DNA from: Dipteris shenzhenensis
Taxonomy: Eukaryota
Strand: one strand, 5' to 3'
DNA length: 64,000 nt
Assembly (NCBI GenBank): GCA_047967505.1
Contig: CM106538.1
Below, in pieces: positions 1-64,000 of the stretch (positions are counted from its first letter, which is position 1; each line of letters opens with the position of its first letter). The position numbers and the translations under genes are program-made. The notes under the pieces were generated by a model. The model searched no databases. It was given only the letters and a program-made list of their open reading frames with translations, and had not been told where the DNA came from.

Positions 1-10239: not shown

Positions 10240-12599
10240 CATCCCCGATCCTTGTTGAAAAATTGCTCCGGTCTTTTTCCTGCTCTTTGCGGTATCATCT
10301 TCTGATCCAAATCGCTGCGAGTCGATGTTCCTGATCATTGCGATCATCTTCTCCAAATGCATCTGTTCATATTTTGTAACTAATAATCTTCTCCGAAACG
10401 CTTCTCTCCATATCTTCGAATCGCAGTTCTACTGTGGAGGGCAGCTTCGTTGCAGCTGCTTCACATGACTCCATGTCGAGGACAGCTTTGTTACAGCTTC
10501 ACACGCCATGCAGAACGGGTTGGGAATCGGTGGGATGACTGATCTTGAAGCTGCTTGACAAGGTCTGAAGAGTAAGCGATCTTTCACCAAGAGTCATATA
10601 TTTTCTATCTAATACTGTACAAAAAGAGGTTTCCTGTAGAGGAGAGCTTCGTTGCAGCTTCGCACTCCATGCAGAACGGGTTGGGAACTTGGGAATCGGT
10701 GGGATGGCTAAGCTTGAAGCTTGACAAGGTCTAAAGAGAACTCGATCTTTCATCAGTGTGATCTGATTTGTTCCAAAATCTCTGAGATGCCAACAATCTA
10801 ACAGGTGAGTTTTATGTCTCTAAATTTGCTAAGACTTATTAATATAACCCAGCTCACTCTTTATCCGCTAAAGATAGCACGCCTTGGCAATTTGGATAAT
10901 CTTGCCCCTGCATCTAGTTTGGTGAGTCATTCTATGAAAAATCCCAAATTAAAATTTGATGGAAGAGTGACATGCATTTTAATAAATTAATACATTCAAT
11001 AAAGTAAGATTTCGCTTTGGACTTTTGAATTCTATCGGAAATCAAATTGATGGAAGAGTGACATGCATTTTAATAAATTAATAACATGGTTTTACATTCA
11101 ATAAAGTAAGATTTTGCTTTGGACTTTTTAAGACTTGATAGAACAAACAGTAAAATGCCATTTCAAGATCTAAATGACATTGCAGTATTCTCATATGGTT
11201 ATTAAAATGGTGATATGCAGAATGTGTTACAATAAAGTGAGATTCATCTCCTCCATTGGTCTTGTCACTCTTTCTTCACATTGTAAGATTGTATTCTCAT
11301 AACCATATGAGAATTATAGTAATCTCATATGGTTATTAAAATGCTCATATGTACAATAACGTGAGATATATCTCCTCCATTGGTCTTATCACTTTTCCTT
11401 TACACTATAAGAACATAGGATATGGAGGCAGAATCTATTTCTTAAAGGTGTAGTGGATAGAATCTATTTCTTAAAGGTGTAGTGGATCTTTTTCTAGAGT
11501 AAATTCTAGCTACCACTTTTAGGGCATGTATGAAAAATTTCCTTTATAGACTAGTCTTTAATGAGTTTGCAAATTCCTAGTAGAGCTAGCAAATTAAGCT
11601 ATTGTCACTCTCTTTAGAGTAGGTTGGATTCCAAGTCTCATGCCATCCATTCTTAGTGTATTTTGATATTGCAATTTTGTTCAATTATTCAAGCATCTCT
11701 TCAATTGGTGATCCATATTCAAATAGATTAGCCATCTAGTGTGAAGTCTAGGAAATATTTTATAGCCTTTAGATGTGTGCAATGCTACTTCAAATGCTAT
11801 TTATAAGTACTTCACATGCTTTCTATAAGGAATGATTGCATATTAATTTTGTTACTTGTTGAAATTTCTTAATCTTTAGATTTTATCAACCACTTCAATC
11901 CTTTCCACCATATTGAAGAGCATGGAAGGACATGATCATCTTCTTCAAGCTGTTGTTAGATGTTTTTTATCATCTTCTTGCGAATTCCTAGTATAGCCAA
12001 CCAATTAAGTAACTGTCACTCTCTTTGGTGTACTTGTTTTCATGTTGGAGTTCAATTTTGATGCCATCCATTCTAAGTGTATTTTGTTATTGCAATTTTA
12101 CTCAATTATTCAAGCATCTCTTCTAAAAAGTGAGCCTATCTGAATAAATTAACCATCTAGTGTGAAGTTTAGGAAACATTTTATAGCCTTTAAATGTGTA
12201 CATATGTATCCATTTTCATGAATTTGTTAGAAATGGATGAAACTATTCTAGCTTTCAACATTGTCCCTCCCTCTCTTGATTATTATAGAACAAGATTGAA
12301 ATGATAGTAAAAAAACCCCTCTAATATTAAACTATGAAATCTCATCCCTATCGGGCTTGTTGCATGATATCAAAGACTCTAAGACAAAGGACCTGACTAT
12401 CAAGCACTATCACCCAGTCAGCAAAGCTACTAAGACAAAGGACTCGACTATCAGACACTATTGGCCAGCTGTCAAAGCTACTAACAAAGATTCCGCCAAA
12501 GCATAAAGCTTCAAAGTGTCTTGTGGATCGACGTATTAAACTTTGCATAGCTCTTATTTCTAGTCATTTGAATGTATTTGCAAGGTTTCATGGAAATCC

Positions 12600-13990
12600 G
12601 ATAGGGTAATCAAATTGGCCTATGTTTATACGTGTGGGTGCCTCTATGTAGGAACAAGGTCTGTCGTTACCACATGTCCAAATATTGCTACTAGACTTTG
12701 CACAAATCTTATTTCCAATTGCTACATGCGCTTGAAAAGTTCATATGCATCAAACACCAATGGAAAGGGTGGGCAATCAAAATGGCCCATTTTTGTACGT
12801 GTGAATGTCTCCATGTAGAAAAAACATGCATGGATCAACCGTAGCTACATGTTCGAGTACCGATTGGAACTAAAATTTGCATGGATCTTATTTATAGAAA
12901 ATTTCATTAGTTTCCAAAGCTTTGTGTACATATGGAATCAATTGGAAGGGTAGGAAATCAAAAGGCCCAATTTTGTTACATGCAGGTGTGTATGTGTAGG
13001 AAAATATGCATTGGTCGATCGTTGCCACATATTCAACTATCAGATTGGTACCAAACTTTGCAAAAGTATAACTTATAATCACATTCATATTCTTGCATAA
13101 TTTCATTTGCATGAGATAATGATTGGAAGGGTGGCCAACCAAAATGCCCAATGCAAGGGCTAGGTGTAATAAAATATGCATCGGTCAATTGTTGCCGCAT
13201 ATCCTAATATCAAATTGGATCCAAACTTTCCATGGATCTTATTGTTGCCATATTTTCTAAATACTTACGCATGGTGCATGATAAAAATCACAAATGTATG
13301 CATGCTTTACCATGTGGGAATAAAATCAAAATTCGCATGGATTTTCTCACATTAAGGTCCATGCAAAGTATCATACCCATCAACACATACTTTTTATGAT
13401 AGAAACACAACGATGTATTATTTTTTTTACAGTTATGCATGGTGCATGATAAACAAACCACGAAGCATATTTGATGATGTTATTGATATCGTCATCACAT
13501 CAAAAATTTGAGCACATGGATATTCTCATATTAAGGACTTTGCAAAGTATCACACCCACCAAACACTTACACATGCTAGTAGAAGCACATTGATGCATAT
13601 TTTCTTCACACGTGTGTGGTGCACGATAAAAAACATAAAAAAAACATGTTTTACGATGCAAATGGTATTAGAATCAGATAAAAATTTATGATCACATGCA
13701 TCTTACTCATAATAAGGCCTGTGAAAAGTATCATGTCCATCTCACAAACATCCTTGATGCTAGATTCAGCACACCGATGCATATCTTTCTCGACACCCAT
13801 GCATGGTGCATGATAAAAGAACATGGAAATATGCATGTCTTATAATGCAAATCACATCGAAATCGCTTAAAACTTTGCAAGCACATGGATATTAATCACA
13901 TTAAGTCCCTAAAACGTGTTATATCCATCAGAAACATACCTTTTATGAAAGAATCACACTAATGCATTTTTTCTTAAAACAACTTATGCA
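12600..13990. repeat. Two adjacent degenerate tandem arrays with periods of about 170-185 bp
   Basis: Array 1 anchor tgtag..aaaatatgcat..gtc.atcgttgccacat near 12647, 12814, 12995 and 13165. Array 2 anchor gcatggtgcatgataaa near 13269, 13437, 13614 and 13801. Confidence 0.7.
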
Positions 13991-15189
13991 TGATGGGTCA
14001 ATGCTTGGTTAGGTGTAGCCATTTTTGTTGCGGTTTAGGGCATTTTTTATATATAGGTATCTTGCCTAACCTATAACTTATGCATTGCTCAATGGAATTC
14101 GACAAAACTAGTTTTCAAGTTGTAATACACATTCCAAACTTGAACATGAGACTAAAAAAATAGAATAAAGATTCAAAACAAGATCGTTAAAGCATTACCA
14201 GTGCTATGTTGCATGTGAAGCATGTATCTTGAAGAGTATAGGATTTAGCAATTTATTCAAAAACTTCAAAATTTTATTTGTACATACATGCAACCAAGTA
14301 ATCATTCAAAAAAACACTATGTGAGCTTCTCCTCAACCAAAGGACACACCTAATTGAGAACATTAGATGTGGTTTAACGGGCCTCCAATATTGTGCTAAA
14401 ATTATGGACACCCATTTGCGGGCACGCTTCATAACTTTTTCTTGATTTGTTGAAAACCAAAACAGATTTAAAAAATGGAAGACAAACTAATGGCACTATT
14501 GCATGGTGGTCTTAAAACATTGATAGTTGGTGATATTGGTATCTAGATTCACCCTAGAATGGAAAATTTTAAAAATGGGCAATTTGTACGTGCAAATATC
14601 TTTTAATAAATCCAACACTATTTACAATTTCCTATTGGTTCTTTTTCCATGCAATTCCTTGCTATATGGCTCATAAGCATATCAAAGGTTATTGCATTTG
14701 ATAATATAATCACCAAAACCGATAGCGTGCCCTTTGGCCTATTCATATTTTGAAGCAATTTGGGCCACATTGCAAGTGATTGAGGGCAATTGGTAAATTC
14801 AATTTTGCTGACGTTCATTGCTGGAGGGGGGAAATTATGACGGCTGAAAATTTCACTACCCTCATGCACTTTTGAATTTTTTCACCTCCCACTCTACAAC
14901 TATTTGAATATTAAAGTACATCTTTCTTCTACCACCTTGCAACCTGCACCATGTAGAGACAGCTCGATGTGACTTCATCGTTTTAATTTGGCATTATCTT
15001 CTTTACTCCGGTAAATTATCTTCTATTCTTTGCTTGCCTCACAAGCTATGTTTTGGTGGTCTATTTTGGCGGTTCATGATAGTTGCCATGGTGTCAATGG
15101 TAAGAGCAGCTCATTATGGCTTGCAAGAGAACCAGACAAAGGTTGTGAATAGAAAAGCTGAAAGGCTTGATCAAGGCCTATCCCACAAT

Positions 15190-18100
15190 ATCCAAAACAC
15201 GCTTACGGCCAACCAGGGACTTGCTCACTGGAGGGATAAGCAGTATTTTCCCAAGCGATATCGCGAGCCTCTCCACAACGTCCCCTAGCCACAGCGGCTT
15301 CAATGAAATCCCAGAGGATCCTATCATAAGCCTTACCCAAGTCAATCCCGAAGAGAATGCAGTCCTGATTTGAGGCACAGGCATAGTCAATTGCAATGCT
15401 TACATTCAAAATGTTATCAAATATGTCTCTACCTTTTACAAATCCCATTTGTTCGGTGTCCACCACCTAGCTATAGATGCTAAGTGCTAGCGCTTTTGCC
15501 ATTACCTTATAAGAAGTGTTGAGCATGGTAATCGGACGCCAATCTGCCAAGAGGATCCTACTCCATCTTTTAGAGAACAGCTTCAGTAACCCCGTATTGA
15601 CATCATCCGAGAGAGAACCTTTCAACATAGCCAAGTTCACCATGGCCACCAAGTCTGGACCGAGGGTATCCCAGAATGTAATGAAGAATTCTATGGTTAA
15701 TCCATCCGACCCCGACATCCTATCTTTCTTCATAGGGCCTCAAGGAGCTCAATTTCCGAAAAGTCAACAGCCAGCAAGTTGCTTTGGGCTTCTAGGACTC
15801 TGGGCGCCAGTATACTAAGGGACTCTGACAAATTTCGACTCCATGCCTCATTCTGGTCTGCTGGGGCACCGACAATACTGCTGAAGTGGTTCTGAAAAAC
15901 TTGGGCAATATGCCAATATTCGATCACAATCTCCCCATTCCTATGGAGTGAATGGAAGAAAAACTTCGAGGGGAAATCCCCAGTTGGAGCCAGGTTTGCC
16001 TACTATGAGTTCGCACCACCTCGGCTTTTTCCAACTCGCATCACTACAGCTCCAGCTCCAATTTTATCAGTAGCGTTGAAGCCGTATGGTCTTGAGGGTT
16101 GCTTGATATTGCCAATCTCAAAGTCTCTTTGACCTCTATCAACTATTGGAAATCCCATTTGCGCTTAGTGAGTTGCTTGGCCCAATCTTTTGCTACTTTG
16201 ATCACTTCCTTAACGCACAAGTCCCATCTGGCACATGGACCCTTCGTTCTGACTCTATTCTGAGCCCAAGCAAGCCTGATGGCACTACAGAACTCGTCAG
16301 ACTCCAACCATTTGTTGTTAAGGTGGGAGGGGAAATCCAGCGATCTGCCAGCCTTTAACAGGGAGCTGAACCTCCAGCACACTGGAAGGTGATCCGACAC
16401 CGAAGTTGACGACAAGTACCGGCCATGCATGGGGACACACATCCACCAGCCTCCTCCTGATGCATAGACTTGATCGAGCCTACGAGCAATGAAATCTTCT
16501 CCCTTACACTTGTTCGACCAGGAAAAGCTTGCTAGTCCCAATCTGTTGAGCTCTAAGCAATGAGCTCTAGGTAGTCCATCAAACCCAACTCCAGAGAAAG
16601 GTCCTCCAAGGCTTCATGGTCAAGGGCGGTGGGGGACGAAGTAGCGCCATTGATCCTATCTTCTGAAGACTCGGTAAAGTTCTAGACTCCAGTCGCCCGC
16701 AAGTATCCAATTCTTGCCCTAGATCTTCTCTTTTAACTCGGTCTAGCAACTTGATCTGTCACCTGCATCATTTGGAGCATAAACACAGAGAACATTGAAG
16801 GAGAAGCCATCCAATTGGATCCTTGGTGCAATAAACCATCCTTCTTCGTGCCATAACAACTTTCTTGCCGCCACCGTCGAGCTACCCGCTATTGCACACC
16901 CTCCCCCTACCCCTTCTTGGACAGTTGATGAATAGATCAAAACCAAGGTTCTTAAGCGCGTACCAAAATGGGTCTAACAGACCGCATTTCATTTTCCAGA
17001 TTACTGAGAAGCAAGCCTTCTTTTTAGTCGGACTACACACTCCACGAATGTTTCACAACAATATGGAAATAGGTCTCGTCCGGTCGCCCCCGCTTCCCGA
17101 GAGGGCCGAGCTAGTTTGCCAAGGTTTTGTATGCATCACGAAGGAAGTGGGATCTGTTCTCTTTGCCCTAGCCAGCCGCCCTCGCCGCATCTTTGATTTT
17201 TTTGGACAACGAGCGAGACGTCGAGAGGTTGTCTCGCTTTTGTGTCTGCTCAGCCTCCATCTCATCCAGAGATCTCATCCAGAGTTTGCTTCTTGTGGTA
17301 GGCATCAGGCATGTCTTCTTCTGTCTGCATCGGGTTGTCGGGGATCTTGGTCGGTCTTGCTGCTGTAAGCTCTTGAAGGGGTGGACGGGCATCACCACCC
17401 TAGTCCTTTGCATGTATTGCAACTTGGTTCTTGGAGTTACCTTTAGGCTTGGGGGCTGGGGCCGAAGGCCTTGGTTGGGGGGGCTCGCCAAACTGGGAGC
17501 TTTTTTGCTTTGCCTTTGTGGCCGACCACTTTCCACTGATCAGCATCCTGAGAACCAGCTGTCTCCTCAGTCTACGCCTGGGGTCGAGTTGCTTTGAGAC
17601 CTTCTGAGGTAGCTTCAAAGCATCAGCTTCATTTGCATGGGGCTCCTTCGTCTTGGATTCGTTAGCCAGTCTGACATTCTCGGCCCGGTGGGGGGAGTTC
17701 CTTGCGAAATGGGACGTTTCTTTACATATGTAACAAGAATTCGGGAGAACGCACCAAATCGGACTTGTTGGGCAAACGGAACTCCTCTGGATAGTTTGAT
17801 TCGCACAAAGTCAAGCATCTCTTAGCTCCTATCCCAAAGAATCCAAGCTCTCCGTAGTGCCATCGATTTAGTTAGAGGCGGTATCAGGAGCACTCTTCCC
17901 AACGAAGCCACTAGCCTTTCCACCGATTCGCCAAGCATCAAAGGGAGGTTGGGGAAATTAATCCAGATCGGGCACTCGTGAAACAAGAATTTGTCAATAC
18001 TAAACTCAGGACTCCACGGAATAACCAGAACCATCGCACCCGCAAACTTGAACACCTGACCAACCATTTCATTTCGCAGAAGTTCCAAGGCCATGTGGAG

Positions 18101-18950
18101 GAGGGGCAGGATATCAAACTTGAAAGTGATGAGTTCTTCGAGTTCCCGTAGAGAGGGGATTTTGCCTGTAAAAAGCAAGTAGATGCCTCCTTTCGCAAGT
18201 CTGGTCAGCTTGACCGTCTGGGAATTCAAACCTGTAGACCACTACATGTGGTTTTTCATTCTCGCACCAGGGCTTTTGCGATGTTTCCCTTGCTCTGCGC
18301 TCCGACTCCGCCACCAAGAGTCTCTTGGCTGTTTCGTCATCGAGCTCAAAGAAACCACCTCCAAAGCATTTGGTAGGGAGTCAAGGCAGGACAGTTGGGT
18401 AGGTTCCTCGGGATTCTTGCCATCAGAGCCGCCCTGGTCTCATCAATACGTTTAGGCTCGTGCTCCTAACCTCCTTTCCTCTTGGATCGCTCTCGCCTGA
18501 CATTGAGTTCGTATCAGAGTCGTCCTCTTGTCCCTCATAGTACCTCGAGCGCTTCGCTTGAGTCCTCGAGACTCGTCGCCCCTGGTTGGGAAGCGGGTTT
18601 GTGCTCATGCACCAAGCTCAGAGTTCCCGCTCTTTCTTTCTAGACCACACAATTTTTTACTTCCTTGATTGATCCATCAGCCTTAGGCTGGGATTACACC
18701 ACCTGTCGACCATCCTCCAAAAAGAGGCTCGAACACTAATACCAAAAATTTGTGTTTGGCCCATGAAGGTTGCCCACTCCATGGCCAAGTCCTCAAATTG
18801 CTACATGATTCACCCATTCCATCTCCTCCAATCGCTAGACCAATCACATGTTGGTGACATAAATTATTCGCTTGACGACACCACCTGGTGTCAAGCACCA
18901 CATCCGACCGGGTGAGCGGGTGGTTTGAACCGAGCCGGCTCTCTCCCACT
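15190..18950 (-). mobile_element. L1-type LINE with 5' end retained and 3' end truncated: ORF1, endonuclease and partial RT, all disrupted
   Basis: ORF1-like CPIWINFPNLPL...ASLGRVL (17822-18229). Endonuclease VYAPND, FSWSN, RRLDQVY, SDHLPV. RT GSDGLTIEFF, DWRPITMLNTSYKVMAKALA, QMGFVKGRDIFDNI, IDLGKAYDRI.W. Confidence 0.92.
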
Positions 18951-19145
18951 CGTTTAGAGATCTTCCTTCAAAATTGAGCCCCCATGGAATGATCACACAG
19001 CGATATCACCGTTGACGCCAAAGGGTGCCGACGTCGTCTCGTCATTTTCCGCTAGCGATGGTTTGCAGCCATGCGTGGTCCGCCGAAGCAGCGTAGGATG
19101 GCTCTGTGGTCCACGTCGAAAAGGACTGACAACCACTTTGCCACG

Positions 19146-19158
19146 TAGGGTTTCCCGC
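19146..19158 (+). promoter_or_regulatory. Overlapping telo-box (TAGGGTTT) and E2F site (TTTCCCGC) in the primase promoter
   Basis: Sequence tagggtttcccgc about 90 bp upstream of the ATG. E2F sites are typical of plant replication genes. Confidence 0.7.
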
Positions 19159-19242
19159 GCAAAGTATATTGATTTGCTCATGAGACAGAATACTCGGCCT
19201 TGAAGAGACGGGGTTGGATCGATCTGAAGCTCCATCACAGCC

Positions 19243-19476
19243 ATGGATTTCCGCGTTGCCTCGAATAGGCGTGCTTCCTTGGGTGGAGGCCTCGCCTCAG
19301 CAGCAGCAGCAGCAGGCGGAGCTGCAGATCTCGCTTCGTCTTCGCGGCTTTCCTTCTACCAAACAGCTCCTAGCATCGAAGTCTCCCTCGAGGATTTCGA
19401 GCAATTCGCCTTGGATCGTTTACGAGGTACGCCTTCCATCTCGTTTATACCCTTCGTTTTCGCGCACTCGTGCCCA

Positions 19477-19522
<46 letters not shown>

Positions 19523-22500
19523 GACGTCCGACAAGCATCTTCTTCTCTTTCCTTGACCTCTGATCTGCCAACGAAATTTGACGCTTCGGCCTCTTTTAAT
19601 TTCCGAAACCCCCGGTTCCGATTGTTGTCTAACTCTTCCCAAAAATAAGATTGGGTTATCCAGAGCTCTTTGCGTCTGCATTTATTAGTCTTCAGGAAAT
19701 ATACGCAGCTGCATATCCGCATAAGGTGTATTGCTGTTCCGTATCCAGCCCCTCTCAATTCAAGGTTATGCTCTGCAGTCCTCAAAGGCCTTGAAGAAGC
19801 ATTGTCGCGCGGTAAAAGAGGAGAAGAATTAGATGTCCTGGTATGGTTTTGTAGATATTCTTTATTTTCCTTCTTCGAGAAATCTCGCGACAACTTTAAT
19901 GAGATATTTTCTTTCAAGGCTCTATTCTATTTGGATTTGAATTAATTTGAACTACATAAAACAGCATTTACTGACAAAATCCGTGCGAGTAGGTCAATGA
20001 TTTGTGGAGAAAGTATATGCGCACACCCAATGCAGCTGATTCAAATGACAAAGACGTTATTTCCCACTTTGTGCTCAGGCTGGTGTACTGCCGCAGGTTG
20101 CTTTTATGCAATGCTGGGCTAATTGAGAAATTTGTATGTAGATGGTCGCTTGGCATTACGATACTAACATGTTATGCTAAGCCATCAACCTCCTTGCAGT
20201 GATGATCTAAGGAAGTGGTTTTTGGGGATGGAATCGTCACTTTTCCGACATCGATTCCGCAGTGAAAGTTCAGAAGCTCAGGTATTCATTCAAGTTTGAA
20301 AGGTTATAAACCAGCATCCTTGTGAGGGCTTTTAGTTGCCAGTGTCTATATTGTCTATACCAAATTGAGAGATCTGCGTTTTCTGAACATCAACGGGTTT
20401 TCCATGGTTGAAATTACAGAGAAACTTCATGGATCATTGCAAGCTTCCGTATAAAGCAATTAGCATCTCAGAGTTTGAGGTATTTGGTTATGCTCTCATA
20501 CCATTCATGAAGTGGAGAAAAGTCATTTCATGGGTTGTCCTTAACTTGTGATTGCTTCCTGACATATATTTTAGTATAATGTATGTGAAACGTGGTTTTT
20601 TCATGCTCCACCCTCCGAGAACTGTCCCTACCAATGATGAGGAGCCAGGGAGCTGTGCAGCCCCTCCCACTAGGAGGCTGCAAGCTGCAGCAATGAACAA
20701 AGTGAGTAAGCAGTCAGGGCTGGGTGCAAGAAACGAATATTGGTTACCACGAAGCTCTTCCTAGTCCAAATAACATTAGATTGAGTAGTGCATCTGCTTC
20801 AGCTGAGTAAGGTAGCATCAAACATGAGAGACGTAAGAGCATCATGGTAATGTCTAGACGTCATGTTACACCTTCATACGACGCCTACCTCGTGCTAGCA
20901 TTCATTTCTGCCATGGTTTTCTTCATTCAGGCAAGCAGTTGGGCTCCCTCGGCAGGGGTTCTAACCCACAATGTAGCATGCAACTACCTTAAGTTCTGGG
21001 CATGCAGCTGCTATAAACCTGTTGTGTACTAGGTCTAAGCACAATGAACATCTACTATGAGATGCTTTATTCTCTTAGGCTTGAAGTAGGACCAGGGGAT
21101 AGTCGTGCTTGAGCATTTAAAGGTCACTACTGGACTGAAGTTGAAGAAGGCCCAGAAATGGTTATGAGATCGTTTGGAGGATTTGCTGCCCACTCAGGGA
21201 GGTACAGGATGGACATACTGATACGTGTTTAAACAGTGCTCATAGGCATAGGCTATAGTGAGGCCTTCTTGTGAGGAGGTGTTGCCTGTTCTTTGGGATG
21301 CAGGCAATACTGTTAAAAGCTAGGCCATAACGTGTCCCATTTTTCTAGATGGGGTGATCCAAGCTGGGTGGTTGGGTAATGAGGAAGTCTTGTACAATAG
21401 AAAACGGGTTGATGCAGGACAGCATGTTATGGTGGAGTGGAAGTCAGCCATGAGTGTCTTTTCTATACCATTTCGTTTGGAGTAGTTTGATTGTGTTACA
21501 CTCTTGTCTTAGCTAAATTAACTTGCAACTGTAATTCTCGCTGATGCATTCCTTCCTCTGCATATGATTCCTATTTAAGTTATTCTTGTTGCAAAGGAGA
21601 GTGCCATGTCTCCTTTTGTGCCAATTTGTGAATGCACAAAAGATACAGAGCAGCTCATCGCTGGTTCTTATGAGATGACTGCAAATGACTTTGACAATAA
21701 ATGTTAACTTGATTTGACTGCAATGTGCTCTCATGATATGATTTAAGCTGACAAAGAATGTCATTCTGGTCAGGACAGTCAGTGAAAGACAAGCTTGGGC
21801 AAGTCGCAAGATCATTAAATCAACCGTTACCAAATGGTGAGTTTGACTTTGCATTTGCAATTCACGGTTACGACATTATGGAACTTGGAACAATTTATTG
21901 TTATTTACAAAAAGATCTCCAAAAAGAGCTTTTGATCTTGACTGACATGTCTTTGCACTTGTTGTTGCAGTCGACAGCATTTTCTATAAGGTGGTTTCCT
22001 TATAACTACACATTAGGACTGCTATCTCATCAATTACTTTTATCTTCCCATACATACATCAAGGTCTTTTAGGTGACACTAATCCATAAAACTGTTTGAA
22101 AAATTTCAGAGCTTTTGGGGTTCATATTTAGATTCTTGGTTGATTCTGTGTATCTTGTAGGTTCCTTTTGAAGAGGTTCCTGAGCTTGTGGCGAGTCGCA
22201 GAGTTTTCATTCAGAAGGGTCAGGCATATGTTCCCAGTAGCCAGGTATAAGTTTATCCAGACTGGACTCCTAATAAAGACCTCGAGATCTCCTGTTTCCC
22301 TTTCTACAAACAACTTCAACAAGAATTGACAATATGCTTTTGAATAGAACAAATGTACTGCAATTACTGAAAATCATTGCAGAACAAGGTCTCTAATGCA
22401 ATGGTCAACCTTTATGTCTTTATGTTTCCAGTTGGCCTCTCTGGTTGTAGGTCAATTTCGCAGTAAACTCTCTAAAGCCCTTGTTTTGACGAATCGGTAA

Positions 22501-25020
22501 GCCCTTGCTCCCTTTTCAATTTATCTATGCTTATTGTGTAATTAAGATCTGAGTATTTCGTGCACACTCAAATGAAACGTATGATATTGCACGAAGTACT
22601 ACTAAATAGAATGCTCTTCTTTTTGTTGCCGATAACCTAACAAACTTAGCATGGTATCAGTGAACCTTATGTAGGGTTGGGTTGTTGGTGTTATTTTATA
22701 AAAAACTGTGTGGAGCCTTTGGTAGTAAACTTGTTAGAAACACCATTTATTTTATGGAAAACCTAGTAGCGTTGCATGACAATGAACTGCCTTTTGGAAG
22801 GCTTCTCTGAAGAGAACTTGAATCAGACTACAAAAACTTACAGGGAAGGTGAGTGCGCGTTCTCTAAACATTTATTAGTCATTTTAGTTTCTTACTTTGT
22901 GGCATGGGATGTTCCGATTATGGGAGATGGCAGTGTTGTCTGTTAGAAGCAGGATTGGAAGGTAACAGATTAGCCAAAATTCCGAGGACCTTGAGTAAAA
23001 ATTTCTTACTGGCAATGCTCTGCCACTTGCAGGAAGTGGATGGCCATGATTGCTGATGAAGAGAAAGACCGTTTGACTCCGGTTTGCTGCTGCATGCTGT
23101 GGCTCTTCAAGTTTACTAATCTCTTCAGTAGCTGTAAATTCAGTTATCTACATCCAAAGGAATTTGCATCCCTTAAATAATGTAACACCGGTGTGCTTGG
23201 CTGATCTTGATAGATTGTGGAGGCACTGAGCTCACGGTACTTAGGACCTGATTATTCTCAGGTTGTCTGCATGTAACTTTCAAAGTTTACTGGCAATCTT
23301 AATTGGCTTTATGTACAGTTATCATGTTTTATTCCAGGCTGTATATTCATCATATTAAAAAGTTGTCTGGTTTTAATTAGGCGAAGTCAAAAACAGAAGT
23401 TGCACTTCAGGATATAGACAGCCTTGCTAAAGAATCCTTTCCCCTCTGCATGCGGCATTTATTCTATAAGGCAAGTGGAGCAAGAGCATATCCCTTCATA
23501 CCTTGTAGCTGGTAATATGTTTCTTGTGGCTGTGAACTCAACACAACTTCTTGGCCTTCCCTTTCCTGGTGATAGCTTACATTCAGCGTTTAAGGTTCTG
23601 GGCTCCTTACCTATGTAGCTCTTTGGGTCGCGCACACTCTATTTCAGTCTTAGTTCTGTTTTTGACCAGCCAAAATCAAATGTGTTTTTTTAATGCTTAC
23701 TGAAAGGACCTTTTCTAATGTAGTTGAGAGAAGAACATCATATAAAGCATGGAGGCAGACAGCAACTGGGGCTGTTCCTTAAGGCAATCTTCTTTTCAAC
23801 CTTCTTTGCTTTACCTCTTATTAGTGATTTCTGCTCGCCAAGCATGGGAATAAATGCTCTCTATGGTAAGGAAATGATGGGCTTTATCCTTTCAATTCTA
23901 GGGTGTTGGATTGAAGTTGGATGATGCCTTGGCCTTCTGGCGGTCGGAATTTGCACAGAAGGTTGACGCCTGCAATATTTCTAACCTAAACTTAATCATT
24001 ATCTTCAATAGCTTGCTTGCATGTCAAGGTTTCAACTATTTTCGGCTATTTTCATCCGATTGGTCTGAATGGGCATATTCTTAAATAGGTGGGTGTAGAA
24101 AGATTTGACAAAGAGTATGCCTACAATGTAAGGCACAATTATGGCAAAGAGGGCAAACGAACTGTAAGTTTTTCCGTCCCAGCTAAGGCAAAGTATGCTT
24201 AAATTAAAAAGGAGGTCGTAGTGTACTTGAATGAAAAGGTGTTCTTTTTTCAAAGCTGGAGGTGACTTAATTTTATGCTGCAGGATTATACACCATTTTC
24301 CTGTAACAAAATAATTTTATCAACTCCTGGAGTTGGAGATCATCATGGTTGCCCTTACCGCCACTTCAGGTCTTTCTTTCAACTGGTCTCTGTCTGAACG
24401 CCAAAATGAGAGCTCATTCAGAGAGATTGTTTCATGGGAGGCAACGGATTAAAATTCACTTTACTTTCTCTTATGACAGTGAAGAAAACTTAAGGGCAGC
24501 TCTTGGAAGCTTACGAATTGGTGGAAGGACGTCAGATGACATCATGGACAAAGTTCGCAACCGCCACTATCAGGTATCATCGTATGGCTGCCTCCTACTA
24601 ATTGGTTAATTTCAAGTATTGATGTGTTATTTGGAAGTGATTGTGTACGATGCTCATTCTTGAAGGAAACTCTTATTACAGCTGGCGTGTGCCCTCACAT
24701 TTGAGGCTGTACATGGGTGTCCTCCTGATGTAGGCATCAATCACCCAAACCAGTACTTTGAACAGAGTCAAAAGGTTAAGCAAGCTAAGGTATACTGGCT
24801 TTCTCATTAGATCAGGACCAAGATTGGCAGAAGTAGAAGTGATGTTAGAACTTGCGTATATAGGCCCTGCATGCTCATTTTAAATAGATCTCATATCATT
24901 GGCCTTTTCCCATCCTTCTGACTGGAGTTTACCATTGCTTGCCTGTGGGGAACGCTTGAGTAGGCCACTCCAGCGGCGGGTGGTTCCTCAAATCCTCCAG
25001 TCACTTCCAAACAAGTTTAA
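19243..25020 (+). CDS. PRIM2: DNA primase large subunit (Fe-S), 19 exons, about 481 aa
   Basis: Manually spliced exons: 19243-19426, 19779-19840, 19993-20096, 20200-20281, 20420-20479, 21779-21836, 21971-21990, 22161-22244, 22432-22496, 23033-23081, 23214-23261, 23381-23470, 23724-23783, 23902-23961, 24089-24163, 24284-24369, 24480-24573, 24682-24789, 24964-25020 (last exon least certain). Phases are consistent. Motifs: [79 protein letters not shown]. Confidence 0.96.
19481..19518. repeat. (AG)n microsatellite in primase intron 1
   Basis: Directly visible. Confidence 0.95.
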
Positions 25021-25524
25021 GGAGGTTGAAGGCTCTTTCCGAAGTCCATTCTGATGCAATATGGAGGCCACTATATTCAAATCTTATATCTACATCCAAC
25101 GTGAGGATCAATGGTTCCCTCCAGACCAATGTACAGTCGTATGGAGGCAACATGGAACAGATATGTTACCGCAGCTGCCTATCCCATCAACCTTGCTTCC
25201 CATTTTTGCAAGGAAGGTTGTATGAGGTACATCTTAGATTAAGTTGCAAGTTTCATTCTTGGACTTAGCCTCCCATTTGGGCATAAATGGTTCTAATTTG
25301 TTTTTTCCATAGCCTTTTTTTTTTTTGAACTTTTCCTACCATTTTTTAGCTTTCAAAAACCGCTCATGGTGCCTTTTCTAGTGTATTTATACATGTCTTT
25401 TCCCTCTTCCACCAATTTCTCTTCAGGAAAAGGTCCCGCTTCTCCAAAGGAAGAAGAGGGGCCAGCAGCCCGGCCCTCTTCCTTAGGCTGCGGGCTAGCT
25501 TTAGAGGAAGGGCCCCTTGCTTCC

Positions 25525-25621
25525 GTCGGACCCGATCAGGGATCCTCCCCGCCCTCCCGAAGGGCCCTCCGTTTTCGTCGGACCCGCTCCGGGATCCTCT
25601 CCGCCTCCCGAAGGGCCCTCC
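25525..25621. repeat. GC-rich direct duplication of about 50 bp (tcggacccg...cccgaagggccctcc), probably TE-derived
   Basis: Two near-identical adjacent copies. Confidence 0.7.
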
Positions 25622-28600
25622 ATGCTTGGTTCCAATTTTTAAGTGAGCTTAATTTTTTGCGTTTTGGTTAGGCCTTGTGAGATTCGTTTTGTGGCTTGTT
25701 GTTTCTAGCTTGTCTTCATATCTACCTTATTGAACCATGATTGTTTTCTTGAGTCAAGCTTATGATTTTGAGTGCATAGCCATCATTTGCCACCCACAAC
25801 ACCACCTTCGCCTTAGATCATCATTAACATTTAAATCATGGATCTCATTTGAGAATGCTATGGTGCAAGTAGCCATGCTTTGAGGGTTGCATGTGCACCA
25901 ATCCTATGTTTTACTACAACACACAATGCTTGACATAAACCTCTTGATGTAAACCTTTGATGTCCCATTTGCTATGATTGGATTCTTCCTATTATCCACA
26001 CGATTTGTGATTTCCATAAAAGATGCCTCCAATTCCAAACCTTGGCTCATCAAGTCCAACTACCATTTCTTGGATCATCATTGAGGAAGACATTGTCTCA
26101 TCCATCAATGCCTTATCGATGTCTTTCAGTCAATTTGAGTCCTTTAGCAATTTGATTCTTTTGTTGTTATCTACATACACCCATGGCAACTCTAAAGAAA
26201 ACAAGTATGCGAGCCATTTGCATAACATAACTATGGTCCTAAACATCAAAGATGGGGTGGATCTTGTTTTTTTTTGGTTATAAATCAATCTAAATGAAAT
26301 TCAAGATAATTCCCATATGTTAGACTACGAAACTATATCAAATTGCCAAAGAATGCATATTTACAATATAGCATACATGAGATTGTCGAATTTTCATATA
26401 TATAGTATAGCGTCAAGTGTGTGCTTAAAAAAGGAGGTGGTGTTATGTTGCTTAGTGCGCCAAATGTTTTTCAATTTTGTTTGAAATCCATCAAGGTCTC
26501 TCTTTTAGGATACACCTAAAGGGTGACATAAATGATTGAACACACCCTTGTTTTCACAACACAAGATATTTAGATAACCGATCTTAAAGAGGTTGATCTT
26601 CTCCAAATGTGTAACTTAGCGCACAAAAACAAGTCCAATGTAGTTAAATTACGTGAATTTTACACATAGGACATTTAAAATCAACATCCAAACATGTGCA
26701 TGTATGGATTTAGGTTGAATAGTAACTCTTCTTGGGAGTGTATGCTCCCAAGGCGGATACTCTTCAAACATGTATAACACATATGAGTCCATTGCAGTTT
26801 CATTATGTCAATCCAATATATATTCATGCACCAAAACATTACTAAGCTAAGCTCTCAGCATTCTCAAAATCCTAAAATACCATTCCATTGAAAAACCCAA
26901 CAAAATACACCATTGGACACTGTCATAGTTGTTATCAAAGTCCATGCTAATAAGCACAAAAGGCTCTTTTCACAATAAGGCATAGTCCATACATTTATAA
27001 TAGTTTGCTAGGGTAGCCTATTCTCGGTCCCCAAATAAGGATTTACATGGTTTGATTGTTAATGTAAATTCATTAAAACCATTTTTCAACATCAAAAATT
27101 GAGAAAAAATAATAAGACAATCTCCAATTTTAATTGCCTAGATTGGTCATTTGATCACCCCATAGCAAACCTAATATATTGTGTAGGTAGAGCCTTATAC
27201 TAGATGCAAATTCAATCATAAGGATCAAATTTTTGTGTAGTGTCAAGATAATTTAATCGTTGGGATCGGATTAGTTTAAGGTTACACACTAATCCAGTCA
27301 CTTCATGAAAACTTAACCCCTAGGTTCAAATTTCCATGGATCATTTTCTTAGGGATCATATTTGCAAGAGACTTCATGTGAATCCAAACCTTGGGATCAA
27401 ATTTCCTCGAAGCCTCTTGGAAATCAAATCCTAGGGGTTGGATTTGCTATAAATCTCTAGCAAACTTGATGGTTGCTCGTCCTTTCTTAAAAAATCATTC
27501 CTCCTATTTGGATTTATGTTGACATCAACAAAAATATGATCCAGGGGATCGGATTTGTCTGTGGGGTAATTTCATGTCCAAATTTTTTATTTTTCCTTAA
27601 TGAATTTTTCCTTTTTCTCCCCAATTTTTAAAATATTATTGTGTAAAAAGACATTTTCTTATAGCTAGGAAAAGCCTTTTTGTTATGTTCTTTGTTGTTT
27701 ATCTTACCTTTTACAAATGGAATTTGAGGGTTTTTTAAATACAAATGGATTCCTTTTTCCTATACTAAATGATCACTATTTTGTGTATGCAAGCCTATAA
27801 AGCTCGAAATTGCATAAGAAGGGGAGTGCTTCTAAGACTGATCCTCTTTTGTCATCTCCTAAAATCACCCCTAAGCCACCTAAGAAGAGCAGAGTTCCCA
27901 TCAAAGTCAAGTAAGAAGGTTCTTGTATTCGGTGGACAACAAAGAGGTTTCATTAATCCTCTATTGCCTTCTCTTAGGATCTTAGCGATAGAGTAGGTCC
28001 TAGTTGAGGAACCCCATGCCCCAATTGGAATCATATAGCCAAGCTATTTACAAGATTCCTTCAAGGAAAAAAGAGCGGTGAATATTATTTAGCATAAGGC
28101 TTTATGAAAGCACTTGTTGTAACATGTCATCTAGTAGCTCTATAATCCTTTTGCTAGATAGCCTCCTAGTTTGCAAGCTCTATCTGCACTTACAAAGATA
28201 ATGATAGAATTGACATCATCCATTTTAGTGTAGTTTGCAGAAAAGTCTTCAAGGAAAAATTTTAATGGATCCTCAACACAATTAGATACTAATGATTTGA
28301 TGGCATGGCCTTTATATGGGTACATTAAAGTAAGCACAAGAATGGTTTCTCTCTAAAGTCTACTAAATTTATCAAGTATGGAAGCAAGTGAATTGACAAC
28401 TCCTCATCATTCGGACCTCCTTCATAGGAAAAGGAGTGTGCAAGTCCCAATTAGATTCGGTATTGCCTTTTACAGGTGTGTCATTCATCAACACTAATGC
28501 ATGGGATCAAATTCAATGCCATAGAAGGAGATGACTTGAAGGGATTTAGCTAACACATGTCCTCTGTTCATGTATATGGTGGATTCCTTCATTATATGCC

Positions 28601-29778
28601 ATTCATCCTATGAAAGTTTGAACTTAGGGCTCTTCATTCTTGAAGGTCATGGTACTACACATAGTTACCTCAAAGCTGGTCCATAAAGCTTTCAAGAATA
28701 CCATCAAACTAGGCTAAAAAGAGTTAATATGGTAGCCCAATTTGTGAATGTCACCCCCTTGTGTCATTTTAGGAGTATTCTTCCACCACGTCTTCACCAA
28801 GATGTTGTTCATACCAAATATAAGTAACTTCTTTCAAGGCATGACATTTTGAGTATCACCTATAAGTAACAATGACGTACACACAAATCTCAATACATGA
28901 GTAAGTATTAGAAAACAATAAGAGGAGACTGTAGATAAAATTATTTTTACATTTCGTGTCATTCAAAAAATAGAAGACCAACAAAAGTATAATATTCTCA
29001 CTTCATAGAGGATCTAGTCTTATGATTTGGGGTTGGACATTTACTAGGCTCATTGACAAGATCCTTAGAATTCTTTTGGAGATGAAGGTTTCTTTTCTTC
29101 AAACCAACTAAGAGGGATACCAAGTACAGTGTCTTCCAACACAATAATAGCCCGGGAATAGATGGTACCCCTAGAGTATGTAGACAAGAATATCTTGTTT
29201 TATTTGGTAAGGGGATCCATTTTGATAGCTAAGGAGGGAAATTTCAAGTGTTGTGGTACATTGAGAGCTTTAACATACAATGAGGATGATGCTTCCTCTA
29301 TTATTTCTCTGTGTCCAAGCCAAATTCTCCTAAAAATTAGATCATTATTATATATGTAAATTGTGATTTTGACATGATAAAGCCTTTAAACCTCAAGGTA
29401 GAGATATAGAAGTCCATTAGTACTAATTTAAATTTATTGCCAAGTTTATGACTAGTTATATCTATAGGATGTCTCGAAGGAATCAGAAGTTCAAAAATAT
29501 CCTAAGATTGCAAAGAGATGAGAAAGCTTGGTAGCGGAGATGGCTCAATGAAGGGGACACTAGAGGAAAGCATGGAGGGCTCAAAGAAATAAGTACCGCA
29601 TGTGGAAGCTGGCTCCTCCCCTTCTTCAAGTGACCTTGAGGGTGTGGATGTTGAGACTCTAGGTATTTTATCGACCTTTGAGATGGTGATCTCTTAGCAA
29701 AATGTTTTGAGAGACAAGATTCACCTTAAAAAGCTTGTGGATGTCAAAACTTTTGAGCACTTATTTGAGCTGTAAGTG

Positions 29779-31990
29779 AAAAGACTTCATAGGTCCCTTA
29801 TTGATTTAGCTCCTCGGATGAGACCCCTAAAAGTGAGGGATCCACATTGCTCGCATGTTCCAATTTGAGGGTCAATTTGAAAATCAATCCCTTTGCTAAT
29901 GTGGTCCCAGTTCTGGTTATGGTTGATCCATCTATTTGCCTAGATAAGGGGAGTTTGATATTGCAAAGACCAACTCCTATGACTATTTTGTCATAGGACG
30001 ATGTCACAGGGCATCTTTGATATTACAAAGAAGAACTCCTACGATTATGTTTTCATAGGAGGATGTCATAGTGTAGAGGCAAGAAGGCAACTGTGCAGAA
30101 AGTATCTTGACTTTGTGCACTTCAAGATAGCTCCATGTAAGATTTATGAAGGCCTCACAAAAGAAGAAGCTACCCTCTTAGCCTAGGATCTTAGCCTAGG
30201 ATCATACTAATGAGAACAATTGCCAGCAAGGAATGTCCACTATTCAAAAGATTATATTTTTTCAAAAAGAATATTTAGGAGTATTGAGATGAAGTTACAT
30301 TGGCATTTAGGATCTAGTTTTGTAGAGAGACTAGATTGGTTTTTTATGAAACTAAGAGCTCAATTACCTTAAGAAGGTATGATCAATTCTTCTAGCTTGC
30401 ATTTAGATCAAGACCAATCTAGGATCTTTGAGAGGAAAATTTTTCAATTTGGGAAAGAGGTGAAGTCAAGCGTTGAAAACAACTCAAGGCACATGATAAT
30501 TCAAACATCCTTTTGAAAGGGACGAGAAAAAAATTAGATGTGGCCTTGAAGACATTGTCCGATGAGATGGATCACTTTTTGGAGGTCTAAGTAAGGGATT
30601 AAGGATGAAAAGTTCATACTCTCTACCTTGTCTTGGGTTAAAGCAAGAGAACTGAGCTTGGAAGAGATGTCCCAGTCTTTTGAAGAGTAAGTCTTGTTCC
30701 CTCACTATTAAATAATTTATATTTTGTGTACATTTTTTTTAAATGTATAAGATGTATAGAAGTAGTTCTATGTGTTCTTTTCTTTACAACCATAAAACAA
30801 AGATGAGAATGCAAGAACAAATGATGGTTATGCTCAATGTATAGACATGGGATCATATTGTTGTAGAGTATCCCATTTCTGGTGCATATTAGTCTTTGAA
30901 GCCATCTTTCATTGCATTCAAAATATTTTAAGTGTATTATCAAATTTTGTGTTTGAGAACATTATAAAAATTTAAAATAAATCTATTCTAATATGTGTAT
31001 TATTTTTTATGCAAGAAACAAGAGCAAAATCAACCACCCTAGAGTTCCCTGAAAAATTTAAGCTCATATTGAGAGTATTAGGCTAGAGAAGGAGAGAAGA
31101 GAGGGGCTATAGATTACACATAGTGATGATAAGAGATTTACCCTATCTCAAATCCTCTTAGGGTGAACTACTATGATATTTATTACTGTGATATGAGGGA
31201 TTTCCCTGCCAATATCCCCCAAAAGATTATAAGCTATCAAGATTTGGTATTCCTTACAACTTTAGATTGAAAGGGAGCGTTAATTATATTTCCATAGGTT
31301 ATAAAAAAGATACCATGGTGTCTACCTTCAAAGCACACAACCTGGCACTTGATTAAACATTTGTAATGTTTCACTCCATTGCCTAAGCTGCTTCTATGAT
31401 GAGAGTGTTGATGGACCACAGCCATGCATTGGAAAGCATGATATGGTAAGTTAATAGTAACTTTTCCTCTCATCTTAAATGTATGTTGGATGTTGTATTG
31501 ACACCTTTAGATATATTCTAATCTTTATTTTTATTAATTTGTTATAGGTAAAGACGATGATGCATGTCAAGTACTTATTGTTAGTGGAGAAGGCCAAAAT
31601 AGTTATGCATTATAATAGAAGAAATGTAAATAATGTTAGTAGAGAAGGCCAAAATATTTATGCGTGTCAAGTTTTTATTGTTAGTGGAGAAGGCCAAAAT
31701 AGTTATGCATTGTAATAGAAGAAATGTTAATAATGTTTTAAATTTTCCAGCATAGTGACATAGAAGCTTCATTTGATATGGAAAAAGTAATAATAAATTA
31801 ATAATTTTCATATCGAATGCCACATCGTCTTATCAATGAGTTGTTGGATCTTTTCACTCTTGAGGATGATTGGGTCGATGATTTTTTGCTAGGATGGAGA
31901 CAATCACAATCTACGCTTTATAGAAAGATCGACATTTGAAAAAGATCCTATGCAATCATCCTACATCAGGTATATGTTATCGATGGCCTA
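29779..31990 (+). pseudogene. Decayed ParB/Srx-like domain plus beta-class DNA N6-adenine/N4-cytosine methyltransferase, with introns
   Basis: Translation across frameshifts gives a ParB-like part VRDPHCSHV/NLRVNLKINPFANVVPVLVMVDP...YDYVFIGGCHSVEARRQL...KIYEGLTKEEATLLA*DH. The MTase part reads DIYYCDMRDFPANIP/KDYKLSRFGIPYNF (motif IV, GIPY at 31246-31257), FVMFHS...MIW, then YRMPHRLINELLDLFTLEDDWVDD/FARMETITIYAL*KDRH/FEKD (motif I region, 31811-31946). GT donors at about 30687 and 31446. Confidence 0.65.
31565..31735. repeat. Three imperfect copies of ttagtggagaaggccaaaatagttatgc within the methyltransferase relic
   Basis: Directly visible. Confidence 0.8.
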
Positions 31991-34188
31991 CCAGATGCTA
32001 GTGAGGAGGTGGGAGTGAAGCTCAACTCATATAATGATTAGATATAACTAGCTTCTGGAGAGCCCTAGCCTACTTATAAAGATGAGGAATCAAAGTTTGT
32101 AGAGCTGGAAGAGTCCATAGTGCCACAAAGTAGCTAGTCCCCCCCTAAAATGAAGATAAGCTTTCTGAAGGTTAGTAACTTCTAAATATTTAGAGTTGCA
32201 TATGCTCTTATCTCTGATGTGTTCACTTTATATACATTTGAACAATATGTGTTCCCCTTTCTTTCTTTCATGTGTCATTATAATTAATTTTTAATAATAC
32301 TTGATTTTTTTAATTTATTCCTAATAATACAGAATTTGAGTGTTTATTATTAATATATGAAGTGAGTCAACTTTAATTTATTTTAATCTATACTTCTAAA
32401 TTTTGAAATTAATAAAATAGAAGAACTTTTATCCATTGATATCTTTGTACTTTCATATCATGTTGTTATATTCATTTTTGCAAATTAATAGTTGCTTAAG
32501 TAGGAGGTTTCTTATTTAAAAAGTGTAACTTGGTTTGATATATCAACGTTTAGAACTCAAAATTAATACATGTAATTGAGTGAAGGTTAAGTTATTAATT
32601 TTATAGAGTTCATGATATAACATTTTAATTTATAACCTTTATTTCAAAATGAAAATGTCAGTGAGTATACGACATGCCAACACGTGTATATATAATTTTT
32701 ATTTTTTTTTGTTTTAAAAAATAAATTTGGTTTTTCTCATGATATTCATAATTGAAACAAAAAGGAGTATGTGATCAATGCAAATACATGATATTTCCAC
32801 CTATAGAAGCTTACTTTGATGAGGGAAAATAGATGAAAGTAATGAGCTATAAATATAATGAATGTCAATGTAGGGACATTGAGTGCCTCACTTTGAAACT
32901 ATCTATATATTGGCTCTTACCTTAGCTGCCAACCTTCTATATTCATTGAAGTGTTTTTCCTAGCTTGTATAGTAGGTCATGAATTCCATGAAAAAAAACA
33001 TTCTCAAGTAAAGAACTACCATGTACTTACAATCATAAATATTAATTTATAGCTAACAAATATGCATCTCACATTACATTTTATCAAAATTCATGGTCTT
33101 GAAATCATAAAAGATTTTAAAATTATTTATTTCTTTTTAAAGATCTAATGTATAAAAGCATGGTATTTTTAATATGAGGATGTGTAAAATAATCTCATGA
33201 AAATATTTTTCATAAAATTGCTATCTTTTTTCATAGATAGGTACAAATTTTAAAATTTAGGCAAGATTTTGTATTACTTCATGGGAAAATTAAAAGTGGG
33301 TAATCACAGCAATTTTCACTTGATACACAATAGTGTTATGGATCGACGGTCAAGACCTTGAAATCATATAAATGAGATTGATGCATACATCTCACAAATG
33401 AATGATTTGGTAGAACGCATGAGTATTCATTATGAAAGAAGCTTCACTGTATGGTAAAGTGAAAACAAATCTACACATATAGGCCATTGTGCAATCTATT
33501 TGACTCGAGCACTCTGCACAAATGCAAATACAAATTTTAATCTCCTATCCTTTTTTAGACTAAGCCTACCTTATATCCTCTCATGCAGATATGTATCTAC
33601 TTTCACCCATCTCTTAACCATTGTGTCATAGTTTCATATCATGCTGAGATATTACTCTTATGGCAAGCACATATGGATATTCTAAAAATAATTGACATAG
33701 ACCTATCATACTATCTTTTAAAGTATGTTATGAAAACTTAGCCCATGCAACATGTGAAATTGAACCCAACAAAAAAAGGCTTCTCAGACTAGATAATCTA
33801 GAATCGTTATAATTGAAAATGATTGCCATTCAAATTCTTACTTCTTGGAATTTGAGGGCTTGTACATCAACTAAAAGAAGACGTAATACCTCTCAATATT
33901 GATCATTATTGCAAGGTGCACATGCTAGTTGATCAAAATTGACACCAGCTAATAGATAAGATTCTCCAAAAGAGCCCCTTAGATGTACTTGAGAATGCTT
34001 GCATGGAATCAACAAACCCGATGAAGATTTCCAGCATGCCTAGCACCTAAATTACTCGAATTAAAATTCTTCAAATGATGGGAAAATTTCAAGGACTTAA
34101 AATTGCTACTTTATCATTTCACCAACAGCAAGAAGTTTATAACAAGGGTAATAGATCATTTTTTAAGATCAATTACATCACTTATAAT

Positions 34189-37100
34189 TGATAGCGAAAG
34201 TAAGAGAGGGAGAGAGAGAGGAGTGCACATGATATAGATACTTGTACACTAAGTGTATTGATAATGAACATGAAGATATACATGTGAACCCCTTAGGGTT
34301 AGGGTTTTCCCCTGTGCCCTATGTGGATAGTGCAATTTACACTATCTTTAACACCCCCTCTTAAATTGCATTGGGGGTAAGTAGAGGGTGCATGTACAAG
34401 ACCTATTTGTGGATTTCGTTTGGTGCATATGATAGATAGCATCCAAAACTAGAAAAGAAAACTAAAAGAAATCAGAGTAGTATGTGCGTATGTGAGCACA
34501 CGACTACATTGCGAAAGCATGTACAATGAGTACAACTTATGTGGTCCTATACAAGGTGTGGATTTCCCCCTCTTAAGTTGTGGGCCATCCTTCGCCTTTA
34601 AGAATAAAACCCAAAAGATAGGTCGAAAGGAAGAGGAAGAAAATATGCAGAAGTAAAGTCCACCTGGATCAAAGACTGGTCGATCAAAAGATGACTGCAT
34701 GGAGAACTGTGTGTATGGCTGTGTGCTAAACATGTCAAGGCTGAACATGTTATAAGTCACTATGGACTATGTAGCTGCTCTGAGGAAGAGGCATCCGGAT
34801 GTGAGGCTAGTTGATGTAGCTATGGTGATATGATCCGGTAGGTTGTGACATACGAGGGTGTCACCAACCCAAAAGAAGTGATAGCAATGGTAAAGGTATG
34901 CTACAGTAGAACTGTGATCTTTGTCGAATGATGCAGGGTCAAAGAAGACCGCATAGTCGATGTGGACAGAGTGATCCAAGGGCTAAAAATATGGGGCCGA
35001 AGGTGCAGGTATGATACACTACTCTGTTGAATAAGAGGCCCATAGAACTAACAAGGTATGGAAACCTGTCAAACCTGTATGCTCAATTGTCATGAGTTGA
35101 AGGTTCTCTTGTGTGTGCATAGCTAAACAACCATTGGCACAAGTTGTAGCATTTATCAAAGACTCATCAAGAAGGAGCTAACAGTATAAAGGCCTAGAAG
35201 CCTAAAGTACAACTGTGAATGCATAAGATGTCCCTGAGGCATATGTGGTGCCGAATGCTGATGAATAAGGGACCGATCTGAAGTCGTGGATCCAACCACT
35301 AATCTGCATCATGTAAGACTGTATACGACAGCCATAAGTACATGATGAAACACTGAGTCTCCCCAGGTTGCGCTATGGCTGGTGGACCTAAAGATGTCCA
35401 CTGCATTGGGGTAGGATTGCACTGATGCGTAGGTATCCTCGTGCTGAGGAATGATCTGATGATCGAAAGAGGTGGTGATCACTGGATCCAAGGGTGGTGC
35501 AATGTGGCATGACTGAGCCAATGTTGAGATGTCCTAAAGACTGATGTGCTGATCTGTACTGCTAAAGGGAACTGAGCCCAAGGTATGCTCTATGTAAGAG
35601 GTGAAAGCATTAGTGATGGATGCTGGAATGGTATCACATGAGGAGCTGAGTGCGCTATGGCATGTATCTTTGCATGCGACAAAAGATGTGAGTGCCTCGC
35701 ACTGAGGAGTTACTGGAAGGATGGCCAAAGTTTGATCCAAGGAGGGGGTCCAAAAATGATGATGTGGCTTGTGGAGGTCACATGTAGTAATGCACTGTGT
35801 GCCTATGGAGGGGACTGTGCCTATTGAGCACTGATGCTGAGGTTGCACAGTGAGTTGGCACTGCCTACTGATATGGCACCTATGTGATTGTGCACTGATG
35901 ACTGGGCTACAAGTGAGGTGGCAGCTTTGATGATGTGGCAAGTGGGGGTCCAGTTAGAGTAACAGTGGTTAAGTAACCCGAATAATGTGTGGGGTTTGCC
36001 ACATGGCCAACCCTTGACCACTCTCTAAACCTAGGTCAACTTGACCTATCCATGGGATTAGGCCTATCTACCACATGGCAGATAGATAAGGGAGGTGGTA
36101 TCACTAAGATTCTGACGGAATCGTCTTTGATTCCATTGACGGACCAACGTCTGTCTGTGGGCAGGCTTGAAGCTTGAGCCAGGGAGCATGGAGCTTTTAC
36201 CGATCATGGAGCTGCCATACTATAGGTTGTGGGAGACATTATGAAGAGGAGAGTCTCTTTGCAAGAGAGCTCCTCGTTGGAGCCGTCATGTTGCGTGAGC
36301 GTCATTTGTCTTGGCTGGTCGTGGAGCCGCTGCCCGTGGTAGAGGACTTGAAGGCTCTGGCCATGGATGTGCTCGAGGAGCCATTGAAGCATGTCGTAGC
36401 TTCCATGGAGTCAGTGGAGGAGACTATTTGGCCCATTGAAGGTTCGTTGCATCGTGGGCGCCTAGATCTCTTAGCGTTCCAAGGTTGACTGTGGGCAAAA
36501 GTCATTTGCTGCTGGGTCGCAACCTTTACTAAGACGGGTCATGCTTTTGTTGGAGAAGCTTGCTGTGTGAGGCTCATCGATTTGTGGAGGTCATTGTGCC
36601 ACTAAACTAATGCTTTGGAGGTGGTGCTCGTAGTGTTGTTGGAGCAGCCCAAGTTTGCCTTGCTAGAGTCGAGGGATTGACATGAGGAGTCGGCTACTGG
36701 TTAGCATTGAGTCGCAGAAGGAGCCCATGGTAGGAGCATCACTATTGTAGTAGCCGCTTGCCTAAGGATAGTCGTTGCAGTTTGTTATGGAGTAGAAGGA
36801 GCCGAGAAGCATGTTTGGAGGCATGGAAGGACTCATTGAAGCATGGAGTCTTTGAATTGGAGAAGCTCAAGAATGGAGGTTAGCTGCATTCCCGTGGGCT
36901 TTGAAGCTTAAATAGAGTGGTCGAAGCTCTGCCTTAGCACAAGTCATGGGTGCTCCTTCCCTTCTTTCATCTTCATCTCAGAATTCCACTCTAATGTACT
37001 ACAGCCAGCTCAGGCCAATTGCCCTAGAGAAACAACAAACCTTAATCTTTCTCCCAAGAGAACCTTAGCAATCTCTCTAAAATGAACAAAATCATGAAGT

Positions 37101-37537
37101 GAACCACATATCACTCAAGATGAGATATCTCAAGCCCCAAGAAGCGGATTCTTGAGCTTTCTAAAGCAAATCGAAGGGGCAAGAGGAGCTCTACAAGCTA
37201 AACACTACAAGAGAAGAAGATGCCTCAAATGGAGGGCTTGTCGCCTTGATGGAAGCAAGGGCTTGACTCTCTCCGACGAAAATCTCTCTCAATGGAAGAT
37301 GTCACACATCAAAAGGAGGGCTTGACACTCATGAAGGGAGTGGGAACACCACCAGCTCTGATACCATGATAGCGGAAGTGAGAGAGGGAGCGAGAGAGGA
37401 GTGCACACGATATAGCTACCTGTACACTAAGTGTATTAACAATGAACATGAAGATATACATGTGAACCCCTTAGGGTTAGGGTTAGGGTTTACCCCTATG
37501 CCCTATGTGGATATTGCAATTTACACTATCATTAACA
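34189..37537 (-). mobile_element. Complete non-autonomous LTR retroelement with very short LTRs (TRIM/LARD-like)
   Basis: LTRs at 34189-34353 (165 bp) and 37367-37537 (171 bp), both TG...CA. TSD ATAAT at 34184-34188 and 37538-37542. tRNA-iMet PBS (gctctgatacca, 37355-37366) and a PPT (ccccctctt next to 34354). No recognisable gag/pol in the 3-kb interior. Confidence 0.93.
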
Positions 37538-38889
37538 ATAATTATGTAAAACAAGGAAAATCCATTTTTCTAGTAGCAATAGAAGGATCCGCCACATTGA
37601 GGCTTAGTGTATTAGCAACTACTATCCATCATCAATTTGCTTTACCAAAGGGGCCCAATATATTTTGAGCAATAACAGTAGCAAGCGAGTGATACCTAGA
37701 ATTACAAACACAAAAATAATCACAATTGATGAAACCTCAATCATGACATGCAAATATTGAACACAAGCATCAGAAAATTATGCAAAACTTACAAAAATAA
37801 TTTTACAACCATTTTTAGAACAAAAGATGATCTTGTTTGGAAATATGTCACAATTGATCCCAGTCTACAAATGCAATGTGCAAGAGAAAGAATTGTATAA
37901 AAAATGCCACATTAGTAACTCAAGTTTCTAAACAAACTGCTACCTTCTCATTCATCGACACATCCGTTCATCACCTAGATGATCCTACGGCCATGGCAGG
38001 GACCTTGAAAGGCATGAAGTTTGATCATTTATAGACAAATAGGGCCAACAAGAAAGGATGACTTTGTATTCACATTGAGTATCTCTATTGTGGATTGAAA
38101 CTCTAATAGTATCTTGAATCTTATAAATCTAGATAATAGAGACTCAAGTGTTTCATTCATTCATTACAAGAGTTTGTCAAGAGAAATGCTGACAGCTGCT
38201 ATTGAACTTTCAGATATTGATTCCACAATACACAGCATCTCGGCTTAGAAAAGTTGATTCATCACACCGATTGCTTGCATCGAAAGGGATGATTGAGTAG
38301 TAAGTACATACCTTAGAAGTTGGAATGTGAAGCTATAATGATGTGTTTTGGCCGTGATAGATGTGGAAGGCTAAAGCTATGCATATGGACTCTGAAGTTT
38401 GGACTCTACACTGTTCAGTTTGACATTAACCTGAAGGCTCGAGTTCACCTCCACAAAGTTCAAGATTCTCAAAGAGGATGGCAGGGAGGTCACAAGAACT
38501 TTGAGAAGATGACTCACTGTTAGAAGTCAAATATTATCCCTACTAACTAGACCCTAAGAGCAATCGTGTCGGGTGATCTTAGCTTCAATGCACATCCACG
38601 ATCCACATTGCACAACAAAAGTTGCAGCAAATTGTAATAGGTTTTATATAGCCTTAACATTAATATTTTTTAATCATTAATTTATGAAGCCATAACCCAA
38701 TACTCTCCGTTATTTTAAAGATATTTCTATAAACTTGTTGGTATTTTAAAGTCTAACCTTTCAATAAACCTTAAAATCAAGCTTGCACAAACATTTAACC
38801 CTCAATAATTACCTTTCTCTCACAACTTCTATCAATTTTTATAGACTTTAACAGGTGCAAAATACAATAAGTTAATTTTTTTCAAGCAC

Positions 38890-39990
38890 TGAATCACGCT
38901 CCATAAATCTTCCTAAAATGGGAGCTAGAAATGGACATACCAAAAGAGGTAGATTCCCTCCTAAGAGAGCAATCTTGTGTCGCCCCAGAGATACAAAGGA
39001 AATTGAGGCGCCAGAATACATCTTCTTCTGTGATTATGAAGCTGCTGTCTAGAAATGTTTTGGTGTAAACAACCTTCACCATTGGCTAAGTGAGGACAAA
39101 ATTGCGAGCATCCTATTACTGCATCTAACTTTGGCTGAATTCTTGATGTTAGTGGTGAGCTTCTCTAGCCTAGTGAGCAAGGTAATTTTTTTGCTAGTAA
39201 CCTTTTTTTTTTTTTCCACAAAATTTGGTCATAGAAAGCTCCTTTTTGTGTGAACTCCCTTTGAAAAACTTGGCAAAAATTTTGTTCGAGCTGGTCCCCA
39301 TAGACCGATACTCTCCAACTCTTCTGACTATCTTCACTAGATAACCAGTCCCCATGCAACCCATTGAGAACCAGATGTGAGATTTCTAGAGCCACTGCAC
39401 CGAAGATCAACAACGACTCTCTAAGGGTGGCCAAGATTAGCCTCTAGCTACTAAATCTATCTTCCTTGACCTATCAATTTGCTTGCCACCTATGAATTGT
39501 GCAACCTTCTCACATACTCCATCATCCTCCGCCTATGACTTTTCTTGCCATTCATGATTCGTGTATCCTGCAAGGTTGTTCAACCCCTCCATAGGGCCTA
39601 CAAATACACTATTGCAACTGAATTCGATGCATGTTGATTATCATTCGAGGTCCCTAGATATTTGTTGCATGGGGACTAGCTCTTCTTAGGCTACATTCAC
39701 ACCACTCACAAAAAGGTAGTGTAAAGGGCTACCATCCTAGTTGGTCCAATAGGAGAGATGGGCCCAAACATTGATACAAAAGATTTGTGTCCATCCCATG
39801 AAGGCTGTCCACTCCTCCATGGCTAGCTGCTCTAACTACTACATGATTGGCTCATCCATCTCCTCCACCTGCCACACTAATCACACATTGGTGATGTAAT
39901 GTAGTAGCCTGATGATTGTCGGGTGGTGTGAATGACCACACCTGGCAGCCATCCTCCAATTCTATTTCCTCCTCTAGGGCCGGGCAGGTG
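38890..39990 (-). mobile_element. Probable 5' remnant of a LINE related to the 15.2-18.9 kb element
   Basis: 39795-39900 resembles 18760-18865 (ccatgaagg.tg.ccactcc...ccatctcctcca...aatcaca..ttggtga). Confidence 0.4.
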
Positions 39991-41316
39991 GTGTGAACTA
40001 GTATTGATAGAAAAACCTACAAACTATATACAAACCTAGAACATTTTTATTTTTACCTACAAAAACTATTTTCTCAATTTTATAAAGTCTACAAAGTTTC
40101 GGGCAATTCAATTATGCTCTGGCTTTAAAATCTATTTTGATGAGAGAAATGTTTTCTGTGAACATTGATGTGAACCCAAGTACTCCCTAAATTAAATGTT
40201 TAGGGTTAGAGTTTCCCTAAGAGGTGAAAGACATAAATACGAGCATTTCTTCTTTTGGATTTGCTATGTGAATAGTTTGTTTGTCTTGTTGGAGGCCTGC
40301 TAGTATCTGGTGCAAGGAGCATCTTGTATGCTTTTGAATTGGCATCTCAATTGCAATCCATAGCCTCTCTTGCAGGTATTGTGACATATAGGTCTGAGTT
40401 TTTCTTCTCTTTCCCGTTACTTTTTCCCTGCTCACATTCCTCTCCCCAATCGATGTATTCAAGAGTCATTTTCTTAGTTCCTTGCTGATTTTCCTAGAAG
40501 ATGATGTGATATATGTCACCCCAGTCCTACTTGGTTGTGATAACCACAATTGCCATTAACTTGATAAGATCAATTGTGATCTACCTCATGCATAGGTATC
40601 CTTAGAAAATGTCATCTTTAAAAGCATATTGAGAAGAACAAGTGCTTCCCTGAAACAAATGTGTAGCATCAACCTGAAGCATAATCTACTACCCCAAAGT
40701 GTGCACCTATGCTACCTCAAACTTAAGAACTAAAGCAAATGAACATATTTGCAAAAAACTAGCAAATAAATGAGAGACCTAGCTAGCTGCACATGCTACA
40801 ATTGACACGGATGAAATATCATGAAAAACTAAGCTTTAAGGCTAGTGCTTTAAGGCTATCTTTGACACAAAATGGCTCTATAGAGACCCCAACAATAGGT
40901 CGCACCAAAAGCGAGCTCCCAAAGAAAGTTGAGGATGTTTGTTAGACAATGTGTAGCAATCAAAGGTGAAAATGAAAAACCTTGGAATGCTCACACTAAT
41001 AGGGCAAGTAGGACTAGAAGATAGTCATGTTGTCTTCTAAGCAAAATGGACACACTGGAATAGACAGACAACCAAGGCCTAGAATGGTCTAGGAGCAAAA
41101 GTGTTGAGTGCAAGCTAAAGCATAGGAAGGCTATTGGAGAAGGAGACAAAGGAAAGGTAGGAATATGGCAAGGGAATAGGACCTCTTGTCAAACAACTTG
41201 TCAATTTATCATCTTTCTTTCTCTATTTTTCATCTAAAATTCTCTTGGCTAACTTGGCCACCCTAATGATCATTTTTGACAAACTTAGAGGGAATTCGAC
41301 TGCAATATAGAAGACA

Positions 41317-41502
41317 AGTTCATCGAGATGGCATTCTATTTGAAGACACCAAAACCTACCATGGCATGAATTTGGCCATTTAGAGGGCGTCCAAATGGCT
41401 AAATTTGTGCCATGGCAAGTTTTGGACACCCTCTAAATGGCCAAATTTGTGCCATGGAATACTTTGGTGTCTTCAAATAGAAGTTTCCATCCTTATGAAC
41501 TT
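41317..41502. repeat. Long imperfect inverted repeat (foldback/MITE-like), arms about 80 bp
   Basis: ttctatttgaagacaccaaa...ccatggca..aatttggccatttagaggg.gtccaaa pairs with tttggacaccctctaaatggccaaatttgtgccatgg...tttggtgtcttcaaatagaa. Confidence 0.9.
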
Positions 41503-41996
41503 TATCCTTTGCACTATGGTTAGATTTCTTCATCTACCCCTATAAAGTCTACATTTCTTCATGGAAAATCATGAAATGCATCAAATTCACATAGATAGAC
41601 ATAGAAAAAGAAATATTTACAAGGTAATATAGCAAAAAATTCAAGATAATTTCTATTAAATAAAGATGCTGTCATGGGCACGATATATGAAAAATGACGT
41701 ATTTTTTATCTTAAAAATCATCATCATCTTTAATGCTTGAATTTGTGGGAGAGACATTATAGTTTTGAATAAATCAGAATTTATTCGTACACCATGAGAT
41801 TTATGTCATGGCTAGAAGAAATATAGTAATGTGCAAATGCTTGATATTTTGAAGCATTTTAATTTTACCTTGAACCCTATAGTCATAACTTATGAAACCC
41901 TAGCCATTGCTAGAATAGGTATCTGCAATAATTATTAGTACAATGTGTTGGCATGAGGATTTGATGAATGACCTTGGTATTTAATGATCCCAAGAA

Positions 41997-42130
41997 CTTA
42001 TGATTATTAGTCACACAAAGAAAATCTAATGGATGTCATATGTGACTAAAGCAAGCACAAATCTATGATTATTAGTCACACAAAGAAAATCCAATGGATG
42101 TTGTATGTGACTAAATCTAGCACAAACCTA
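41997..42130. repeat. Tandem duplication of about 66 bp
   Basis: tatgattattagtcacacaaagaaaatc.aatggatg occurs twice. Confidence 0.85.
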
Positions 42131-42449
42131 TGAAGGCCTACTATACAAAATTCTTGAGCCAAGAAAGAACCTATAAAGAGTAGAATTTATACTATTAGAC
42201 CCTTAATGGAGCTCTATTATGCTCATAGAGAGAGCTATAAATCTTAGAATAGCTACTAAGCCAAGATTTAACTAAGCACTAGTAAGGGATAGCCACATTA
42301 GCCTCCAAGGAAACATGAAAGTAAAAATAAACTCTCTAATCATCACTAAGTATATAAATCACACACTATGGTGTGGTATGGTCATTACACCCATGCTTTG
42401 ATATTAAGCTCATGTGAGAGCCATACAGCTCAGATTAGAGTTAAGCCTA

Positions 42450-43790
42450 AGTCTAGCTAATGCTAGAAGAGGAATACAAGAAGCATTATGCCGTAAGGAA
42501 ATGACAAGCCAATTATGTGAGTTTATAAAAGGCTCTTTTAGAGTCAAATCTGACCTTTTAAGGATTACTCTGGAAAAGGGAGGATTCTTCTCACAATAAC
42601 CATACCTCGATAGCAAGGTGCTAGGAATGATATGACTATGTTTGGTAGTGTTAATGGATTTCAATGTTCTTGAATAGAAGACAACAAAGGACTTGATGAC
42701 CACACTAGATACATTGTATGAAAAAACATCAGCTTCTAAACAAGGTATTTCTTATGAAGCATCTCATCAATCTAAAGATGTCATAAGGTGGGTCTGTAGT
42801 TAATCATTTGAATCAGTTCAATACAAATACAAGCCAACTAAGGTCTATAGGAGTAAACTTTGATGATGAGGTTCAAGCTCTCCTCATTTTATGCTCATTG
42901 CCAAAAAGTTGGGATGGCTTGATCATGGTTGTAACTTTGCTCCTAGGTCAGACACTTTAAAGTTTGATGATGTTGTAGGTGTTCTCCTTAGCAAGGAAAT
43001 GTGACAAAAAGAATAGGTGAAACATCAGGTAATTCTTTGACTCTTGAGAATAGGTAAAGACAAAGGGAGAGAGGAAAGAGCCCACGAGATCGCAACAAGT
43101 CAAGAAGAAGTAGATCCAAATCCAAAGGGAACTTGGAGTGCTGGCATTGTGGGAAGAAAGGACATATGTTAGTTGCAAAGAAAAAGGAAGACGGATAACA
43201 AGAGAATATGAAAGAAGAAAATGTAGCAAGTACTGTGTTACAAGATGCCTTAATTTTTTCATTGGACAATATCATTGATGCATGGGTTGTGGACTCAAGG
43301 GCTTCATTTCATGCTACACCTCATAGGAAATATTTTCAAGACTATGTTCAAGGTGATTTTGGAGAAGTTTATTTAGGTAATAATGAAGCATTGAAGGTTA
43401 TTGGAAAGGGCAAGGTGCTGTGATAAAATTGCAAAATGGAAACCGATGGTTGTTGAAAGAGGTAAGGCATGTTCTTGATTTAGGAAGACACTTAATTTCA
43501 GTAGGACAATTGGATGATTAAGGCTACACAACCACAAATTTTGTACGAGATTTGTGGAAGGTCACTAAAGGGTCAATGGTAAAGCAAAAGGACCCAAGGT
43601 ACGTATGTTGTATGTATGTACCAATAATGCTTATTGTTCTATTGCTTTAGCTTCTATAGGAGTAGATACAACTCTATGGCATCATAGGCTTGGACACATG
43701 AGTGAGAAGGGGATTTAGATTCTTCACTCAAGAAAGCTATTGCTAGGTTTGAAGCAGGTTGATTTGGACTTTTGTGAGAACTGTGTTTAT
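42450..43790 (+). mobile_element. Tnt1-like Copia relic (gag, zinc knuckle, protease, GAG-pre-integrase)
   Basis: ALLILCSLPKSWD, CWHCGKKGH, WVVDSRASFHATPHR, VYLGNN...VIGKG and LWHHRLGHMSEKG, with stops and frameshifts. Confidence 0.88.
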
Positions 43791-44759
43791 GGCTTTGCAT
43801 CCCATCCTCTCTTTCTTTTGTCTCACCTTGAGGATAATGTAAGTTGAGACTGACATTCATGCACCTCCCATCAATTAACTTGAGGGGATCAATGTCCTTT
43901 TTACATTCCCTCAAAACATAATACAGTTGATAGGTATAGCAGAGGAGGACTTTATATTGAGTCACCTTATGTATTTCCTGCTAGGTAGAGATCAACATCT
44001 CCAAGATTGGTTGTACACCAACATGGTAGCATTGGGTGTCATTGTCATAGTTTTTATGTTGTTATTCTTGGTTATTTCTCATTTGGGTTACAAACCATTG
44101 AGCAAGCACAGAGAGTACTCATGAGCTTACCGCAATAGTATCAAAGGATAGAAACATTCATATGTGGCCTTAGATGAAACACTTTGTTACCTCCGCACGT
44201 AACCCAAGGTAGATTACTTTTTGATGCTCTTCCTTGGATTACTAAATGATATCCGTTTGTGTTGCAGGTGGTGGAGCATATAGACAACATTGCAGGCATA
44301 GTTATTCCTACAATGGCAAGTGTGTGAGGCTGCCCAGCCACTACTTACTAGTATAGCTATCACTAGGGTTAGGCTTACTTCACTTGACGATTGCCACAAT
44401 CTCTTCCCATTGTGATTACTTATTTCCTAGGTGATGGATTCTAGGTTCAACACAAGGTCACATACAATGAGTGGTTTCCAAATCAATGTCCCTTTTTGCT
44501 ATAGAAGAGGGCATTTTATTAAGGATTACCCAATTAGATGCCTTGTGCTAGACATGCAACATGTGCACTCTTGCTCCCCAATCTTCTCAACCTCTAGCCG
44601 CTCTTGATCCTTTAGCTACTCGCCTGCCATGTCAGTAGTCCAATCACAGGTGCCATGTCAGCACAGTCTGCCACCACATCATTCGCCACATCACCGGGTT
44701 CATGTCATCTACCATGATGGGTGAAACCCAATCAGTGTGCTCTATCTCATAGATGAATC

Positions 44760-46760
44760 CGACATCTAGGAGTTACCATGGTGCCATACTTAGGATTTGT
44801 GCGATAAGGTCCACATACCTTAGGGTGAGCACCTTCCCTTATAGGTATCATGTGTACAGCCACGTCTGGTGAAATTCCTTTCATCTCTTTGTATGACCAT
44901 GCTAGGTAGTCACAGTATTCCATTAGAAGTGCTTTGATTTTGGTTTCATCTTCTTGTCAAAGCTGTTTCCCAATGAAAACCAATTTTTCTTCCTTCCCTT
45001 CAAGGGCAAGGTTTATTGTGCATGTTTTTGCCGGTCCCTCATAGATTGGAGTTTCTCCAATGCTATCGGTTTCTTGAACTTCAGATTCTCTTAGTGGTCT
45101 TGGCATTGCTATTGGGACACTGCCACTTGTGAAATTCTCAGGAATACAAATCCACGACCATATCCAAGAGCTCCAAATCCAGCTCCTCCGGCAATTCCAA
45201 TACAACGACTTCAAGCCGAGGAAGTGGATTTGCCATTCGAGTATGAAGCTGAGTGCCCAGTGTACTATGTGGAAGGCACAGAAGGTTTAATACCAGTCTA
45301 TGTGAATCAAGTTTGACCCAACACATATCGAGCACCAATCAAGCGCTACCGTTGTGGAGAGAATCACCAGATCGCAGAGTGCTAGTAGCCCCGCTACTTT
45401 CCAACCACTCTGCAGAGATTGTGGCATTGGCCATGCCTGTATGGATTGTCCCATGAAAAATAACATCCCACAACAAACTGAGGCTAAGCCTGATGTCCCA
45501 ATCAGCATTATTAGGGTGGACCATCAAAGTCTAGGGCCGACAAGCATAATATCACAACCTATGAATGTAATTACACGCTAGCAAAAAGAGGCCACCAAGG
45601 ACCCTAATATTCCAATTCAATCAAGGAGACCTCTTCCAAAGAAAGCGACAATGAGTAGCCAAGCTCATCCACATCAGCTCCCGAGCCTCAAATAAAAGAA
45701 GCTCCATACCCTAATGCGAAAGTGGAGAAGGCTCAATTTCAGGCACTTCAGCAATGGGTACAAAAGGAACAAGCTCAATTTGAGGCTGAGAAGCAAGCAC
45801 AAGATCCAATCCCTGACTTGACCCCACCGAGTATTGATACTGTACTCGAGCCTCTGTTCCAACAACAAAATCCACAATATAATGTACTACCACTCCAACT
45901 GAAGGAGCTGCACTCTCTAGCATTCTAAGTTGCCCTATGTCAATTCCCATTGGAATCCTATTACGAAATTGTCCCAACCTCTTGGAGAGTTTCAAAGGCT
46001 GGATTAAACTAGCAAATCCCCCTCCACCTATGGAAGACATAGAAGATATCCTTGTGCGGATGGGTGAGAGAGATGACATATGCAACATCATTGTGCCTTT
46101 GATCCATGAGATCAATGGCAACTTGGAACACATCAATTTCATAAATAGACAATATTTGCAATTCCATCAGCCGTGATTCCACATCTCATGGGAACTAATC
46201 TTTGATCTCCAAGTCTTTTGGTCAATAGCTACTTGGGACGTTGCTTGGATTGGTGGATATTTAAACTTTAGTGTCCCCCATCCTTATGGTTATTATGTTA
46301 GATTTCTAATCATGCATGACTTTGGTGATTTTAAGCCATGGTCATCCCAAGAAAATAGGATAGGAATTTTCTTCCATAGACATAACCAATAGACTAATGG
46401 TATAATGAAATCCATCAATAGTAATTACAACATCTTGAAGCATACCTTTGAATTTAGTCGGGCATTGATCTACCATGCAGATCCAAAATGGGGAAGGTAC
46501 TAAATGCTTAACCTTAAGCTGCTGAGCAATGGCCTCAAAATTAAAACTAACTCTAGACGCTACCGTTGTACAAGAGTAGACACTTCCCTTGTTGCAATGA
46601 CAAGTGGTAAGACCCTCTTATCCGTGATGAAGATTGAACGTCCCAAGAAGATACACAAAGAAGGAAAGCTTTACTTCATCGACACCAAGTGCAATGCAAT
46701 GGACAAGCAAGTTTATGAGTCTGATATAATGGTGGCTTGGAAACGATGCTAGAAAAAGAT
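44760..46760. mobile_element. Gypsy-type retrotransposon fragments in both orientations
   Basis: The minus strand at 44760-45100 reads TINLALEGKEEKLVFIGKQL...EYCDYLAWSYKEMKGISPDVAVHMIPIREGAHP (pre-RT region). The + strand segments are gag- and integrase-like but heavily decayed. Confidence 0.6.
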
Positions 46761-47676
46761 TGCCAGCAAGGGAGGGAATTTACCCCACATCTTCAAGGTC
46801 AATAAAGAGGAATAACTTGAGCCCTTATATCAACTATCTTTAGTAAATGATTAATTATCTTGATTCAACAAATTTCTTCCATTGTTTTGTTTGTGTGACT
46901 TGTACCCCCCATGCTTCTATATGCTTGTGTGGTAACTTTGGAGTTTCTAAAATGTATATATTTCCCCACAAAGCTTGAGCATTGTACTATTAGCATACAA
47001 AAGGAAAATAAAAATTATGAATTCTCAAGGAAGGTGTGGTTTTTTAAAAAACTATCATCAAATGGTCACTTTTGTGATCAGCTACACCACCAAACTAGTG
47101 TTAACAATTCAAAATAATAGCATGATCTATGCCTAGTTGTTAGAAAATAGTAGAAAATATGTTTTGGAAATGTAAACAATTTAAAAGATGGCAAAAATTG
47201 GAAGCATGATCTCCAAGTTGGAGCTGCATCTAGTTCTCCTGAATTTTATGCAGACCTTCCAATGACACTTTGTTTGTGCACCTTCATGGTGACACGATAC
47301 ACTTTTGCGACCTTTAACCTTGTGCTCTACTTGTAACATCTGAACTTTATTGCCAACACTACATCAGCATGCACAACAGTAGGTAGTGCATCATAATAAT
47401 TGCTTTTTCCCAGAGGGACTTTTCATAATATATTCCAAACACCATTTCATCTCTGATGTTAAACCGATTTTCCCCACTGATCCTTCACTTTGCTCTAAGA
47501 GTACTGCAAAATGGTCACCCATCTCACACATGTTATCTAGCTAGACCTTTATCCTAATCTAGGATTATGTTATTATCCTAATCTAGGTCTGTTGCATTTT
47601 GTCCCATTAAATATATTATCCTAGTCTAGGTCTATTGCAGTTTTTCCATTGATGGGCTCTAGCCTGTGCAAGGTCT

Positions 47677-50156
47677 TATTGAGAGTTGTGGTTCCATGAG
47701 CACATGTAGAGCAAAGGTATGAGTAAAGAGGGCAAGTAAAGGGCAAGCTGCCACATGGCATGGAGGAGATATCCCACATGTGAGCAAGCATATGGATGTA
47801 AGTACCCTCACCTATAAAAGGGAGGTTCATTTTAATATCAATCAAGCACTTTGCACTATCTCAAGATTCTCTTTATGAGTCCAAGCTAATCTATCTTGGA
47901 ACCTAATTGACTTGAGGTACATGTCATGAGCACTCTCTTCATCATGTTTGCACTTAGGTTGCATCCTCCTTAGATTAGTGTTGTATTAGGATGTTTTCTC
48001 AGTGACTAGGAGAGCTCGATCCCCCCATTTTACATGGTATCAGAGCTTAGGTCTAGTTCTCCTAGATTAGTTTAAGATTGAGGTTGAGTGTTCTCTTTTA
48101 GTGTTCATTCTTTCATTTTCCCATTGAAAGATTTCCAGTCTTTTCCATTTGTTCATTCCGTTCATGATTAATTGAGTTTGTGAGAGAGAGATATCTTTGG
48201 AGGTTCTTAGAAAATTCCGTGAGTAAGAGAGAATCTGCATGTGTGTCCTTGTGAGAGATAGATAGGGAGAGATCCTATTGTTTCAGAGAGAGAGCCCGAA
48301 GCTCTACTGGTTTTGAGAGAAAGAGAGATTTGTGAGGTTTCCTGTGACTCCTATACCTATAGCAAGAGCTCCTAAGGCTTCACACCAGTCAACTAAGGTA
48401 GAATCTACAGAGGAATCATTCATGTAAATGGCTCTCCAGTAGTAGCAATAGCTTGGCGGTCGTGACACAGAAGCAAGTAGCAACACACTATACAAGGCCA
48501 GGCTTCAGCATCCTATAGCGAATTGAAATGCCTCCTAGCTCATAGCAACGCATCTCCTCCAAGCTCCAGCAGCTTCTCACAATAGCGTCTACCTAGCGCT
48601 GATGAACTACAATAGTACAAAGACACACAGCCAAGCCTCTCGACTCCAAGGTCCACGACCTGCAGCAGCGCCCACAATGCTCCAACAAAGGTTATGCTCA
48701 GGAGCATGATGCTCCAACAAAGGTCACGAATAGCACGATGCACAAATGTCTCCTTCAACCGACAGAATAAGCAATGACACCAACTTGGGTCACTCATGGA
48801 CTATGACAGCCAATAGCTCCAACGAGCCATAACTACACTCCATCACCAAAGCTGCTCTCCAGCCCTCATCTACACCTCTGTGGCCCTCCCGACTCCTGGC
48901 TCTGTGGTTGTAGCCCAAACGAAAGGTAGCTTCCTCAAAATCCATATGCTGCCTCGAGTTGCGAGCCTCCTCATCGTGCGCCTGCAATAGCATCTATGCT
49001 CTCGCGCCGACCACGAGATCTTCACCGCGTCCTCACCGTCTACAGAGAGCTTGCATTTCCTTGTTTTCTAAGGTGTAACCTTGGTACATGTGATAGCAAA
49101 TAAAAAAGACACGTGGCAGATAACACTAAACCTTAGTCAATGGTCAAGAACATCCTAACCATGGTTAAGTTAGTAGGGTTAGGTTGAGTGATTGGACCAT
49201 AGTTAAGTTTTCTTAAGAAGACTGCCACATGTCACAGCAGCACCACCTCAGCATAGTAACCCCTTGCCAAGCACAGTTTGCAAGCAGCATATGAATCCCT
49301 ATGCCACATCATCAAGCCCCCTCTTCTTCACAAAAACTTCAACAAGGCGTAACTTCCAATCCAGGAAGAATTTGGACATGCTCCAAAAAGAGAAAGTGAT
49401 CATCTTTTCGAGCTCTATGGCCTATTAGATCAAAATCATTGTTAGCAATTAGACACTGCCATTGAAGCAAAACAAAGCTAATGGTAAGACCTTTGCAACA
49501 AATGACAAATCAAAGCATGAATGCACACATCATTGTCATAAGCATGCCAAAAGCACAAGTGCATGAGATGACCATAGCTCGAAGCATGGCATCCACACAT
49601 AAAGCATCAAGGCACATGGAAGAACAAAGCATCATGCATGAAGCTACACAAGGAAGAAGATGAAGAACCAGCAGGTCAACTACACAGCATCATCATCAAG
49701 CCATGAGCCAAAACATGACATCAATGGAATGTATTGAGAAACAAAAACCTTGCCAACCTTGCCTATATTTTGTAATCAAACCTGACCACCTGAGAGTAGC
49801 TATGAAAGCACCCAGGGGAGGATTTGATCTTGTAACTCACATCTGACCACCTTGCAGTAGCCAAAGGATCATGGCACCAAGGGGAGGTGTTGAGAGTTGT
49901 GGTGCCATGAGCACATGTAGAGCAAAGGTATGAGTAAAGGGCAAGCTGCCACATGGCATGGAGGAGATATCCCATATGTGAGCAAGCATATGGATGTAAG
50001 TACCCTCACCTATAAAAGGGAGGTTCATTTTAATATCAATCAAGCACTTTGCACTATCTCAAGATTCTCTTCATGAGTCCAAGCTAATCTATCTTGGAAC
50101 CTAATTGACTTGAGGTACATGTCATGAGCACTCTCTTCATCGTGTTTACACTTAGG
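47677..50156 (+). mobile_element. Non-autonomous LTR retroelement with a truncated 3' LTR
   Basis: 5' LTR 47677-48034 is followed by PBS tggtatcagagc (48035-48046). PPT aaggggagg precedes a near-identical 3' LTR from 49888 that breaks off near 50156. The interior of about 1.85 kb lacks gag/pol motifs. Confidence 0.9.
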
Positions 50157-50199
50157 CATCTTTTAAGATTTAGGCTTTTAGACACTAGCCATTGGTAGT

Positions 50200-51023
50200 G
50201 AAGCTTAAAGCAATGCTACATGAATAGTGTTTCATGTTGTTTGTCATTCAAAATACAAAAGATGGATTGCTTTTTTGTGCCTCCCATCTCCCAACAATAG
50301 AAAAAATGAATCGTGATGGTACATTCATAAATGCATCCATTGGACTTCATTCTACACTTTGAATGCATTTGCAAAGTCAATAAGTGAAACCACCGCATCA
50401 TTTGGAAAGTTTTCAATGCAATCTTTAAATTGAGAGTGCTGCATTTGCAAATAGCATAGGTACAATTTAGAAGATGCGACAACTTATAGTAGAGAATATG
50501 CGATTATCCTTGAGGACATTGGTATCTACATCCATCATTCATAAGATTAGCACAAACAACATAGGCAATTCACAAACTTGGTTTCCTCATAATCTATTGG
50601 ATTCCATCCTTTTGCAAACTCATCAAGTGGATATGCAAAAAACCTACTGTAGTCCTACATGTACTTGATGAGTTCTTTTAACTCACTTGAATACCATATA
50701 TGTGCCTAGAGATCTAAAGTCTTATTAAGCACCCAAAGAATCTCCTCTTCCTTATCTATAGGGATGCTTATATGAAGATCCTTTCATGTGACTATCTAGT
50801 CATTCCAAATGTAGGTGCAAGTGATCCACTCATCCAATGCATTTTGGGTGTTGTGGAACATAAAACAAGTCACCATATTGCATGGTCATGTAGTATTGTT
50901 CCTCGCCATGCTTGCACGGAAATGGAGAGCTTGTAATAGAGAGAAGGTAGTAATAGAGGTCACAATAGCAATAACGGACCTCTAATACAAGGTCAGTGAA
51001 TAGGGTGGATCTTGGGGGGAGAG

Positions 51024-51108
<85 letters not shown>

Positions 51109-52950
51109 CTCCAATAGAGGTAGATGAGAGGGAGAGACACATACAAAGGTAGAGAGAGGATGGGTATAGAGTGTGCAACCCAGAGCTAGAGGGGATAGCA
51201 AGGTAGCTACAAAAGGTGCTATAGGGTGCTATAGCCACAAAATCAAAAAATGGAGGGAGAAATAGTTAGGCCAGAGTAAGAGAGGGTAGAGTAAGAGGGG
51301 AAAGAGAATGAAGGGGCAAAGCAAGAGGGGACAGTGTAGTAGGAGGCTGAATAGTTGCCAGGTACTACAATCAGAATTTTGAAAAGTGGAGGGAGAAAAC
51401 AATTGAATAGAGGCACAAAGAAAGAGGAGGCATGCATGTAATAGACCAAATGAGAAGAGAAGCTCACCCGAAAGGTCCCACAAAAGTCTGATCTAGGGCA
51501 GATGCACATGGGAGGTTCAAGAATGGGTTAAGGGGGCTGAGGATGGTTTGGGTTGTCCCTAGTGTAAGAACAACAAATATGGGCTATCTGCACGACTACC
51601 CACCCTCCATCTCAACATGGCATTGCACCTTTGAAAAGAGCCCTCTAATTGCTACACCTCAAATCCCTCACTAATTTCTCCCCTAATGGTTTCACAAAAC
51701 CATGGGTTATTAAACCACATGTGAAAAACCATGTCGTCCCCCATCTTTGGACCAAAATTGTGCTCCAAACTGATGGGCTCCTACCAAAACTAGGAAGGAA
51801 GTACTAGTTCTATGTGAGGCACATATACTAGTGGGCACCACTAAAATAGTCTCTATTAGGATCTTCTCCTCCATGCATTTATTCCATGGTCCTCCTACAT
51901 CATCGTGCTCCTCTAACGTTCTCTTGTAGGCGCCCTCTTTCCTTCTTCTCTCCATGCCTTTTTTTCACAAAAATACTACATGGATGATGCTAGACATCTC
52001 TTCTTTGATTTTTTTCTCAATTCCTAAGGTGAACTTGCATTGTTTCCCTATGATCAGGTTGGTTGGTTGATGGATAATAGCTCTTAATATAGAGATTCAC
52101 CTAAAGAAATTGGTGTTTGCTTGAATTTTACGCATTGTTTTTATGTTTTGCATGTTGAAGCTTTTCTTACTTCAATATTGAATACTAGATGATGTTAGAA
52201 ACATTCTAGAGCTTCATTATTTTCTTTATCTATTTTGTTTGTAAGAAGCATGGAGATCACTTATGGGATAGCATTTTCAAGATCTTGGGATGATAAGGAC
52301 ACATGTTTAAGGATGTCAAGTAGTGCCTTGATCCGGGAAATGTTTAAGGAAGTCAAGTAGTGCCTTGATCCATTGATCAAGGGCTTGAAGGAAATGTATC
52401 CTTGGCAACCTAGTAAAGTCTCCTTGGGGTGGGGTTCTCTATTAGGTCCCATATCATGTGCCATCATCAATTATTATGGTTGCATACAATTTGTGAGTTT
52501 TTCTTTTAACCATTTTCAATTCAATTTCATTCGTGAGATCTCTCTTCACAAAAAGGGTAATTCATGTGCTTCAATTAATAATATGTACATGGAAGCATTG
52601 CCATTTTCACTTGTAAATCATACCCTACCCACATGCATATAGCAAGAACATATGTGTGATCATGATTGCAAACACTTGTTTAAGGAAATGGTCTTATAAT
52701 GAGTTTATTTCCTCACATGTACATGATAATTCATAAAGTCATGTGGATCTAGTTAAGGTTCACGAATTAGGATGCAAGATTTACATGCACTTCAAACCCT
52801 GGTTATTAAGAATCAAAACATAAGATGTTAGATTCAAGAGTAGAACACCTCATTGGATGATAGAAAATATAAGCAAATACAAAATGGACTACACCATTGC
52901 AAAGCAACACTATCATAAAGTCTACACCTTTCAACTTTCAACAAAATTCA
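50200..52950 (-). mobile_element. Highly decayed Gypsy pol fragments interleaved with LTR-like and microsatellite sequence
   Basis: Short RT/RNase H/integrase-like translations in broken frames. Boundaries are approximate. Confidence 0.35.
51032..51104. repeat. (AG)n microsatellite
   Basis: Directly visible. Confidence 0.95.
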
Positions 52951-54141
52951 AATTAGAAGACATGGAGTGCTCAAATTCTTCGATGGAAGCAGCACACAAT
53001 GTCTCTTCTAAAATGAGAGGCACTTACATCATGTAAAATGTAGAGAGGAGAGAGGAAGAGAGTTTGCTACATGACCCTAGAGTGTAGATCTTTACTGAAA
53101 GGTGAAGAGAAATGCTGTTATATACATGGAACCCCTTAGTTTTAGAATTAGGGTCTTCATCTCTTATCCCCTGCCTCTTGATCACTCTCTAGTTTACACA
53201 CACTATTAAAATAGAATGATGTGGAGGTCGTCATCTCCAACAATACTTCTTGAACTACGCAAGGGAGAAAGACATAATAGAGAGGATCGTAAGCTCTAAC
53301 ACTATGTTGAGAAGAGTGTTAAAGTGGGAAAGGATAGGATGGAGGGAGAGGGAAGGACCTAGCATAGATCTGCACTTCTATTTGAATATGTGGGATATAA
53401 GCTTATATACATAACCTTTTTTTGGAATGTTATTAGTATGTGTGTGGTGTGTAGAGTTATAGGCAAAACATGTATACCTTCAACCATGGACCCCTTCTTT
53501 ACAAGCCTCTTCATTTCTCATTTCTTTAATCAAATACAATGATCCTCTAGTATTTCTCATGCCTTATCTTGTCACCCTCTATTTTACACAAGGGTGTCTT
53601 CACACCACGATCACAAATAGATAACTAAATAGGCATGCATTATTTTGGCCATAACTTTTGTTTGAAATAAAAAATAGGTTGAAGTTTTGGAAAGATGACT
53701 TCAAGCTCTATGACGTTATTAAAAAATTCATTCTCCAAATTAGAGTGCAAACCAAAAGAAATTACAGATTACAAAGATTGAATTTTCTGTCTAGATTTGA
53801 GGTTGCATGCTTGAAGAGTGCAAAATGATCAGGTATGAGCACATTAGAAGCACTTATAATGCATTTAATCAAGTTTTGGCAAATCATTAAGGTCATGGTG
53901 ATGTGCAATACGCTAATGTATGATAGAAATATAGGTTTAGAACCATGGATGCAAGTTACTAAAACACGTCATATCTCATAAAGAAAGTTGACCCAAAGTG
54001 CAATTGATTGTTTCTATGCAATGGAAATCAATGAAAGCATTTTAATGCCTTGAAGCTATTGCTAAAATTGCATTTTTGGTTGGATGTGCATGCCTATGGT
54101 GTGATACTTGTGTCGCATGACATAGACATTGTGGTGGCATA

Positions 54142-56930
54142 TTGTTGTTTGGTCAATTTATGCATTTAGCTGGATATAGCATTATGGGTGAGAGATCACA
54201 GGTCACGCAGATTGTCACAGCAGACAGTGAAAAGCTTACAAAAGACAAATTTAGTGTTTGGTCCTATACAATGGAGAATTTCATCATGGGAAAAGGTTAT
54301 TGGGAATTAATCACACATGAGGATATGTATCCTAAGTTGCCTAAGGAGGATCCATCGAAGCAAGTGAAAGTTTACAAGGAATGCACTTTGTGTGAGTGAC
54401 TATGCTTGATTTTGAAGAACTAGTGGAGCTGTGTATGACTAAGGAAATATTGCTAGGCTTAGGTGCATCTAGTAGTGAATCCCATAAAGATCAAGTATTT
54501 TATCGAAATCAGAATAAATGTGGAGGCTATAGAGGTCATGGTGGCTGTAATAAAGGCCATGGACATGAGGCCTATGCCCGCGGATACCATGTGTGTATAG
54601 GTAATTTTGTGCCAAGAGGAGGTGACTACATGCATAGCGGAAAGGGGAGAGCACAATCCCATGAAAGAGGCCACATAGGGACTATGAAGCATGATGGAGT
54701 ATGCCACTTTTGTGTAAAATATAGACACTTCAAGCAAGATTGGCATCTCAAGAAAATTTAGAAGTAGTGGAGGTTGATGGTGTCTATGTGGGCATGAAGA
54801 TGGTTTAGGATATAAAGGGAACAAATTTGAAAGCAGGTATAGCAATCATCTTTTTGTCATGAAGCATGTACTTGGAAGTATGACAAAGCCATAGCATATT
54901 GATAACTAGTTTCTTGACTTGGAAGGATGACAAATTGATGACTAGTTATTTGACTTGAGAGTTACAAACCACATCACATATCACAGGGAATGGTTTGACT
55001 GCAAGATGATATGCAAACATATGAGTTTGTGGCTACTAGAGATGACACCATGCATACGATTACTCACATAGGGACTATGACTCCACTAGATAAGGATGGC
55101 ATGCAAAATGTGTTAGGTGATGTATTATCTGTGCCTAATATCTCAAAGAACCTTGCATCAACCTTACAAATGGCTGAACAAAGATTTCAAGTTTGCTTCA
55201 ATAGTTTTGGGTGCTTTGTCCAGTAATTCCATAATGGCCAACAAGGGAGATTACATGCAAGTGATGTGAGAAAGGAAGGTTCTTTACCTTGGATGCTAGA
55301 AAGCCATATGTGTAGCAAGGCATGTATGTTAAGAAAGGACATGGGTATGATGCTGTAGTAGAACTGTGGCATAATAGAATTGGTCATGCTAATTTGCAAG
55401 GGTTGAATCTATGTAGTTGAGAGAGAGTGTGCGTGGGCTACCCTAATGTGCTCACTTGAACTTTGAGCATGTATGTGAGGCATGTCAGTTTGGGAAGCAA
55501 TCCCTCCTCCCATTTACAATGAGTTGGAGAATTAGTCAATATCCTTCGTTCAAATATTTGGGGACCATGCAAGAATGTGAGACTGTCAAGCTCACAATAA
55601 TATATCGCATTTTATAGCTCTATAACTTGGTTATATTTTTTGAAGGTTGAAAGTAAGGCGTTTGAAGAATTTTGCAAGTACAAAATGATGGTTGAGAAGG
55701 AACTTGAGTGTTACATAAAGTGTCTGCACACAGATATCTCTTAGGAGAGTTTGATGCATGCTTGTGTAAGCAAGGAATATAGAGACAAGCTACATGTAGG
55801 TAAAAGAGAGTGGTGGAGAGGAAGAATAGGATCATTGCTAAAATTGCTCTTGCAATGATGAATTAAATGTACATGTTGTTGAGCTACTAAGTAGAGACTA
55901 TGCATACGGATTTTGACATCATGAATAGGATATCCAGGAGAGTTACACATGAGATATCACCATATGAGAAGTTTATGGGATTACGCCAATGAATGGCTTA
56001 CATGAAAGTGTTTGGCTATATATGTTATGTGCGTACTCAATAAAGTGAGCAGAAAGATGGATGTACTCAGTAAAGTGTTTGGCTATTTATGTTATGTGCA
56101 TGTACTCAATAAAGTGAACAGAAAGATAGAGCTAAGGGCAATGAACGTGTTTTTCTTAGCTATCTTGTGGAAAAGAAAGGATACAGGTGCTATGACCTAC
56201 ATATGAGGCAAAACTTGCATTAGTCAGGATGCTCACTTTAGCGAGCATGAGTCTTGGTATCAACCCAAACTGATTACGGTTGAGGATGCATATGAGGGAC
56301 AGGATGAGGGCTGAAATTCAGCATGCTAGTCTTCCCAGTAGGATGATGGACCATCACAATAAGTAGAGACTATGCACACGGATTTTGACATGAAGGACCT
56401 AGGAGATCTCAGGTACTCCTTAGGCATTGAGGTCATTGACACACCTATAGGGATATAGATGGTACAAACCCTTGAAATGTAGAAGTATGGCATGATGGCA
56501 TGCAAGCCAGTAGATACACCACTTGACTAGAATGTCAAGATGTTTGATGATAGGAGATATGTCTAGGATGTGACTATGCATTAGAACATGGTGGGGAGTC
56601 TCATATACATAACCATTATTCAATTAGATTTGAGTTATGTTGTTGGTGTGATAAGTTAGTTTATGCAATAGCCATGTAGGATTCATCTTGATGTCCTTAT
56701 ATAGATTTTATAGTATGTGAAGGCTACTACAAGCTATGGGATATTTTATGCAAAAGGAGGAAGCATGTGCACGTATGGATACACCCATGTAGATTCGGAT
56801 AGCAACATTATGGATGGACAATCCACTAGTGGGTATACTTTCTCATTGGGTAGTCCTATGGCTAGTTGCAGTAGCAAGAAGCATCCTACAATAGCCTTGT
56901 TGAGCACCGAAAGAGTAAGAGACATGCTTG
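54142..56930 (+). mobile_element. Copia retrotransposon relic (gag to RNase H, internally deleted)
   Basis: KLTKDKFSVWSYTMENFIMGKGYWE, CHFCVKYRHFKQD, DVLSVPNISKNLAS, VCEACQFGKQ, VVERKNR, KVFGYLCYVHV, MKDLGDLRYSLGIEV and STSGYTFSLGSPMASCSSKKHPTIALLSTE. Confidence 0.92.
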
Positions 56931-58099
56931 AGTGAGACATGCGATTTTGGAGCAACGGGAGTTGTTGGTTTTGCAAGTAACTAGGGGAAAAAAGAGTTTA
57001 TATGATAGTCATAACATGGATGGATTGGGTTAATACGGGAATTGTTTGGGGTGGAAGACTGCTTAGAAAGAAGAAAAAACCAAAAGAAAGAGAAAATTGC
57101 TCCGCGAGCAATAAAGTGAGTCAAAAGGAAACACCACGATGACTTAAATGTAATAAGTGCAACCATCCAAAGATGATGGGATGAGGGAGAAGGAGCCGAA
57201 AGAGGGTTGTTGAGAGCTTTTGATTGGAGTGAAACATCCCATGAAAATTTCTGAAAGGAAAACAAGACACAAGTTACAGAAGGGAGTCAAGAAGCCAAAA
57301 AAGGCCTTAATGACTTAAGTGTACTATGTGCAATCGTCCAGAGTTGCAGGGGAAAGGACATGTGTGTGGAAGACAAGACAACAACCCCTTTTGCATAGTG
57401 AAAAGGCAAAATAGTTAGGATAAAGGATAGAAAGAGAACATTATAGACTTAAGTAAGAGTTTGAGTATGTAGGTAAAGCACCTACAAAATTGCATAAAAA
57501 GTATATAAGAGCTTTGATAAGAAATGACAATAATGTTTTGGTGAAAAAAAATTGGAGCTTGGTGAAGTTTTGATAAGCATCTCTTTTATTGAAAGAGGAG
57601 AGTCTACATACCTGCCACCATCCAACAAGAAAACATGGTAAGAACCAGCTTAACTTTAATTGGGAAGACAGGTGTCATAAACATCAGGGTCACAATAAAA
57701 TAGTGGCTTAAACATAGACTTAAACAGCTCAATGTAGACTTTAAAGGTGTTAAAAAAGGGGCCTAGAGAGAATTTGAAAAAAAGGATAAAGGATTTAAAA
57801 AGTTAGTTTTAAAAAGTTAATAAAAATAATTGGGGGGAATCAAGTGAAATTAGGGGAAATTATGGGGAAGGAAGAGGAAAAAATAGGGAAGAAAATAGGA
57901 GAAAATTGTTTAAAGATGCGCGAGGGGGAGGGTGAGAGAAAAATTTAGAGCTTTAAGAAAGAAATTGAAAAAAAATTAGGAGAAAATACGAAAAATTAGG
58001 GAGTGTTTGTGAGATAAAGGAAAAAGGATTAGAAAAAATAGGAAAAGGGAGAATTAAGAAATTAAGTGGATGTAAAAGAAAAAGGAGAATAGTAAGTGT

Positions 58100-58100
58100 A

Positions 58101-58171
<71 letters not shown>
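58100..58171. repeat. Compound (TG)n(AG)n microsatellite
   Basis: Directly visible. Similar tracts occur at 60634-60670 and 62003-62025. Confidence 0.95.
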
Positions 58172-58175
<4 letters not shown>

Positions 58176-59019
58176 GGGAGGGAGGGAGGAACACCCATGT
58201 GTGAAGCATGTTGTTCTACATAAACAAGTATTTGTTGGTGCTGTGTTGAAAGGAACCTTTAAGTCAGAATAAATACACTATAGGTAGTATAGAAAGAAGA
58301 ATTTTTGGTATCTAGATTGATCAACAGTTAAGAGGAGCTTTACCTGGCACACAGTCATGGGCAGGGTGTGAGTAATTCTTAGGAATCTAATGTAGTACAC
58401 AAACATAAATGATGCCATTTTTGTTTCATGTACCACTGTCATTCTAGCCACATTGAAATATCCAGACAGCTATTCACGATCATGCAGGATATACTCAAAA
58501 GTATATACATGGTGCAAAAGGCATAACCTTTTTATTAAAAAATTAATGACTTGTAGGAAGTGTAGCATTTACATGTACTGCCTATAATATTCTATCATTT
58601 AAGTTATAGATTTAAGGAAACTTTAAAAAGGAGTCATATAAGCATGGTTTAGGAATTATTAGTTTTACCAAGGTATATTCTCATGTCATAGGCCTTTCTC
58701 AAACTTGGAAGGTAAGTATGATCATATTCCATTCATGGAGAGTTTCCCTAAATAAGTACATGAGTGTAAGTTTGATCAATCTTGAATCAAATAAATTAGA
58801 AATATGTTTACTCTGTAAAAGCATGTGGTAAAAAATGATTTATATAGTTAACCCGAAATATAAGTAAACTAATATCATTCCTAGTGCCTGGTATTGACCA
58901 GATCAGCATACTACCATACTAATTGAGATCAAATTACCAAGGTTAGTCTACCACCACTAATTTTTAAAAGAAAAGGTCTTTAAAATAATCTTTTGCAAGA
59001 ATCCACTATTTTTTGGCAG

Positions 59020-59250
59020 GGCACAGAATTATAAAAAAGTGAAAGCCAAAATTCGAGCCAAATATTTATCATGTTGAGCTTTATGAACTATTATTTTGTA
59101 GGACACAGAAGTATAGAAAAATGAAATAAAAAAGTTAGGCCGAATATTTATCATGTTGAGCTTTATAAATTACTAATTTGTAAGACATAGAAGTATAGAA
59201 AAGGGAAAGTCAAAAATCAAGCCAAATATTTATGATATTGAGCTTTATGA
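59020..59250. repeat. Three tandem copies of a unit of about 81 bp
   Basis: acagaagtatagaaaa...gccaaatatttatcatgttgagctttat is repeated three times. Confidence 0.85.
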
Positions 59251-60632
59251 CCATTCAATAGAGTAACTAAATGTTTATGAAAAGACCTATTTAAAAATTA
59301 TTGCTTCCTAAAAAAGAGAATCGACACGTGTAGAGAAGAGAAAGTACCATGATTTCATTTTTGGTTGATTGCTTTACCAACTAAAACAAAAAAGAAAGAT
59401 TACAAGTCCACAATATCTCACAAAATGTTGCATGGCACTGTATATGCGATGAAAATGATCTTCTAAGAGGAATATTTATTCAAAGATTATACCGAAATTT
59501 GAGCACACAAGAACATACCGTCCTATGTTATCAGTTATTGTTATACTCGAGTGAAGGCGAGAGGAAAAAGAGGTCATCACATTGCTATATGTTAGCTAAG
59601 ACATGTTATAAGAGAAAAGTCTGTACAACGAATTCAATAGCAAAAAATGCAAAATATAGGGACATGGATCATAAAGCATACTCACTATTAGTTGGTGTTA
59701 TGTAGGGCATGAAACATAAAGCATACCTTGGTTATTTAGAAGGAGAATCACAAAAACCCATTGATTATACTAGGATAATATCATGTTATGCTACAGATCA
59801 TTTAATTAGCAAGCAAGTATTTTGAGATCTAGAGCATCAGAACTAATGAAGGTACTCCACGAGAAACTTGTATTGAATCACTACGAAAAACACATGCAAA
59901 TGAAGCACCACTTGAGCTTAAAAAGAAAACATTGCCAATACAAGGAAGCTAAGGCAGATCATGCATCACTGTTTATATTCATCCATTCGCATTTCTAGCC
60001 AAGTACCAAAACAAAATAGGAACGATGCAAGTAGTGTAGATTGTGGGCATAACCAAGTCAGAAAGGGACTCCAGAATAGGAAGGGTTTGGATAGTATATT
60101 ACCTAACCATGATATGTCCCTTTGTGTAATTAGGAAGGGGCATTTCACGCTTTGGTGAGGTACTTAGAGTATAAAATATGCAAACATTATTGTGTGAGAG
60201 ATTTTTATTACCCGTGACACATGTGCGTCATGAGTGGGGAATCCCTACTAAAGTTAGAATTCGAAAACCTCCTTCCTTTTTCATTTGCAATTCTTTCAAG
60301 GCAGTTTTTGGAAATGGGGAATGCACACACACATGTACCACAAGAATGGTAATGTCTGTCAGCCCTAGCCTTCAAGAATGTGCACTATCTTCTTTGGATG
60401 GCCAAGGTACTTAGTAAAATGCATATGTCTCATGGAGACTTGGGTCTTGTTTGGATGGCCAAGGTAGTTCATAAAAAGAGTAATTGAGCTCTAAGAATGA
60501 CCTTGTAGATGCAAGTGCAATAAAAGTAGAGTTATATTTTGCCTTTGCACCACGTGAAAATGCTAAAATGGTCGACAAGTTGAACACATACAAAGAGAAC
60601 TCACTAGTGTCAAAGGTCATCATACTTTTATA

Positions 60633-60677
<45 letters not shown>

Positions 60678-61444
60678 TCACATCAATAACTAATCTCTTT
60701 AAAGAGCACACGAGCCCTTGACCTTTTGATTTTACTTAAAAAAAGGAAATGTCATAAGAGTGATCTTTAAATTATACTAAGCGTACTACTGGAGAGAGAA
60801 AAAAAAACTTGCACACTTGCTTATTACCACCCATGTGCTTGCTTACTCATGTGATCCGAAGTGCCCAAGGAAAGGTAAGGCGGGCGGGGGTGCAAGGTTG
60901 GCTGGCCTAAAGGTAGTCATGGGAGTTTACTAGATGACACACGACTCACGAGCACCTTGAGGATTTGAAGGGGGATGTGGACGCAGAATGCTATACCACC
61001 TGAAACCTAGAAGAAAATGAATGCTGACTAGAGTGTAGTTGGGAAAGTGAAAGATGTGACATGATGGAAACTTTGCATAGAAGAAAAGAGTAAAGAAAAG
61101 GGTGTGAAAGGGCGAATGGTACGAGGAGGCAATTGCTCTCAGAGATTTTAATTTTGAGAGCCCAAATTAATTCATCTGCCTCTGCCTGCTAAATTAATTC
61201 ATTTGCTTGCTGCAAACATCAAGGGAGGAACAAAGAAAGGAGTTCAAAGTAATGGTGCGATCTGAGGTAACTTGAGCTTGGGAACTTCTTCTTCTTCCTT
61301 TTGTGCTTTCGATGCTGTCTGCTTATTCTACCGTTGTTGTATCATCATTACTTTCTACTGTATACAGAAACACAGCACTTAAGCAAAGTTCAAACCAGTG
61401 AGTGAGACTTATTAGCAGAGCAGCAGCAGGGGTTCGAGCTCGCT

Positions 61445-64000: not shown

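Follow-up and report, generated by a model that had tools for sequence, protein, structure and literature searches.

We identified one decayed gene in a 64,000-nt stretch of Dipteris shenzhenensis DNA (contig CM106538.1; hereafter the window). The gene lies on the plus strand, to which all coordinates below refer, at positions 29602-32074, and perhaps starts from 29162. Taken as a whole, the evidence is best explained by a dead member of a eukaryotic, apparently transposon-borne family of ParB-methyltransferase proteins, and we consider this reading very probable. The relic has no present function and the locus in itself is ordinary. A first-pass annotation of the same DNA had proposed such a relic at 29779-31990. 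The gene relic is real, but it is larger than proposed, starting by 29602 and ending at about 32074. Each of the three motif blocks underlying that proposal was found where it had been placed. The genes neighbouring the relic in the window are fern-like, and CpG is depleted (observed/expected 0.23).

When the relic was translated in one frame with read-through of the stops (P0001), the search returned a single protein among 788 scored candidates, Gb_10123 of Ginkgo (E = 8.5e-14; E-values scaled to a database of 5.77 billion sequences). The related protein P0013 matched the window with a summed E-value of 9e-34 (tblastn), and all the tblastn matches of family proteins to the window fell within 29614-32071. 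The family HMM aligned to the window in nine colinear pieces (29602-32074) that alternate among the three plus-strand frames and cover about 560 profile positions, the best pieces reaching 64.6, 48.9 and 31.5 bits. Only one of the relic's eight open pieces matched Pfam (DUF6551; E = 0.098, not significant), and none of the window's five methyltransferase pieces reached a Pfam match. The relic's match is therefore significant because of the family profile; the window pieces alone would fail Pfam. The absence of a significant Pfam match among the open pieces would fit a chance likeness between degenerate sequence and short motifs of methyltransferases and ParB. However, the database-wide E-value, the summed E-value and the nine colinear pieces already refute this explanation, whose probability we consider negligible.

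The first-pass annotation had declared this copy dead, and its lesions bear this out: the relic presents 24 in-frame stops within the aligned pieces, at least six frameshifts and three internal tandem duplications, and the central segment of its methyltransferase is no longer recognisable. A tentative remnant of the N-terminal domain may lie at 29162-29356, where residues 27-76 of the Ceratopteris protein P0024 aligned by tblastn (E = 0.56) and the family HMM gave no match. The linker and the first half of the ParB/Srx-like domain are found at 29602-29951 in two frames, with a frameshift near 29859 and two stops in the aligned pieces (HMM positions 282-369, 25.5 bits; 370-400, 18.0 bits). A 62-bp tandem duplication with 84% identity (29954-30077) then shifts the frame; it doubles the coding sequence that leads up to the GGCH motif and enters it, and the duplicated peptide is visible in two frames. 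The core of the ParB/Srx-like domain occupies 30016-30189 (HMM positions 402-459; 64.6 bits), with GGCHS at 30058-30072, and presents 49% identity to Gb_37443 of Ginkgo over 63 residues. The non-significant DUF6551 match falls in this core. The ParB-like block at 30040-30183 reads Y-D-Y-V-F-I-G-G-C-H-S-V-E-A-R-R-Q-L ... I-Y-E-G-L-T-K-E-E-A-T-L-L-A. Another tandem duplication, of 13 bp (2.2 copies with 100% matches; 30176-30203), frameshifts the conserved L-A-W-D-H-N stretch, and the frame switch between HMM pieces at 30189/30188 falls inside it. The remainder of the ParB-like module, together with the helical middle region, extends over 30188-30686 in three frames (HMM positions 455-488; 490-591, 48.9 bits; 593-634, 31.5 bits), with nine stops in the aligned pieces and an exon end that reads ...S-Q-S-F-E-E.

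The introns proposed by the annotation were recovered in part. A short intron remnant at 30687-30769 retains its GTAAGT donor (30687-30692; phase 2) but no clear acceptor, and this donor falls at the codon and phase where five related copies carry an intron of 75-90 nt. About 25 relatives predicted from short contigs stop at this very codon. One stretch previously read as intron, however, holds a small exon located between the domains (30770-30922; N-H-K-T-K-M-R-M-Q...), which aligned by tblastn to residues 487-537 of P0024 (37% identity, within a summed E-value of 2e-26). The N-terminal half of the methyltransferase follows at 31133-31445 (HMM positions 735-827; residues 368-446 of Gb_37443 by tblastn), with a frameshift near 31220. 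Beyond it lies a GT...AG interval (31446-31750; donor 31446-31451, acceptor AG 31749-31750) containing a 55-bp tandem repeat in three copies (31579-31737). About 60 methyltransferase residues expected within this interval were not recognisable there, and HMM positions 828-891 had no match. The C-terminal half of the methyltransferase and the tail are found at 31751-32074 in three frames (HMM positions 892-993; residues 518-611 of Gb_37443 by tblastn).

The catalytic motifs of the relic can be compared directly to those of its relatives. The motif IV block reads I-Y-Y-C-D-M-R-D-F and, after a frame change, P-K-D-Y-K-L-S-R-F-G-I-P-Y-N-F, with GIPY at 31246-31257. The motif I block reads Y-R-M-P-H-R-L-I-N-E-L-L-D-L-F-T-L-E-D-D-W-V-D-D-F, followed by F-A-R-M-E-T (31885-31902) and F-E-K-D; its Y-R-M-P stands for Y-Q-K-P. 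Motif IV precedes motif I in the window and in all aligned relatives. Among the related loci, motif IV is DIPY in 39 of 49, and the variants found elsewhere are DPPY (five members) and D-F/L/A/I-P-Y (Chara, ferns and others); motif I is FSG(T/S)G in 39 of 50 occurrences. As the annotation had supposed, the window carries point-mutated versions of these motifs, with GIPY against the DIPY of the closest clade and FARMET against its FSG(T/S)G. The catalytic tetrad, which it suggested reading in intact copies, is DIPY in the closest clade and DPPY in more distant members. Based on GIPY, FARMET, the 24 stops and the roughly 60 missing residues, the window copy is a pseudogenised, and not an active, member of PF01555.

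PF01555 itself was detected in relatives with high significance: in Gb_10123 (E = 7.8e-19), in Gb_37443 (E = 7.6e-18), in P0100 (E = 2e-14; profile positions 2-213 of 221) and nearly end to end in P0173 (positions 2-220 of 221). This domain matched eight of the 34 alignment members, most of the others ending before the methyltransferase domain. Compared to the PDB, the family profile best matched M.RsrI (E = 2.9e-6), followed by MboIIA, CcrM and DpnA, and the M.RsrI match covers the Q-K-P ... F-x-G-x-G ... region. M.RsrI, M.MboIIA, CcrM and DpnA are stand-alone bacterial enzymes of 230-370 residues, unlike the C-terminal fused domain described here. A D-P-P-Y-type catalytic motif is common to these enzymes and to the more distant family members; relative to D-P-P-Y, plant members of the family have changed the second residue of motif IV to I, A, F or L. 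In the AlphaFold model of the fern relative P0010, the methyltransferase part presented a pLDDT below 50.

The ParB-like part of the same P0010 model was predicted with higher scores, with a block-mean pLDDT of 80-97 (mostly >90) over residues ~90-230. Structural comparison using VIA-align placed ParB/Srx-fold proteins in all of the top seven rows (Z from 9.4 to 6.6): PadC (Z 9.4; rmsd 2.7, 96 aligned) and Pnob8 ParB-N (Z 9.2; 212 aligned), then KorB (8.8), a serine kinase (7.8), Arabidopsis Srx (7.8), SbnI (6.7) and human Srx (6.6). With Foldseek, the top ten matches were Noc/ParB chains (E = 1e-5 to 5e-4) and sulfiredoxins ranked next, and the Noc/ParB alignments (~270 columns) extend over the N-terminal and central domains of these proteins. 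Two search methods applied to one predicted structure of a fern relative show a ParB-like fold for the N-terminal module. Together with PF01555 in relatives, these results agree with the fusion of a ParB/Srx module to a beta-class amino-methyltransferase that had been read from the relic.

At the sequence level, the profiles expected for this fusion were obtained for one of its two parts. N6_N4_Mtase was significant in relatives, but the ParB part matched DUF6551 only, presumably one of the ParB-like families, in 11 of the 34 members and below the cut-off of that profile (best E = 0.019). A sequence search of the PDB with the ParB part yielded no ParB chain within E = 10. The arginine patch of ParB (box II) has the motif G-x-R-R or G-E-R-R, and the sulfiredoxin-type motif is G-G-C-H-R. 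At the box II position, the family presents G-G-x-H-S/N/T with near-invariant G, G, H and S, and not G-E-R-R. This motif is closer to the G-G-C-H-R of sulfiredoxin than to the G-E-R-R of the CTP-dependent ParB, Noc and KorB clamps.

Intact genes encode, in order, an N-terminal domain peculiar to the family, a basic/acidic linker, a domain of ParB/sulfiredoxin fold, a helical segment that resembles ParB/Noc and putatively binds DNA, and, as the C-terminal third of proteins of 650-1000 residues, an amino-methyltransferase of the beta class (N6/N4; PF01555). Members were found in Ginkgo, ferns, a liverwort and Chara, as well as in a sea cucumber and an amoebozoan; the suggestion that intact copies may exist elsewhere proved true in other genomes. 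Wherever the family occurred, it was present in several copies: the 30 representatives looked up include ten Chara clusters, four from Riccia and four from Adiantum, and 149 relatives were recovered in a metagenome scan. A distribution restricted to plants with motile sperm had been considered and was dropped in view of the transposon context and of members outside plants. Our literature search, which covered chiefly the main text of openly accessible papers, found no description of a eukaryotic ParB-PF01555 fusion, and the family is apparently undescribed in the literature searched.

In the phylogenetic tree of the family, the window copy grouped with Ceratopteris and with transposon-borne copies (local support 0.987), which shows that it belongs in, or next to, a clade whose copies are bounded by terminal inverted repeats (TIRs). 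In this closest clade, the gene resides within an element of ~7.7 kb with 34-bp TIRs and two genes. We found both TIRs in L046, L053 and L065 and a single one in seven further loci, and the homology between copies ends at the TIRs. The second gene is a divergent, transposase-like ORF (DUF7869; E = 1.7e-52), present upstream in all 11 loci whose upstream sequence reaches 3.5 kb or more, and open for 829-916 aa in nine of 12. An array of palindromes of the form CGATRC-N(1-7)-GYATCG lies upstream of the methyltransferase gene in the element; 31 of the 34 related loci contain such palindromes (143 matches versus 0.36 expected). A clean 4-bp repeat flanking the element, a candidate target-site duplication, was observed in one of the three complete elements (L046; several end definitions were tried).

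We label the DUF7869 protein a putative transposase based on DDE-like motifs read by eye, the TIRs and the copy number. Searched against the PDB by sequence, it yielded no match, either as a single protein or as a profile, and its AlphaFold model had a mean pLDDT of 43.7. An Atlas search for DUF7869 neighbours returned nothing usable outside its own family, and the literature searched contained no mention of DUF7869. No transposase and no palindromes were found in the available flanks of the Ginkgo-like clade (L001-L009), and members of the family need not all be mobile.

The first-pass annotation had considered the gene probably transposon-borne, which the TIRs and the DUF7869 ORF support for the closest clade; around the window copy itself, these companions were looked for and not found. 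No relic of DUF7869 was detected in the 64-kb window by tblastn below E = 3, and the DUF7869 HMM found nothing better than E = 0.23, in a match located away from the relic. The TIR pattern was absent from the window at up to 8 mismatches of 34, and blastn with the element ends and intergenic regions revealed no similarity to subterminal or intergenic DNA. Similarly, there is no palindrome array upstream of the relic, even when including CpG-decayed forms (one match versus 1.04 expected). The tree grouping alone suggests that the window copy descends from a transposon copy whose transposase and ends either disappeared or were absent from the start.

Alternatively, the relic could be a decayed resident gene: a non-mobile, vertically inherited ParB-methyltransferase of streptophytes whose function was lost in this lineage. 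In its favour, neither remnants of a transposase nor TIRs nor a palindrome array were found in the window, and this scenario is also consistent with the intron position common to the fern and Ginkgo gene models, with the Ginkgo-like loci devoid of transposase in their available flanks, and with plant clades that roughly follow Chara, liverwort, ferns and Ginkgo in the tree. However, a resident gene fits poorly with the well-supported grouping of the window copy with the transposon-borne clade, the multi-copy state of the family everywhere it was seen, the 149 metagenomic relatives and a patchy distribution that reaches a sea cucumber and an amoebozoan. We regard vertical inheritance as a serious but clearly less likely explanation than descent from a transposon copy.

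Fusions of ParB with a methyltransferase are frequent in phages and plasmids, and PF01555 is mainly prokaryotic. The relic had been described as phage- or bacterial-type, a description that suits its architecture; the sequence likeness, however, is confined to the methyltransferase part. The phage and plasmid methyltransferases identified by tblastn presented ~22-29% identity when the whole domain was aligned, reaching ~40% at most in short C-terminal segments, and none of these matches covered the ParB part. One phage sequence (H19) is annotated as a ParB-like partition nuclease under its methyltransferase match. A pattern scan of limited reach across one genome per prokaryotic species found no relative of the ParB-plus-middle region, nor did similarly limited scans of a viral contig collection reveal any relative when P0100 and an alignment of that region were the queries; no close prokaryotic or viral relative of the family was found in these searches. 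The prokaryotic, phage and plasmid fusions (methylases of ParB-terminase loci and 'polyvalent protein' modules) share with the eukaryotic family the ParB-then-PF01555 order and the beta-class motif order. Both ride on mobile elements, the eukaryotic carrier being a TIR element. The eukaryotic gene differs by its introns, its extra N-terminal domain and its long helical middle region.

The frequency of such fusions in phages and plasmids, the mainly prokaryotic range of PF01555 and the annotation of H19 would be compatible with a bacterium or phage as the source, through either recent transfer or contamination. However, the low identity restricted to the methyltransferase, the limited scans without a ParB-plus-middle relative in viral contigs or prokaryotic species genomes, the intron positions common to plant gene models, the CpG depletion and the fern-like neighbouring genes all argue against it, and we consider this origin very improbable. 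Giant viruses encode many DNA methyltransferases. The relic of an endogenised large DNA virus would fit the patchy eukaryotic distribution and the multi-copy state of the family, but neither query found a relative among the viral contigs, the complete related elements are only ~7.7 kb long with TIRs and two genes, and the ORFs near the relic in the window include no viral hallmark genes. A viral origin is also very improbable, and descent from a DNA transposon remains our preferred reading.

Other eukaryotic methylases of bacterial origin have been described. The 4mC writers MpDN4MT1a/b of Marchantia and N4CMT of bdelloid rotifers likewise contain a bacterial-type domain, as far as their accessible descriptions go. 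MpDN4MT1 presents the catalytic motif TSPPY, and the available preprint text does not mention ParB. N4CMT is a permuted PF01555 enzyme fused to a chromodomain and, in the portion of the source available, is said to have no eukaryotic homologues; it resembles the ParB family in its permuted PF01555 domain and in its fusion to a chromatin- or DNA-targeting domain. Relative to these published descriptions, the ParB family differs by D-x-P-Y throughout, by its ParB-like module and by a much wider, multi-copy distribution. Its identity with Marchantia DN4MT1 was rejected based on the catalytic motif (D-x-P-Y versus the reported TSPPY). The Marchantia and bdelloid enzymes are different acquisitions, set apart from the ParB family by the accessible descriptions. 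Iyer, Zhang and Aravind (2016) catalogued independent eukaryotic acquisitions of prokaryotic amino-methyltransferases; in the main text of that catalogue, haptophyte clade 6 derives from phage ParB-terminase loci, and chlorophytes and chytrids have a group-2 family with a fused ParB-type HTH (PMC4738411). As described there, the latter is a Dam-like enzyme, unlike the PF01555 family reported here, and no clade in that main text corresponds to a fusion of PF01555 with a ParB/Srx fold in land plants or Chara (PMC4738411).

DNA transposons that carry a DNA-modification gene also have a precedent. According to the text available, fungal DNA transposons (KDZ, Plavaka, EnSpm, hAT and others) encode a TET/JBP dioxygenase beside their transposase, and it was proposed that this enzyme helps the element to escape methylation-based silencing (PMC12730594). 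As described there, these elements are, like the ParB-methyltransferase element, cut-and-paste DNA transposons with a DNA-modification gene (PMC12730594). By comparison to that account, the element described here encodes a methyl writer and not an oxidase, is hosted by streptophytes and scattered other eukaryotes, and possesses a DUF7869 transposase-like protein and an internal palindrome array.

Judging from the D-x-P-Y catalytic motif, the intact protein would methylate DNA, most likely at adenine N6. Its ParB-like module may target it to DNA, with the palindrome array of the element itself as a plausible, putative binding site. We tentatively raise the possibility that these elements represent an undescribed class of eukaryotic transposons, to which the relic would belong, with their own ParB-like, site-specific adenine methyltransferase and with parS-like palindromes between divergent genes. 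In such elements, the ParB-like module would bind the array and the enzyme would deposit 6mA on the element itself, with TCGA or ATCGAT-like cores as possible target sites. Such self-written 6mA would control the expression of the transposase or shield the element from host silencing. If true, these transposons would give eukaryotes a mobile equivalent of bacterial ParB/parS systems and of phage self-methylation.

The relic points to a widespread, multi-copy family of eukaryotic fusions between a ParB-like module and an amino-methyltransferase. If the enzymes are active, they would be candidates for depositing 6mA (or 4mC) in plant lineages in which the origin of these marks is debated, and they would provide a second example, after the fungal TET/JBP elements, of DNA transposons carrying a DNA-modification enzyme. 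The presence of a ParB-like module beside palindromes offers a directly testable model of targeting.

The three motif blocks that the first-pass annotation had translated by hand were all recovered where it had placed them in this eukaryotic, plant-like window, each in a frame that differs from that of its neighbour. When one window frame was read through its stops with X (P0001) and compared with 5.77 billion proteins, a single match was returned: Ginkgo Gb_10123 (E 8.5e-14; 54% identity), in which Pfam identifies PF01555, the N6_N4_Mtase domain (E 7.8e-19). A second-round search from Gb_10123 yielded 35 proteins, including four Ginkgo models, models of Adiantum nelumboides, A. capillus-veneris and Ceratopteris, and about 25 short-contig proteins. 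All tblastn matches of eight family proteins to the window fell within 29614-32071 (summed E 9e-34 for family protein P0013). We then ran a family HMM made from 34 members on the six-frame translation of the entire window and obtained nine pieces, colinear with the profile and alternating among the three plus-strand frames: 29602-29859 (profile positions 282-369; 25.5 bits), 29859-29951 (370-400; 18.0 bits), 29942-30013 (398-421; 6.4 bits; the first copy of a 62-bp duplication), 30016-30189 (402-459; 64.6 bits), 30188-30289 (455-488; 15.6 bits), 30282-30569 (490-591; 48.9 bits), 30571-30696 (593-634; 31.5 bits), 31201-31476 (735-827; 3.4 bits) and 31781-32074 (892-993; 4.7 bits). An additional small exon at 30770-30922 (+) matches residues 487-537 of the Ceratopteris protein P0024 (tblastn), and a weak match at 29162-29356 (E 0.56) may be a remnant of the N-terminal domain. 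The 64-kb window contains a single copy of the relic. Among eight open window pieces, the sole Pfam match was DUF6551 in a 67-residue ParB-like piece (E 0.098), and no Pfam match was found for the open methyltransferase pieces.

One exon of the relic ends in S-F-E-E at 30686 and is followed by GTAAGT, with the split inside the last codon (phase 2). Five related copies present an intron of 75-90 nt at the same codon and phase, with the donors GTAAGT, GTGAGT, GTATGT or GTTAGT. Left unspliced, these copies read K before running into a stop or meaningless sequence; if spliced as predicted, they continue with N-H-K-V-Y-M-K-I-Q, matching the Ceratopteris and Ginkgo gene models. This explains why the roughly 25 short-contig proteins end at the intron residue. 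A second GT...AG interval spans 31446-31750, and its start coincides with an intron of some relatives. Metagenome loci L001-L009 present a further predicted intron immediately after F-S-G-T/S-G, whereas the window copy (31885-31902) and the fern gene models continue without a break, indicating that this intron at motif I, the AdoMet-binding motif, is variable among family copies.

The first-pass annotation had considered this copy dead, and the sequence bears this out. Counted over the aligned pieces there are 24 stop codons, the first long exon has at least six frame changes, and tandem duplications interrupt the coding sequence at 29954-30077 (+; 62 bp, 84% identity), 30176-30203 (+; 13 bp) and 31579-31737 (+; 55 bp in three copies). 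Profile positions 828-891, about 60 methyltransferase residues, have no counterpart in the window, and the catalytic motif IV and motif I read GIPY and FARMET, respectively. The CpG observed/expected ratio is 0.23 in the relic and 0.40 in the window. The relic has no activity left.

Searched exhaustively with the profile, 1.84 billion representatives yielded 3507 proteins at E <= 1e-3, of which 278 reached 1e-10 and 63 reached 1e-30. The sources of 30 clusters, taken from the best 150 of the 3507, were looked up: Chara braunii accounted for ten, Riccia sorocarpa and Adiantum nelumboides for four each, one cluster includes a Holothuria leucospilota member, one is a Clastostelium recurvatum transcript, and among the other ten are proteins encoded by one ORF, 981-995 residues long and with a canonical DPPY. 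No family protein scanned for domains carries its own transposase, reverse transcriptase or integrase domain. Phage and plasmid collections gave matches to the methyltransferase domain only (~22-29% identity over the full domain, up to ~40% over short C-terminal stretches), and no relative of the ParB-plus-middle region turned up when viral contigs and a set of one genome per prokaryotic species were scanned by pattern. Scanning metagenome contigs yielded 149 relatives, 80 of which were retained (L001-L080), and many of these loci contain full-length open genes with three or four exons.

Aligned members share one layout. The N-terminal domain is specific to the family and is followed by a charged linker, a conserved block, a helical middle region that closes with L-S-R-V-...-L-S-L-x-E-M, and finally the methyltransferase. 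The conserved block is nearly invariant (Y-x-Y-x-V-x-G-G-x-H-S ... Y-x-G-L-x-x-x-E-A-K-x-L-A-x-D-H-N). The PF01555 match spans the full domain length in the family proteins P0100 and P0173, the PDB matches of the family profile are M.RsrI, M.MboIIA, CcrM and DpnA, and motif IV lies N-terminal to motif I, which defines the beta-class order. The family fuses a ParB-like DNA-binding-type module to a beta-class amino-methyltransferase, and many open copies retain the catalytic and cofactor motifs. The D-x-P-Y tetrad that the first-pass annotation expected in intact relatives is kept: DIPY in 39 of the 49 metagenome loci covering the region (the other ten being one DIPR and nine missed by the motif IV pattern), DPPY in five family members, DFPY in Chara and one JGI relative (P0055), DLPY in one JGI member (P0166) and D/E-A-P-Y in Adiantum. 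Ginkgo Gb_37443 reads DIPH. For motif I, 39 of 50 occurrences read FSG(T/S)G. D-P-P-Y usually corresponds to N6-adenine and S-P-P-Y to N4-cytosine, so that, judging from the motif, the intact enzyme is expected to act on adenine. Repeated specificity switches in the amino-methyltransferase domain are stressed in the rotifer N4CMT paper. Three non-plant members retain the ParB-like block and motif I with a degenerate motif IV (DMPQ in P0199 of Holothuria leucospilota, DTPT in P0181 of Clastostelium recurvatum and DMPK in P0151); these may be catalytically inactive derivatives.

The AlphaFold model of the fern relative P0010, built with a 34-sequence alignment (whole-model mean pLDDT 53.8), is confident in the ParB-like module only (residues ~90-230; block-mean pLDDT 80-97, mostly >90). 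Compared with 48,161 chains by VIA-align, its top seven matches were PadC (Z 9.4; rmsd 2.7; 96 residues), Pnob8 ParB-N (Z 9.2; 212 residues), KorB (Z 8.8), a serine kinase (Z 7.8), Arabidopsis sulfiredoxin (Z 7.8), SbnI (Z 6.7) and human sulfiredoxin (Z 6.6). Noc and ParB chains lead the Foldseek results (E 1e-5 to 5e-4; ~270 columns), followed by sulfiredoxins and KorB. These ranks suggest that the modelled module resembles the N-terminal plus central DNA-binding domain of ParB. CTP-dependent ParB proteins carry the arginine patch G-E-R-R, whereas the family presents G-G-x-H-S/N/T at this place, and we do not claim nucleotide dependence.

In the closest clade, the ParB-methyltransferase gene is linked with a transposase-like gene, terminal inverted repeats (TIRs) and a palindrome array. 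Copies are alike in DNA sequence over the gene itself and over another block lying 1-1.5 kb upstream, beyond which the similarity ends. This other block corresponds to a single-exon ORF (829-916 aa; open in 9 of 12 loci) that runs divergently from the methyltransferase gene and matches DUF7869 (Pfam; E 1.7e-52), as at L053:3538-6153 (-) and L046:1014-3632 (-). All 11 loci whose sequence extends 3.5 kb or more upstream of the gene contain it. Its ESM Atlas relatives are eukaryotic (Streptophyta, Oomycota and Echinodermata). Read by eye, three acidic motifs (D-G-M-D-Q, Q-L-D-N and H-T-H-D-H-I-D-Q) have a DDE-like arrangement, and we regard the ORF as putatively transposase-like. A terminal sequence of ~34 bp is common to three left ends and the reverse-complemented right end of L053, and the flanks beyond it are unrelated. 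Fuzzy search located TIR pairs at L046:698-731 and 8388-8421, L053:3147-3180 and 10918-10951, and L065:506-539 and 6516-6549, and, in seven further loci, a TIR at the one end where it was expected. The TIR-bounded elements range from ~6 to 7.8 kb (~7.7-7.8 kb for L046 and L053), and only L046 has a clean 4-bp flank repeat.

Palindromes with the core CGATRC-N(1-7)-GYATCG lie in the 1.3 kb preceding the methyltransferase gene, a region that is intergenic in the 11 loci having both genes. They were found in 31 of the 34 loci whose gene start is complete and preceded by at least 400 bp of sequence, often in 4-15 copies per array spaced by ~41-63 bp (for instance L048:3648-4120, L051:6238-6810, L080:3715-4320 and L041:671-1010). 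The count over 354.5 kb is 143, and mononucleotide shuffles give 0.36. All palindromes of the 34 tabulated loci are upstream except a second cluster ~2 kb downstream of the gene in L039 (5157-5531), which may indicate that another element begins next to it. In diverged elements the flanking bases have changed but the symmetry persists, and the palindrome looks like a candidate site of a dimeric DNA-binding protein.

We placed the window copy in a phylogenetic tree (FastTree, LG+gamma; profile positions 282-634; 47 rows), joining the relic pieces with X at breaks and dropping P0173, L005 and L013 for too few aligned residues. The window forms a long branch, sister to Ceratopteris P0024 and all transposon-borne copies (local support 0.987). 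The Ginkgo models cluster with a second set of loci (L001, L004 and L008), whose available flanks contain no DUF7869 neighbour or palindromes. The 64-kb window presents no DUF7869 relic, no element TIR and nothing similar to the ends or intergenic DNA of the elements, and no element palindromes were found for its copy. Elements share 53-80% identity in the transposase protein, and a DUF7869 relic decayed like the methyltransferase should therefore be detectable. The window copy either lost the transposase half or never had it.

Other features were observed in the window. A 385-aa ORF at 62075-63232 (+) has relatives carrying PF23112 (according to one source, the PUB 62/63 C-terminal domain); its best named matches are ferns (Adiantum 47% and Ceratopteris 42% identity, versus 33% for Ginkgo), with a top match overall of 62%. 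On this basis we take the window to come from a vascular plant with closer ties to ferns than to Ginkgo. A 658-aa open frame at 8263-10239 (+), in a GC-rich island (GC 0.53), consists mostly of S-G-P-N-P-G-G-N-S/A-Q-type repeats with an N-terminal hydrophobic stretch. Direct repeats of ~165 bp with TTAGGG-like units (34189-34353 and 37367-37537; 93% identical; 3.18 kb apart) may bound a small repeat element. Finally, an inverted repeat at 41334-41482 (62-nt arms, 89% complementary; 25-nt gap) overlaps a 42-nt direct repeat.

Database records of the family bear automatic names only, such as 'DNA methylase N-4/N-6 domain-containing protein'. The family is not described in the available portions of the Marchantia preprint, the rotifer N4CMT paper and the fungal TET/JBP transposon paper (PMC12730594), nor in the main text of Iyer, Zhang and Aravind 2016 (PMC4738411). 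Our literature search found no paper on it and no mention of 'DUF7869'; a transposon database such as Repbase may hold an entry for the element. We regard the family, of which the window holds a dead member, as a variant of two known kinds: the ParB-methyltransferase fusions found on prokaryotic mobile elements, and eukaryotic DNA transposons bearing DNA-modification enzymes. The intact protein would methylate DNA, probably at adenine, with the ParB-like module addressing the enzyme; the obvious candidate target would be the palindrome array beside its own gene. Alternatively, the palindromes might be read by the transposase-like protein or by a host factor. A methylation mark would serve the element, for example through control of the divergent promoters or interference with host silencing, a role similar to the one that the authors of the fungal study propose for TET/JBP genes on DNA transposons (PMC12730594).
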